Below are positions 1 to 64,000 of a stretch of DNA of 64,000 bases, one piece after another. The position numbers were made by a program, and so were the translations under genes. Each line of letters starts with the position of its first letter. The stretch's first letter is position 1. Location: positions 186,001 to 250,000 of the forward strand of contig CM075988.1 in assembly GCA_038087875.1 (NCBI GenBank), written 5' to 3'. Source of the stretch: Malacoraja senta (taxonomy: Eukaryota). The notes beneath the pieces are model-generated. The model made no database searches and had not been told where the DNA came from. It saw only the letters and a list, made by a program, of their open reading frames with translations.

Positions 1-123
1 CACTCACTCACGGGCCACACTCACTCACTCACTCACGGGCCACACTCACTCACTCATGGGCCACACTCACTCACTCATGGGCCACACTCACTCACTCACG
101 GGCCACACTCACTCACTCATGGG
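1..123 (-). repeat. Satellite fragment, same family as 324-34519 but in the opposite orientation ((CACT)n with GGGCCACAC punctuation)
   Basis: CACGGGCCACACTCACTCACTCATGGGCC is the reverse complement of the GGCCCATGAGTGAGTGAGTGTGGCCCGTG units after the gap. Confidence 0.95.
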
Positions 124-323
124 NNNNNNNNNNNNNNNNNNNNNNNNNNNNNNNNNNNNNNNNNNNNNNNNNNNNNNNNNNNNNNNNNNNNNNNNNNNNN
201 NNNNNNNNNNNNNNNNNNNNNNNNNNNNNNNNNNNNNNNNNNNNNNNNNNNNNNNNNNNNNNNNNNNNNNNNNNNNNNNNNNNNNNNNNNNNNNNNNNNN
301 NNNNNNNNNNNNNNNNNNNNNNN
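124..323. other. Assembly gap (200 N)
   Basis: Run of exactly 200 N, typical of a fixed-length scaffolding placeholder. Confidence 0.99.
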
Positions 324-3300
324 GTGAGTGAGTGAGTGAGTGAGTGAGTGAGTGAGTAAGTGAGTGAGTGATGCCGGTGTGTGAGTGAGTGAATGTGGCC
401 GGTGCGTGAGTGAGTGAGTGTGGCCGGGGAGTGTGGCCGGTGAGTGAGTGAGTGTGGCCAGTGAGTTACTGAGTGAGTGAGTGTGGCTGGTGAGTGAGTG
501 AGTGTGGCCGGTGAGTGAGTGAGTGAGTTAGTGAGTGTGGCCGGTGAGTGAGTGAGTGTGGCCCGTGAGTGAGTGTGAGTGAGTGTGGCCCATGAGTGAG
601 TGTGTGTGGCCCGTGAGTGAGTGAGTGTGGTCGGTGAGTGAGTGTAGCCCGTGAGTGAGTGAGTGAGTGAGTGTGGTCGGTGAGCGAGTGAGTGAGTGTG
701 ACCGGTGAGTGAGTGTGGCCCATGAGTGAGTGTGACCCGTGAGTGAGTGTGAGTGAGTGAGTGAGTGAGTGAGTGAGTGAGTGAGTGAGTGAGTGAGTGA
801 GTGAGTGAGTGAGTGAGTGAGTGAGTGAGTGAGTGAGTGAGTGAGTGAGTGAGTGAGTGATGCCGGTGTGTGAGTGAGTGAATGTGGCCGGTGCGTGAGT
901 GAGTGAGTGTGGCCGGTGAGTGAGTGAGTGCGGCCGGTGAGCTACTGAGTGAGTGAGTATGGCTGGTGAGTGAGTGAGTGAGTTAGTGAGTGTGGCCGGT
1001 GAGTGAGAGAGTGTGGCCCGTGAGTGAGTGTGGCCCGTGAGTGAGTGAGTGAGTGAGTGAGTGAGTGAGTGAGTGAGTGAGTGAGTGAGTGAGTGAGTGA
1101 GTGAGTGAGTGAGTGAGTGAGTGAGTGAGTGAGTGAGTGAGTGAGTGAGTGAGTGCGTGAGTGTGGCCCGTGAATGAGTGTGATTGAGTGTGGCCCGTGA
1201 GTGAGTGAGTGAGTGAGTGAGTGAGTGAGTGAGTGAGTGAGTGAGTGAGTGAGTGAGTGAGTGAGTGAGTGAATGAGTGAGTGAGTGAGTGAGTCAGTGT
1301 GGCCCGTGAATGAGTGAGTGATTGAGTGTGGCCCGTGAGTGAGTGTGAGTGAGTGTGGCCCATGAGTGAGTATGTGTGGCCCATGAGTGAGTGAGTGTGG
1401 CCGGTGAGTGAGTGTAGCCCGTGAGTGAGTGAGTGAGTGAGTGTGGTCGGTGAGCGAGTGAGTGAGTGTGACCGGTGAGTGAGTGTGGCCCATGAGTGAG
1501 TGTGACCCGTGAGTGAGTGTGAGTGAGTGAGTGAGTGAGTGAGTGAGTGAGTGAGTGAGTGAGTGAGTGAGTGAGTGAGTGAGTGAGTGAGTGAGTGAGT
1601 GAGTGATGCCGGTGTGTGAGTGAGTGAATGTGGCCGGTGCATGAGTGAGTGAGTGTGGCCGGTGAGTGTGGCCGGTGAGTGAGTGAGTGCGGCCGGTGAG
1701 TTACTGAGTGAGTGAGTGTGGCTGGTGAGTGAGTGAGTGTGGCCGGTGAGTGAGTGAGTGAGTTAGTGAGTGTGGCCGGTGAGTGAGTGAGTGTGGCCCG
1801 TGAGTGAGTGTGGCCCGTGAGTGAGTGAGTGAGTGAGTGAGTGAGTGAGTGAGTGAGTGAGTGAGTGAGTGAGTGAGTGAGTGAGTGAGTGAGTGAGTGA
1901 GTGAGTGCGTGAGTGAGTGAGTGAGTGTGGCCCGTGAATGAGTGTGATTGAGTGTGGCCCGTGAGTGAGTGTGTGTGAGTGTGGCCCGTGAGTGAGTGTG
2001 TGTGGCCCGTGAGTGAGTGAGTGTGGCCGGTGAGTGAGTGTGGCCCGTGAGTGAGTGAGTGCGTCTGGTGAGAGAGTGAGTGTGATCGGTGAGCGAGTGA
2101 GTGAGTGTGACCGGTGAGTGAGTGTGGCCCATGAGTGAGTGTGACCCGTGAGTGAGTGAGTGAGTGAGTGAGTGAGTGAGTGAGTGAGTGAGTGAGTGAG
2201 TGAGTGAGTGAGTGAGTGAGTGAGTGAGTGAGTGAGTGAGTGAGTGAGTGAGTGAGTGAGTGATTGAGTGAGTGAGTGAATGTGGCCGGTGCGTGAGTGA
2301 GTGAGTGTGGCCGGTGAGTGTGGCCGGTGAGTGAGTGAGTGTGGCCGGTGAGTTAGTGAGTGAGTGAGTGTGGCTGGTGAGTGAGTGAGTGTGGCCGGTG
2401 AGTGAGTGAGTGAGTTAGTGAGTGTGGCCAGTGAGTGAGTGAGTGTGGCCCGTGAGTGAGTGTGGCCTGTGAGTGAGTGAGTGAGTGAGTGAGTGAGTGA
2501 GTGAGTGAGTGAGTGAGTGAGTGAGTGAGTGAGTGAGTGAGTGTGAGTGAGTGAGTGAGTGAGTGAGTGAGTGAGTGTGGCCCATGAATGAGTGAGTGAT
2601 TGAGTGTGGCCTGTGAGTGAGTGTGAGTGAGTGTGGCCCGTGAGTGAGTGTGTGTGGCCCGTGAGTGAGTGAGTGTGGCCGTTGAGTGAGTGTGGCCTGT
2701 GAGTGAGTGAGTGAGTTAGTGAGTGTGGCCGGTGAGTGAGTGAGTGTGGCCCGTGAGTGAGTGTGGCCCGTGAGTGAGTGAGTGAGTGAGTGAGTGAGTG
2801 AGTGAGTGAGTGAGTGAGTGAGTGAGTGAGTGAGTGAGTGAGTGTGGCCCGTGAATGAGTGAGTGAGTGAGTGTGGCCTGTGAGTGAGTGAGTGAGTGAG
2901 TGCGTGAGTGAGTGAGTGAGTGTGGCCCATGAATGAGTGTGATTGAGTGTGGCCCGTGAGTGAGTGAGTGAGTGAGTGAGTGAGTGAGTGAGTGAGTGAG
3001 TGAGTGAGTGAGTGAGTGAGTGAGTGAGTGAGTGAATGAGTGAGTGAGTGAGTGAGTCAGTGTGGCCCGTGAATGAGTGAGTGATTGAGTGTGGCCCGTG
3101 AGTGAGTGTGAGTGAGTGTGGCCCATGAGTGAGTGTGTGTGGCCCATGAGTGAGTGAGTGTGGCCGGTGAGTGAGTGTAGCCCGTGAGTGAGTGAGTGAG
3201 TGAGTGTGGTCGGTGAGCGAGTGAGTGAGTGTGACCGGTGAGTGAGTGTGGCCCATGAGTGAGTGTGACCCGTGAGTGAGTGTGAGTGAGTGAGTGAGTG

Positions 3301-6300
3301 AGTGAGTGAGTGAGTGAGTGAGTGAGTGAGTGAGTGAGTGAGTGAGTGAGTGAGTGAGTGAGTGAGTGAGTGAGTGAGTGAGTGAGTGATGCCGGTGTAT
3401 GAGTGAGTGAATGTGGCCGGTGCGTGAGTGAGTGAGTGTGGCCGGTGAGTGTGGCCGGTGAGTGAATGAGTGCGGCCGGTGAGTTACTGAGTGAGTGAGT
3501 GTGGCTGGTGAGTGAGTGAGTGTGGCCGGTGAGTGAGTGAGTGAGTTAGTGAGTGTGGCCGGTGAGTGAGTGAGTGTGGCCCGTGAGTGAGTGTGGCCCC
3601 TGAGTGAGTGGGTGAGTGAGTGAGTGAGTGAGTGAGTGAGTGAGTGAGTGAGTGAGTGAGTGAGTGAGTGAGTGAGTGAGTGAGTGAGTGAGTGCGTGAG
3701 TGAGTGAGTGAGTGTGGCCCGTGAATGAGTGTGATTGAGTGTGGCCCGTGAGTGAGTGTGTGTGAGTGTGGCCCGTGAGTGAGTGTGTGTGGCCCGTGAG
3801 TGAGTGAGTGTGGCCGGTGAGTGAGTGTGGCCCGTGAGTGAGTGAGTGCGTCTGGTGAGTGACTGAGTGTGGTCGGTGAGCGAGTGAGTGAGTGTGACCG
3901 GTGAGTGAGTGTGGCCCATGAGTGAGTGTGACCCGTGAGTGAGTGAGTGAGTGAGTGAGTGAGTGAGTGAGTGAGTGAGTGAGTGAGTGAGTGAGTGAGT
4001 GAGTGAGTGAGTGAGTGAGTGAGTGAGTGAGTGAGTGATTGAGTGAGTGAGTGAAGCCGGTGTGTGAGTGAGTGAATGTGGCCGGTGCGTGAGTGAGTGA
4101 GTGTGGCCGGTGAGTGTGGCCGGTGAGTGAGTGAGTGTGGCCGGTGAGTTAGTGAGTGTGAGTGTGGCTGGTGAGTGAGTGAGTGTGGCCGGTGAGTGAG
4201 TGAGTGAGTTAGTGAGTGTGGCCGGTGAGTGAGTGTGGCCCGTGAGTGAGTGTGGCCTGTGAGTGAGTGAGTGAGTGAGTGAGTGAGTGAGTGAGTGAGT
4301 GAGTGAGTGAGTGAGTGAGTGAGTGAGTGAGTGAGTGAGTGAGTGAGTGAGTGCGTGAGTGTGGCCCGTGAATGAGTGAGTGAGTGAGTGTGGCCTGTGA
4401 GTGAGTGTGAGTGAGTGTGGGCCGTGAGTGAGTGTGTGTGGCCCGTGAGTGAGTGAGTGTGGCCGGTGAGTGAGTGTGGCCCGTGAGTGAGTGAGTGCGG
4501 CCGGTGAGTGAGTGAGTGTGGTCGGTGAGCGAGTGAATGAGTGTGACCTGTGAGTGAGTGTGGCCCATGAGTGAGTGTGACCCGTGAGTGAGTGTGACCC
4601 GTGAGTGAGTGAGTGAGTGAGTGAGTGAGTGAGTGAGTGAGTGAGTGAGTGAGTGAGTGAGTGAGTGAGTGAGTGATGCCGGTGTGTGAGTGAGTGAATG
4701 TGGCCGGTGCGTGAGTGAGTGAGTGTGGCTGGTGAGTGTGGCCGGTGAGTGAGTGAGTGCGGCCGGTGAGTTACTGAGTGAGTGAGTGTGGCTGGTGAGT
4801 GAGTGAGTGTGGCCGGTGAGTGAGTGAGTGAGTTAGTGAGTGTGGCCGGTGAGTGAGTGAGTGTGGCCCGTGAGTGAGTGTGGCCCGTGAGTGAGTGAGT
4901 GAGTGAGTGAGTGAGTGAGTGAGTGAGTGAGTGAGTGAGTGAGTGAGTGAGTGAGTGAATGAGTGAGTGAGTGAGTGAGTCAGTGTGGCCCATGAATGAG
5001 AGTGATTGAGTGTGGCCCGTGAGTGAGTGTGAGTGAGTGTGGCCCATGAGTGAGTGTGTGTGGCCCGTGAGTGAGTGAGTGTGGCCGGTGAGTGAGTGTA
5101 GCCCGTGAGTGAGTGAGTGAGTGAGTGTGGTCGGTGAGCGTGTGAGTGAGTGTGACCGGTGAGTGAGTGTGGCCCATGAGTGAGTGTGACCCGTGAGTGA
5201 GTGTGAGTGAGTGAGTGAGTGAGTGAGTGAGTGAGTGAGTGAGTGAGTGAGTGAGTGAGTGAGTGAGTGAGTGAGTGAGTGAGTGAGTGAGTAAGTGAGT
5301 GAGTGATGCCAGTGTGTGAGTGAGTGAATGTGGCCGGTGCGTGAGTGAGTGAGTGTGGCCGGTGAGTGTGGCCGGTGAGTGAGTGAGTGTGGCCAGTGAG
5401 TTACTGAGTGAGTGAGTGTGGCTGGTGAGTGAGTGAGTGTGGCCGGTGAGTGAGTGAGTGAGTTAGTGAGTGTGGCCGGTGAGTGAGTGAGTGTGGCCCG
5501 TGAGTGAGTGTGAGTGAGTGTGGCCCATGAGTGAGTGTGTGTGGCCCGTGAGTGAGTGAGTGTGGTCGGTGAGTGAGTGTAGCCCGTGAGTGAGTGAGTG
5601 AGTGAGTGAGTGTGGTCGGTGAGCGAGTGAGTGAGTGTGACCGGTGAGTGAGTGTGGCCCATGAGTGAGTGTGACCCGTGAGTGAGTTTGAGTGAGTGAG
5701 TGAGTGAGTGAGTGAGTGAGTGAGTGAGTGAGTGAGTGAGTGAGTGAGTGAGTGAGTGAGTGATGCCGGTGTGTGAGTGAGTGAATGTGGCCGGTGCGTG
5801 AGTGAGTGAGTGTGGCCGGTGAGTGAGTGAGTGCGGCCGGTGAGCTACTGAGTGAGTGAGTATGGCTGGTGAGTGAGTGAGTGAGTTAGTGAGTGTGGCC
5901 GGTGAGTGAGAGAGTGTGGCCCGTGAGTGAGTGTGGCCCGTGAGTGAGTGAGTGAGTGAGTGAGTGAGTGAGTGAGTGAGTGAGTGAGTGAGTGAGTGAG
6001 TGAGTGAGTGCGTGAGTGAGTGAGTGAGTGTGGCCCGTGAATGAGTGTGATTGAGTGTGGCCCGTGAGTGAGTGAGTGAGTGAGTGAGTGAGTGAGTGAG
6101 TGAGTGAGTGAGTGAGTGAGTGAATGAGTGAGTGAGTGAGTGAGTCAGTGTGGCCCGTGAATGAGTGAGTGATTGAGTGTGGCCCGTGAGTGAGTGTGAG
6201 TGAGTGTGGCCCATGAGTGAGTGTGTGTGGCCCATGAGTGAGTGAGCTTGGCCGGTGAGTGAGTGTAGCCCGTGAGTGAGTGAGTGAGTGAGTGTGGTCG

Positions 6301-9300
6301 GTGAGCGAGTGAGTGAGTGTGACCGGTGAGTGAGTGTGGCCCATGAGTGAGTGTGACCCGTGAGTGAGTGTGAGTGAGTGAGTGAGTGAGTGAGTGAGTG
6401 AGTGAGTGAGTGAGTGAGTGAGTGAGTGAGTGAGTGAGTGAGTGAGTGAGTGAGTGAGTGAGTGAGTGAGTGAGTGAGTGAGTGATGCCGGTGTGTGAGT
6501 GAGTGAGTTAGTGAGTGTGGCCGGTGAGTGAGTGAGTGTGGCCCGTGAGTGAGTGTGGCCCGTGAGTGAGTGAGTGAGTGAGTGAGTGAGTGAGTGAGTG
6601 AGTGAGTGAGTGAGTGAGTGAGTGAGTGAGTGAGTGAGTGAGTGAGTGAGTGCGTGAGTGAGTGAGTGAGTGTGGCCCGTGAATGAGTGTGATTGAGTGT
6701 GGCCCGTGAGTGAGTGTGTGTGAGTGTGGCCCGTGAGTGAGTCTGTGTGGCCCGTGAGTGAGTGAGTGTGGCCGGTGAGTGAGTGTGGCCCGTGAGTGAG
6801 TGAATGCGTCTGGTGAGTGAGTGAGTGTGGTCGGTGAGCGAGTGAGTGAGTGTGACCGGTGAGTGAGTGTGGCCCATGAGTGAGTGTGACCCGTGAGTGA
6901 GTGAGTGAGTGAGTGAGTGAGTGAGTGAGTGAGTGAGTGAGTAAGTGAGTGAGTGATGCCAGTGTGTGAGTGAGTGAATGTGGCCGGTGCGTGAGTGAGT
7001 GAGTGTGGCCGGTGAGTGTGGCCGGTGAGTGAGTGAGTGTGGCCAGTGAGTTACTGAGTGAGTGAGTGTGGCTGGTGAGTGAGTGAGTGTGGCCGGTGAG
7101 TGAGTGAGTGAGTTAGTGAGTGTGGCCGGTGAGTGAGTGAGTGTGGCCCGTGAGTGAGTGTGAGTGAGTGTGGCCCATGAGTGAGTGTGTGTGGCCCGTG
7201 AGTGAGTGAGTGTGGTCGGTGAGTGAGTGTAGCCCGTGAGTGAGTGAGTGAGTGAGTGTGGTCGGTGAGCGAGTGAGTGAGTGTGACCGGTGAGTGAGTG
7301 TGGCCCATGAGTGAGTGTGACCCGTGAGTGAGTGTGAGTGAGTGAGTGAGTGAGTGAGTGAGTGAGTGAGTGAGTGAGTGAGTGAGTGAGTGAGTGAGTG
7401 AGTGAGTGAGTGAGTGATGCCGGTGTGTGAGTGAGTGAATGTGGCCGGTGCGTGAGTGAGTGAGTGTGGCCGGTGAGTGAGTGAGTGCGGCCGGTGAGCT
7501 ACTGAGTGAGTGAGTATGGCTGGTGAGTGAGTGAGTGAGTTAGTGAGTGTGGCCGGTGAGTGAGAGAGTGTGGCCCGTGAGTGAGTGTGGCCCGTGAGTG
7601 AGTGAGTGAGTGAGTGAGTGAGTGAGTGAGTGAGTGAGTGAGTGAGTGAGTGAGTGAGTGAGTGCGTGAGTGAGTGAGTGAGTGTGGCCCGTGAATGAGT
7701 GTGATTGAGTGTGGCCCGTGAGTGAGTGAGTGAGTGAGTGAGTGAGTGAGTGAGTGAGTGAGTGAGTGAGTGAGTGAGTGAGTGAATGAGTGAGTGAGTG
7801 AGTGAGTCAGTGTGGCCCGTGAATGAGTGAGTGATTGAGTGTGGCCCGTGAGTGAGTGTGAGTGAGTGTGGCCCATGAGTGAGTGTGTGTGGCCCATGAG
7901 TGAGTGAGCTTGGCCGGTGAGTGAGTGTAGCCCGTGAGTGAGTGAGTGAGTGAGTGTGGTCGGTGAGCGAGTGAGTGAGTGTGACCGGTGAGTGAGTGTG
8001 GCCCATGAGTGAGTGTGACCCGTGAGTGAGTGTGAGTGAGTGAGTGAGTGAGTGAGTGAGTGAGTGAGTGAGTGAGTGAGTGAGTGAGTGAGTGAGTGAG
8101 TGAGTGAGTGAGTGAGTGAGTGATGCCGGTGTGTGAGTGAGTGAGTTAGTGAGTGTGGCCGGTGAGTGAGTGAGTGTGGCCCGTGAGTGAGTGTGGCCCG
8201 TGAGTGAGTGAGTGAGTGAGTGAGTGAGTGAGTGAGTGAGTGAGTGAGTGAGTGAGTGAGTGAGTGCGTGAGTGAGTGAGTGAGTGTGGCCCGTGAATGA
8301 GTGTGATTGAGTGTGGCCCGTGAGTGAGTGTGTGTGAGTGTGGCCCGTGAGTGAGTCTGTGTGGCCCGTGAGTGAGTGAGTGTGGCCGGTGAGTGAGTGT
8401 GGCCCGTGAGTGAGTGAATGCGTCTGGTGAGTGAGTGAGTGTGGTCGGTGAGCGAGTGAGTGAGTGTGACCGGTGAGTGAGTGTGGCCCATGAGTGAGTG
8501 TGACCCGTGAGTGAGTGAGTGAGTGAGTGAGTGAGTGAGTGAGTGAGTGAGTGAGTGAGTGAGTGAGTGAGTGAGTGAGTGAGTGAGTGAGTGATTGAGT
8601 GAGTGAGTGAATGTGGCCGGTGCGTGAGTGAGTGAGTGTGGCCGGTGAGTGTGGCCGGTGAGTGAGTGAGTGTGGCCGGTGAGTTAGTGAGTGAGTGAGT
8701 GTGGCTGGTGAGTGAGTGAGTGTGGCCGGTGAGTGAGTGAGTGAGTTAGTGAGTGTGGCCGGTGAGTGAGTGAGTGTGGCCTGTGAATGAGTGTGGCCTG
8801 TGAGTGAGTGAGTGAGTGAGTGAGTGAGTGAGTGAGTGAGTGAGTGAGTGAGTGAGTGAGTGAGTGAGTGAGTGAGTGAGTGAGTGAGTGTGGCCCATGA
8901 ATGAGTGAGTGATTGAGTGTGGCCTGTGAGTGAGTGTGAGTGAGTGTGGCCCGTGAGTGAGTGTGTGTGGCCCGTGAGTGAGTGAGTGTGGCTGTTGAGT
9001 GAGTGTGGCCTGTGAGTGAGTGAGTGAGTTAGTGAGTGTGGCCGGTGAGTGAGTGAGTGTGGCCCGTGAGTGAGTGTGGCCCGTGAGTGAGTGAGTGAGT
9101 GAGTGAGTGAGTGAGTGAGTGAGTGAGTGAGTGAGTGAGTGAGTGAGTGAGTGAGTGAGTGAGTGAGTGAGGCCCGTGAATGAGTGAGTGAGTGAGTGAG
9201 TGTGGCCTGTGAGTGAGTGAGTGAGTGAGTGCGTGAGTGAGTGAGTGAGTGTGGCCCATGAATGAGTGTGATTGAGTGTGGCCCGTGAGTGAGTGAGTGA

Positions 9301-12300
9301 GTGAGTGAGTGAGTGAGTGAGTGAGTGAGTGAGTGAGTGAGTGAGTGAATGAGTGAGTGAGTGAGTGAGTCAGTGTGGCCCGTGAATGAGTGAGTGATTG
9401 AGTGTGGCCCGTGAGTGAGTGTGAGTGAGTGTGGCCCATGAGTGAGTGTGTGTGGCCCATGAGTGAGTGAGTGTGGCCGGTGAGTGAGTGTAGCCCGTGA
9501 GTGAGTGAGTGAGTGAGTGTGGTCGGTCAGCGAGTGAGTGAGTGTGACCGGTGAGTGAGTGTGGCCCATGAGTGAGTGTGACCCGTGAGTGAGTGTGAGT
9601 GAGTGAGTGAGTGAGTGAGTGAGTGAGTGAGTGAGTGAGTGAGTGAGTGAGTGAGTGAGTGAGTGAGTGAGTGAGTGAGTGATGCCGGTGTGTGAGTGAG
9701 TGAATGTGGCCGGTGCGTGAGTGAGTGCGGCCGGTGAGTTACTGAGTGAGTGAGTGTGGCTGGTGAGTGAGTGAGTGTGGCCGGTGAGTGAGTGAGTGAG
9801 TTAGTGAGTGTGGCCGGTGAGTGAGTGAGTGTGGCCCGTGAGTGAGTGTGGCCCGTGAGTGAGTGGGTGAGTGAGTGAGTGAGTGAGTGAGTGAGTGAGT
9901 GAGTGAGTGAGTGAGTGAGTGAGTGAGTGCGTGAGTGAGTGAGTGAGTGTGGCCCGTGAATGAGTGTGATTGAGTGTGGCCCGTGAGTGAGTGTGTGTGA
10001 GTGTGGCCCGTGAGTGAGTGTGTGTGGCCCGTGAGTGAGTGAGTGTGGCCGGTGAGTGAGTGTGCCCGTGAGTGAGTGAGTGCGTCTGGTGAGTGACTGA
10101 GTGTGGTCGGTGAGCGAGTGAGTGAGTGTGACCGGTGAGTGAGTGTGGCCCATGAGTGAGTGTGACCCGTGAGTGAGTGAGTGAGTGAGTGAGTGAGTGA
10201 GTGAGTGAGTGAGTGAGTGAGTGAGTGAGTGAGTGAGTGAGTGAGTGATTGAGTGAGTGAGTGATGCCGGTGTGTGAGTGAGTGAATGTGGCCGGTGCGT
10301 GAGTGAGTGAGTGTGGCCGGTGAGTGTGGCCGGTGAGTGAGTGAGCGTGGCCGGTGAGTTAGTGAGTGTGAGTGTGGCTGGTGAGTGAGTGAGTGTGGCC
10401 GGTGAGTGAGTGAGTGAGTTAGTGAGTGTGGCCGGTGAGTGAGTGAGTGTGGCCCGTGAGTGAGTGTGGCCTGTGAGTGAGTGAGTGAGTGAGTGAGTGA
10501 GTTAGTGAGTGAGTGAGTGAGTGAGTGAGTGAGTGAGTGAGTGAGTGAGTGAGTGAGTGAGTGTGGCCCATGAATGAGTGAGTGATTGAGTGTGGCCTGT
10601 GAGTGAGTGTGAGTGAGTGTGGCCTGTGAGTGAGTGTGTGTGGCCCGTGAGTGAGTGAGTGTGGCCGTTGAGTGAGTGTGGCCCGTGAGTGAGTGAGTGA
10701 GTTAGTGAGTGTGGCCGGTGAGTGAGTGAGTGTGGCCCGTGAGTGAGTGTGGCCCGTGAGTGAGTTAGTGAGTGAGTGAGTGAGTGAGTGAGTGAGTGAG
10801 TGAGTGAGTGAGTGAGTGAGTGAGTGAGTGAGTGAGTGAGTGAGTGAGTGAGTGAGTGAGTGAGTGAGTGTGGCCCGTGAATGAGTGAGTGAGTGAGTGT
10901 GGCCTGTGAGTGAGTGTGAGTGAGTGTGGGCCGTGAGTGAGTGTGTGTGGCCCGTGAGTGAGTGAGTGTGGCCGGTGAGTGAGTGTGGCCCGTGAGTGAG
11001 TGAGTGCGGCCGGTGAGTGAGTGAGTGTGGTCGGTGAGCGAGTGAATGAGTGTGACCTGTGAGTGAGTGTGGCCCATGAGTGAGTGTGACCCGTGAGTGA
11101 CTGTGACCCGTGAGTGAGTGAGTGAGTGAGTGAGTGAGTGAGTGAGTGAGTGAGTGAGTGAGTGAGTGAGTGAGTGAGTGAGTGAGTGAGTGAGTGAGTG
11201 AGTGAGTGAGTGAGTGAGTGATGCCGGTGTGTGAGTGAGTGAATGTGGCCGGTGAGTGTGGCCGGTGAGTGAGTGAGTGCGGCCGGTGAGTTACTGATTG
11301 AGTGAGTGTGGCTGGTGAGTGAGTGAGTGTGGCCAGTGAGTGAGTGAGTGAGTTAGTGAGTGTGGCCGGTGAGTGAGTGAGTGTGGCCCGTGAGTGAGTG
11401 TGGCCCGTGAGTGAGTGAGTGAGTGAGTGAGTGAGTGAGTGAGTGAGTGAGTGAGTGAGTGAGTGAGTGAGTGAGTGAGTGAGTGAGTGAGTGTGTGAGT
11501 AAGTGTGGCCCGTGAATGAGTGAGTGATTGAGTGTGGCCCGTGAGTGAGTGTGAGTGAGTGTGGCCCGTGAGTGAGTGTGTTTGGCCCGTGAGTGAGTGA
11601 GTGTGGCCGGTGAGTGAGTGCGGCCCGTGAGTCAGTGATTGCGTCCGGTGAGTGAGTGAGTGTGGTCGGTGAGCGAGTGAGTGAGTGTGACCGGTGAGTG
11701 AGTGTGGCCCATGAGTGAGTGTGACCCGTGAGTGAGTGTGACCCGTGAGTGAGTGAGTGAGTGAGTGAGTGAGTGAGTGAGTGAGTGAGTGAGTGAGTGA
11801 GTGAGTGAGTGAGTGAGTGAGTGAGTGAGTGAGTGATGCCGGTGTGTGAGTGAGTGAATGTGGCCGGTGCGTGAGTGAGTGAGTGTGGCCGGTGAGTGTG
11901 GCTGGTGAATGAGTGGGTGTGGCCGGTAAGTTAGTGAGTGAGTGAGTGTGGCTGGTGAGTGAGTGAGTGTGGCCGGTGAGTGAGTGAGTGAGTTAGTGAG
12001 TGTGGCCGGTGAGTGAGTGAGTGTGGCCCGTGAGTGAGTGTGGCCTGTGAGTGAGTGAGTGAGTGAGTGAGTGAGTGAGTGAGTGAGTGAGTGAGTGAGT
12101 GAGTGAGTGAGTGAGTGAGTGAGTGTGACCTGTGAATGAGTGAGTGATTGAGTGTGGCCTGTGAGTGAGTGTGAGTGAGTGTGGCCCGTGAGTGAGTGTG
12201 TGTGGCCCGTGAGTGAGTGAGTGTGGCCGGTGAGTGAGTGTGGCCCGTGAGTGAGTGAGTGCGGCCGGTGAGTGAGTGAGTGTGGTCGGTGAGCGAGTGA

Positions 12301-15300
12301 GTGAGTGTGACCGGTTAGTGAGTGTGGCCCATGAGTGAGTGTGACCCGTGAGTGAGTGTGACCCGTGAGTGAGTGAGTGAGTGAGTGAGTGAGTGAGTGA
12401 GTGAGTGAGTGAGTGAGTGAGTGAGTGAGTGATTGAGTGAGTGAGTGAGTGAGTCAGTGAGTGAGTGAGTGAGTGATGCCAGTGTGTGAGGGAGTGAATG
12501 TGGCCGGTGCGTGAGTGAGTGAGTGTAGCCGGTGAGTGTGGCCGGTGAGTGAGTGAGTGCGTCCGGTGAGTTAGTGAGTGAGTGAGTGTGGCTGGTGAGT
12601 GAGTGAGTGTGGCCAGTGAGTGAGTGAGTGAGTTAGTGAGTGTGGCCGGTGAGTGAGTGAGTGTGGCCGGTGAGTGAGTGTGTGAGTGAGTGAGTGAGTG
12701 AGTGAGTGAGTGAGTGAGTGAGTGAGTGAGTGAGTGAGTGAGTGAGTGAGTGAGTGAGTGAGTGAGTGAGTGAGTGAGTGTGGCCGGTGAGTGAGTGAGT
12801 GAGTGAGTGTGGCCGGTGAGTGAGTGAGTGTGAGTGGGTGTGGCCGGTGTGTGAGTGAGTGTGGCCAGTGAGTGAGTGAGTGAGTGCATGAGTGTGGCCG
12901 GTGAGTGATTGAGTGAGTGTGGCCACTGTGGCCAGTGTGTGAGTGAGTGAGTGTGGCCAGTGAGTGAGTGTGGCCAGTGAGTGTGTGTGGCCGGTGAGTG
13001 AGTGAGTGAGTGAGTGTGGCCGGTGAGTGAGTGAGTGTGAGTGGGTGTGGCCGGTGAGTGAGTGAGTGTGGCCGGTGAGTGAGTGAGTGAGTGCATGAGT
13101 GTGGCCGGTGAGTGATTGAGTGAGTGTGGCGACTGTGGCCAGTGTGTGAGTGAGTGAGTGTGGCCAGTGACTGAGTGTGGCCGGTGAGTGAGTGTGGCCG
13201 GTGAGTGAGTGAGTGAGTGAGTGAGTGTGTGAGTGAGTGAGTGAGTGAGTGAGTGTGAGTGAGTGAGTGAGTGAGTGAGTGAGTGAGTGAGTGAGTGACT
13301 GACTGAGTGAGTGAGTGAGTGAGTGAGAGAGTGAGTGAATGAGTGAGTGAGTGAGTGAGTGAGTGAGTGAGTGAGTGATGCCGGTGTGTGAGTGAGTGAA
13401 TGTGGCCGGTGAGTGTGGCCGGTGAGTGAGTGAGTGCGGCCGGTGAGTTACTGAGTGAGTGAGTGTGGCTGGTGAGTGAGTGAGTGTGGCCGGTGAGTGA
13501 GTGAGTGAGTTAGTGAGTGTGGCCGGTGAGTGAGTGAGTGTGGCCCGTGAGTGAGTGTGGCCCGTGAGTGAGTGAGTGAGTGAGTGAGTGAGTGAGTGAG
13601 TGAGTGAGTGAGTGAGTGAGTGAGTGAGTGAGTGAGTGAGTGAGTGAGTGAGTGAGTGTGTGAGTAAGTGTGGCCCGTGAATGAGTGAGTGATTGAGTGT
13701 GGCCCGTGAGTGAGTGTGAGTGAGTGTGGCCCGTGAGTGAGTGTGTTTGGCCTGTGAGTGAGTGAGTGTGGCCGGTGAGTGAGTGCGGCCCGTGAGTGAG
13801 TGATTGCGTCCGGTGAGTGAGTGAGTGTGGTCGGTGAGCAAGTGAGTGAGTGTGACCGGTGAGTGAGTGTGGCCCATGAGTGAGTGTGACCCGTGAGTGA
13901 GTGTGACCCGTGAGTGAGTGAGTGAGTGAGTGAGTGAGTGAGTGAGTGAGTGAGTGAGTGAGTGAGTGAGTGAGTGAGTGAGTGAGTGAGTGAGTGAGTG
14001 ATGCCGGTGTGTGAGTGAGTGAATGTGGCCGGTGCGTGAGTGAGTGAGTGTGGCCGGTGAGTGTGGCCGGTGAATGAGTGAGTGTGGCCGGTAAGTTAGT
14101 GAGTGAGTGAGTGTGGCTGGTGAGTGAGTGAGTGTGGCCGGTGAGTGAGTGAGTGAGTTAGTGAGTGTGGCCGGTGAGTGAGTGAGTGTGGCCCGTGAGT
14201 GAGTGTGGCCTGTGAGTGAGTGAGTGAGTGAGTGAGTGAGTGAGTGAGTGAGTGAGTGAGTGAGTAAGTGAGTGAGTGAGTGAGTGAGTGAGTGAGTGAG
14301 TGAGTGAGACCTGTGAATGAGTGAGTGATTGAGTGTGGCCTGTGAGTGAGTGTGAGTGAGTGTGGCCCGTGAGTGAGTGTGTGTGGCCCGTGAGTGAGTG
14401 AGTGTGGCCGGAGAGTGAGTGTGGCCCGTGAGTGAGTGAGTGCAGCCGGTGAGTGAGTGAGTGTGGTCGGTGAGCGAGTGAGTGAGTGTGACCGGTTAGT
14501 GAGTGTGGCCCATGAGTGAGTGTGACCCGTGAGTGAGTGTGACCCATGAGTGAGTGAGTGAGTGAGTGAGTGAGTGAGTGAGTGAGTGAGTGATTGAGTG
14601 AGTGAGTGAGTGAGTGAGTGAGTGAGTGAGTGATGCCGGTGTGTGAGGGAGTGAATGTGGCCAGTGCGTGAGTGAGTGAGTGTGGCCGGTGAGTGTGGCC
14701 GGTGAGTGAGTGAGTGCGGCCGGTGAGTTAGTGAGTGAGTGAGTGTGGCTGGTGAGTGAGTGAGTGTGGCCAGTGAGTGAGTGAGTGAGTTAGTGAGTGT
14801 GGCCGGTGAGTGAGTGAGTGTGGCCGGTGAGTGAGTGTGTGAGTGAGTGTGTGAGTGAATGAGTGAGTGAGTGAGTGAGTGAGTGAGTGAGTGAGTGAGT
14901 GAGTGATGGAGTGAGTGAGTGAGTGAGTGAGTGAGTGAGTGAGTGTGGCTGGTGAGTGAGTGAGTGCGTGAGTGTGGCCAGTGAGTGAGTGAGTGAGTGA
15001 GTGTGGCCGGTGAGTGAGTGAGTGTGAGTGGGTGTGGCCGGTGAGTGAGTGAGTGTGGCCGGTGAGTGAGTGAGTGAGTGAGTGCATGAGTGTGGCCGGT
15101 GAGTGATTGAGTGAGTGTGGCCACAGTGGCCAGTGTGTGAGTGAGTGAGTGTGGCCAGTGAGTGAGTGTGGCCGGGGAGTGTGTGTGGCCGGTGAGTGAG
15201 TGAGTGAGTGAGTGAGTGTGTGAGTGAGTGAGTGAGTGAGTGAGTGAGTGAGTGTGAGTGAGTGAGTGAGTGAGTGAGTGAGTGAGTGAGTGAGTGAGTG

Positions 15301-18300
15301 AGTGAGTGAGTGAGTGAGTGAGTGAATGAGTGAGTGAGTGAGTGAGTGAGTGAGCGAGTGAGTGAGTGAGTGTGGCCCGTGAATGAGTGAGTGATTGAGT
15401 GTGGCCCGTGAGTGAGTGTGTGTGGCCCGTGAGTGAGTGAGTGTAGCCGGTGTGTGAGTGTGGCCCGTGAGTGAGTGAGTGTGGCCCATGAGTGAGTGAG
15501 TGCGGCCGGTGAGTGAGTGAGTGTGGTCGGTGAGCGAGTGAGTGAGTGTGACCGGGGAGTGAGTGTGGCCCATGAGTGAGTGTGGCCCGTGAGTGAGTGT
15601 GACCCGTGAGTGAGTGAGTGAGTGAGTGAGTGAGTGAGTGAGTGAGTGAGTGAGTGAGTGAGTGAGTGAGTGAGTGAGTGAGTGAGTGAGTGAGTGATGC
15701 CGGTGTGTGAGTGAGTGAGTGTGGCCGGTGAGTGTGGCCGGTGAGTGAGTAAGTGCGGCCGGTGAGTTAGTGAGTGAGTGAATGTGGCTGGTGAGTGAGT
15801 GAGTGTGGCCGGTGAGTGAGTGAGTGAGTTAGTGAGTGTGGCCGGTGAGTGAGTGAGTGTGGCCGGTGAGTGAGTGTGTGTGAGTGAGTGAGTGAATGAG
15901 TGAGTGAGTGAGTGAGTGAGTGAGTGAGTGAGTGAGTGAGTGAGTGAGTGAGTGAGTGAGGCTGGTGAGTGAGTGAGTGCGTGAGTGTGGCCGGTGAGTG
16001 AGTGAGTGAGTGAGTGTGGCCGGTGAGTGAGTGAGTGTGAGTGGGTGTGGCCGGTGAGTGAGTGAGTGAGTGTGGCCGGTGCGTGAGTGAGTGAGTGCAT
16101 GAGTGTAGCCGGTGAGTGAGTGAGTGAGTGTGGCCACTGTGGCCAGTGTGTGAGTGAGTGAGTGTGGCCAGTGAGTGAGTGTGGCCGGTGAGTGAGTGTG
16201 GCCGGTGAGTGAGTGAGTGAGTGAGTGAGTGAGTGAGTGAGTGAGTGAGTGAGTGAGTGAGTGAGTGAGTGAGTGAGTGAGTGAGTGAGTGAGTGAGTGA
16301 GTGAATGAGTGAGTGAATGAGTGAGTGAGTGAGTGAGTGAGTGAGCGAGTGAGTGAGTGTGGCCCGTGAATGAGTGAGTGATTGAGTGTGGCCCGTGAGT
16401 GAGTGTGAGTGAGTGTGGCCCGTGAGTGAGTGTGTGTGGCCCGCGAGTGAGTGAGTGTAGCCGGTGTGTGAGTGTGGCCCGTGAGTGAGTGTGTGTGGCC
16501 CGTGAGTGAGTGAGTGCGGCCGGTGAGTGAGTGAGTGTGGTCGGTGAGCGAGTGAGTGAGTGTGACCGGTGAGTGAGTGTGGCCCATGAGTGAGTGTGAC
16601 CCGTGAGTGAGTGTGACCCGTGAGTGAGTGAGTGAGTGAGTGAGTGTGTGAGTGAGTGAGTGAGTGAGTGAGTGAGTGAGTGAGTGAGTGAGTGAGTGAG
16701 TGAGTGAGTGAGTGAGTGAGTGAGTGAGTGAGTGATGCCGGTGTGTGAGTGAGTGAATGTGGCCGGTGCGTGAGTGAGTGAGTGTGGCCGGTGAGTGTGG
16801 CCGGTGAGTGAGTGAGTGCGGCCGGTGAGTTACTGAGTGAGTGAGTGTGGTTGGTGAGTGAGTGAGTGTGGCCGGTGAGTGAGTGAGTGAGTTAGTGAGT
16901 GTGGCCGGTGAGTGAGTGAGTGTGGCCCGTGAGTGAGTGTGGCCCGTGAGTGAGTGAGTGAGTGAGTGAGTGAGTGAGTGAGTGAGTGAGTGAGTGAGTG
17001 AGTGAGTGAGTGAATGAGTGAGTGAGTGAGTGAGTCAGTGTGGCCCGTGAATGAGTGAGTGATTGAGTGTGGCCCGTGAGTGAGTGTGAGTGAGTGTGGC
17101 CCATGCGTGAGTGTGTGTGGCCCGTGAGTGAGTGAGTGAGTGAGTGAGTGAGTGAGTGAGTGAGTGAGTGAGTGCGTGAGTGAGTGAGTGAGTGAGTGTG
17201 GCCCGTGAATGAGTGTGATTGAGTGTGGCCCGTGAGTGAGTGTGAGTGAGTGTGGCCCGTGAGTGAGTGTGTGTGGCCCGTGAGTGAGTGAGTGTGGCCA
17301 GTGAGTGAGTGTGGCCCGTGAGTGAGTGCGTCTGGTGAGTGAGTGAGTGTGGTCGGTGAGCGAGTGAGTGAGTGTGGCCGGTGAGTGTGGCCGGTGAGTG
17401 AGTGAGTGTGGCCGGTGAGTTAGTGAGTGAGTGAGTGTGGCTGGTGAGTGAGTGAGTGTGGCCGGTGAGTGAGTGAGTGAGTTAGTGAGTGTGGCCGGTG
17501 AGTGAGTGAGTGTGGCCCGTGAGTGAGTGTGGCCTGTGAGTGAGTGAGTGAGTGAGTGAGTGAGTGAGTGAGTGAGTGAGTGAGTGAGTGAGTGAGTGAG
17601 TGAGTGAGTGAGTGAGTGAGTGAGTGAGTGAGTGAGTGAGTGTGGCCCATGAATGAGTGAGTAATTGAGTGTGGCCTGTGAGTGTGTGAGTGAGTGTGGC
17701 CCATGAGTGAGTGTGTGTGGCCCATGAGTGAGTGAGTGTGACCGGTGAGTGAGTGTGGCCCGTGAGTGAGTGAGTGAGTTAGTGAGTGTGGCCGGTGAGT
17801 GAGTGAGTGTGGTCCATGAGTGAGTGTGGCCCGTGAGTGAGTGAGTGAGTGAGTGAGTGAGTGAGTGAGTGAGTGAGTGAGTGAGTGAGTGAGTGAGTGA
17901 GTGAGTGAGTGAGTGAGTGAGTGAGTGAGCGAGTGAGTGAGTGAGTGAGTGTGGCCCGTGAATGAGTGAGTGAGTGAGTGTGGCCTGTGAGTGAGTGTGA
18001 GTGAGTGTGGGCCGTGAGTGAGTGTGTGTGGCCCGTGAGTGAGTGAGTGTGGCCGGTGAGTGAGTGTGGCCCGTGAGTGAGTGAGTGCGGCCGGAGAGTG
18101 AGTGAGTGTGGTCGGTGAGCGAGTGAATGAGTGTGACCGGTGAGTGAGTGTGGCCCATGAGTGAGTGTGACCCGTGAGTGAGTGTGACCCGTGAGTGAGT
18201 GAGTGAGTGAGTGAGTGAGTGAGTGAGTGAGTGAGTGAGTGAGTGAGTGAGTGAGTGAGTGAGTGAGTGAGTGAGTGATGCCGGTGTGTGAGTGAGTGAA

Positions 18301-21300
18301 TGTGGCCGGTGCGTGAGTGAGTGAGTGTGGCTGGTGAGTGTGGCCAGTGAGTGAGTGAGTGCGGCCGGTGAGTTACTGAGTGAGTGAGTGTGGCTGGTGA
18401 GTGAGTGAGTGTGGCCGGTGAGTGAGTGAGTGAGTTAGTGAGTGTGGCCGGTGAGTGAGTGAGTGTGGCCCGTGAGTGAGTGTGGCCCGTGAGTGAGTGA
18501 GTGAGTGAGTGAGTGAGTGAGTGAGTGAGTGAGTGAGTGAGTGAGTGAGTGAGTGAGTGTGTGAGTGAGTGTGGCCCGTGAATGAGTGTGTGATTGAGTG
18601 TGGCCCGTGAGTGAGTGTGAGTGAGTGTGGCCCGTGAGTGAGTGTGTTTGGCCCGTGAGTGAGTGAGTGTGGCCTGTGAGTGAGTGTGGCCCGTGAGTGA
18701 GTGATTGCATCCGGTGAGTGAGTGAGTGTGGTCGGTGAGCGAGTGAGTGAGTGTGACCGGTGAGTGAGTGTGGCCCATGAGTGAGTGTGACCCGTGAGTG
18801 AGTGTGACCCGTGAGTGAGTGAGTGAGTGAGTGAGTGAGTGAGTGAGTGAGTGAGTGAGCGAGTGAGTGAGTGAGTGAGTGAGTGATGCCGGTGTGTGAG
18901 TGAGTGAATGTGGCCGGTGCGTGAGTGAGTGAGTGTGGCCGGTGAGTGTGGCCGGTGAATGAGTGAGTGTGGCCGGTAAGTTAGTGAGTGAGTGAGTGTG
19001 GCTGGTGAGTGAGTGAGTGTGGCCGGTGAGTGAGTGAGTGAGTTAGTGAGTGTGGCCAGTGAGTGAGTGAGTGTGGCCCTTGAGTGAGTGTGGCCTGTGA
19101 GTGAGTGAGTGAGTGAGTGAGTGAGTGAGTGAGTGAGTGAGTGAGTGAGTGAGTGAGTGAGTGAGTGAGTGAGTGAGTGAGTGAGTGAGTGAGTGTGGCC
19201 CATGAATGAGTGAGTGATTGAGTGTGGCCTGTGAGTGAGTGTGAGTGAGTGTGGCCCGTGAGTGAGTGTGTGTGGCCCGTGAGTGAGTGAGTGTGGCCGG
19301 TGAGTGAGTGTGGCCCGTGAGTGAGTGAGTGAGTTAGTGAGTGTGGCCGGTGAGTGAGTGAGTGTGGCCCATGAGTGAGTGTGGCCCGTGAGTGAGTGAG
19401 TGAGTGAGTGAGTGAGTGAGTGAGTGAGTGAGTGAGTGAGTGAGTGAGTGAGTGAGTGAGTGAGTGAGTGAGTGAGTGAGTGAGTGAGTGTGGCCCGTGA
19501 ATGAGTGAGTGAGTGAGTGTGGCCTGTGAGTGAGTGTGAGTGAGTGTGGGCCGTGAGTGAGTGTGTGTGGCCCGTGAGTGAGTGAGTGTGGCCGGTGAGT
19601 GAGTGTGGCCCGTGAGTGAGTGAGTGCGGCCGGTGAGTGAGTGAGTGTGGTCGGTGAGCGAGTGAATGAGTGTGACCGGTGAGTGAGTGTGGCCCATGAG
19701 TGAGTGTGACCCGTGAGTGAGTGTGACCCGTGAGTGAGTGAGTGAGTGAGTGATTGAGTGAGTGAGTGAGTGAGTGAGTGAGTGAGTGAGTGAGTGAGTG
19801 ATGCCGGTGTGTGAGTGAGTGAATGTGGCCGGTGCGTGAGTGAGTGTTTGGCCGGTGAGTGTGGCCGGTGAGTGAGTGAGTGCGGCCGGTGAGTTACTGA
19901 GTGAGTGAGTGTGGCTGGTGAGTGAGTGAGTGTGGCCGGTGAGTGAGTGAGTGAGTTAGTGTGTGTGGCCGGTGAGTGAGTGAGTGTGGCCCGTGAGTGA
20001 GTGTGGCCCATGAGTGGGTGAGTGAGTGAGTGAGTGAGTGAGTGAGTGAGTGAGTGAGTGAGTGAGTGAGTGAGTGAGTGAGTGAGTGAGTGAGTGAGTG
20101 AGTGTGTGAGTGAGTGTGGCCTGTGAATGAGTGAGTGATTGAGTGTGGCCCGTGAGTGAGTGTGAGTGAGTGTGGCCCGTGACTGAGTGTGTTTGGCCCG
20201 TGAGTGAGTGAGTGTGGCCGGTGAGTGAGTGTGGCCCGTGAGTGTGTGATTGCGTCCGGTGAGTGAGTGAGTGTGGTCGGTGAGCGAGTGAGTGAGTGTG
20301 ACCGGTGAGTGAGTGTGGCCCATGAGTGAGTGTGACCCGTGAGTGAGTGTGACCCGTGAGTGAGTGAGTGAGTGAGTGAGTGAGTGAGTGAGTGAGTGAG
20401 TGAGTGTGGCTGGTGAGTGAGTGAGTGCGTGAGTGTGGCCGGTGAGTGAGTGAGTGAGTGAGTGTGGCCGGTGAGTGAGTGAGCGTGAGTGGGTGTGGCC
20501 GGTGAGTGAGTGAGTGTGGCCGGTGAGTGAGTGAGTGAGTGCATGAGTGTGGCCGGTGAGTGATTGAGTGAGTGTGGCCACTGTGGCCAGTGTGTGAGTG
20601 AGTGGTGTGGCCAGTGAGTGAGTGTGGCCGGTGAGTGTGTGTGGCCGGTGAGTGAGTGAGTGAGTGAGTGAGTGTGTGAGTGAGTGAGTGAGTGAGTGAG
20701 TGTGAGAGAGTGAGTGAGTGAGTGTGTGAGTGAGTGAGTGAGTGAGTGAGTGAGTGAGTGAGTGAGTGAGTGAGTGAATGAGTGAGTGAGTGAGTGAGTG
20801 AGTGAGCGAGTGAGTGAGTGAGTGTGGTCCGTGAATGAGTGAGTGATTGAGTGTGGCCCATGAGTGTGTGTGAGTGAGTGTGGCCCGTGAGTGAGTGTGT
20901 GTGGCCGGTGAGTGAGTGAGTGTAGCCGGTGTGTGAGTGTGGCCCGTGAGTGAGTGTGTGTGGCCCGTGCGTGAGTGAGTGTGGCCGGTGAGTGAGTGTG
21001 GCCCGTGAGTGAGTGAGTGCGGCCGGTGAGTGAGTGAGTGTGGTCGGTGAGCGAGTGAGTGAGTGTGACCGGTGAGTGAGTGTGGCCCATGAGTGAGTGT
21101 GACCCATGAGTGAGTGTGACCCGTGAGTGAGTGAGTGAGTGAGTGAGTGAGTGAGTGAGTGAGTGAGTGAGTGAGTGAGTGAGTGAGTGAGTGAGTGAGT
21201 GAGTGAGTGAGTGAGTGAGTGAGTGAGTGAGTGAGTGATGCCGGTGTGTGAGTGAGTGAATGTGGCCGGTGCGTGAGTGAGTGAGTGTGGCCGGTGAGTG

Positions 21301-24300
21301 TGGCCGGTGAGTGAGTGAGTGCGGCCGGTGAGTTAGTGAGTGAGTGAGTGTGGCTGGTGAGTGAGTGAGTGTGGCCGGTGAGTGAGTGTGTGAGTTAGTG
21401 AGTGTGGCCGGTGAGTGAGTGAGTGTGGCCGGTGAGTGAGTGTGTGTGAGTGAGTGCGTGAATGAGTGAGTGAGTGAGTGAGTGAGTGAGTGAGTGAGTG
21501 AGTGAGTGAGTGAGTGAGTGAGTGAGTGATGCCGGTGTGTGAGTGAGTGAATGTGGCCGGTGCGTGAGTGAGTGAGTGTGGCCGGTGAGTGTGGCCGGTG
21601 AGTGAGTGAGTGCGGCCGGTGAGTTACTGAGTGAGTGAGTGTGGCTGGTGAGTGAGTGAGTGTGGCCGGTGATTGAGTGAGTGAGTTAGTGAGTGTGGCC
21701 GGTGAGTGAGTGAGTGTGGCCCGTGAGTGAGTGTGGCCCGTGAGTGAGTGAGTGAGTGAGTGAGTGAGTGAGTGAGTGAGTGAGTGAGTGAGTGAATGAG
21801 TGAGTGAGTGAGTGAGTCAGTGTGGCCCGTGAATGAGTGAGTGATTGAGTGTGGCCCGTGAGTGAGTGTGAGTGAGTGTGGCCCATGAGTGAGTGTGTGT
21901 GGCCCGTGAGTGAGTGAGTGTGGCCGGTGAGTGAGTGTAGCCCGTGAGTGAGTGAGTGAGTGAGTGTGGTCGGTGAGCGAGTGAGTGAGTGTGACCGGTG
22001 AGTGAGTGTGGCCCATGAGTGAGTGTGACCCGTGAGTGAGTGTGAGTGAGTGAGTGAGTGAGTGAGTGAGTGAGTGAGTGAGTGAGTGATGCCGGTGTGT
22101 GAGTGAGTGAATGTGGCCGGTGCGTGAGTGAGTGAGTTTGGCCGGTGAGTGTGGCCGGTGAGTGAGTGCGGCCGGTGAGTTACTGAGTGAGTGAGTGTGG
22201 CTGGTGAGTGAGTGAGTGTGGCCAGTGAGTGAGTGAGTGAGTTAGTGAGTGTGGCCGGTGAGTGAGTGAGTGTGGCCCGTGAGTGAGTGTGGCCCGTGAG
22301 TGAGTGAGTGAGTGAGTGAGTGAGTGAGTGAGTGAGTGAGTGAGTGAGTGAGTGAGTGCGTGAGTGAGTGAGTGAGTGTGGCCCGTGAATGAGTGTGATT
22401 GAGTGTGGCCCGTGAGTGAGTGAGTGAGTGAGTGAGTGAGTGAGTGAGTGAGTGAGTGAGTGAGTGAGTGAGTGAGTGAGTGAGTGAATGAGTGAGTGAG
22501 TGAGTCATTGTGGCCCGTGAATGAGTGAGTGATTGAGTGTGGCCCGTGAGTGAGTGTGAGTGAGTGTGGCCCATGAGTGAGTGTGTGTGGCCCGTGAGTG
22601 AGTGAGTGTGGCCGGTGAGTGACTGTAGCCCGTGAGTGAGTGAGTGAGTGAGTGTGGTCGGTGAGCGAGTGAGTGAGTGTGACCGGTGAGTGAGTGTGGC
22701 CCATGAGTGAGTGTGACCCGTGAGTGAGTGTGAGTGAGTGAGTGAGTGAGTGAGTGAGTGAGTGAGTGAGTGAGTGAGTGAGTGAGTGAGTGAGTGAGTG
22801 AGTGAGTGAGTGAGTGAGTGAGTGAGTGATGCCGGTGTGTGAGTGAGTGAATGTGGCCGGTGCGTGAGTGAGTGAGTGTGGCCGGTGAGTGTGGCCGGTG
22901 AGTGAGTGAGTGCGGCCGGTGAGTTACCGAGTGAGTGAGTGTGGCTGGTGAGTGAGTGAGTGTGGCCGGTGAGTGAGTGAGTGAGTTAGTGAGTGTGGCC
23001 GGTGAGTGAGTGAGTGTGGCCCGTGAGTGAGTGTGGCCCGTGAGTGAGTGAGTGAGTGAGTGAGTGAGTGAGTGAGTGAGTGAGTGAGTGAGTGAGTGAG
23101 TGAGTGAGTGAGTGAGTGAGTGAGTGAGTGCGTGAGTGAGTGAGTGAGTGTGGCCCGTGAATGAGTGTGATTGAGTGTGGCCCGTGAGTGAGTGTGAGTG
23201 AGTGTGGCCCGTGAGTGAGTGTGTGTGGCCCGTGAGTGAGTGAGTGTGGCCGGTGAGTGAGTGTGGCCCGTGAGTGAGTGAGTGCGTCTGGTGAGTGAGT
23301 GAGTGTGGTCGGTGAGCGAGTGAGTGAGTGTGACCGGTGAGTGAGTGTGGCCCATGAGTGAGTGTGACCCGTGAGTGAGTGTGACCCGTGAGTGAGTGAG
23401 TGAGTGAGTGAGTGAGTGAGTGAGTGAGTGAGTGAGTGAGTGAGTGAGTGAGTGAGTGAGTGAGTGAGTGCGTGAGTGAGTGAGTAAGTGAGTGAGTGAT
23501 GCCGGTGTGTGAGTGTGGCCCATGAATGAGTGAGTGATTGAGTGTGGCCTGTGAGTGAGTGTGAGTGAGTGTGGCCCGTGAGTGAGTGTGTGTGGCCCGT
23601 GAGTGAGTGAGTGTGGCCGGTGAGTGAGTGTGGCCCGTGAGTGAGTGAGTGAGTTAGTGAGTGTGGCCGGTGAGTGAGTGAGTGTGGCCCATGAGTGAGT
23701 GTGGCCCGTGAGTGAGTGAGTGAGTGAGTGAGTGAGTGAGTGAGTGAGTGAGTGAGTGAGTGAGTGAGTGAGTGAGTGAGTGAGTGAGTGAGTGAGTGAG
23801 TGAGTGTGGCCCGTGAATGAGTGAGTGAGTGAGTGTGGCCTGTGAGTGAGTGTGAGTGAGTGTGGGCCGTGAGTGAGTGTGTGTGGCCCGTGAGTGAGTG
23901 AGTGTGGCCGGTGAGTGAGTGTGGCCCGTGAGTGAGTGAGTGCGGCCGGTGAGTGAGTGAGTGTGGTCGGTGAGCGAGTGAATGAGTGTGACCGGTGAGT
24001 GAGTGTGGCCCATGAGTGAGTGTGACCCGTGAGTGAGTGTGACCCGTGAGTGAGTGAGTGAGTGAGTGATTGAGTGAGTGAGTGAGTGAGTGAGTGAGTG
24101 AGTGAGTGAGTGAGTGATGCCGGTGTGTGAGTGAGTGAATGTGGCCGGTGCGTGAGTGAGTGTTTGGCCGGTGAGTGTGGCCGGTGAGTGAGTGAGTGCG
24201 GCCGGTGAGTTACTGAGTGAGTGAGTGTGGCTGGTGAGTGAGTGAGTGTGGCCGGTGAGTGAGTGAGTGAGTTAGTGTGTGTGGCCGGTGAGTGAGTGAG

Positions 24301-27300
24301 TGTGGCCCGTGAGTGAGTGTGGCCCATGAGTGGGTGAGTGAGTGAGTGAGTGAGTGAGTGAGTGAGTGAGTGAGTGAGTGAGTGAGTGAGTGAGTGAGTG
24401 AGTGAGTGAGTGAGTGAGTGTGTGAGTGAGTGTGGCCTGTGAATGAGTGAGTGATTGAGTGTGGCCCGTGAGTGAGTGTGAGTGAGTGTGGCCCGTGACT
24501 GAGTGTGTTTGGCCCGTGAGTGAGTGAGTGTGGCCGGTGAGTGAGTGTGGCCCGTGAGTGTGTGATTGCGTCCGGTGAGTGAGTGAGTGTGGTCGGTGAG
24601 CGAGTGAGTGAGTGTGACCGGTGAGTGAGTGTGGCCCATGAGTGAGTGTGACCCGTGAGTGAGTGTGACCCGTGAGTGAGTGAGTGAGTGAGTGAGTGAG
24701 TGAGTGAGTGAGTGAGTGAGTGTGGCTGGTGAGTGAGTGAGTGCGTGAGTGTGGCCGGTGAGTGAGTGAGTGAGTGAGTGTGGCCGGTGAGTGAGTGAGC
24801 GTGAGTGGGTGTGGCCGGTGAGTGAGTGAGTGTGGCCGGTGAGTGAGTGAGTGAGTGCATGAGTGTGGCCGGTGAGTGATTGAGTGAGTGTGGCCACTGT
24901 GGCCAGTGTGTGAGTGAGTGGTGTGGCCAGTGAGTGAGTGTGGCCGGTGAGTGTGTGTGGCCGGTGAGTGAGTGAGTGAGTGAGTGAGTGTGTGAGTGAG
25001 TGAGTGAGTGAGTGAGTGTGAGAGAGTGAGTGAGTGAGTGTGTGAGTGAGTGAGTGAGTGAGTGAGTGAGTGAGTGAGTGAGTGAGTGAATGAGTGAGTG
25101 AGTGAGTGAGTGAGTGAGCGAGTGAGTGAGTGAGTGTGGTCCGTGAATGAGTGAGTGATTGAGTGTGGCCCATGAGTGTGTGTGAGTGAGTGTGGCCCGT
25201 GAGTGAGTGTGTGTGGCCGGTGAGTGAGTGAGTGTAGCCGGTGTGTGAGTGTGGCCCGTGAGTGAGTGTGTGTGGCCCGTGCGTGAGTGAGTGTGGCCGG
25301 TGAGTGAGTGTGGCCCGTGAGTGAGTGAGTGCGGCCGGTGAGTGAGTGAGTGTGGTCGGTGAGCGAGTGAGTGAGTGTGACCGGTGAGTGAGTGTGGCCC
25401 ATGAGTGAGTGTGACCCATGAGTGAGTGTGACCCGTGAGTGAGTGAGTGAGTGAGTGAGTGAGTGAGTGAGTGAGTGAGTGAGTGAGTGAGTGAGTGAGT
25501 GAGTGAGTGAGTGAGTGAGTGAGTGAGTGAGTGAGTGAGTGATGCCGGTGTGTGAGTGAGTGAATGTGGCCGGTGCGTGAGTGAGTGAGTGTGGCCGGTG
25601 AGTGTGGCCGGTGAGTGAGTGAGTGCGGCCGGTGAGTTAGTGAGTGAGTGAGTGTGGCTGGTGAGTGAGTGAGTGTGGCCGGTGAGTGAGTGTGTGAGTT
25701 AGTGAGTGTGGCCGGTGAGTGAGTGAGTGTGGCCGGTGAGTGAGTGTGTGTGAGTGAGTGCGTGAATGAGTGAGTGAGTGAGTGAGTGAGTGAGTGAGTG
25801 AGTGAGTGAGTGAGTGAGTGAGTGAGTGAGTGAGTGATGCCGGTGTGTGAGTGAGTGAATGTGGCCGGTGCGTGAGTGAGTGAGTGTGGCCGGTGAGTGT
25901 GGCCGGTGAGTGAGTGAGTGCGGCCGGTGAGTTACTGAGTGAGTGAGTGTGGCTGGTGAGTGAGTGAGTGTGGCCGGTGATTGAGTGAGTGAGTTAGTGA
26001 GTGTGGCCGGTGAGTGAGTGAGTGTGGCCCGTGAGTGAGTGTGGCCCGTGAGTGAGTGAGTGAGTGAGTGAGTGAGTGAGTGAGTGAGTGAGTGAGTGAG
26101 TGAATGAGTGAGTGAGTGAGTGAGTCAGTGTGGCCCGTGAATGAGTGAGTGATTGAGTGTGGCCCGTGAGTGAGTGTGAGTGAGTGTGGCCCATGAGTGA
26201 GTGTGTGTGGCCCGTGAGTGAGTGAGTGTGGCCGGTGAGTGAGTGTAGCCCGTGAGTGAGTGAGTGAGTGAGTGTGGTCGGTGAGCGAGTGAGTGAGTGT
26301 GACCGGTGAGTGAGTGTGGCCCATGAGTGAGTGTGACCCGTGAGTGAGTGTGAGTGAGTGAGTGAGTGAGTGAGTGAGTGAGTGAGTGAGTGAGTGATGC
26401 CGGTGTGTGAGTGAGTGAATGTGGCCGGTGCGTGAGTGAGTGAGTTTGGCCGGTGAGTGTGGCCGGTGAGTGAGTGCGGCCGGTGAGTTACTGAGTGAGT
26501 GAGTGTGGCTGGTGAGTGAGTGAGTGTGGCCAGTGAGTGAGTGAGTGAGTTAGTGAGTGTGGCCGGTGAGTGAGTGAGTGTGGCCCGTGAGTGAGTGTGG
26601 CCCGTGAGTGAGTGAGTGAGTGAGTGAGTGAGTGAGTGAGTGAGTGAGTGAGTGAGTGAGTGCGTGAGTGAGTGAGTGAGTGTGGCCCGTGAATGAGTGT
26701 GATTGAGTGTGGCCCGTGAGTGAGTGAGTGAGTGAGTGAGTGAGTGAGTGAGTGAGTGAGTGAGTGAGTGAGTGAGTGAGTGAGTGAGTGAGTGAGTGAG
26801 TGAATGAGTGAGTGAGTGAGTCATTGTGGCCCGTGAATGAGTGAGTGATTGAGTGTGGCCCGTGAGTGAGTGTGAGTGAGTGTGGCCCATGAGTGAGTGT
26901 GTGTGGCCCGTGAGTGAGTGAGTGTGGCCGGTGAGTGACTGTAGCCCGTGAGTGAGTGAGTGAGTGAGTGTGGTCGGTGAGCGAGTGAGTGAGTGTGACC
27001 GGTGAGTGAGTGTGGCCCATGAGTGAGTGTGACCCGTGAGTGAGTGTGAGTGAGTGAGTGAGTGAGTGAGTGAGTGAGTGAGTGAGTGAGTGAGTGAGTG
27101 AGTGAGTGAGTGAGTGAGTGAGTGAGTGAGTGAGTGAGTGATGCCGGTGTGTGAGTGAGTGAATGTGGCCGGTGCGTGAGTGAGTGAGTGTGGCCGGTGA
27201 GTGTGGCCGGTGAGTGAGTGAGTGCGGCCGGTGAGTTACCGAGTGAGTGAGTGTGGCTGGTGAGTGAGTGAGTGTGGCCGGTGAGTGAGTGAGTGAGTTA

Positions 27301-30300
27301 GTGAGTGTGGCCGGTGAGTGAGTGAGTGTGGCCCGTGAGTGAGTGTGGCCCGTGAGTGAGTGAGTGAGTGAGTGAGTGAGTGAGTGAGTGAGTGAGTGAG
27401 TGAGTGAGTGAGTGAGTGAGTGAGTGAGTGAGTGAGTGCGTGAGTGAGTGAGTGAGTGTGGCCCGTGAATGAGTGTGATTGAGTGTGGCCCGTGAGTGAG
27501 TGTGAGTGAGTGTGGCCCGTGAGTGAGTGTGTGTGGCCCGTGAGTGAGTGAGTGTGGCCGGTGAGTGAGTGTGGCCCGTGAGTGAGTGAGTGCGTCTGGT
27601 GAGTGAGTGAGTGTGGTCGGTGAGCGAGTGAGTGAGTGTGACCGGTGAGTGAGTGTGGCCCATGAGTGAGTGTGACCCGTGAGTGAGTGTGACCCGTGAG
27701 TGAGTGAGTGAGTGAGTGAGTGAGTGAGTGAGTGAGTGAGTGAGTGAGTGAGTGAGTGAGTGAGTGAGTGAGTGAGTGAGTGCGTGAGTGAGTGAGTAAG
27801 TGAGTGAGTGATGCCGGTGTGTGAGTGAGTGAATGTGGCCGGTGCGTGAGTGAGTGAGTGTGGCCGGTGAGTGTGGCCGGTGAGTGAGTGAGTGTGGCCG
27901 GTGAGTTAGTGAGTGAGTGAGTGTGGCTGGTGAGTGAGTGAGTGTGGCCGGTGAGTGAGTGAGTGAGTTAGTGAGTGTGGCCGGTGAGTGAGTGAGTGTG
28001 GCCCGTGAGTGAGTGTGGCCTGTGAGTGAGTGAGTGAGTGAGTGAGTGAGTGAGTGAGTGAGTGAGTGAGTGTGAGTGAGTGAGTGAGTGAGTGTGGCCC
28101 ATGAATGAGTGAGTGATTGAGTGTGGCTTGTGAGTGAGTGTGAGTGAGTGTGGTCCCTGAGTGAGTGTGTGTGGCCCGTGAGTGAGTGAGTGTGGCCGGT
28201 GAGTGAATGTGGCCCGTGAGTGAGTGAGTGAGTTAGTGAGTGTGGCCGGTGAGTGAGTGAGTGTGGCCCGTGCGTGAGTGTGGCCCGTGAGTGAGTGAGT
28301 GAGTGAGTGAGTGAGTGAGTGAGTGAGTGAGTGAGTGAGTGAGTGAGTGAGTGAGTGTGTCCCGTGAATGAGTGAGTGAGTGAGTGTGGCCTGTGAGTGA
28401 GTGTGAGTGAGTATGGGCCGTGAGTGAGTGTGTGTGGCCCGTGAGTGAGTGAGTGTGGCCGGTGAGTGAGTGTGGCCCGTGAGTGAGTGAGTGCGGCCGG
28501 TGAGTGAGTGAGTGTGGTCGGTGAGCGAGTGAATGAGTGTGACCGGTGAGTGAGTGTGGCCCATGAGTGAGTGTGACCCGTGAGTGAGTGTGACCCGTGA
28601 GTGAGTGAGTGAGTGAGTGAGTGAGTGAGTGAGTGAGTGAGTGAGTGAGTGAGTGAGTGATACCGGTGTGTGAGTGAGTGAATGTGGCCGGTGCGTGAGT
28701 GAGTGAGTGTGGCCGGTGAGTGTGGCCGGTAAGTGAGTGAGTGCGGCCGGTGAGTTCCTGAGTGAGTGGGTGTGGCTGGTGAGTGAGTGAGTGTGGCCGG
28801 TGAGTGAGTGAGTGAGTTAGTGAGTGTTGCCGGTGAGTGAGTGAGTGTGGCCCGTGAGTGAGTGTGGCCCGTGAGTGAGTGAGTGAGTGAGTGAGTGAGT
28901 GAGTGAGTGAGCGAGTGAGTGAGTGAGTGAGTGAGTGAGTGAGTGAGTGAGTGAGTGAGTGTGGCCCGTGAATGAGTGAGTGAATGAGTGTGGCCTGTGC
29001 GTGAGTGTGAGTGAGTGTGGCCCGTGAGTGAGTGTGTTTGGCCCGTGAGTTAGTGAGTGTGGCCGGTGAGTGAGTGTGGCCCATGAGTGAGTGATTGCGT
29101 CCGGTGAGTGAGTGAGTGTGGTTGGTGAGCGAGTGAGTGAGTGTGACCGGTGAGTGAGTGTGGCCCATGAGTGAGTGTGACCCGTGAGTGAGTGTGACCC
29201 TTGAGTGAGTGAGTGAGTGAGTGAGTGAGTGAGTAAGTGAGTGAGTGAGTGAGTGAGTGAGTGAGTGATGCCGGTGTGTGAGGGAGTGAATGTGGCCGGT
29301 GCGTGAGTGAGTGAGTGTGGCCGGTGAGTGTGGCCGGTGAGTGAGTGAGTGCGGCCGGTGAGTTAGTGAGTGAGTGAGTGTGGCTGGTGAGTGAGTGAGT
29401 GTGGCCGGTGAGTGAGTGAGTGAGTTAGTGAGTGTGGCCGGTGAGTGAGTGAGTGTGGCCGGTGAGTGAGTGTGTGAGTGAGTGTGTGAGTGAGTGAGTG
29501 AGTGAGTGAGTGAGTGAGTGAGTGAGTGAGTGAGTGAGTGAGTGAGTGAGTGAGTGAGTGAGTGAGTGAGTGAGTGTGGCTGGTGAGTGAGTGAGTGCGT
29601 GAGTGTGGCCGGTGAGTGAGTGAGTGAGTGAGTGTGGCCGGTGAGTGAGTGAGTGTGAGTGGGTGTGGCCGGTGAGTGAGTGAGTGTGGCCGGTGAGTGA
29701 GTGAGTGAGTGAGTGCATGAGTGTGGCCGGTGAGTGATTGAGTGAGTGTGGCGACTGTGGCCAGTGTGTGAGTGAGTGAGTGTGGCCAGTGAGTGAGTGT
29801 GGCCGGTGAGTGTGTGTGGCCGGTGAGTGGGTGAGTGAGTGAGTGAGTGTGTGAGTGAGTGAGTGAGTGAGTGAGTGAGTGTGAGTGAGTGAGTGAGTGA
29901 GTGAGTGAGTGAGTGAGTGAGTGAGTGAGTGAGTGAGTGAGTGAATGAGTGAGTGAGTCAGTGAGTGAGCGAGTGAGTGAGTGAGTGAGTGTGGCCCGTG
30001 AATGAGTGAGTGATTGAGTGTGGCCCGTGAGTGAGTGTGAGTGAGTGTGGCCCGTGAGTGAGTGTGTGTGGCCCGTGAGTGAGTGAATGTAGCCGGTGTG
30101 TGAGTGTGGCCCGTGAGTGAGTGTGTGTGGCCCGTGCGTGAGTGAGTGTGGCCGGTGAGTGAGTGTGGCCCATGAGTGAGTGAGTGTGGCCGGTGAGTGA
30201 GTGAGTGTGGTCGGTGAGCGAGTGAGTGAGTGTGACCGGTGAGTGAGTGTGGCCCATGAGTGAGTGAGTGAGTGAGTGAGTGAGTGAGTGAGTGAGTGAG

Positions 30301-33300
30301 TGAGTGCGTGAGTGAGTGAGTGAGTGAGTGAGTGAGTGATGCCGGTGTGTGAGTGAGTGAATGTGGCCGGTGCGTGAGTGAGTGAGTGTGGCCGGTGAGT
30401 GTGGCCGGTGAGTGAGTGAGTGCGGCCGGTGAGTTAGTGAGTGAGTGAGTGTGGCTGGTGAGTGAGTGAGTGTGGCCGGTGAGTGAGTGAGTGAGTTAGT
30501 GAGTGTGGCCGGTGAGTGAGTGAGTGTGGCCGGTGAGTGAGTGTGTGTGAGTGAGTGAGTGAATGAGTGAGTGAGTGAGTGAGTGAGTGAGTGAGTGAGT
30601 GAGTGAGTGAGTGTGGCTGGTAAGTGAGTGAGTGCGTGAGTGTGGCCGGTGAGTGAGTGAGTGAGTGAGTGTGGCCGGTGAGTGAGTGAGTGTGAGTGGG
30701 TGTGGCCGGTGAGTGAGTGAGTGTGGCCGGTGAGTGAGTGAGTGAGTGCATGAGTGTGGCCGGTGAGTGATTGAGTGAGTGTGGCCACTGTGGCCAGTGT
30801 GTGAGTGAGTGAGTGTGGCCAGTGACTGAGTGTGGCCGGTGAGTGAGTGTGGCCGGTGAGTGAGTGAGTGAGTGAGTGCGTGTGTGAGTGAGTGAGTGAG
30901 TGAGTGAGTGAGTGTGAGTGAGTGAGTGAGTGAGTGAGTGAGTGAGTGAGTGAGTGAGTGAGTGAGTGAGTGAGTGAGTGAGTGAGTGAGTGAGTGAGTG
31001 ATGCCGGTGTGTGAGTGAGTGAATGTGGGCGGTGCGTGAGTAAGTGTGGCCGGTGAGTGTGGCCGGTGAGTGAGTGAGTGCGGCCGATGAGTTAGTGAGT
31101 GAGTGAGTGTGGCTGGTGAGTGAGTGAGTGTGGCCGGTGAGTGAGTGAGTGAGTTAGTGAGTGTGGCCGGTGAGTGAGTGAGTGTGGCCCGTGAGTGAGT
31201 GTGGCCCATGAGTGAGTGAGTGAGTGAGTGAGTGAGTGAGTGAGTGAGTGAGTGAGTGAGTGAGTGAGTGAGTGAGTGAGTGTGGCCCGTGAGTGAGTGT
31301 GAGTGAGTGTGGCCCATGAGTGAGTGTGTGTGGCCCGTGAGTGAGTGTGGCCGGTGAGTGAGTGTGGCCCGTGAGTCAGTGAGTGCATCCGGTGAGTGAG
31401 TGAGTGCGGTCGGTGAGCGAGTGAGTGAGTGTGACCAGTGAGTTAGTGTGGCCCATGAGTGAGTGTGACCCGTGAGTGAGTGTGACCCGTGAGTGAGTGA
31501 GTGAGTGAGTGAGTGAGTGAGTGAGTGAGTGAGTGAGTGAGTGAGTGATGCCGGTGTGTGAGTGAGTGAATGTGGCCGGTGCGTGAGTGACTGAGTGTGG
31601 CCGGTGAGTGAGTGAGTGAGTGTGGCCCGTGAGTGAGTGTGGCCCGTGAGTGAGTGAGTGAGTGAGTGAGTGAGTGAGTGAGTGAGTGAGTGAGTGAGTG
31701 AGTGCGTGAGTGTGGCCCGTGAATGAGTGAGTGATTGAGTGTGGCCTGTGAGTGAGTGTGAGTGAGTGTGGCCCGTGAGTGAGTGTGTGTGGCCCGTGAG
31801 TGAGTGAGTGTGGCCGGTGAGTGAGTGTGGCTCGTGAGTGAGTGAGTGTGGCTGGTGAGTGAGTGAGTGTGGCCGGTGAGCGAGTGAGTGAGTGTGACCG
31901 GTGAGTGAGTGTGGCCCATGGGTGAGTGTGACCCTGAGTGAGTGAGTGAGTGAGTGAGTGAGTGAGTGAGTGAGTGAGTGAGTGAGTGAGTGAGTGAGTG
32001 AGTGAGTGAATGAGTGAGTGAGTGAGTGAGTGAGTGAGTGTGGCCGGTGAGTGCGTGAGTGTGAGTGGGTGTGGCCGGTGAGTGAGTGAGTGAGTATGGC
32101 CGGTGAGTGAGTGAGTGCATGAGTGTGGCCGGTGAGTGATTGAGTGTGGCCACTGTGGCCAGTGTGTGAGTGAGTGGGTGTGGCCGGTGAGTGAGTGAGT
32201 GAGTGTGGCCGGTGAGTGAGTGTGGCCGGTGAGTGTGTGAGTGAGTGAGTGAGTGAGTGAGTGAGTGAGTGTGAGTGAGTGAGTGAGTGAGTGAGTGAGT
32301 GAGTGAGTGAGTGAGTGAGTGAGTGAGTGAGTGAGTGAGTGAGTGAGTGAGTGAGGCCCGTGAGTGAGTGTGAGTGTGTGAGGCCCGTGATTGAGTGTGA
32401 GTGTGTGTGGCCCGTGAGTGAGTGAGTGAGTGTGGCCGGTGAGTGAGTGTGGCCTATGAGTGAGTGAGTGAGTGAGTGAGTGAGTGAGTGAGTGAGTGAG
32501 TGAGTGAGTGAGAGTGAGTGAGTGTGGCCGGTGAGTGAGTGAGTGAGTGAGTGAGTGTGAGTGAGTGAGTGAGTGAGTGAGTGAGTGAGTGAGTGAGTGA
32601 GTGAGTGAGTGAGTGAGCGAGTGAGTGAGGCCCGTGAATGAGTGAGCGAGTGAGTGTGGCCCATGAGTGAGTGTGAGTGAGTGTGGCCCGTGAGTGAGTG
32701 CGTGTGGCCCGTGAGTGAGTGAGTGTGGCCGGTGAGTGAGTGTGGCCCGTGAGTGTGAGTGCGGCCGGTGAGTGAGTGAGTGTGGTCGGTGAGCGAGTGA
32801 GTGAGTGTAACCGGTGAGTGAGTGTGGCCCATGAGTGAGTGTGACCCGTGAGTGAGTGTGACCCGTGAGTGAGTGAGTGAGTGAGTGAGTGAGTGCGTGA
32901 GTGCGTGAGTGAGTGAGTGAGTGACTGCGGCTGGTGAGTGGGTGAGTGAGTGAGAGAGTGAGTGTGGCCGGTGAGTGATTGAGTGAGTGTCGCCAGTGTG
33001 TGAGTGAGTGTGGCCAGTGAGTGAGTGTGGCCGGTGAGTGAGTGAGTGAGTGTGGCCAGTGTTTGAGTGAATGATTGAGTGTGGCCAGTGAGTGAATGAG
33101 TAGCCGGTGAGTGAGTGAGAGAGTGAGTGAGTGAGTGAATGAGTGAGTGAGTGAGTGAGTGTGAGTGAGTGAGTGAGGGTGGCCGGTAAGTGAATGAGTG
33201 CGGCCGGTGAGTGAGTGAGTGTCGCCGGTGAGTGAGTGAGTGTGGACGGTGAGTGAGTGTGTGAGTGATTGCGGCCGGTGAGTGAGTGAGTGAGTGAGTG

Positions 33301-34519
33301 TGGCTGGTGAGTGAGTGAGTGAGTGAGTGAGTGAGTGAGTGAGTGAGTGAGTGAGTGAGTGAGTGAGTGTGGCTGGTGAGTGAGTGAGTGAGTGAGTGAA
33401 TGTGGCCCGTGAGTGAGTGTGGCCGGTGAGTGAGTGAGTGAGTGAGTGAGTGAGTGAGTGAGTGAGTGAGCGAGCGAGTGAGTGAGTGAGTGTGAGTGAG
33501 TGAGTGAGTGAGGCTGGTGAGTGAGTGAGTGAGTGAGTGAGTGTGGCCCATGAGTGAGTGTGGCCTGTGAGTGAGTGAGTGAGTGAGTGAGTGAGTGAGT
33601 GAGTGAGTGAGTGAGTGAGTGAGTGAGTGTGTGGCCCGTGAATGAGTGAGTGAGTGTGGCCCGTGAATGAGTGTGAGTGAGTGCGTGTGGCCCGTGAGTG
33701 AGTGAGTGTGGCCGGTGAGTGAGTGAGTGTGGTCGGTGAGCGAGTGAGTGAGTGTGACCGGTGAGTGATTGTGGCCCATGAGTGAGTGTGACCCATGAGT
33801 GAGTGTGACCCGTGAGTGAGTGAATGAGTGAGTGAATGAGTGAGTGAGTGTGGCCAGTGAGTGAGTGTGGCCGGTGAGTGAGTGAGTGTGGCCGGTGAGT
33901 GAGTGAGTGTGGCCGGTGAGTGAGTGAGTGAGTGTGACCGGTGTGTGAGTGAGTGAGTGTGGCCGGTGAGTGAGTGTGGCCAGTGAGTGAAAGAGTGAGT
34001 GTGGCCGATGAGTGAGTGAGTGAGTGAGTGTGGACGGTGAGTGAGTGTGGCCGGTGAGTGAGTGAGTGTGTGTGGCCGTTGAGTGAGTGAGTGAGTGAGT
34101 GTGGCCGGTGTGTGAGTGAGTGAGTGTGGCCGGTGAGTGAGTGTGGCCGGTGAGTGAGTGAGTGAGTGTGGCCGTTGAGTGAGTGAGTGAGTGTGGCCGG
34201 TGAGTGAGTGAGTGAGTGAGTGTGGCTGGTGAGTGATTGAGTGAGTGTGGCCGGTGAGTGAGTGAGTGAGTGAGTGAGTGTGGCCAGAGAGTGAGTGAGT
34301 GTGGCCGGTGAGTGTGAGTGATTGAGTGTGGTCAGTGAGTGAGTGAGTGAGTGAGTGAGTGAGTGAGTGTGGCCTGTGAGTGAGTGAGTGTGGCTGGTGA
34401 GTGAGTGAGTGAGTGAGTGAGTGAGTGAGTGAGTGTGTGAGTGAGTGAGTGAGTGAGTGAGTGAGTGAGTGAGTGAGTGAGTGAGTGAGTGAGTGAGTGA
34501 GTGAGTGAGTGTGGCCAGT
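324..34519 (+). repeat. Complex satellite: (GTGA)n backbone punctuated by GTGTGGCCGG / GTGTGGCCCG / GTGTGACCCG motifs, ~0.5-1 kb monomers
   Basis: Continuous GTGA tetramer. The marker GATGCCGGTGTGTGAGTGAGTGAATGTGGCCGGTGCGTG recurs (e.g. ~370, 859, 1605, 3388, 4675, 5762, 7396, 9681, 11835, 14000, 16734, 18277, 19800, 22828, 27140, 30338, 31547) with a conserved order of variant motifs between copies. Confidence 0.98.
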
Positions 34520-35091
34520 TGTTACGACTCCGGAAAGCATGTAATCTAGAGCCGCGTAACAAAATTCAAACACCAGGTTTAAGTTCCAAAAATAGTTTAA
34601 TTATTTAGTAACACACCAAAACTCCAACCTGATTTAAACAACCCAGACAAGGATGGGAATGGATTTACAAACAACTTAAAAGTGCTCAGGCCAGCCACGC
34701 GATGGACCGTCGAACCTGAGACTCTAAACCTGCCTAAAAGAAAGCTATCCCTGAAACAAAATACCGATAACTTCAAAGCACAGCCCAATTCAATATTTGG
34801 TACGACGTAAGGTTGAAATTACACGAAGTTCTAGGCCATGTGGCCAGGCCTTCCACAGCTCACAACAGCAGTCAGCTTACGAGGCAGGGTCGTCGGAGAG
34901 AGAGAGAGCATTCTGGGAACTCTGCTATTTATACTTCAGATGAGTCACCCGTCACCTGATGCAGCTTCGCCAATCGGGTACAGGAGCCTTTTAACCCCTT
35001 GTTGTCCCGACTCATCCACAAGGCCTGCACTCGGGAAGGAAACAGAGAAAGGTTAATTCATAACATTGACCAGGAGGGGGAGCGCCTAACA
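34520..35091 (-). mobile_element. 3' LTR (~572 bp) of Gmr1-like Gypsy-group retrotransposon
   Basis: On the minus strand it begins TGTTAGG (35091) right after a PPT-like TTTAGGTGGGGG and ends CGTAACA (34520), giving TGTTA..TAACA terminal inverted repeats. It contains TATAAA (34928-34933, minus), TGAGTCA (34941-34947), CCAAT (34970-34974) and ATTAAA (34596-34601, minus). Confidence 0.8.
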
Positions 35092-37034
35092 CCCCCACCT
35101 AAAGATACTGAATAAGTTTCGGAAGAAGAGAGAAAAAACACCACCAAATCCCAGAAACTATTCAGGAGCTAAACTCCACTGGCGCGACAAGGCGTCAGCC
35201 AAGACATTATCCTTGCCACGGATGTCTGACCTGGGGCACACAACCAAATCATCAAGGTATGCCTCACAGAAGGGCAAACCAGACAATACAATGTTCACCA
35301 ACCGTTGGAAGGTTTCCGGCGCATTGCGCATCCCAAATGCCATTACTGTACACTGCAGAAAGTTATCAGGCGTAACGAACGCAGAGATCTCCCTCTCCCT
35401 CGCCCGCATAGTCAAGGGAACTTGCCAATACCCTTTTAGCAAGTCCAACTTGGACACAAAAGATGCACTTCCCACACGATCCACGCAATTCGTGGGAGAG
35501 GATAGCAATCCGACTTAGTTAGTCCATTCACTTTCCGAAAGTCCATGCAAAACCTGTCCTCCCCATTAGCCTTCATAGCCAGCAGACACGGAGAACTCCA
35601 CGGACTACAACTAGGTTCAGCAATGCCATGCCGCAGCATATAGTCAACCTGACTCCCTAGACGATGACGCTTGTCAGGGTTGACCCGATACGGATGCTGT
35701 TTAATTGGCGCAGCACCGGCCACATCAATGTCATGCTGCAGCACAGACGTCTGAGAAGGCACATCCGAGAACAGTGACCCATTTGACTCCACTAAATCAA
35801 GCAGATCACCCCGCTGACTTTCAGACAAATGAGACAACCGCAAGGGAAGCGACCCCAAAGCCTCAGAGTTACACAGCCTTCCCTGGGTCACTGCCACAGA
35901 CAACCGTGCCTCACCCACATCACCACCCGTGCCAGGGGCAGCACTGCTGCAGCCAAAACAGGCTTAATATCAAGCAACTTCATTACCTGACCAAAAACCT
36001 TCGACATGAAGTTGGAAACTTGGTCACTCTGCACAACCTTGGGCAACCCGAACAACGAAAAAAACTTAGTGAGACTTCACAATGATAGGGGCAGTAATTC
36101 TACGCAAAGGGACCACCTCCGGAAAGCGGGTAGACGCCCACATAATAACCATATAACCATATAACCATAACAGCACGGAAACAGGCCATCTCGGCCCTTC
36201 AAGTCCGTGCCGAACATTTAAAAAAAAAAATTTGTTTTAATTAAAAATAAATACTTCCCCCTAGTCCCATCTACCTGCACTCAGACCATAACCCTCCACT
36301 CCTTTCCCGTCCATATACCCATCCAATCTATTTTTAAAGGACAACATCGAACCTGCCTCCACCACTTCCACTGGAAGCTCATTCCACACAGCTACCACTC
36401 TCTGAGTAAAGAAGTTCCCCCTAATGTTCCCCCTAAACTTCTGTCCCTTAATTCTCAAGTCATGTCCCCTTGTTTGAATTTTCCCTACTCTCAATGGGAA
36501 AAGCTTATCCACGTCCACTCTGTCTAACCCGCTCATAATTTTAAAGACCTCTATCAAGTCCCCTCTTAACCTTCTGCGCTCCAAAGAATAAAGACCTAAC
36601 TTGTTCAACCTTTCTCTGTAACTTAGTTGCTGATTGTCAATAAAATTGTCAATAAAAACTTGTTTCCCCTCTTTGTCCGAGGTAGAGGACCCACACAATC
36701 AACTAGAATGCGTGCAAACGGCTCGCCGACTACAAGGATTGGATATAAAGGCGCAGGAACAATCGATTTGTTCGGCTTTCCTGCCACCTGGCAAATTTGA
36801 CAACACCTGCACTTCTGATTTACATCCTTTTTCAACCCTGGCCAAAAAAAATTCCGTAAGATACGGTCATACGTCTTATTGACCCCTAAATGTCCACCCA
36901 GAGGACCATCATGAGCCAAACATCTCGTCCCTATACCGACGAGGTATCACAATCTGATCATGCCCAGATATATCTAAGGGAGACCACTTTCGCATCAGTA
37001 AGCCCTCCCTTAGAAAATACCCTTTTGCTGTGGA
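35092..37034 (-). mobile_element. Gmr1-like LTR retrotransposon internal remnant (integrase - RT - RNase H end), deleted and interrupted by CR1
   Basis: Minus-strand order: integrase HHCC and core (AHDGPLGGHLGVNKT..CQIC..VDCVGPLP; STRFPEVVPLRRITA), then RT (IKQHPYRVNP, SPWSSP, DFRKVN, LDLLKGYWQVP, FGMRNAPETFQR, YLDD), then RNase H C-terminus (IRGKDNVLADALSR), then PPT and LTR. Frameshifts and large deletions are present. Confidence 0.85.
36144..36632 (-). mobile_element. 5'-truncated CR1 LINE inserted in the Gmr1 integrase
   Basis: CR1 ORF2 C-terminus (LSYRERLNKLGLYSLERRRLRGDLIEVFK..TRGH..FFTQRVVAVWNELP) with an (ATGGTTAT)n 3' tail. The integrase reads KFLLTI | MWASTRFPE on either side. Confidence 0.9.
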
Positions 37035-37071
37035 ATCCGAAGTACCTATTCAAGTCTTCTGCCATTTTCTT
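37035..37071 (-). mobile_element. Short CR1 ORF2 stub, continuation of the CR1 at 42601-44393
   Basis: Encodes KMAEDLNRYFG, which follows GEIIMGNK (42601+) in CR1 ORF2. Compare GEFIMGNKEIADELNRYFGS in the CR1 at ~60610-60670. Confidence 0.75.
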
Positions 37072-37722
37072 AATAGTAATAGTAATTTTATTGTCAATTC
37101 ACATAATGTAACGAGTAGTTACACAGAGGATTGAAATTGCGTTTCTCCATACTCCAATGTGCAAGTAATATTTATAAAACAGACAGACAGTGTACCAATA
37201 AAAGTAGACAATGGACATATACATTATATAAAATAATATATTCATTAATAAAAGGTGCAATATAGCATACTGTGCAAGTAGCATACTGCAGACATGAAGT
37301 TAATTTGACAGTCAGTTGGTCTTTGTGTAATGTTCATGGAATTTTCTTGAGTGTGTTGAGTAGTCTGATGGCCTGAGGGAAAAAGCTGTTTTTGAATCTT
37401 GTGGTTTTGCTCCGCATGCTGCGGTAGCACTTGCCGGATGGTAGGAGGGTGAACAGTTTATGTGCTGGGTGGGTGGTGTCTTTGATGATGTTAGTTGCTC
37501 TCTTGCGACAGCGAGATGGATATGTCTTGAATTGCTGGTTGGGGTGGTCTAGTGATCTTCTCCGCTGTCCTCACCACTCTCTGTAGGGCCTTCTGGTCAG
37601 CAGCAGAGCAACTGCCATACCAGACTGAGAGACTGCTGGTAAGAATGCTCTCAATGGCACCCCTGTAAAAAGTTGTGAGGGCAGAAGGGGGGAGGTCGGC
37701 TCTCCTCATCCGTCGAAGGAAG
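37072..37722 (-). mobile_element. Rex1/Babar-type non-LTR retrotransposon, 3' part
   Basis: RRMRRADLPPSALTTFYRGAIESILTSSLSVWYGSCSAADQKALQRVVRTAEKIT, followed by a 3' UTR with AATAAA and an (ATTACT)n tail at ~37072-37092. Confidence 0.85.
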
Positions 37723-37733
37723 TGTAGATGAGA

Positions 37734-38506
37734 TCCCCGGTCAAGTTGTCCGTATGCAGACCGCTCCCGGTTACTCCAAGCTCGCTACTGTCGTCGGCTC
37801 TGCGGGGTCGCCCAGGTCCTATTTCGTCGACCATGCTGGGGCCATTTACCGACGGTCCCGCCAGCACCTTCGGCTCGTCAACGAGCCGCGTCCTCCTGCC
37901 GCGGATCCCTTTGCTCCCCCACTGCCTGTTTCGCGTCAGGGCGTTGCTCTGCCCGTCCGTCCTGACATGCAACGTTCTGCTCCTCCTCCGCCCCTTCCGT
38001 TCCAACCCACTCCGACTAGTCCTCGCTCGCCTGCCCGCGCTCTTCCCGGTCCCGACCTCGCATCCCCTCCGGGTTCGGTGCCGCGGTCTCTTCCGTCTCC
38101 TCCCGTTTCTCCCTTTCAGGTTCGTCTTTCCCCGCCGGTGCCTCTTCCTCCTGCAGGAAGGGTGGATGGCGAGACGCGAACCCGGGCGGGACGTCTTGTC
38201 AAACCGCCTGACCGCTATGGCGATTTTGTTTAACTATCCTAGCGCATGAGCCGTGGTCGCCATGTCACCATTGTATTTGCCTGTCGTTTCGAAGAGGAAA
38301 GATGTAGATGAGATATGCATGTGCCTTTAACATAGTGACCTCATACCTACTAACCACTCCCCATATCACAAGTATATCTACAACCTCCCCACCCACAGAT
38401 CGCTCTCTAGTTCCTGTGACAGACCACGTACAGCTAGTGCTATGTGTAATGCTCCAGTATGAATAAAGATAGTAAAGTAACGACGCCTAGTTATGAATCC
38501 TTTACA
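37734..38506 (+). repeat. 773-bp direct repeat of 41568-42340 (integrase C-terminus + 3' UTR + PPT + LTR)
   Basis: Offset 3834 bp. The only difference I found by eye is T37834 versus C41668 (CpG transition). Confidence 0.95.
38303..38506 (+). mobile_element. Gypsy LTR (204 bp), upstream copy
   Basis: TGTAGATGAG...CCTTTACA, with AATAAA at 38462-38467. Preceded by the PPT GAAGAGGAAAGA (38291-38302) and followed by the PBS. Confidence 0.95.
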
Positions 38507-41500
38507 TGGTGTCAGAAGTGGGATTCGAACCCACGCCTCCAGTGCTACAAGGGGAGGTACCCAGCAAAGGTGCCCTAATTGCAACTTCACAACTCATCAA
38601 TTCAATGTGTGCCCTGCTTTGGGAAAGACTTGCAATGTCTGCAATAAATTGAACCATTTTGCTGCGGCTTGTCGTTCCCGTGGGAAGCCTGTCGCTGCTC
38701 GAAAGGGAAATGTAAACAACCTTCTACAAGCTGACAACGAGCTCAGCTCCCAGTGCTATTCCGATGAACATTCTGTTTCTACATCTGACTCCTCTCAGGG
38801 GGAGACCAACTTGTTTACCGTGTTGGACGCACCTGCTATGATAACGGATCCTTCTGTGCAAGTCACTGTGAACAACTCGACCTTCACTGCTAAAATCGAC
38901 ACGGGGGCGGTGACCAACGTAATGTCAACATCCCTTTTCAACCAGATAAGAACTAATGAGCAGATATTTTCTCAGAGCTCAACCTTGCATGCCTACGGTG
39001 GGGAGATTCTTACTCCTGTGGGCAAGGCCACGCTACACTGTAAGATACTAGAGACCACTTGGCCCCTCACCTTCTATCTCCTCAATCGAAAATGCATTCC
39101 CCTGCTGGGGATCCAGGCATGCCAGGAAATGGGACTGGTGTACTTCCACCGGGACATCCACCAGGTGCAGACTCTTATGGACCCGCTGGCCGATTATCCC
39201 GACCGCTTTGATGATAAGCTAGGCAAACTACCCTGCAGCTACAAGATTGTAGTGGACCATAAGATCGTTCCTGTGGTCCATGCTCCTCACCGTGTCTCCT
39301 TCGCCATGAGGGACAGAGTGGAGGCGACCCTACACAGTATGGTACAAATGGGCGTCCTAAAGGCGGTAGTCAAGCCCACCAGCTGGGTCTCTTCCATGGT
39401 TGTTGCTGCTAAAAAGGACATGAGCGAGATACGCATCTGCATCAACCCCAAGGACCTCAACCTGGCCATTCGACGCCCTCACTACCCTATGAGAACGGTG
39501 GAAGACGTCGCTGCACAGGTTGGTCCAGCAACGGTTTTTTCTGTCCTCGATGCCAAAAGCTCCTTCTGGCAGATACCACTGGACGAGCGGTCGTCCATTT
39601 TGACAACTTTCGCCACCCCCTACGGAAGGTTTCGGTTCCTCCGAATGCCATTCGGGATCAACTCTGCCAGCGAGGTATTTCAGCGGACCATGGAGCAGTT
39701 GTTTTTAGATCTGCCTTGCGCCATAATTGTTGACGACATCCTCGTTTACGGTAAGGACGTTGCCGAACACGATGTCAACCTCCGCCTGGTCCTGGACCGG
39801 GCCCGGCAAATCAACTTGAAACTGAACCCCAAGAAGTGCCGATTCCGCGTCTCGGAGGTCACCTATGTTGGACATGTATTCACCGCTGAGGGGCTAAAGC
39901 CAGACCCGCAGAAAACGGCTGCCATCTCAGGGATGCCCCCTCCTACCAATGTGGCAGGCCTGCAACGCTTCCTCGGCTTGGTAAACTACCTGGGGAAGTT
40001 CATCCCCGACCTCAGCGAGCTCAGCGCTCCCCTGAGGGATCTGATCAAAAAGGACACGTCCTGGCTTTGGTTACCCAACCATCAGAAGGCATTTGACATT
40101 CTTAAGTCTAAGCTGATCAGCACCCCCACGCTCAAGTTCTTTGACCTGCAGCATCCCATTGTCCTCACCTGCGACGCCTCTCAGTTCGGACTCGGTGCCG
40201 CCTGCCTCCAGGTCCATGACGGCCTGCAGCTGCCTGTCTCCTTCGCGTCCCGCACCATGACCGCCACCGAACAGCACTACGCGCAGATTGAGAAGGAGCT
40301 ACTGGCCGTGGTGTTTGCCTGCTCCAAATTCCGGGACTACATCGTGGGCAACACTTTCACCGTTGAAACTGACCATCAGCCACTTGTCACCATCCTCAAC
40401 AAATCGATCCATGTGGCCTCATCACGCCTGCAGCGCATGATGCTGCAGCTCCAGCGCTTCACTTCACGGTGGTTTATCGTAAGGGCAAGGACATGTTCGT
40501 GGCCGACACGTTGTCTCGCGCCCCGCTGACGTCCACCGCTCGCCACCAATATGAAATGTCTGAGTTATTGGTGCTACGATTGAACATCGTCCCCTCGCAG
40601 CAGATGAAGTCCCTGGTTGAACACACTACCAATGACCCTGCCCTGCAACAGCTGTCTGCCGTCATCCGGCAGGGCTGGCCTGACCGTCGTTCGGCACTGC
40701 CGGCTGGTGCCGTGCCCTACTTCCTGATTCGGGACGAGCTCGTACTGCACGACGGCGTGGTGGTGAAGGGTCACAAAGTGGTCGTGCCCGCGGCGCTGCA
40801 CGACCAATATTTTCAAGTCGCACACCGCGGTCACCCTGGGGCCGAAGCCACCGTGTCTCTCGCCAGGAGCCAGTTCTATTGGCCGGATATGGCCAAATAC
40901 ATCCGGGAGAGGGTCTCCTCGTGTTCCACCTGCAACAGCCGCGCCCCCCATCAGCAGCGTCAGCCGCTTCTACAGCAGCCCGCGCCCGAACTGCCCTGGA
41001 TGGCGCTTGCCACTGACATTTTCGAGTGGCGGGGCAAACATTTCCTGGTGCTCGTTGACTCCTACTCCAGCTGGTTTGTGGTCGACCGGCTGCATTCCGT
41101 GACCTCTTCGGCCGTCATCGACAGGTTGTACCCTCATTTTGGCACTTTTGGCCCCCCGGCAAGCCTGCAGTCGGACAATGGCAGCCAGTTCACGAGCTCC
41201 GAGTTTAAAGCGTTCGCTTCCAGATGGAACTTCCGCCATTTCACCAGCAGCCCAGAGTACCCACAAAGCAACGGTTTGGCCGAGCGCGCAGTCCGCAGTG
41301 CTAAGCACCTGTTGGAACAGTGTGGTGGCATTAACTCCGACTTCCATCTGGCCCTCCTCAACCTTCGGAACATTTCCCGCGACTCTGCCATGGGTTCACC
41401 TGCTCAGCGGCTCATGTCTCGCGCTACCAGACTCCCGCTCCCTGTGGCCCAGCGCTCCCTCATACCCTCCATCCTCCCACCTGCGGCGGTTCAGAAACGC

Positions 41501-42067
41501 ATTGCCTTCAGGCACGACGTCCAAAAGCGTTCCCATGACAGGTCCTGCCACCCGCTGCCGCGCCTCTTCCCCGGTCAAGTTGTCCGTATGCAGACCGCTC
41601 CCGGTTACTCCAAGCTCGCTACTGTCGTCGGCTCTGCGGGGTCGCCCAGGTCCTATTTCGTCGACCACGCTGGGGCCATTTACCGACGGTCCCGCCAGCA
41701 CCTTCGGCTCGTCAACGAGCCGCGTCCTCCTGCCGCGGATCCCTTTGCTCCCCCACTGCCTGTTTCGCGTCAGGGCGTTGCTCTGCCCGTCCGTCCTGAC
41801 ATGCAACGTTCTGCTCCTCCTCCGCCCCTTCCGTTCCAACCCACTCCGACTAGTCCTCGCTCGCCTGCCCGCGCTCTTCCCGGTCCCGACCTCGCATCCC
41901 CTCCGGGTTCGGTGCCGCGGTCTCTTCCGTCTCCTCCCGTTTCTCCCTTTCAGGTTCGTCTTTCCCCGCCGGTGCCTCTTCCTCCTGCAGGAAGGGTGGA
42001 TGGCGAGACGCGAACCCGGGCGGGACGTCTTGTCAAACCGCCTGACCGCTATGGCGATTTTGTTTAA
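38493..42067 (+). pseudogene. Gypsy gag(C-terminal zinc knuckle)-pol polyprotein, broken by one frameshift near 40461
   Basis: Zinc knuckle region CPNC..H..CPALGKTCNVCNKLNHFAAAC, protease IDTGA, RT (VLDAKSSFWQIP, RMPFGI, IVDDILV), RNase H (CDASQFGLGA, YAQIEKELLA, TDHQPL), integrase (H..GHPG..CSTC, DIF, SDNGSQF, NGLAERAV). ORFs 38493-40529 and 40469-42067 join if one base is restored (QRF[N]FTVVYRKGK). Confidence 0.9.
38507..38542 (+). promoter_or_regulatory. tRNA-Leu primer-binding site extended to 35-36 nt
   Basis: TGGTGTCAGAAGTGGGATTCGAACCCACGCCTCCAG is the reverse complement of CTGGAGGCGTGGGTTCGAATCCCACTTCTGACA-CCA, the 3' part of vertebrate tRNA-Leu (CAG/CAA), including the T-loop and the CCA end. 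Confidence 0.9.
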
Positions 42068-42124
42068 CTATCCTAGCGCATGAGCCGTGGTCGCCATGTC
42101 ACCATTGTATTTGCCTGTCGTTTC

Positions 42125-42136
42125 GAAGAGGAAAGA
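42125..42136 (+). promoter_or_regulatory. Polypurine tract
   Basis: GAAGAGGAAAGA immediately before the 3' LTR. Confidence 0.9.
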
Positions 42137-42340
42137 TGTAGATGAGATATGCATGTGCCTTTAACATAGTGACCTCATACCTACTAACCACTCCCCATAT
42201 CACAAGTATATCTACAACCTCCCCACCCACAGATCGCTCTCTAGTTCCTGTGACAGACCACGTACAGCTAGTGCTATGTGTAATGCTCCAGTATGAATAA
42301 AGATAGTAAAGTAACGACGCCTAGTTATGAATCCTTTACA
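42137..42340 (+). mobile_element. Gypsy 3' LTR (204 bp)
   Basis: Identical by eye to 38303-38506. Ends CA followed by the TSD GGAAG. Confidence 0.95.
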
Positions 42341-42600
42341 GGAAGTGCTTTCTTGACTAGGGAGATGGTGTTGGTGGACCATGTCTGATCATCTGTGATG
42401 TGTACTCCCAGGAACTTGGTGCTTTTCACAGACTCCACTGCACTGCCATTTATGGTGAGTGGGGTGTGTGCTGCCTGTTTCTTCGTGAAGTCCACAGTTA
42501 TTTCTTTCGTTTTGTTGACATTGAGTTGAAGGTTATTGATGTCACACCAGTTGATGAGTTGTTGTACCTCCTCTCTGTAGGCTTCTTTAGATATTATCCA
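42341..42600 (-). mobile_element. Rex1/Babar-type element, upstream part (5'-truncated)
   Basis: EAYREEVQQLINWCDINNLQLNVNKTKEITVDF..INGSAVESVKSTKFLGVHITDDQTWSTNTISLVKKA, which continues into the 37072-37722 piece across the Gypsy insertion. Confidence 0.85.
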
Positions 42601-44393
42601 CTTGTTGCCCATAATAATTTCACCCGTGTCTGCCTTCAAGGGACCCACATTTGACTTTGCTACTCTTTTTCCCTTAACATATCTAAAGAAGCTTTTACTG
42701 TCCTTCTTTATATGCCTGGCCAGCTTCCCCCCGTACTTCATCTTTTCAGCCCGTATTGCCCGTTTTGTTTCCTTCTGTTGCCTATGAAAGTTTCCCAATC
42801 TTCTGGCTTCCGGCTACTCTTTGCTGTGTAATACAACTTTTCTTTTAGTTTTATTCTATCCCTAACTTCTTTTGTTAGCCACGGTTGCCTCCTACTCCCC
42901 TTAGAATCTTTCTTCCTTTTTGGAATGAAATGATCCTGCGTCTCCCGGATTATGCCCAGAAATTCCTGCCATTGCTCTTCCACCGTCATTCCTGCTAGTA
43001 TCCCTTCCAGTCTATTTGGCCAGCTCCCCTCTCATGCCTTCATAGTCCCCTTTGTTCAACTGCATCACTGCCACTTCCGATTTAACGTTCTCCTTCTCAA
43101 ATTGCAGGTTAAAACTAATCATATTATGATCACTACCTCCAAGCGGTTCCTTTACCTCGAGGTCTCTTATTATATCTGGTTCATTGGACAACACTAAATC
43201 CAGAATTGCCTTTTCTCTGGTCGGCTCCATGCTCTAAGAATCCATCGCGGAGTCATTCTACAAACTCTCTTTCTTGGGGTCCTGAACCAACCTGATTTTC
43301 CCAGTCTACCTGCATATTGAAATACCCCATCACCACAGTGGCATTACCTTTGTTACATGCCAGTTTTACCTCCTGCTGCAACTTACACCCTACATCCGGG
43401 CCACTATTTGGGGGTCTGTAAATAACACCAATTAGTGTCTTCTTGCCTTTACAATTCCTCAACTCAATCCACAGTGACTCTACCTCGTCAGTCCCTATGT
43501 CTTCCCTCGCAAGGGACTGAATTCCATCCCTCACCAGCAGAGCTACTCCCCTCCTCTGCCCACCTGCCTGTCCTTTCTATAGGATGTAGAACCCTGAATA
43601 TTAAGTTCCCAGGCCCGATCCTCCTGCAGCCACGTCTCAGTAATCCCCACAATGTCATATCTACCAACCGGTAACTGAGCCTCAAGCTCATCTACTTTAC
43701 TTCTTATACTTCGCTCATTCATATACAACACGTTTAATTCCTTACGCATCTCACCTTTCTCATCGATCCCAATTACACTTGGCCATACTCTCCTATCCCT
43801 TTGTGAGCTTCCTTTCCCGTTAATTCTGGGGTCATTAACCCTCCCTTTACTCTCTTTCCCTTTAACTCCATCCTCGACTATCCCATTTGACACCCCACCC
43901 CCCTTATTCAGTTTAAAACTACCCGTGTAGCAGTGGCAAACCTGCCTGCCAGAATGCTGGTCCCTCACCTGTTAAGATGCAATCCGTCCCTTTTTTACAG
44001 TTCCCCCTTACTCTAAAACAGATGCCAGTGATCTAAGAATCTAAATCCCTGCCCCTTGCACCAGTTCCTCAGCCACACATTCAGGTCCCGTATCTCCCTG
44101 TTCCTGCTCTCGCCAGCACGAGGAACTGGAAGCAAACCGGAGATAACAACCCCGGAGGTCCTGCTTTTCAGCATTTTTCCGAGCTCTCTAAAGTCACGCT
44201 GCAGAATATTCATCCCCTTCTTTCCGACATCGTTTGTGCCGACATGCACTCCCACTTCCGGCTGTTCACCTTCGTCCTTGAGGATTTTCTGCACTCTGTC
44301 CGTGACCACCTGGATCCTGGCATCAGCAAGGCAGCACACCATCCTCGAATGCCGTCTGTTGCCGCAGAAACCCCTGTCCGTACCTCTCACAAT
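42601..44393 (-). mobile_element. CR1 LINE: ORF1 esterase (SGNH-like) region and ORF2 AP-endonuclease region, degenerate
   Basis: ORF1 RMVCCL..VHVGTND..SGLLPVPRA..NVWLRNWC..GFRFLDHW. ORF2 LYMNERSIRSK..DIVGITETWL, GVIYRPP, LDLVLSN..GGSDHN, KSFFRYVK. Multiple frameshifts. Confidence 0.9.
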
Positions 44394-44394
44394 G

Positions 44395-47300
44395 CTGTTT
44401 TGGTGCTATCCCAGCACTCTGGAGTGAACACATACATGGATCGATGTGACACCCCAAGCCGTAGGGGCAGTCTATTCAGAATCTGCAAGTCATAAATTGA
44501 TGTTATCATGCAAAGGCTGGTTTCCCGAGCCACAGGCTGAACCGGCAAAGTTTAAGTTTAGAATAACCATATATGGTTGCTGTGGCGGCTCCCAAGGGTC
44601 GGGCCATCCTAACTGTCAAACCCCTCGGCACGGGAATGGTTCAGTCCAGAGGCGGCCCTTAACCAGAGGGTTTAAATGCAAGGGTTTGGGTGCCATCTTA
44701 TTCTCGTGGACTTCCCTACAACCTGGAAGGACATAAATAAAGGTGCCTCCCGAAATACCTGGCTCCTTGCTTTCATTTCGGGACCTACGCACCACATTGT
44801 ATTATTATTCCCGACAAAAGCGGGAATCAAAGCTGCATAGGCCAGTCAGACAGTAGGAAAAACCTAAAGCAGGATCTTGATGACTTTATTTGAAGACCCG
44901 ACTAATGAGGCAAAATGGAGGAAGACATAAAAGACCATTCCTCCTCCTTGTAGCGAGAATGTATCTCTCGCCACTTTTATGCCACATATTTTTGCAACCG
45001 GTGAATAAGCATGAAAACAACATATCGATATTCGGTGTTCCATCGAACCAGAATTTCATAAATACTGTATGATCCAACACCCATTTTGTGTTGTCATTGA
45101 TCTGTACTTGATGATAAACCAATGGCGAATGTATTAGTTAAACTATTACAGGATACTTTTACTTGATTGCACCCATGTGACTAACATATGCCACCACCAT
45201 AGTGTATTAACTTGAAGTTGAGCATGCAGATTATGCATATTCGCTCAATCATTCTTTAACCCATAGAATGCACCGAGTGTCTATAGATAGTTGATACCAA
45301 AAACTGAAGATTTGGTAACTCATGCAAATCTCTTCCACCTCCAAACTAGAGATGACATTCGCAATTTTCCACGTTAGAGACCTTAGCATCAGTTTGCAAT
45401 ATAACTGAAAATTTTACTGACCAAACTACTGGAGCAATGCTGAATACAGTTCATCCATCATTGTGACTTTGGTAGCTTCAGCTGGTAATAGCATAGGTGT
45501 GTTACCAATGACCTACATGGCACTTGAGAGGTTGCCACTTTGCACAATGTCAGTTCTCCCACCTGCACAGCTGAATCACAGCTACTATATTGCCAATTAC
45601 TCTTGATGAATAGAAGGCTGCTTTATAACAAGGCTGTTACAGGTTTCTATTAACTCCAATCTCTTGCCCCAGGGCGGAGTCATAGGCTAATTAATAGTTA
45701 AAGGTAAATCCCAATGACCAACAAGTCTATGTGGTAACAACTTAAATTTAACTGGATAGAGGAGCCCAATTTCTCAAATATAGTTTGAGGCTGAAACAGT
45801 TGATTTTAGCAAAAATGCAGCGTTAAAATATCATCCAGTCAAGATAACAAGTGTTTTTGAACTCTGAGTAGTCCACTTTGCAATGCTTTACTGTTATCAT
45901 TACTGTTATCATACTGTTATCATTGCCTCATCATAGCAATTACCTCCTCCTGATAATTTCAAATATCTCAGATGATCACTGTAAATGGGAACACCCTATG
46001 AAATCAGTTGTTAATCAGTAACGAAGTTTCCTATTCGGAAAAGTTTATACTGCACATGCGCGTTAAACAACATTCTCCATCTTTCATAATGAACAGGCCA
46101 CGCCTGCTATCATTTCGTGCCTGCCTCGAATGACAACTCTGGCCCGATTTCCGTGCCTGTCTTCAAAGACAATCCTGGCCATAATACTGAGCCTACCTCA
46201 TAATTCTGAACCTGCCTCTAAAGACAACTCTGGCCATAATTCTGAGCCTGCCTCGAAAGACAACTCTGGCCATAATTCTGAGCCTGCATCGAAAGACAAT
46301 TCTGGCCACAATTCTGAGCCTGCCTCGAAAGACAACTCTGCCCATATTTCCGAGCCTGTCTCGAAGGCAATCCGGGCCAAAATACTGGGCCTGCCTCAAA
46401 ACCCAATTCTGGCCCCAATTCCAAACCTGCTTGGAATGCTAGCATTGTCCAGTTTTACATGGTTAGATGCCGCTAAGTAGATGACAATGTCTTAACCATT
46501 TGTGTAATGTACAACCAAGTGTAAATATTACCAACTTGTAAGTGGTCCACTTACCCCATGTTTCGGAAGTGCCAGACCTATCTATCTCCCTGGTTACCTT
46601 AGTTGAAGAGTAGAACTGGTAGGGTGCGTGGAACCTCTGCCCAGCTTTCATGCTGCCACCAGCTTCAGTGAACCGCTTACTGCCGATGAACATGTGTGGT
46701 GCATTGTCGCCGAAACGATGAAGCTTTGCTCGTCGTTGGTACGTTGATTGGTCCGACAGCTTTTGCTTTGTCCTCCAGGTTTTGCCTGTTGAACAGGTCT
46801 TACCTGAATAGAAGATTCGGCGGCTGGCTCTAATGTCCCCCTGATAGCGCTGTTCACTGCCTGCACGCATGTGCTCCAGTATGTTCAACGGACATACTTT
46901 AGAATTTGAAGTCAGCTACATACTGACCACTCGCATCCCCTCCTCAAAGAGTGCGAATCGTAGGCAGCGCTGAAACAGGTGCTGCCGCAGGCCCCTGAAG
47001 ATACCTGCGCTGATATGGCCCTTCCAACGGACCTATACCAGGATGGAACATTTTTTCCCTGATTCTGTTGGGATGGCAAACCTTGCTGCCAGGAATGGTA
47101 CCTCTGACATGTGCCCTTCATCCCTTGGGGTATGCTCCATGGCTATACCCTCAGACTCGGCGTCAGAATTACACTGACCCGGCATGCTCTCCTCCTCCAC
47201 GAGGGAGACATTAAGCAGCCCTGTCCCAGGTGCTGCTGGCGCGGGCTCTCCCATAGGCCGGCGCTGACACAACTCCTGCTGTTGGAGCGTATCTAGGTGG

Positions 47301-47885
47301 AGCATCCTGTCCATTAGGAGCTCCATCCAGGACAACCGTCCAAATATATTATGCATTACCGGAGGGGAACCCTCCCGGCCCGACTCGTCCGAGTCCATAG
47401 GGCTGACCGATTTATTGGTGGTTTTACCCCATGACCTGGGGACCACTGTGGTCTGTGAGCCGCTGACCGCACTGCCATCGACTCTGGTGGTGATACCGCC
47501 TTCCTCCTGGATTTACCCCTCCACGGGGAACACAGCGGTCTGGAAGCCACTGGGATCTGGGAATCAATGACTGGGATCGCGAACCCGTCATCCGCCGGGT
47601 ATCCGCTTCCGCGGTCGGAACCGGGGTCTCCCCCCAGCCCATAGCCGGTTTCCCTCACCATACTTCGCGACAATATCCAGCAGGAAAACTCTGCAAAAAG
47701 AGTTTCCTGCATAAAATCAGAACCTGGTAAGAAATACAAAACTTACCTGTAGGTTTAAACTTACCGCTGGGAGGAGTGACGCGCCTGCCAGTCCGGTGCT
47801 TCGCCATGCGAACGACGATATGACGCGCATGCAGACTGGTGGGGCTTCTTCGCGGATTCACTCACGTGACACCGAAGTAAAATTA
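44395..47885 (-). mobile_element. Degenerate DIRS-type (tyrosine recombinase) retrotransposon
   Basis: Minus-strand remnants: LDDIL/IFEKLG (RT, ~45770-45850), VVAYVSHMG (RNase H, ~45170-45200), INDNTKWVL..GTPNIDM..PPFCLISRV..DWP (DIRS methyltransferase-like segment, ~44830-45110), CRF* followed by a recombinase-like start (~44400-44490). A gag-like region lies at 46.5-47.7 kb and a terminus-like TTACTTCGGTGTCACGTGAGTG at ~47858-47880. Boundaries approximate. Confidence 0.7.
46130..46430. repeat. 36-bp minisatellite (GACAACTCTGGCCATAATTCTGAGCCTGCCTCGAAA)n
   Basis: About four well-conserved copies at ~46195-46345 with degenerate flanking copies. Confidence 0.9.
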
Positions 47886-48110
47886 TGCATTGGTCTTTCA
47901 ATATATGTTCTGGATTTATATATTAATTATTCAATATTCAACCGACCCTTAGTGTTCCTACTACCTGTCCCTCATATTAATTTATTACTGGAGGTCATTA
48001 CCTCGAGTACTCGAGGTTATCCATTCTTTGGATTGCTTTTTGCCGCTCTGGCATTGTTTCCCACAACAACGTTTTTATTAACTGCGATGCCATCAGCAGG
48101 GCCATATAAT

Positions 48111-49742
48111 TAGACAATAGACAATAGACAAAAGACACTAGGTGCAGGAGTAGGCCATTCGGCCCTTCGAACCAGCACCGCCATTCAATGTGATCATGAC
48201 TGATAAACCCCAATCAGTACCCCGTTCATGCCTACTCCCCATATCACCTGACTCCGCTATTTTTAAGTGCTCTCTCTTGAGAGTATCCAGAAAACCTGCC
48301 TCCACCGCCATCTGAGGCAGAGAATTCCACAGACTCACCACCCTCTGTGAGAAAAAAGTGTTTCCTCGTCTCCGTTCTAAATGGCTTAATCCTTATTCTT
48401 AAACTGTGGCCCCTGGTTCTGGACTCCCCCAACATCGGGAACATGTTTCCTGCCTCTAGCATGTCCAAGCCCTTAACAATCTTATATGTTTCAATGAGAT
48501 CACCTCTCATCCTTCTAAACTCCAGAGTGTACAAGCCCAGCTGCTCCATTCTCTCAGCATATCACAGTCCCGCCATCCCGGGAATTAGCCTTGTAAACCT
48601 ACGCTGCACTCACTCAATAGCAAGAATATCCTTCCTCAAATTAGGGGACCAAAACTGCACACACTACTCCAGATGTGGTCTCACTAGGGCTCTGTACAAC
48701 TGCAGAAGGACCTCTTTGCTCCTATATTCGATTCCTCTTGTTATAAAGGCCAACATGCCATTCGCTTTCTTCACTGCCTGCTGTACCTGCATGCTTACTT
48801 TCATAGACTGATGTACAAGGACCCCCAGATCCCGTTGTACCTCCCCTTTTCCCAACTTGACGCCATTTAGATAGTAATCTACCTTCCTGTTTTTGCTACC
48901 AAAGTGGATAACCTCACATTTATCCGCATTAAACTTCATCTGCCATGCATCTGCCCACTCCCCCAACCTGTCCAGGGTGCTGCATTCTCATGGCATCCTC
49001 CTCACTGTTCACACTGCCACCCAGCTTTGTGTCATCTGCAAATTTGCAAATGTTACTTTGAATCCCTTCATCAACAAATCATTGATGTATATTGTAAATA
49101 GCTGAGGTCCCAGCACCGAGCCTTGCGGTACCCTACTAGTCACTGCCTGCCATTCTGAAAGGGACCCGTTAATCCCTACTCTTTGTTTCCTGTCTGCCAA
49201 CCACTTCTCTATCCATGTCAGCATTCTACCCCCAATACCATGTGCCCTCATTTTTCCCACCGAGCAAATTTCTTATGGTCCCTATGTGGGACCTTAACAA
49301 ATGCTTTCTGAAAGTCCAGGTACACTACATCCACTGGCACTCCCTTGTCCATTTACCTAGTTACATCTTCAAAAAATTCCAGAAGATTAGTCAAGCATGA
49401 TTTCCCCTTGGTAAATCCATGCTAACTCGGACCGATCCTGTTATTGCTATCCAAATGTTCGGCTATCTCATCTTTTATTATTGACTCCAGCATCTTCCCC
49501 ACCACCGATGTCAGGCTAACTGGTCTATAATTCCGTTTTCTCTCTCCCGCCTTTCTTAAAAAGCGGGATAACATTAGCTACCCTCCAATCCACCGGAACT
49601 GATCCTGAGTCTATAGAACACTGGAAAATTATCACCAATGCATCCACGATTTCTAGAGCCACTTCCTTAAGCACCCAGGGATGCAGACCATCAGGCCCTG
49701 GGAATTTATCAGCCTTCAGTCCCATCAGTCTATCCAACACTA
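48111..49742 (-). mobile_element. CR1 LINE, 5'-truncated, RT region to 3' tail
   Basis: [48 protein letters not shown], and a (CTATTGT)n tail at ~48111-48135. Confidence 0.93.
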
Positions 49743-50129
49743 TTAGTATTATACAAGAACGATCAAATGTGCTCTGAAACTAAAGGATTGATATTTAATG
49801 ATGGTAAACACATCGTTCCACGGATATAATTTCTACTGGAGCCTAATTACAAAGGAATGTATTTATATTTTATAAAAATATATTGCAACATGTCACATTT
49901 CCAAATGTCTTGCTACAGTCAACAGTCAGAAGCTTCTTTCCAGAATGAAAATGTCAAAGAATAGAAGGCATTGCTTTAAAGTAAGTGGGGCAAAGTTTAA
50001 ATGAGATGTGCAAGACATGTTTTGTTTAACAACGTTGCTTTGGTAAACGGAATACGGGGTTGGAAGATTAATGTACGATGAAGATGAAAGAGGCAGGGTG
50101 ACTGGGCGGGAGTGACTGTGATGGGCTGG

Positions 50130-50250
50130 GGAAGAATGGGTAAGAGGACAGAGTCTTAGGGAGTCTTGCTTGAAATTTGAGAAAATATTGTTCATTGTTT
50201 AGCTACCCAAGCAGAGTTATAGGCGCTGCTCCTCAAATTTGCGTGGGCGT
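50130..50250 (-). mobile_element. Penelope-like element fragment (end of GIY-YIG ORF)
   Basis: Minus strand reads RKFEEQRL..LG..MNNIFSNFK, resembling the C-terminus of Penelope-like ORFs. Short and degenerate. Confidence 0.5.
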
Positions 50251-52154
50251 TAGTGTACGGGGTGTTTGCTCTGTCCTTGTGGAATCGGTGGTTCGAATGG
50301 CCGGTTTCCGCGTTGTATCTATAAACTAAGCAAATACGGTGCTGTGATTGGTGATGTCCCGGGGCTGTCACCCCTGTTTACGAAGTGGTTCCAAATCAGA
50401 TGATGTTTAGCAAACGCTGACATCTGGGGACGTTTGTTAAACGGGGGATGTGACATCGCTATCTGGTAATGATTTGGTGAGTCACGGGCAACGCTGTAGA
50501 CAACGTGACTCTGGCATTACCGCGGGGTCGCCTTATTCTCAATATCCTGCCATTGACTTTTAGCAGCATTTACATAAATTGACTGTGCCGTGGGAATCGT
50601 GAGCTCGACGTTATTGGTATTCAGCAGCGTATAACTACAAGCTATGTTCCAATGCGGATGCTCGAAGCAATATTTTACCACTGCTACTTGAGATTGTTTG
50701 CCATTGTAGAAAGCGAAACTGCACTGACGGCATTGGTCGGGTTTGCAACTCAGCTGTTGTTGGTGAATGACCTGAACCTATAGTATTGTCTGCATTTGTT
50801 ACATTCGATGCCTTGATCTGAATCATTGAGGGTGCAGCGCACTTCACTCGGCTCTAATATCAACTATGGGAGATGAAGTTTGAGCAGTGGATACTGCCCG
50901 TAGTAATATGTGACTGTGGTCCAAAATCGTTAGTGCAGACATGGCCATTGTTTATACCCTTAGTTCCAAAACCACGGTTCTGGTTAATCGCTTGTCATTA
51001 CTATTACTAGATTCGAGCAGACATTTCGAACATTGACGGGCCAGCACCATCAAACAACCTACTGTGCACACGCAGCTTGAAACGGCGATCAATCCTCAAT
51101 CTTTTTAATTCCAGAAACATACAAGTTGCAGTTCAGTGCGGACTCGTGGTCCGAAGGTCAGATTCTGCCCTATGTGACTGTAATATCGGGAATGCCGTTC
51201 TGATGCCAAGCAGCGAAGTATCCATGTTCCATCTATCCATCACCGTGACTAAATCATGTCTTGATTGAATACACAGTACTCTAACTCACCCTGGAGATTA
51301 ATTTCATTCGATGTTTATGCTAACCCAACCCAATTTAATGCTAAAACGATGGACTTCGCCTTGATTATTATTCGCACTGTTCGCTGCCGAACTGCGTGAA
51401 CTGTGAGCATTGCCGGCGCGTCCAGTCTCCATCTGAACCATCGTCCACGACTCTCTCCACGACCTTCGTCCCTAAACGCGCTTTGCATGAATGAACTTAT
51501 CTGCTTACGCAGACTACACGGACGCACCCTGAAATCACCAGCCTTTGTTTAACTGACTGTTGACGATTACCAGTGTTACGTCCAGCAGAAACCAGAACGG
51601 ATGTCAGGATTGAGAAATACAAATAAATGTATCTGAATGAGTTCTTCCAAATCATTGTGAAATAATATAACGTTAACCATGAACGTAATAAATTTATTAA
51701 AGAGTATTGGTGGTACAACACATAACGTGAGATGTGTAGGATTCGCATTCAGTCGACATACTCTATTGGTTGTTCAATAATTATGAGAAAATATAACACT
51801 GGTCCACTAATGAAAGTCCTACATTGTGCAAAATTAACTTTGATGGCATTACAGGAGCTTGCAATATTTGATTGTGAGGCTGATATTGATAAGGGCAACT
51901 TTGGTAAATGGGTTTCAAAGTGCGATACGGATACGTTATAGACACCGGTTTACTGGTAGGGCGAAGGGTCTGCTTACAGAACCCCGATTGGCGAAGGATA
52001 TTGAGATTCTGGCTATAGAAAACGTGTCAGGTATAAGTCGCTGCCATCAATCCAATTCATTGAAGAGTACAAAAGGATGCATGCCCTTGGTAATGAAATT
52101 GGGAGGGTAACGGGGTAATGTGATATCCCTGAGAGTTAAGACAAAAGAGAATCC

Positions 52155-53055
52155 TAACATGAGCAAATTTGTAGATGACACCAAGCTGGGTGGCAGTGTG
52201 AACTGTGAGGAGGATGCTATGAGAATGCAGGGTGACTTGGACAGGTTGGGTGAGTGGGCAGGTGCAGTTTAATGTGGATAAATGTGAAGTTATCCACTTT
52301 GGTAGCAAAAACAGGAAGGAAGAGTATTACCTAAATGGTCTCGTTGGAAAAAGGGGAGGTACAACGGGATGGGGGGGGGGGGTCCTTGTTCACCAGTCAA
52401 TGAAAGTAAGCATGCAGGTACAGCAGGCAGTGAAGAACCCGAATGGCATGTTGGCCTTCATAACAAGAGGAGTTGAGTCTAGGAGCAAAGAGGCCCTTCT
52501 GCAGTTGTATAGGCCCTAGTGAGACCACACCTGGAGTATTATGCGCAGTTTTGGTCTCCAAATTTGAGGAAGGACAATCTTGCTATTGAGGGAGCGCAAC
52601 GTAGGTTCACAAGGTTAATTCCCGGGCGAGACTGTCATATGCTGAGAGAATGGAGCGGCTGGGTTTGTATACTCTGGAATTTAGAAGGATGAGAGGAGAT
52701 CTTATTGAAACATATAAGATTATTAACGGTTTCGTCACGTCAGAGGCAGGAAACGTGTTCCCGATGTTGGGGGAGTCCAGAACCAGAGGCCACTGTTTAG
52801 GAAAGGGGGTAAGCCATTCAGAGCGGAGATGAGGAAACTTTTTCACAGAGAGTTGTGAGTCTGTGGAACTCTCTGCCTCAGAGGGCGGTGTAGGCTGGTT
52901 CTCAGGGTACTTTCAAGAGAGAGCTAGATAGGGCTCTTGAAGATAGCGGAGTCAGAGGATATGGGGAGAAGGCAGGAACGGGGTACTGATTGTGGATGAT
53001 CAGCCATGATCACATTGCATGGCGGTGCTGGCCTGAAGGGCCGAATGGATTCTAT
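52155..53055 (+). mobile_element. CR1 LINE 3' portion
   Basis: FVDDTKLGG, FNVDKCEVIHFG, RMRGDLIETYKII, and a 3' UTR shared with the other CR1 copies (GATGATCAGCCATGATCAC..GAAGGGCCGAATGG). Confidence 0.92.
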
Positions 53056-53954
53056 GAATATATTTGAAGCAAACATTAACGTTCGAAAAGGGGGATCGAA
53101 GTGATCAACTTTGAGTGGAGCTTGAATCTATTAAGGAGCAGAATTTTCCTGAGCCATCGAGACATTGGGAAGAAAGAGATGTTACCGCTCTTGAAGTTGA
53201 TGAATTGCCGGGCATGAGTGGATGCAAGCTCTGACGTCGTGGGAGGCAAGGGAAATAATTGTTGTGGCCCTCGTAGAGAATCTGATGTGCCGGGGTCAGG
53301 TAAAATTTGAATTGACATCTAGACAGTTACAAAGATAGTAAAAATTCTGAAGGGCATGGGGCAAACTAGGACAAGTGGGATCACCTTATCACACACATTG
53401 CTCAACGTGGGTGAGTTGGACCGAGGGGTTGGTTTCTGTGTTGAATAGATCTGTGACTCTGGGACCTTATTAGGACCAAAGGTGATATATCTTCCCCAGC
53501 ATTCCACACACACCATTTCCCCCCCCCCCCCCCAATATTCCCAGCTACTGATCCCACACCTTCCCACCTGCTCGCACTTACCACACAGCTTCCTATCAGA
53601 CCCCTTCCCCTCTAATCACACGCATCCTCACCAGTCCTCATTAAAGCCTAATTTCTGCACGAGCGCCCACTAACTTCACATCTCCCCAGCAGTCCCTCCT
53701 GATCCAATAGTTACCCCACGGGGTCGCTCTCACTGAACCCACACTTACTCCACCCGCTCCTACTGATCCCACACTCCCCCCATCTGATCCCACTGATTCC
53801 CACTCCCCACACCGGCTCACACATTTCCTCCAGCGGCTCCCACACTTCCCACAACTGATCCCACTGACCCCATACTGTCACCACTAAACACACGACTTCT
53901 CATCCATTCCGATTCTTGACACATTACTCCGCGTGCTCCCACTCACCCTGTCAT

Positions 53955-53960
53955 TTTATT
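53955..53960 (-). terminator. Candidate polyadenylation signal of the SLC43A3-like gene
   Basis: AATAAA on the minus strand ~365 nt after the stop codon, followed by G/T-rich sequence. Confidence 0.5.
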
Positions 53961-54325
53961 ACTATCGTCTACTGCCCTAACCCCGCAAGAAACTCCATCG
54001 ATCACATATCTCCTCCACCAGGGTGCACTGGCGTCGCGGCTTTCCCACCGCTTGGACTAAGTCAATCTTTTCGTCTACAGCTCCTTCCTTTCGACCCCGT
54101 CCCTACCTACCACAACTCCCTCTCTCTCACACCTCTCCCACTAAGTCGTGCTAACTTACCCTTCTCCGACCACAAGCGTCTACTGATCGTATCATGCCCC
54201 ATTTGTACGTCGACACTTCCCAACGCTGCAGCGCAAGCATCTGCAACTGAACCCAGTTTCCATGAGGAAAGCCCATTGTCTCCGAACCCTAGGCCAGACG
54301 TATATTCCGTGTGCGTCTCTCCGCC

Positions 54326-54424
54326 TCACTGAGATCTCTTCAATCTTTCCCTTCGACACCAAAAGTGGACGGTGAGTGGATGGGCGAAGGCCAACGTCAC
54401 CAGGATGAGAAACCCTAAGTTAAG
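54326..54424 (-). CDS. SLC43A3: SLC43A3-like (equilibrative nucleobase transporter, SLC43/MFS) last coding exon
   Basis: Acceptor tttctatctgacag|, phase 0, LNLGFLILVTLAFAHPLTVHFWCRRERLKRSQ*. Matches the last TM helix of SLC43A3 (xNxxFxxxxxLxFxHPxxVxxxCR). Confidence 0.85.
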   Translation of the reverse strand, partial: LNLGFLILVTLAFAHPLTVHFWCRRERLKRSQ

Positions 54425-55019
54425 CTGTCAGATAGAAACATAACAAGGTAGAGTCTGCATCAATGGTTGGGAATTGGCAGCCGGAGTTGTCCATTCGGAC
54501 ATTTTAGACTTCATCAAGGTTAGCGTCATTATCTTCACATCCGACAAAACTGTATTTCAGATTAATCCAGCGATTAATTTGAACCCCTTTGCTTCCGGGG
54601 GTTCTAACAGTACTTCGCTCTTTGAGTGAACATATTTCTGCTCACCTCAGTCTCAGATGCCATTGGGCCGCTATTTATTATGTTTCCTACGTCCCCATCA
54701 GTCGGTGAAAACATCATCGGCATATCTAAACTACGTTCAAATTCCCTACAGGCAATACCGAGAACCAAGTATCTGCCAAGTATATCCTAGAATTTAAAAA
54801 AAAAACTTTTGCAGATTCTGGAAATCTGAGACAGGCAAATGGTGGAATCACTGAAGATTCGGCAACGCCATTTGGATTTAAATTGTGCAATGGGCGGTGC
54901 GAGACAGCTATGACAAGCGAAACCTGGCTGTGAGGGTAAGGCCGAGGGTTACGAAGCCGTCTGATTACTAGGCTCATGGGGAAAAAACAAATGGATCGGA
55001 CAGGAAACTGAGAAAAATC

Positions 55020-55220
55020 AGAGAATCTTGGAAACGTATAGCAAGTCAGACAGCATATCGGAGAGAGAAACAGTGGGCGTTATGGGTCCAGGACACTTCA
55101 TCGGAAACGCCGAAACGTCATCCATTCCTTCTATCCAGAGATGCTGCCTGTCCCGCTGAGTTACTCCAGCAATTTGTGTCTATCTTTGCTGTAAACCTGC
55201 ATCTGCAGTTCCTTCATATA
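55020..55220. repeat. Two oppositely oriented copies of a Penelope-type terminal repeat
   Basis: Plus copy CCGAAACGTCATCCATTCCTTCTATCCAGAGATGCTGCCTGTCCCGCTGAGTTACTCCAGCA (~55110-55175), an older minus copy at ~55020-55105, and a further minus relic at ~63715-63795. Confidence 0.55.
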
Positions 55221-55264
55221 CTCATCGAAACTGAGAATACAGCTGAAAGAAGTTAGTTTCCAAT

Positions 55265-55315
55265 AGTTTAGTTTAGTTTATTTTAGTTTAATTAGTTTAG
55301 TTTCGTTTAGTTTAG
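55265..55315. repeat. (TTTAG)n microsatellite, probable retroposon tail
   Basis: AGTTTAGTTTAGTTT... The same unit forms SINE/LINE tails elsewhere in the window (57318-57350, 58155). Confidence 0.8.
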
Positions 55316-55449
55316 AAACAAACCTATTTCAACAGTTTTGATGAAGCGGCCTGGAAAGAACCTGGGAATACAGTTGAAACAAGTTAGTTTCCAACAGTGG
55401 GGACGAGGCGTGGAGGAGTATGTTGGGTCGAACAAAGGAAATTTTAGTG

Positions 55450-55902
55450 ATATAGAGTGCAGGAGTAGGCCATTCGGCCCTTCGAGCCAGCACCGCCATT
55501 CACTGTGATCATGGCTGATTATCCACAATCAGAACCCCATTCCTGCCTTCCACCCATATCCCTTGACCGCTATCTTTAAGAGTTCCATCTCTCTCTCTCT
55601 TGAAACCATCCAGAAAATTGGCCTCCACTGCCTTCGGCAGAGAATTCCACAGATTCACAACTCTCTGGGTGAAAACGTTTTTCCTCATCTCCGTTCTAAA
55701 TGACCTACCTCTTATTCTTAAACTGGCCCCTGGTTCTGGACCCACCCAACATCGGGAACATAATTCCTGCCTCCAGCGTGACCAATCCCTTAATAATATT
55801 TTATGTTTCAATAAGATCTCCTCTCATCCTTCTAAATGCCAGTGTATACAAGCCCAGTCGCTCCATTCTTTCAACATATTGCAGTCCCGGGAATTAACCT
55901 GG
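55450..55902 (-). mobile_element. CR1 LINE 3' fragment
   Basis: VFTQRVVNLWNSLP and the CR1 3' UTR also seen at 48135-48590 and 61910-62360. Confidence 0.9.
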
Positions 55903-55934
55903 GAGAGAGAAGAGAGAAAGAGAGAAAGAGAGAA

Positions 55935-56026
<92 letters not shown>

Positions 56027-56082
56027 AAAGAGAGAGAGAGAGAGAGAGAGATTTGTCCCTCTCTCTATATCTCTCTCTATGT

Positions 56083-56154
<72 letters not shown>

Positions 56155-56160
56155 GTGTAT
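55903..56160. repeat. Compound microsatellite (GA)n then (TG)n
   Basis: (GA)n at ~55903-56050 and (TG)n at ~56080-56158. Confidence 0.97.
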
Positions 56161-56708
56161 ATTTCATGTGTATTTGTGTGTGTATATTTCAATGGTATTT
56201 CAACCCCCCCCCCCCAATATGTGTGTGTGTGGGGGGGGGGGGTTTGAAATATCATTGACAATCCAAAGATAGAACAGAAGAATTTGGGAAATAATGGTTA
56301 GGGGACTACAATTGGAGGACACGGTATAAAATGCTGAAGGCTGCAATATGCCACACGAAGGATGTTGGCGGGAGGAAAAGAAGCAACGCTTCTTAAAACA
56401 TAAAAACTTAAAACATGGAAATACAACAGATCAACAGGTCCATCGACCCATAATGTTACTTGAAACTAATCCTATCTTCCCATACATAATCCATAACCCT
56501 CTATTCCCGTCTTCATTGCGTGTCTGTCATCCCTGGTTTATCAGACCGCAACTCGATCTTCAATTCTTAATCCATGACAAATCATTGCCAGTAGCAACCC
56601 ACCCCCGCAGCATATCCAAGCACCGTATACTCGTTCGGGAGAATTAATCGGAAGTGTTCTGAATATGTAACTTTGATTGCCTCCACTAACTATTTTCATT
56701 CCGTCAGA

Positions 56709-56990
56709 GGGCAGTACAGTGTCTCAGATAGTTGCGCCGTTGACTGACAGCGCCAGAGACCTGGGCTTGAATTTGAGCTCCAGTTCTGTCTGTGAAGATT
56801 GCACGTTCTATTGTGGGTTTTCGCCACATGCCCCCATTTCCTCCGACACCAACACCATGCGCTGCAAAATGCCCCTCTTGTGTGTTTGGGAGAATCTATG
56901 AAGGAATCTGAGGAAGATTGATACTCCATTAGTGTAAATGTTTGTTTGATGGTCGGCACTGACTTGAGGGTTAGTCGGGCTCTATCAAAT
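56709..56990 (+). mobile_element. Degenerate tRNA-derived V-SINE (HE1-like)
   Basis: GGGCAGTACAGTG..ACAGCGCCAGAGACCTGGG head followed by the V-domain-like TTGCACGTTCT..GTGGGTTTTC..TTTCCTCC. Confidence 0.65.
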
Positions 56991-57138
56991 ATAGCATGCT
57001 AGATTGTCCAAGTTGTATCAATGATGGGATAAAGTGACATTACTCGCGTTTCTTCGATTATGGGATTTGGGATAGAGGGTTGCTGGGCACAGGGCTGTCT
57101 GGGGAACATTTCTAAGTCCGTTTCTCTCCGATACTTAC

Positions 57139-57262
57139 GTACAATGGGTCACCCCGCAAGGGTCCGCTGACGAGGATGGCGCACGGATACTGGAGTAGGG
57201 AGACGACTCCGGCCAGAGCTTGTGTTATTCCGTAAAGCTTCCCGAAGTGGCACGCGGGAAAC
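57139..57262 (-). CDS. SLC43A3: SLC43A3-like penultimate coding exon (124 bp)
   Basis: ctcctcctctcacatcag| ... |gtaagt. Phase 2 start matches the previous exon. Encodes FPACHFGKLYGITQALAGVVSLLQYPCAILVSGPLRGDPLY (SLC43 FPxxHFGKLxG..SLLQxP motif). Confidence 0.92.
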
Positions 57263-57569
57263 CTGATGTGAGAGGAGGAGAGTGAGCAGGGGAGAACGAT
57301 TAACCCTCATTGCATCTCTAAACTAAACTATCTCTAAACTGAAGTAAACTAAGATGATCCCAGCCCAACATTTCAAAAAAGTCCATTGATCGTCGACTAC
57401 CTCAACTGTTCCTCATGCTCCCTTTAAGATATTTGGAGCCCCATTACCCGCGCTCCTTTTAAACTCATCATGCCTGCATTTCCTGGTTCCCTTTGAAATC
57501 AACTGGGCATTTGAAATGTTAAATAAATTGTTTTGTACGTAAATTAGCATTATATCCACAAGCTGTGAG

Positions 57570-58105
57570 CAAATTCAGGCCCCATATCTCAGGAAGGATG
57601 TGCTGGCTCTGGAGTGTATCCAGAGGAGGTTTACAAAAATGATTCCAGTCAATGAGTGGGTTAGCATACGATGAGCACCTGACAGCACTGGGCCTCTACT
57701 CGCTGGAGTTTAGAAGGTTGAGGGGGGACCTCATTGAAACTTACAGAATAATGAAAGGCATAGAGTGAATGTGGAAAGTATGATTCACTTGGAAGAGTCT
57801 AGGGCCAGTGGTCATAGCCACAGAATGAAAGGGCGCTTTTAGAAAGTAGGTAAGGAGGAACTTCTTTAGTCAGCGGGTAGTTAATCTATGGAACTCATTG
57901 CCACAGAGAACTGTGGAGGCCAAGTCAGTGAATATATTTAAGGCAGAGATAAACAAATTCTTGATTAGAATGGGTGTCAATGGTTATGGGAGGAAGGCAG
58001 GAAAATGAGATTAGGAGGTAGAGATCAGGCATGATCGAATGGTGGAGTAGGTTCAATGGGCCGAATGGCCTAATTCTACACCTCTAACGTGAGACTTGTG
58101 AAGCT
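57570..58105 (+). mobile_element. CR1 LINE 3' fragment (different subfamily)
   Basis: CCCCATATCTCAGGAAGGATGTGCTGGC..LGLYSLEFRRLRGDLIETYRI..TGGGCCGAATGGCCTAATTCT. Confidence 0.85.
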
Positions 58106-58154
58106 TGGAAGAATGAGAGGTTTGAGCGGCGGAGTTCCTCCTCCTGTTCCTCTT

Positions 58155-58445
58155 TTAGTTTTAGATTTATTTTTAGGGATACAGCACGGAATCAGGCCCT
58201 TCGGTCCACTGAGTCCGCACCGACCAGCGATCCCCGCACATACACCAGGGACAATTTACACTTATACCAAGCCAATTAACCTACAAACCTGTAAATTTTT
58301 GTAGTGTAGGGGGAAACTGAAAATCTCTGAGAAACCCACGCAGGTTTCGGGGAGAACGTACAAACTCCATATAGACAGCCGGAATCGAATCCGGGTCTCA
58401 GGCGCTGCAAGGCAGCAACTCTACCGCTACTCTAGCACTGTGCCT
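58155..58445 (-). mobile_element. tRNA-derived V-SINE (HE1-like) with CR1-like tail
   Basis: Minus strand: GGCACAGTG..GCGGTAGAGTTGCTGCC..AGACCCGGATTCGATTCC (B box), GGAGTTTGTACGTTCTCCCC..GCGTGGGTTTCTC, and a tail GGGCCTGATTCCGTGCTGTATC(TAAA)n. Confidence 0.8.
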
Positions 58446-58479
58446 TAAACTTGAGTTACCAAACTTCTTCACGATGGAA

Positions 58480-58640
58480 GGGCAAGAGTGGCGCTGTAGA
58501 AAGAGCCATTGTATCGTAGCTCCAGAGACTCGGTTCGATGCCGACGTCAGAAGCTGAGGCTACTACCTTATCCGTGTGAATGCGTGGAAATCCGCGAGGG
58601 CTCTGGTTTCCTCTCACGTTCTCACTCACACATGAGTAGG
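58480..58640 (+). mobile_element. Degenerate V-SINE
   Basis: CCAGAGACTCGGTTCGATGCC B-box-like motif and GCGTGG..GCTCTGGTTTCCTCTCAC. Confidence 0.5.
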
Positions 58641-59002
58641 TCGTCGAACATGTTATTTTAAATTTCTCCTGGTGGGGTGAGTGACATTAGCGCGCGTGCA
58701 TACGCCTGTAAGTTGCCATGCAATGGATAAGCATGTCCATGACGAAAGAAAATATGAAATGTTGTCACAAATGAAATGTCCAGCAAATAAATAGAGCCAA
58801 CAATAGTTGATAGGAACGTGGTAAATAACAAAGTTAGTTTGCAGAGTTTACAAAATTTATACAGCACTCTTCTATGCCGACCAATGTGTACTCCTATGTT
58901 AATCCTAATGGTCTCCATTTTGCCCCTATCCACTTCCTGATCATGTACTTGTCCAAATGTCTTTTAACGGTTGTAATTGTAAAGGCTTCTACCAATTCAT
59001 CT

Positions 59003-60148
59003 CAGAGTCATAGTTATCGAGTGATACAGTGTGGAAACAGGCCCTTCGGCCCAACTGGGCCACAATGTCAACAATGTCCTAGCTACACTAATCCCACTTG
59101 CCTGTGCTTGGTCAATATCCCTCCAACCTGTCCTATCCATGTAGCAGTCTAACTGTTTCTTAAATGATGGGATAGTCCCAGCCTTAACTACCTCTTGGCA
59201 GCTTGTTCCATACACCCACCACCCTTGGTGTGAAAAGCTTACCCCTCGAATTCCTATTAAATGTTTTCCCTTTCACCTTGAACCAATGTCCTCCGGTCCT
59301 CGATTCCCCTACTTTGTGACTCGGGCAAAAGACTCTGCGCATCTTCCCGATCTATTCCTCATGATTTTCTACACCTCTATAAGATCATCCCTCATCCTCC
59401 TGTGCTCCATGCAATAGCGACCCAGCCTACTCAGCCTCTCCCTATAGCACACTATTCCTTGCAACATCGTCGTGAATCCCTTCTAAACTCTTTCAAGTTT
59501 GACAATATCTTTCCTTTAACATGGTGCCAAGAACTAAACACAATATTCTAAATGCGGTCTCACCAATGTCTTATACGATTGCAACATGACCTCCCAACTT
59601 ACATACTCAATACTCAGACTGATGAAGGCCAACGTGCCAAAAGCCTTTTTGACCACCTTATCTGCCTGCGACTCGACCTTCAAAGAACCATGCACCTGTA
59701 CTCCTAGATCCCTCTGCTCCACAACACTACCCAGAGGCCGAGCATTCACTGTGAAGGTCCTGCCCTTTGTTCAAATGCAACCTCACACTTCTCTGTGAAC
59801 TGTCCATGAACCATTCCACCACCCACCTGGCCAATCGATCCAGATTCTGCTGCAATCTTTCACAACCATCTTCACTATCTGCAATACCACTAACTTTTGT
59901 ATCATCAGCAACTTGCTATTCTTGCCCTGTATGTTATCATCCAAATCATTGATGTAGATGACAAACAGTAACAGGCTCAGCACCGAACCCTGATGCACAC
60001 CACTAGTCACAGGCCTCCAGTTCGAGAAGTAACCTTACACCATCACCCTCTGCTTCCTTTCATGAAGCCAATTTGCTATCCATTCAGCTACATTTCCTTG
60101 GATCCCATACGATCTAACCTTCCAAGCAGCCTAACATGTGGAACCTTG
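59003..60148 (-). mobile_element. Older CR1 LINE, 3' part
   Basis: SGVHQGSVLSLLLFVIYINDLD, YKTLVRPHLEYCV, and 3' end GGGCCTGTTTCCACACTGTATCACTC..ATGACTCT. Confidence 0.88.
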
Positions 60149-62386
60149 GGTAGAAGGGTAGATCGGAGGTGTCAGTGTTGCAGTTGAATAAAGGGGACTA
60201 TGGAGCTATTAGGGAGGAGCTGGCCAAAGTTGCCTGGAACGATACACTAGCAGGGATGACAGTGGAACAAAAATGGTAGGTGTTTCTAGGAATAATACAG
60301 AAGGTGCAGGATCAGTTCATTCCTAGGAGGAAGAAAGATTCCAAGGGGAGAAAGGGACGACCATGGCTGACAAGGGACGTCAGGGACAGTATAAAAATTA
60401 AAGCGAAGAAGGTCAAAGATGAGTGGGAAGCAAGAGGATTGGGTAATGTATAAAGAACAACAGAAGATAACCAAAAAGACAATACGGGGAGAAAAGATGA
60501 GGTACGAAGGTAAGCTAGCCAAGAATATAAAGCAGGATAGTAAAAGCTTCTTTAGGTAAGTGAAGAGGAAAAAAAAAGACCAAAGTTGGAACCTTGAAGA
60601 CCGAAAAAGGTGAATTTATTATGGGGAACAAGGAAATAGCAGATGAGTTGAACAGGTACTTTGGATCTGTCTTCACTGAGGAGGACACAAACAATCTTCC
60701 TGATATAGTAGTGGCCAGAGGATCTGGGGTGACGGAGGAACTGAAGGAAATCCACATTAGGCAGGAAATGGTGTTGGATAGACTGATGGGACTGAAGGCT
60801 GATAAATCCCCAGGGCCTGATGGTCTGCATCCCAGGGTACTTAAGGAAGTGGCTCTAGAAAAGTGGATGCATTGGTGATAATTTTCCAATGTTCTATAGA
60901 CTCAGGATCAGTTCCTGTGGATTGGAGGGTAGCTAATGTTATCCCACTTTTAAAGAAAGGCGGGAGAGAGAAAACAGGGAATTATAGACCAGTTAGCCTG
61001 ACATTGGTGGTGGGGAAGATGCTGGAGTCAATTATAAAAGATGAGATAGCCGAACTTTGGATAGCAGTAACAGGATCGGTCCGAGTCAGCATGGATTTAC
61101 GAAGGGGAAATCATGCTTGACTAATCTTCTGGAATTTTTTGAAGATGTAACTAGGAAAATGGACAAGGGAGAGCCAGTGGATGTAGTGTACCTGGACTTT
61201 CAGAAAGCATTTGATAAGGTCCCACATAGGAGATTAGTGGGCAAAATTAGGGCACATGGTATTGGGGGTAGAGTGCTGACATGGATAGAGAAGTGGTTGG
61301 CAGACAGGAAACAAAGAGGAGGGATTAACGGGTCCCTTTCAGAATGGCAAGCTGTGACTAGTGGGGTACCGCAAGACTCGGTGTTGGGACCGCAGCTATT
61401 TACAATGTACATCAATGATTTGGATGAAGGGATTCAAAGTAACATTAGCAAACTTGCAAATGACACAAAGCTGGGTGGTAGTGTGAATGTGAGGATGCTA
61501 TGAGAATGCAGGGTGACTTGGACAGGTTGGGGGAGTGGGCAGATGCATGGCAGACAAAGTTTAATGCGGATAAATGTGAGGTTATCCACTTTGATAGCAA
61601 AAACAGGAAGGCAGATTAGTATCTAAATGGCATCAAGTTGGGAAAAGGGGAAGTACAACGGGATCTGGGGGGTCCTTGTACATCAGTCTAAGAAAGTAAG
61701 CATGCAGGTGCAGCAGGCCATGAAGAAAGCGAATGCCATGTTGGCCTTTATAACAAGAGGAATCGAATATAGGAGCAAAGAGGTCCTTCTGCAGTTGTAC
61801 AGAGCTCTAGTGAGACCACACCTGGAGTATTGTGTGCAGTTTTGGTCCCCTAATTTGAGGAAGGACATTCTTGCTATTGAGGGAGTGCAGCGTAGGTTTA
61901 CAAGGTTAATTCCCGGGATGGCGGGATTGTCATATGCTGAGAGAATGGAGCAACTGGGCTTGTACACTCTGGAGTTTAGAAGGATGAGAGGGTATCTCAT
62001 TGAAACATATAAGATTGTTAAGGGTTTGGACACGCTAGACGCAGGAAACATGTTCCCGATGTTGGCGGAGTACAGAACCAGGGGCCATAGTTTAAGAATA
62101 AGGAGCAAGCCATTTAGAATGGAGACGAGGAAACACTTTTTCTCACAGAGAGGGGTGAGTCTGTGAAATTCTCTGCCTCAGAGGGCGGTGGAGGCGGGTT
62201 CTCTGGATGCTTTCAAGAGAGCGCAAGATAGGGCTCTTAAAAATAGCGGAGTCAGGGGATATGGGGAGAAGGCAGGAACGGGGCACTGATTGGGGATGAT
62301 CAGCCATGATCACATTGAATGGCGGTGCTGGCTCGAAGGCTGAATGGCCTACTCCTGCACCTATTATCTATTTCTATTGTCTATTG
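60149..62386 (+). mobile_element. Younger CR1 LINE (5'-truncated ORF2 to tail) inserted into the older CR1
   Basis: KSPGPDGLHP, NYRPVSLT, QHGFTKGKSCLTNL, YLDFQKAFDKVPH, RPHLEYCVQFWSP and a (CTATTGT)n tail. The host reads GGAACCTTG | TCGAATGCC across it. Confidence 0.93.
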
Positions 62387-63090
62387 TCGAATGCCTTACT
62401 GAAGTCCATGTACACAACATCGACAGCTCTGGCCTCATCAACCTTTTTGGTCACATCTTCAAAAAAAAACAATCAGATTTGTGAGACATGACCTCCACGT
62501 ACAAAACCATGCTGACTATCCCTTATCAGCCCTTGCCCATCCAAATGCCTCTATATTCTATCCCTCAGAATACTCTCCAGTAACTTATCAACTACAGATG
62601 TTAAACTCACCGGCCTATAGTTCCCAGCATTTTTCCTGCAGCCCTTCTTGAAAAGAGGCACAACATTTGCCAGCCTCCAGTCTTCCAGCACCTCTCCTGT
62701 ATTTAAGGATGACTCGTAGGTTTCAACTAGGGCTCCCACAATTTCCTCTCTACTTTTCCTCCATGTCCTCCGATATATCAGATCAGGCCCTGGAGATTTG
62801 TCTAGCTTCAAACACAACAGTACCTTCAGTACTTCTTTGACAGTAACCCTGACTGCTCTCAAGACACTTCCAGTGATTGCTCCAATTTCCTCTGTCCTAC
62901 TGTCTTTCTCCTCGGCAAATACAGAGAAATAATAATTTTGGACCTTGACCATCTCCTGTGGCTCCACACAGAGGTGACTGCTTTGTTTTTCTGAGATGAC
63001 CCACTCTCTCTCTAGTTACCCCTTTCCCCCTTATGTGTTTATAAAATCTTTTGGGATGGTCCTTAATATCTTTTGGGATTGTCCTTAATG
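62387..63090 (-). mobile_element. Older CR1 LINE, upstream part
   Basis: KSPGPDLIY, EDWRLANVVPLFKKG..GNYRPVSLTSVV, VYMDFSKAFD | KVPH (continues at 60148). Confidence 0.88.
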
Positions 63091-63434
63091 GCAGCTTCAT
63101 GTACCTACCACCCCGTGTTAAAAAAACGTGCCATTCCTTCAATTCTCTCCTCACTCGGTTTAAATCTTATCTCCTAGTTTGGTATTTCCCAAAGCTGGGA
63201 CAAGGGCTGTCGCAATCTATCTGATCTTTTAGACTCGAGATTTCATCATCATGATGCTATTCCCCTCAACCTCTTTTTTTCTGGGGAGAACCTGTCCCAT
63301 CTTTCCAGATTCCTTATAACCAAAGCCATTCAGTCCCGGCAACATCTTTATGAATCGTTTCTGCACCATCTAATTCAAGTAAATGCACGCTTGATGCACA
63401 GATTCAATCGGCAGTCGGGCGCACATGGACTTAC

Positions 63435-63627
63435 GCGATGGCGAGAAATGCTGCGTCACTTCCGTACAGGAAAGTTGCATTGGTCACCAGTAGGATGAAT
63501 GTCGCGTACTGCACTTCCAGCACGGGAATGGCGGCGCAGATACTGAAGAGGGTGGAAAGCGTGACGGTGACGGCGAGAGAAAGCACCGCTGACTGAATGT
63601 CTTCCAGCCTCTGGACTGCAGCCCAGT
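63435..63627 (-). CDS. SLC43A3: SLC43A3-like coding exon (193 bp); upstream exons lie beyond the window
   Basis: tattctcctgtttcag| ... |gtaagt. Encodes WAAVQRLEDIQSAVLSLAVTVTLSTLFSICAAIPVLEVQYATFILLVTNATFLYGSDAAFLAIA, resembling the SLC43A3 segment CAxxPxLxLQYxTFILQVxxRSFLYGxNAAF. Splices in frame to 57262. Confidence 0.92.
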
Positions 63628-63884
63628 CTGAAACAGGAGAATACACAAGCAATCTGTTAGCCGTCGGTGCTCCAGCAAAATGCTGTCTACACAGAGGGGC
63701 CATCATATCCACAAGATGAAATGTTGGGAACACTCAACTAGTCAGGCAGCATCCATCCGGAGAAACAGCCTGTATTTCACCCTTCATCTGGTCAAAACAA
63801 ATGAACAATCAAACGAGCCATATTTTACAGAGGGGAAGGGTAGAAAGGGCCTCCTCTATATGAGGATGCCAGCAGCTTTATTTA

Positions 63885-64000
63885 TGGGACTGTACCACTT
63901 AGGCGACTTTTTAGGCGACTGCAGGAGATTTTGCGGTTGCCACATGTTCGCGGGTGGTTGCCAGGGAGTCGCCTTCATGGTCGTGAGGAGTTCCCACGTT
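63885..64000. mobile_element. Probable end of a non-autonomous DNA transposon (PIF/Harbinger-like MITE), cut by the window edge
   Basis: Starts GGGACTGTACCACTTAGGCGACTTTTTAGGCGAC close after TTA, resembling GGGCCTGTCCCACT-type termini. The other end is not visible. Confidence 0.4.

What the first reader, a model, noticed from the sequence alone, without database searches (positions are those of the whole stretch)
37718..38506. Provirus with a 12-bp LTR stub and a duplicated pol 3' end, yet a perfect TSD
Seen: the left end is TSD GGAAG + TGTAGATGAGAT (first 12 nt of the LTR), then a jump via one shared T to internal position 41568, copying 569 bp of integrase C-terminus/UTR/PPT and a full LTR. 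The resulting 773-bp direct repeat shows one visible mismatch. Inference: one plus-strand event could explain this and the tRNA read-through together. Priming at the PPT, a backward template switch after 12 nt, and synthesis through PPT, LTR and tRNA would keep TG..CA ends for integrase. If so, about 12 bp of U3 terminus was enough for concerted integration. The alternative is a tandem LTR-int-LTR-int-LTR dimer later shortened by deletion.
Basis: partly seen in the sequence, partly recalled or inferred. Interest (0 to 1): 0.7.

Follow-up and report, generated by a model that had tools for sequence, protein, structure and literature searches.

The report
Gypsy insertion fossilising a reverse-transcription slip
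A broken jumping-gene copy, likely in a cartilaginous fish, starts with only 12 bases of its end repeat followed by a duplicate of its own tail, likely left when the copying enzyme slipped backwards at a pause known from HIV: an unusual record of a copying error, but so far a single site.

Summary
The structure is real as described: 5-bp repeat, 12-nt LTR stub, 1-nt junction, 773-bp repeat with one mismatch, identical 204-bp LTRs. The element is a K02A2.6-like Ty3/gypsy retrotransposon without env. Its PBS runs on through the tRNA T-arm, and about 216 Gag residues are missing.

Best reading (0.55): a plus-strand jump during reverse transcription. HIV-1 RT pauses at +12 and removes the PPT primer there, which matches the stub length; a random deletion would leave 12 nt or less 0.3% of the time.

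New caveat: the target is a REX1-type LINE whose reading frame runs on through the stub, and 14 bp of it are missing next to the right TSD. The TSD is therefore not clean proof that 12 bp of U3 sufficed for concerted integration; att sites that short are known anyway.

Rivals: repair of the integration intermediate (0.2), post-insertion rearrangement (0.17), misassembly (0.05). Reads, the empty site and other copies remain untested. A stub junction could not be inherited through normal reverse transcription, so several loci would mean a recurrent jump, not a subfamily.

The parts
37337..37722 (-). Target: 3' part of a REX1/Babar-type LINE fragment (family label from recall; domain hit from call). 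One frameshift near 37521.
   Evidence: Pfam PF09004 E 2.4e-8; tblastn to P0127 97% over residues 248-378
37718..37722 (+). Left copy of the 5-bp target repeat GGAAG
37723..37734 (+). 12-nt U3 stub (LTR nt 1-12). Its first 5 nt also fit the Leu-His codons of the target LINE's frame.
37734..38302 (+). Duplicate of 41568-42136: integrase C-terminal coding region (from residue 369 of 534 of the second frame), 3' UTR and PPT
38303..38506 (+). Full LTR (204 bp), preceded by a PPT and followed by the PBS
38507..38538 (+). PBS extended past 18 nt through the complement of the whole tRNA T-arm (28 nt) and into the variable region. tRNA-Leu identity is from recall.
   Evidence: Rfam tRNA model 43-63 on the minus strand, perfect 5-bp stem, 16.3 bits, E 1.2, below gathering; relatives share the first 11-13 nt
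38547..40460 (+). Gag zinc-knuckle end, protease, RT and RNase H; no stop codon. Leader and about 216 N-terminal Gag residues are missing. Frameshift near 40460.
40463..42067 (+). End of RNase H region and integrase (H2C2, rve), then a proline-rich tail and stop
41563..41569 (-). Acceptor site of the jump; carries a 7-nt inverted match to the PPT
   Evidence: 4 such sites in 38550-42110; 1.9% of positions lie within 5 nt of one
42125..42136 (+). Polypurine tract abutting the 3' LTR
   Evidence: same arrangement in relatives
42137..42340 (+). 3' LTR (204 bp), identical to 38303-38506
42341..42345 (+). Right copy of GGAAG. 14 bp of the target LINE are missing directly beyond it.
42346..42582 (-). 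Target: 5' part of the same LINE fragment, collinear with the left flank
   Evidence: tblastn to P0127 94% over residues 166-244

Best explanation
This is a defective Ty3/gypsy insertion whose left end is a 12-nt LTR stub joined to a copy of its own 3' end, likely made when reverse transcriptase restarted a 12-nt plus-strand intermediate 569 nt too far upstream. Inferred steps: (1) RT primes at the PPT, stops near +12 and RNase H frees the 12-mer with an exact U3 5' end. (2) The 12-mer is displaced and restarts at 41568/41569 on the single-stranded minus DNA with one paired base; a 7-bp pairing between the acceptor and the PPT complement may bring the sites together. (3) Synthesis runs through integrase tail, PPT and LTR. 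(4) A plus strand that had copied the tRNA past position 58 transferred into gag, deleting the leader and most of gag; this happened in the same cycle or an earlier one. (5) The DNA kept TG..CA ends and was inserted with a 5-bp stagger. The 14-bp loss at the right junction likely arose during repair of that insertion, possibly helped by the target's likeness to the U3 end. Shown: the structure, the gag loss, the T-arm complement and the 14-bp loss. Inferred: all timing and enzymology.
For: Stub length equals the +12 pause and PPT-removal intermediate of HIV-1 RT (PMC3185654, passages). Ty3 RT has ~13 bp between its active sites, and Ty1/Ty3 re-prime at the PPT and displace earlier plus strands (PMC5371799). 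A deletion from a dimer with a random left breakpoint leaves 12 nt or less in 12 of 3834 positions, 0.3%. The junction uses 1 nt although 36 internal sites offer 3 nt and 12 offer 4 nt, and stub and acceptor share 1 of 12 nt; this fits a non-homologous jump better than microhomology-driven repair. The acceptor has an inverted PPT 7-mer, about 2% by chance and noticed post hoc. The element is young: 1 mismatch in 773 bp (95% interval 0.003-0.7%), CpG o/e 0.78-1.12 inside against 0.16-0.55 in flanks, leaving little time for two later rearrangements. Faulty plus-strand work in this lineage is shown independently: 0 of 42 PBS-like sites in relatives reach a full T-stem, while this one does.
Against: The +12 pause is documented for HIV-1; the Ty3 review passages read had no hit for 'pause'. 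The model does not itself explain the target's likeness to U3 (chance 0.2-2%) or the 14-bp loss. In Ty1/Ty3 the tRNA-copying plus strand is a dead end, so one strand doing both needs an extra assumption. The 12-mer duplex is not very unstable (Tm about 41 C under assumed conditions). A 1-nt junction also fits end-joining of a deletion. The test for older decay in pol was inconclusive.
Confidence: 0.55

Rival explanations
1. Error-prone repair of the integration intermediate. A normal-ended cDNA was inserted, concertedly or by its U5 end only, at a target whose next bases resembled the U3 end. Host polymerases then extended 12 nt into the LTR, jumped to 41568, copied through the 3' LTR and re-annealed on the 5' LTR, while the other junction lost 14 bp.
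For: 19 of 19 LINE relatives at 80% identity or more have three residues and then Leu across the site, and 17 of 19 read Leu-His (by eye). The window's frame gives Leu-His only by way of the stub, and residues 245-247 of P0127 are absent. Chance of the likeness is 0.0018-0.024. The ~630-bp LINE copy shows only one other frameshift, so an unrelated indel at the TSD edge is about a 1% event. One-ended HIV/ASLV integration followed by host copying of viral or host DNA is described (PMC5041404, Discussion).
Against: The junction has 1 nt of homology although better sites abound. In the cited work the aberrant ends usually carry long host duplications or deletions, not a 5-bp repeat. A stub of exactly 12 nt is not predicted. 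The DNA of the intact target was not seen; the likeness is deduced from protein relatives.
Confidence: 0.2
2. Post-insertion rearrangement: an LTR-int-LTR-int-LTR tandem (unequal LTR recombination or RT template switch) later lost about 3.26 kb, or a break at LTR nt 12 was repaired by copying the element's own 3' end.
For: It gives the same sequence and keeps the TSD. Tandems with a shared LTR and a TSD are known in plants (PMC1950507; PMC11899658; PMC4079214). One-base junctions are common in end-joining (general knowledge).
Against: The breakpoint must fall in the first 12 of 3834 nt, 0.3%. It needs one or two rearrangements in a young element. It explains neither the target likeness nor the 14-bp loss.
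Confidence: 0.17
3. Assembly artefact: the true locus has a single 5' LTR.
For: The two 773-bp copies are nearly identical and the site lies about 3 kb from a 34-kb simple-repeat array. No read-level test was obtained.
Against: The copies differ by a CpG-type transition. The junction is a clean one-base join with no gap nearby, and both flanks are collinear halves of one LINE.
Confidence: 0.05

Closest known systems
K02A2.6-like Ty3/gypsy LTR retrotransposons of fishes and invertebrates
   Same: PR-RT-RH-IN order, 51-54% identity to the best full-length relatives, PBS abutting U5, PPT abutting U3, short TG..CA LTRs
   Different: Lacks about 216 Gag residues, has a frameshift, an over-long PBS and the stub with duplicate; no DNA relative closer than 64-73% local identity among 78 loci
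HIV-1 +12 plus-strand initiation intermediate (Gotte 1999, as reviewed in PMC3185654)
   Same: A 12-nt DNA with an exact U3 5' end, freed from the PPT
   Different: In HIV it is extended in place; here it would have restarted upstream and been integrated. Not shown for a gypsy RT in what I read.
Three-LTR 'complex' or tandem LTR retrotransposons (PMC1950507, PMC11899658, PMC4079214)
   Same: Internal LTR flanked by PPT and PBS, outer TSD
   Different: Those have a full outer LTR and a complete first internal region; here 12 nt and 569 nt
Aberrant one-ended integrations of ASLV and HIV-1 (PMC5041404)
   Same: Normal end on one side, viral sequence appended on the other, change in the host flank
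   Different: Those ends are often truncated with long host duplications; here both TG..CA ends and a 5-bp repeat are present
[quoted passage not shown]
   Same: tRNA copied past m1A58; a deletion starting at the PBS
   Different: The reviews name products ending at 58, 55 or 54 as usable for transfer; this one runs past position 49 and was fixed in a germline
Helenus TRIMs (PMC10886601)
   Same: tRNA-derived sequence in an LTR element
   Different: Helenus holds it inside the LTRs of a short non-coding element; here it lies after the LTR as an extension of the PBS

Membership tests
Ty3/gypsy LTR retrotransposon | PR-RT-RNase H-IN order | tested here: met
   Pfam, (protease hit weak, E 5e-4; DTG motif aligned)
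Ty3/gypsy LTR retrotransposon | TG..CA LTRs, PBS after the LTR, PPT before the LTR, 4-6 bp TSD | tested here: met
   1 of 10 relatives with both flanks shows an exact 5-bp TSD, one more 4 of 5, the rest none
Ty3/gypsy LTR retrotransposon | Complete gag and pol (autonomy) | tested here: not met
   Median 216 N-terminal residues missing against 99 relatives; frameshift near 40460
Retrovirus or errantivirus provirus | env gene | tested here: not met
   The integrase frame ends at 42067 and the LTR starts at 42137; no env hit in the 5 stretches scanned
Three-LTR tandem element | Three full LTRs and two complete internal regions | tested here: not met
   First LTR is 12 nt, first internal part 569 nt
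Three-LTR tandem element | An allele with the full tandem at the same site | not testable with these tools
   No genome held; no read-level result obtained
One-ended aberrant integration | One end not made by integrase, with altered host flank | tested here: inconclusive
   14 bp lost at the right flank and target likeness at the left, but both ends are TG..CA with a 5-bp repeat
Propagating non-autonomous subfamily with the stub junction | Same junction at several loci with different TSDs | tested here: inconclusive
   One copy in the window; 0 in viral contigs, a collection not expected to hold it; the rest of the genome was unavailable. By mechanism the junction is not heritable.
Helenus / TRIMp3 | tRNA-like sequence inside the LTRs of an element under 1 kb | tested here: not met

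The most novel reading that the evidence does not exclude
The locus is a germline fossil of the +12 plus-strand initiation intermediate, so far described for HIV-1 in vitro, in an animal gypsy element. One errant strand jumped back, displaced its own PPT primer, and so forced the normally dead-end tRNA-extended strand into the second transfer. Its marginal 12-bp U3 end was then joined with help from a target that mimicked it. If so, 11-14-nt U3 stubs should recur in long-read genomes and would map RT pausing in vivo across LTR families.
Probability: 0.2. Interest if true: 0.62.

Novelty: new variant of a known kind. Interest (0 to 1): 0.4.

Why it matters
It is one defective insertion with no evident effect on the host. 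Its value is as a lead: if short U3 stubs recur with a length peak near 12 nt, assembled genomes would report where retrotransposon RT pauses to remove the PPT primer, a step studied mostly in vitro. It also shows that an apparently perfect TSD can hide target likeness and a small flank deletion, which matters when TSDs are taken as proof of concerted integration. LTR finders would likely call this element from the inner LTR and miss both the TSD and the true left end (inference).

Tried and rejected
No whole genome was held, so other copies of the family in this species were not seen. The run search listed 10 runs, two holding 0.68 and 0.61 of the words and no RNA holder; none was laid, so the shares are not used as evidence, and reads, the empty site and the family's normal gag junction stay open. 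The viral-contig scan with the RT protein gave 0 loci and the junction pattern 0 matches; neither is informative for a eukaryotic locus. ARAGORN found no tRNA gene in the window. The test for excess change at conserved residues was inconclusive: 3 of 119 and 9 of 175 columns, with 23-25% of 100 relatives as high or higher. No stable fold at the acceptor (z 0.63). A central PPT as the origin of the duplicate was rejected: the four plus-strand purine runs of 9 nt or more lie at 38701-40905, none near 41568. The tally block returned empty through an indexing error, so the counts come by eye from its printed rows (40 of 100 printed). The PBS finder found a site in 42 of 68 loci with a gag start; a few of the 42 are start codons and not PBS. 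Helenus was considered and rejected. Earlier findings of the scan: nothing in four look-ups. The Pulsinelli and Temin paper was not in the library, and on att length found 0 papers.

Full report
Observation. GGAAG lies at 37718-37722 and 42341-42345. The 12 nt at 37723-37734 equal the start of the LTR and occur in the window only there and at the two LTR starts. The repeat 37734-38506 / 41568-42340 is 773 bp with one mismatch (37834 T against 41668 C, a CpG-type change) and one shared T at the junction. The LTRs (38303-38506, 42137-42340) are identical over 204 bp. The nearest N run is 37 kb away.

The element. Pfam gives protease (weak), RT, RNase H and integrase in gypsy order. The best full-length relatives are K02A2.6-like gypsy polyproteins of about 1,350 aa at 51-54% identity. 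Against 99 relatives the window frame lacks a median of 216 N-terminal residues and starts just before the Gag zinc knuckle. There is a frameshift near 40460 and no room for env. The duplicate begins at residue 369 of 534 of the integrase frame. The PBS abuts U5, as in relatives, but continues through the complement of a whole tRNA T-arm. The Rfam match is weak alone (16.3 bits, E 1.2), but it lies in exact register behind the PBS with a perfect 5-bp stem. In 68 related loci with a gag start, 42 had a PBS-like site and none reached 4 of 5 T-stem pairs; by eye one (L014) reaches the T-loop, and most lose the shared sequence after 11-13 nt. These relatives are distant (64-73% local DNA identity), so a family-specific long PBS is not excluded. 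That the primer is tRNA-Leu and that the match runs to about nt 35 is from recall.

Both flanks are collinear halves of one REX1-type LINE on the minus strand (domain PF09004; the name REX1 is from recall). The closest named relative is from a skate, 97% and 94% identical on the two sides, so the host is likely a cartilaginous fish. Residue 244 of that protein ends at 42346 and residue 248 starts at 37727, inside the stub. Of the 19 relatives at 80% identity or more, all have three residues and then Leu across the site, and 17 read Leu-His (by eye). Two things follow. First, 14 bp of the target are missing directly beyond the right TSD copy, in a ~630-bp LINE fragment that shows only one other frameshift. 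Second, the intact target likely matched the start of U3 at five or more of the first eight bases after GGAAG; the chance of this is 0.0018, or 0.024 if the TG is taken as given, and it was noticed post hoc. The DNA of the intact target was not seen.

Age. One mismatch in 773 bp (95% interval 0.003-0.7%) and CpG o/e of 0.78 (unique internal part) and 1.12 (duplicate), against 0.16-0.55 in the flanks, make the insertion young. A test for older decay in pol could not separate insertion from duplication.

Mechanism. HIV-1 RT extends the PPT by 12 nt, pauses, turns and cuts the primer off, leaving a 12-mer with the exact U3 end (PMC3185654, passages). In Ty3 the two active sites are about 13 bp apart, and Ty1 and Ty3 re-prime at the PPT and displace earlier plus strands (PMC5371799, passages and section 2.2). 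A displaced 12-mer that restarts upstream and runs through PPT and LTR gives exactly this DNA. A deletion from a dimer would leave so short a stub in 12 of 3834 positions. The join uses one base although 36 internal sites offer three, so it was not guided by homology. The acceptor carries a 7-nt inverted match to the PPT; 1.9% of positions lie that near one, and such a pairing could form only on single-stranded minus DNA (inference). I give this model 0.55.

One event or two. Copying past m1A58 is a known minor outcome (PMC8599865 and PMC13191261, passages); deletions that start at the PBS with extra tRNA sequence are known from retroviral vectors (Pulsinelli and Temin 1991, recalled; not found). 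In Ty1 and Ty3 the tRNA-copying strand is normally a dead end. That can be read against a single event. It can also be read for one, since a strand that runs over its own PPT would end re-priming and leave only the tRNA-extended strand to transfer (inference). An over-long PBS with a gag deletion can also be inherited. I leave this at even odds. The stub itself cannot be inherited, because each cycle rebuilds the U3 end from the PPT; several loci with the same junction would mean a recurrent jump.

Integration. A 12-bp att is within the known range: the MLV att sites are listed as 13 bp (PMC12789967, passages) and overexpressed Ty1 integrase inserts DNA that has only TG..CA ends with 5-bp duplications (PMC2939329, passages). 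Against sufficiency, positions 17-20 mattered for concerted HIV-1 integration in one in vitro study (PMC3185514, passages). With the target likeness and the 14-bp loss, this locus does not prove concerted integration. Host repair of a one-ended or gapped intermediate can append viral sequence and alter the flank (PMC5041404, passages and Discussion). That is the first rival (0.2): it explains the flank but not the length of 12, and such ends usually show long duplications. Tandem elements with a shared LTR and a TSD are known (PMC1950507, first half of the text; PMC11899658 and PMC4079214, passages), which keeps post-insertion rearrangement at 0.17. Misassembly is 0.05; no read-level result was obtained.

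Novelty. Ten library searches and the passages read showed no description of a short U3 stub with a duplicated pol 3' end, but most older subscription papers on aberrant retroviral DNA are outside the library, and no supplements were opened. PMC3187697, PMC7197481 (passages) and PMC10886601 (first part and passages) added background only. Every ingredient is known; the combination and the match to +12 are the new part. Verdict: a new variant of a known kind, one locus, interest 0.4.

Noticed in passing
window 324-34600: About 34 kb of a strand-biased simple-repeat array (GAGT-type units with spaced GGCC words, GC skew about 0.7), possibly a subtelomeric or centromeric satellite; a 200-N gap lies at 124-323.
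   Followed up: no
window 46094-46456: 36-bp minisatellite of about seven copies inside open frames.
   Followed up: no
window 35158-36946 (minus strand): Fragments of another, decayed gypsy-type element (RT-like and integrase-like translations) interrupted by a CR1-like piece; labels from recall translations.
   Followed up: no
L014, primer site about 116 nt before gag: A relative with gag present whose PBS appears to extend through the tRNA T-loop (about 25 nt), like the primer over-extension sequence of lentiviruses.
   Followed up: no
L015 119-3963 / 4598-8442 and L047 52-4264 / 5002-9214: Two related loci hold 3.8-kb and 4.2-kb direct repeats at 100% identity: tandem elements or assembly doubling.
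   Followed up: partly
L048, primer site: The 18 nt after the PBS end in a copy of the LTR's own last 8 nt, a short local duplication.
   Followed up: no
P0127: A skate protein named as a mitochondrial carrier carries this LINE's RT and PF09004 region at 94-97% identity, likely a gene model that took in a LINE.
   Followed up: no

What the first reader, a model, noticed from the sequence alone, without database searches (positions are those of the whole stretch)
38507..38560. Half a mature tRNA-Leu copied into a retrotransposon: PBS read-through past m1A58, fused to the end of gag
Seen: after the LTR, complementarity to tRNA-Leu runs 35-36 nt (CCA end, acceptor stem, whole T-arm, into the variable arm) and then joins sequence just upstream of the gag zinc knuckle, so the leader and most of gag are missing. 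Established: plus-strand strong-stop synthesis normally halts at m1A58, leaving at most 18 nt (TGGTGTCAGAAGTGGGAT), and CCA is added post-transcriptionally in vertebrates, so the template was a mature tRNA. Inference: RT read through an A58-hypomethylated primer, could not make the normal PBS-PBS second jump, and landed in gag. The match ends at the variable loop, where m3C (e2/47d) has been reported in mammalian tRNA-Leu(CAG); from memory, this would be a plausible second RT block. The insertion may therefore record the modification state of a germline tRNA.
Basis: partly seen in the sequence, partly recalled or inferred. Interest (0 to 1): 0.82.

Follow-up and report, generated by a model that had tools for sequence, protein, structure and literature searches.

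The report
tRNA-tailed defective gypsy retrotransposon copy
A young, broken copy of a gypsy-type jumping gene carries 36-38 letters copied from its tRNA-Leu primer where its leader and most of gag should be; this copying accident recurs about a hundred times in the genome and seems to preserve traces of chemical marks on the tRNA.

Summary
Directly after a 204-bp LTR (38303-38506), window 38507-38544 is a perfect reverse complement of the last 35 nt of a host tRNA-Leu(CAG) gene plus CCA. It then joins gag 9 codons before the first zinc knuckle, with 2 nt of overlap. Full-length siblings have only an 8-nt PBS followed by a leader, so the tract is not a family trait. The window copy lacks 743 nt (PBS, leader, about 215 gag codons), and its junction was seen only once. 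It has a 5-bp target duplication and identical LTRs.

The mechanism is a deferred or aberrant plus-strand transfer. It is already described for HIV-1 proviruses with tRNA-Lys3 inserts.

New here:
- I found 97 independent junctions of this kind in one family, and at least 55 long tracts in other LTR families.
- The base opposite A58 is miscopied in 15 of 48 read-through events.
- The base opposite the variable-loop C is copied faithfully in only 2 of 18.

These look like m1A58 and m3C footprints. The window copy is faithful at both sites, so hypomethylation of its primer cannot be decided.

Read support could not be tested.

The parts
37718..37722 (.). Left copy of the 5-bp target-site duplication (GGAAG)
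   Evidence: The same 5 nt occur at 42341-42345. Five of 5 other complete short aberrant copies also have 5-bp duplications. The host-repeat paralogs end their match here.
37723..37734 (+). 12-nt stub identical to LTR nt 1-12 (the U3 terminus). It forms the left end of the integrated DNA. The last T is shared with the next segment.
   Evidence: the stub equals the start of both LTRs. (the repeat register starts at 37734).
37734..38302 (+). Duplicate of the pol 3' end, 3' untranslated stretch and polypurine tract (equals 41568-42136, with 1 mismatch at 37834)
38291..38302 (+). Polypurine tract (GAAGAGGAAAGA) directly before the LTR. A second copy lies at 42125-42136.
38303..38506 (+). Internal LTR (functionally the 5' LTR), 204 bp, TGTAG...TTACA, identical to the 3' LTR
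38507..38544 (+). tRNA-Leu-templated tract. It is the reverse complement of CCA plus the 3' 33-35 nt of tRNA-Leu. The base opposite A58 is 38525 (faithful T). The base opposite the variable-loop C is 38542 (faithful G).
38543..38544 (+). 2-nt overlap (TG) shared by the tRNA copy and gag: the junction microhomology
   Evidence: gag homology to sibling L065 starts at 38543
38543..42136 (+). Remaining internal region: gag C-terminal part from about codon 216 (zinc knuckles 38571-38612 and 38631-38672); a protease-like stretch about 38856-39011 (below the Pfam cut-off); RT 39414-39878; RNase H 40068-40460; integrase zinc domain 40784-40948; integrase core 41015-41263. The reading frame changes between 40373 and 40529; the window differs by a 1-nt gap from 5 of 5 siblings aligned over 40300-40620 (a sixth subject given to the search returned no alignment).
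42137..42340 (+). 3' LTR, 204 bp
42341..42345 (.). Right copy of the target-site duplication (GGAAG)

Best explanation
The 4,618-bp insert at 37723-42340 is one integrated, defective reverse transcript of a Ty3/gypsy-type LTR retrotransposon primed by tRNA-Leu.

Shown: full-length relatives inherit only an 8-nt PBS.

Inferred: plus-strand DNA started at the polypurine tract, copied the LTR, and ran on into the tRNA primer still attached to the minus strand. It passed A58 and the variable-loop C, so it covered 36-38 nt of the tRNA including CCA. This 3' tail cannot pair with the minus-strand PBS. Instead of the normal PBS-guided second transfer, the tailed end paired through 2 nt (TG) with minus-strand DNA inside gag. 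Alternatively, the growing minus-strand end paused there and switched onto the tail. Synthesis then continued. The leader and about 215 gag codons were lost, and the tRNA copy sits at the deletion junction.

A further template switch in the same event put 12 nt of U3 and a second copy of the last 569 nt of the internal region in front of that LTR. The order of these switches is inferred, not shown.

Integrase then inserted the product. This is shown by the 5-bp duplication, the U3 terminus at the left end and the U5 terminus at the right end.

The event is recent, because the LTRs are identical. The copy is dead on arrival: no PBS, no leader, most of gag missing, and a frameshift in pol.
For: - 38/38 match to a host tRNA-Leu gene plus CCA, directly after the LTR.
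- Canonical siblings: 28 of the 29 other loci have the LTR, then an 8-nt PBS, a leader, and the gag ATG 97 nt after the LTR.
- 281 genome places carry the canonical LTR-PBS-leader pattern, against 98 with the LTR plus 12 or more nt of tRNA copy.
- The window junction is unique among 97 independent junction events.
- Siblings show the same class of product at other landing sites: 66 sense, 17 antisense, 12 unmapped. The modal microhomology is 2-3 nt.
- Different copies continue into different tRNA-Leu species (CAG-type and CAA-type variable arms), so each tract was copied afresh from a tRNA.
- Miscopying is concentrated opposite A58: 15 of 48 events, against 9 of 1,564 at the other 34 positions (Fisher p about 1e-18).
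- 5-bp duplications flank 5 of 5 other complete aberrant copies, and the window copy as well.
- Six of 6 paralogs of the host repeat run uninterrupted across the site.
- The LTRs are 204/204 identical.
- The same mechanism is documented for HIV-1: tRNA-Lys3 inserts of 7-54 nt at deletion junctions in 44 proviruses, 5 with a change at position 58 (PMC12657518, passages read).
- In Ty1/Ty3 the tRNA-tailed plus-strand strong-stop DNA is described as a dead-end product (PMC5371799, passages read).
Against:
- All 6 uninterrupted paralogs of the host repeat carry 14 nt next to the right duplication that the window lacks. Either this copy of the host repeat was already deleted there, or integration was not clean.
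- 2 nt of microhomology is little, and it would also be expected fairly often by chance.
- Which 3' end was extended, and the order of the three template switches, cannot be read from the product.
- The upstream stub-plus-duplicate could in principle come from a later genomic event.
- Sample bias: the first 30 loci were ranked by similarity to a query that included the tract. The later census removes most of this bias. It still required 12 tRNA-derived nt and at most 2 mismatches.
Confidence: 0.85

Rival explanations
1. The tract is an inherited trait: a subfamily with a long PBS, or a non-autonomous deletion derivative that keeps being copied. On this view the accident did not happen in this insertion.
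For: Three other copies have junctions within about 35 nt of the window's in gag. These are L002, the L004/L005 pair and L003. L004/L005 is a tandem pair sharing one junction.
Against: Those junctions all differ from the window's: tract lengths 35, 14 and 0 nt. They were ranked to the top because the query contained this stretch of gag. The window's exact junction occurs once among 97 events. 28 of the 29 other sibling loci have the 8-nt PBS and leader.
Confidence: 0.03
2. The structure arose after integration, or in the assembly. The cause would be genomic deletion or recombination next to a tRNA-like sequence, or a chimeric join of reads from different copies.
For: The region is repetitive (hundreds of near-identical copies). 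The read test could not be run. A 14-nt deficit lies next to the right flank. Tandem LTR-element arrays can arise by recombination (PMC11899658, passages read).
Against: The tract starts with the complement of CCA exactly at the LTR end, and CCA is not gene-encoded (one search shows the genes lack it). The same architecture recurs at 97 sites with different landing points. Complete aberrant copies have clean 5-bp duplications. The two 773-bp repeats differ at 1 base only, and the whole unit is bounded by U3 and U5 termini and one duplication.
Confidence: 0.04
3. The mechanism is the same, but the tract ends where it does because the primer was a 3' fragment of tRNA-Leu cut in or near the variable arm. 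RT then simply ran off its 5' end before switching. No block or pause on a full-length tRNA is needed.
For: 21 of 48 read-through tracts end at 31-35 nt. 5 more, including the window's, end at 38. Such a cluster would also be produced by a common fragment end.
Against: 18 events continue to 39-50 nt. Other LTR families hold at least 55 tracts of 47 nt or more, and one copy of a whole spliced tRNA-Leu(CAA) with CCA (L179). Longer templates were therefore in use. The ends are spread over many positions rather than sitting at one. Miscopying at the loop C points to a lesion-like base at that place.
Confidence: 0.1

Closest known systems
HIV-1 defective proviruses made by deferred (aberrant) second-strand transfer, with tRNA(Lys-3) inserts at the deletion junction (Hardy et al., Commun Biol 2025, PMC12657518; passages read)
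   Same: An intact LTR is followed by the PBS and then a further copy of the primer tRNA, 7-54 nt there and 11-50 nt here. The insert defines a deletion junction to a downstream internal site. A minority carry a changed base at position 58: 5 of 44 there, 15 of 48 here.
   Different: Here the events are germline-fixed copies of an endogenous Ty3/gypsy element and use tRNA-Leu. The inherited PBS is only 8 nt. There are also antisense landings (17 of 83 mapped), returns into U5 or the PBS, a second miscopied site in the variable loop, and, in the window copy, an extra U3 stub plus a duplicated pol end.
Ty1/Ty3 plus-strand strong-stop DNA that copies the primer tRNA and is a dead-end product; PPT recycling model (Lauermann and Boeke 1994, 1997, as summarised in the Ty3 review PMC5371799; passages read)
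   Same: The PBS is short. The tRNA copy is not inherited by normal progeny. Tailed strong-stop DNA is a by-product that cannot make the normal transfer.
   Different: The yeast work describes the by-product inside particles. Here the by-products were rescued by illegitimate priming and integrated, making up roughly a fifth to a third of the family's LTR-PBS ends (72 versus 281 places at up to 1 mismatch; 23 versus 52 exact). Whether this family recycles its PPT is untested.
[quoted passage not shown]
   Same: Arrest one base before the modified base, plus miscopying at it. The affected sites are A58 and the C in the variable-arm loop.
   Different: The 'sequencing' here was done by a retrotransposon's own RT in the germline and stored in the genome. 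The loop-C signal also appears in CAA-type tracts. [quoted passage not shown] The chemical identity of the base was not measured.
Ty3/gypsy (Metaviridae) LTR retrotransposons
   Same: TG...CA LTRs, PPT, tRNA-complementary PBS, gag with two CCHC knuckles, order protease-RT-RNase H-integrase, 5-bp target duplication.
   Different: The LTR is very short (204 bp) and the PBS is 8 nt. Placement in a named lineage was not tested. A likeness to the Mag/Jule group is recalled from memory only.

Membership tests
Ty3/gypsy LTR retrotransposon | Two direct LTRs ending TG...CA, with a polypurine tract before the 3' LTR | tested here: met
   204-bp identical LTRs, TGTAG...TTACA, with GAAGAGGAAAGA directly before each.
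Ty3/gypsy LTR retrotransposon | PBS complementary to the 3' end of a host tRNA directly after the 5' LTR | tested here: met
   28 of the 29 other sibling loci have 8 nt complementary to the 3' end of tRNA-Leu. The window copy has lost this PBS and carries the tRNA copy instead.
Ty3/gypsy LTR retrotransposon | Domain order protease, RT, RNase H, integrase (integrase after RT) | tested here: met
   RVT_1 (E 1.9e-22), RT_RNaseH_2 (1.3e-30), then Integrase_H2C2 (2e-14) and rve (3e-12). The protease hit is below the Pfam cut-off (21 bits versus 28.2).
Ty3/gypsy LTR retrotransposon | Short target-site duplication made by integrase | tested here: met
   5 bp in the window copy and in 5 of 5 other complete copies examined.
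Deferred second-strand-transfer product (tRNA insert at a deletion junction) | tRNA-complementary sequence continuous with the LTR end, including the complement of CCA, extending beyond position 58 | tested here: met
   38 of 38 nt.
Deferred second-strand-transfer product (tRNA insert at a deletion junction) | The insert abuts a downstream internal site in sense orientation, and the sequence between is deleted | tested here: met
   the join is at the position matching nt 744 after the LTR of sibling L065, and 743 nt are missing.
Deferred second-strand-transfer product (tRNA insert at a deletion junction) | Intact relatives lack the insert | tested here: met
Deferred second-strand-transfer product (tRNA insert at a deletion junction) | Direct observation of the tailed plus-strand intermediate | not testable with these tools
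   Needs particle DNA or an in vitro reaction.
   38525 is the faithful T. Among siblings, 33 of 48 read-throughs are also faithful and 15 are miscopied. A faithful base fits both states.
m3C in the variable loop as a second RT block | Arrest before, and miscopying at, the loop C | tested here: inconclusive
   Family level: 21 of 48 tracts end at 31-35 nt, and only 2 of 18 that pass it (tract 39 nt or longer) are faithful. Genome-wide: the loop variants AATT (24 places), GATT (8) and AAAT (6) are found only at non-gene places, whereas the genes found carry AACT or GACT. In the window copy the C is copied faithfully and the tract ends 0-2 nt later. The chemical identity of the base was not measured.

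The most novel reading that the evidence does not exclude
This genome holds a natural, germline 'misincorporation sequencing' record of tRNA-Leu. Retrotransposon RT read into its primer about a hundred independent times in one family, and at least 55 more long tracts lie in other LTR families. It left arrest and miscopy footprints at A58 and at the variable-loop C of both CAG-type and CAA-type tRNA-Leu, with most long tracts stopping before the anticodon loop. If the loop signal is m3C, it extends this modification to tRNA-Leu(CAA) in this lineage. It would also show that m1A58-modified primers are read through in vivo at an appreciable rate. Modification state and RT behaviour in the germline of a non-model animal could then be read from a genome assembly alone.
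Probability: 0.55. Interest if true: 0.72.

Novelty: new member of a known kind. Interest (0 to 1): 0.6.

Why it matters
For this one locus the result is tidy rather than surprising. It is a dead-on-arrival retrotransposon copy whose structure shows how its reverse transcription failed, by a route already described for HIV-1.

The wider pattern matters more. In a family that inherits only an 8-nt PBS, the tRNA-tailed plus strand, thought of as a dead end in yeast Ty elements, is often rescued and integrated. This explains a large class of 5'-deleted, inverted and tandem copies.

Each tract is a fresh copy of a mature tRNA. The copies therefore record which tRNA-Leu species primed the element and how RT reacted at modified bases. 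That offers a way to study primer choice, m1A58 bypass and a variable-loop modification from assemblies. It also suggests a caution for repeat annotation: an 'extended PBS' can be an accident rather than a signal.

Tried and rejected
1. Read support. One search listed 12 runs, 2 of them holding half or more of the sampled words, and no RNA holder was listed. The junction is therefore not checked against reads.
2. tRNA gene in the window. ARAGORN found none, so the tract is not a gene or pseudogene in place.
3. The 773-bp repeat as the LTR. Rejected: the LTR is 204 bp and the rest is pol 3' end.
4. Family trait. Rejected.
5. Contig C806 as the empty allele, because its 250-nt flank is 100% identical. 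Rejected: its wider flanks match only as a 98% paralog upstream (402 nt) and not at all downstream.
6. The pattern search for tRNA-Leu genes that required a non-C after the discriminator missed the CAA genes, which are followed by C. They were found through the 5' half instead.
7. Variable-loop variants as gene-encoded isodecoders. All 38 exact-pattern places with AATT, GATT or AAAT were examined. 37 are LTR junctions, 36 followed by CCA and one (L181) by CCC. One (L035) lacks CCA and no gene was called there. Genes missing from the assembly cannot be excluded.
8. Earlier notes of this scan: none.
9. Literature. Searches found no description of germline LTR-retrotransposon copies with tRNA read-through tracts or modification footprints. 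One search led to the HIV-1 paper. The older retroviral-vector work on such deletions that I recall was not found in the library and is not cited.
10. Tract classes 19-23 nt (a possible second stop near position 54) are not interpretable, because position 19 had to be treated as a wildcard.
Full report
**What is at the coordinates.** The window is part of a 1.94-Gb eukaryotic assembly. Around the finding lies an LTR element.

A 773-bp direct repeat (37734-38506 and 41568-42340, 1 mismatch at 37834) looked like the LTR. Comparison with siblings shows that the true LTR is 204 bp: 38303-38506 and 42137-42340, identical to each other, TGTAG...TTACA, each preceded by the polypurine tract GAAGAGGAAAGA. 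The other 569 nt of the repeat are the 3' end of pol and the untranslated stretch before the PPT.

Pfam finds RT, RNase H, the integrase zinc domain and the integrase core in that order. The protease hit is below the cut-off. This is a Ty3/gypsy-type element.

**The tract.** Directly after the LTR, 38507-38544 is a perfect reverse complement of the last 35 nt of a host tRNA-Leu(CAG) gene plus CCA, 38 of 38 nt (gene L033/L034, ARAGORN). The genes do not encode CCA, so the template was a mature tRNA.

In tRNA terms the copy covers:
- CCA, the discriminator and the acceptor 3' strand;
- the whole T-arm, and positions 48/47;
- the 3' strand of the variable stem and the three-base variable loop;
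- one base of the 5' strand of the variable stem.

The base opposite A58 (38525) and the base opposite the loop C (38542) are both the faithful ones.

The last two bases (TG) also belong to gag in full-length siblings, so the junction has 2 nt of microhomology. The first 37 nt also fit the intron-containing tRNA-Leu(CAA) genes found, so the isoacceptor stays open.

Translation from 38544 gives ATRGGTQQR followed by two CX2CX4HX4C knuckles.

**Not a family trait.** A search with gag sequence from a longer sibling returned 30 loci, one of them the query's own place. In 28 of the other 29, the LTR is followed by only 8 nt complementary to the tRNA-Leu 3' end and then a leader. One locus held no LTR. 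In one such copy (L065) the gag ATG lies 97 nt after the LTR, and gag-pol is open through the 2.2 kb held.

Against it the window copy lacks 743 nt: PBS, leader and about 215 gag codons.

Genome-wide:
- The canonical LTR-PBS-leader pattern occurs at 281 places (up to 1 mismatch; 52 exact).
- The LTR end plus 12 tRNA-derived nt occurs at 98 places (up to 2 mismatches; 23 exact, 49 with 1, 26 with 2; one of the 98 is a canonical copy with a point change).

**A recurrent accident.** I collected the post-LTR sequence for these places and for the earlier loci. This gave 102 distinct sequences after dropping the one canonical copy (L085). Collapsing copies that share a junction left 97 events.

| Tract length (nt) | Events |
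|---|---|
| 11-17 | 22 |
| 18-23 | 27 (17 exactly 18) |
| 26-35 | 25 |
| 36-50 | 23 |

After the tract each event continues at a different place of the element. Setting aside the window copy and L002, which match the window reference itself, 66 of the other 95 events continue in sense, 17 in antisense and 12 are unmapped. Of the 83 mapped junctions, 53 have an overlap of 0-5 nt (mode 2-3), 6 have 6-11 nt, and 24 have unmatched filler.

Some events land back in U5 or on the PBS, so the element stays whole but carries the insert (L023, L052, L054, L124). The window's junction is seen once.

Three other copies join within about 35 nt of it: L002, L004/L005 and L003, with tracts of 35, 14 and 0 nt. 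They were found because the first query contained that stretch of gag, so this closeness is ascertainment and not a hotspot.

Five of 5 other complete short aberrant copies have perfect 5-bp target duplications, so such products are integrated by integrase.

**Footprints of tRNA modification.** Among the 48 events with a tract of 24 nt or more, the base opposite A58 is wrong in 15 (8 C, 6 A, 1 G). All other 34 positions together show 9 changes in 1,564 position-events (Fisher p about 1e-18). One of the 15 (L102) shares its junction with L104, which has the faithful base, so the count may be 14. This is the arrest-plus-miscopy behaviour described for m1A (PMC4787781, passages). It matches the 5 of 44 HIV-1 cases (PMC12657518).

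The second site is the C in the variable-arm loop:
- 21 of 48 tracts end 1-5 nt before it.
- Of the 18 events with tracts of 39 nt or more, only 2 have the faithful G (7 T, 6 A, 3 C).

A genome-wide pattern for the 3' 47 nt of tRNA-Leu gave 64 places:

| Class | Places |
|---|---|
| True tRNA-Leu genes | 7 |
| Unclear (L205) | 1 |
| Lacks CCA, no gene called (L035) | 1 |
| LTR-adjacent tracts in several LTR families | 55 (53 followed by CCA, L181 by CCC; C4022, locus L128, placed) |

The CAA-type genes found have loops AACT or GACT (L175, L177/L178). The variants AATT (24 places), GATT (8) and AAAT (6) occur only outside genes. The C is in no CpG and changes to all three other bases, so decay is an unlikely cause.

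[quoted passage not shown] I did not measure the modification. Copies within one family in this wider list may not be independent.

**How the window copy most likely arose.**

Shown:
- the tRNA copy;
- the deletion;
- the 2-nt overlap;
- the U3 and U5 termini;
- the duplication.

Inferred: plus-strand DNA read through the LTR into the attached primer. Its tail could not pair with the 8-nt PBS complement. Either the tail primed on minus-strand DNA in gag, or the growing minus strand switched onto the tail.

The left end of the insert is not this LTR. It is a 12-nt U3 terminus (37723-37734) joined to a second copy of the last 569 nt of the internal region (37734-38302). Sibling L013 has the same kind of architecture: 184 nt of LTR, then pol 3' end, LTR, tract, pol. 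I read this as one more template switch of the same nascent strand, but the order of events cannot be proved.

The whole unit is flanked by GGAAG. It lies in a host repeat whose 6 sampled paralogs run straight across the site. Those paralogs, however, have 14 nt next to the right duplication that the window lacks. This is unexplained.

**Known context.** The mechanism is in print for HIV-1, as deferred second-strand transfer. Reviews state that read-through makes the strands non-complementary (PMC8599865; PMC11251516; PMC13191261). For Ty1/Ty3, tRNA-tailed strong-stop DNA is called a dead end and the tRNA copy is not inherited (PMC5371799). My searches found no account of germline LTR-retrotransposon copies of this kind or of modification footprints in them. 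Absence from this library is not proof.

**Verdict.**
- the inherited PBS is 8 nt;
- hypomethylation of the primer cannot be decided;
- the loop C was passed faithfully in this copy;
- there is a second rearrangement upstream.

The locus is a new member of a known kind. The family-wide record of tRNA-Leu miscopying is the part worth following up.

Noticed in passing
window 30000-34600: A long satellite-like array of GAGTGAGTG-rich units with interspersed TGGCCGGT/TGGCCCGT motifs. Three long stop-free frames on the minus strand (up to 1,341 aa) are probably artefacts of the repeat.
   Followed up: no
window 46108-46449: Nine tandem copies of a 36-nt unit (the family is listed as 72-nt copies).
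   Followed up: no
window 37071-37722 and 42341-42416 (further extent not determined): The element sits inside a very young, abundant host repeat: 995 first-look candidates, and all 39 scored places besides the window's own at 98-100% identity. All 6 paralogs sampled have 14 nt next to the right target duplication that the window copy lacks.
   Followed up: partly
window 40373-40529: The pol reading frame changes here. The window differs by a 1-nt gap from 5 of 5 sibling copies aligned over 40300-40620 (a sixth subject given to the search returned no alignment), so pol is frameshifted between RNase H and integrase.
   Followed up: partly
L179 (G000:C4936:178125-178270): An entire spliced tRNA-Leu(CAA) with CCA (87 nt) lies next to what looks like the end of a different LTR. 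This is a full-length read-through of the primer.
   Followed up: no
L113 (G000:C334:18210-18324): A 49-nt tract is followed directly by the tRNA 3' end in sense orientation (a snap-back-like junction) and then by element sequence.
   Followed up: no
L165 and L035: In other LTR-like contexts the tRNA-Leu(CAA) copy runs through the anticodon loop. There, positions 34 and/or 37 differ from the genes, which could be further modification footprints (m1G37 recalled). L035 lacks the CCA.
   Followed up: no
L004/L005 (G000:C2317, 3,833 nt apart): A tandem pair of deleted elements shares the middle LTR, and both units carry the same 14-nt-tract junction. The spacing is nearly equal to the window's 3,834-nt repeat, by coincidence of neighbouring junctions.
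   Followed up: partly
L161, L163, L174, L216, L217: CAG-type long tracts in other LTR families have loops TGT or TTT. The only T-initial loop found in a gene (TCT, L162) goes with a different acceptor stem, so the source gene for these tracts was not found.
   Followed up: no
window 124-323: A run of 200 N.
   Followed up: no
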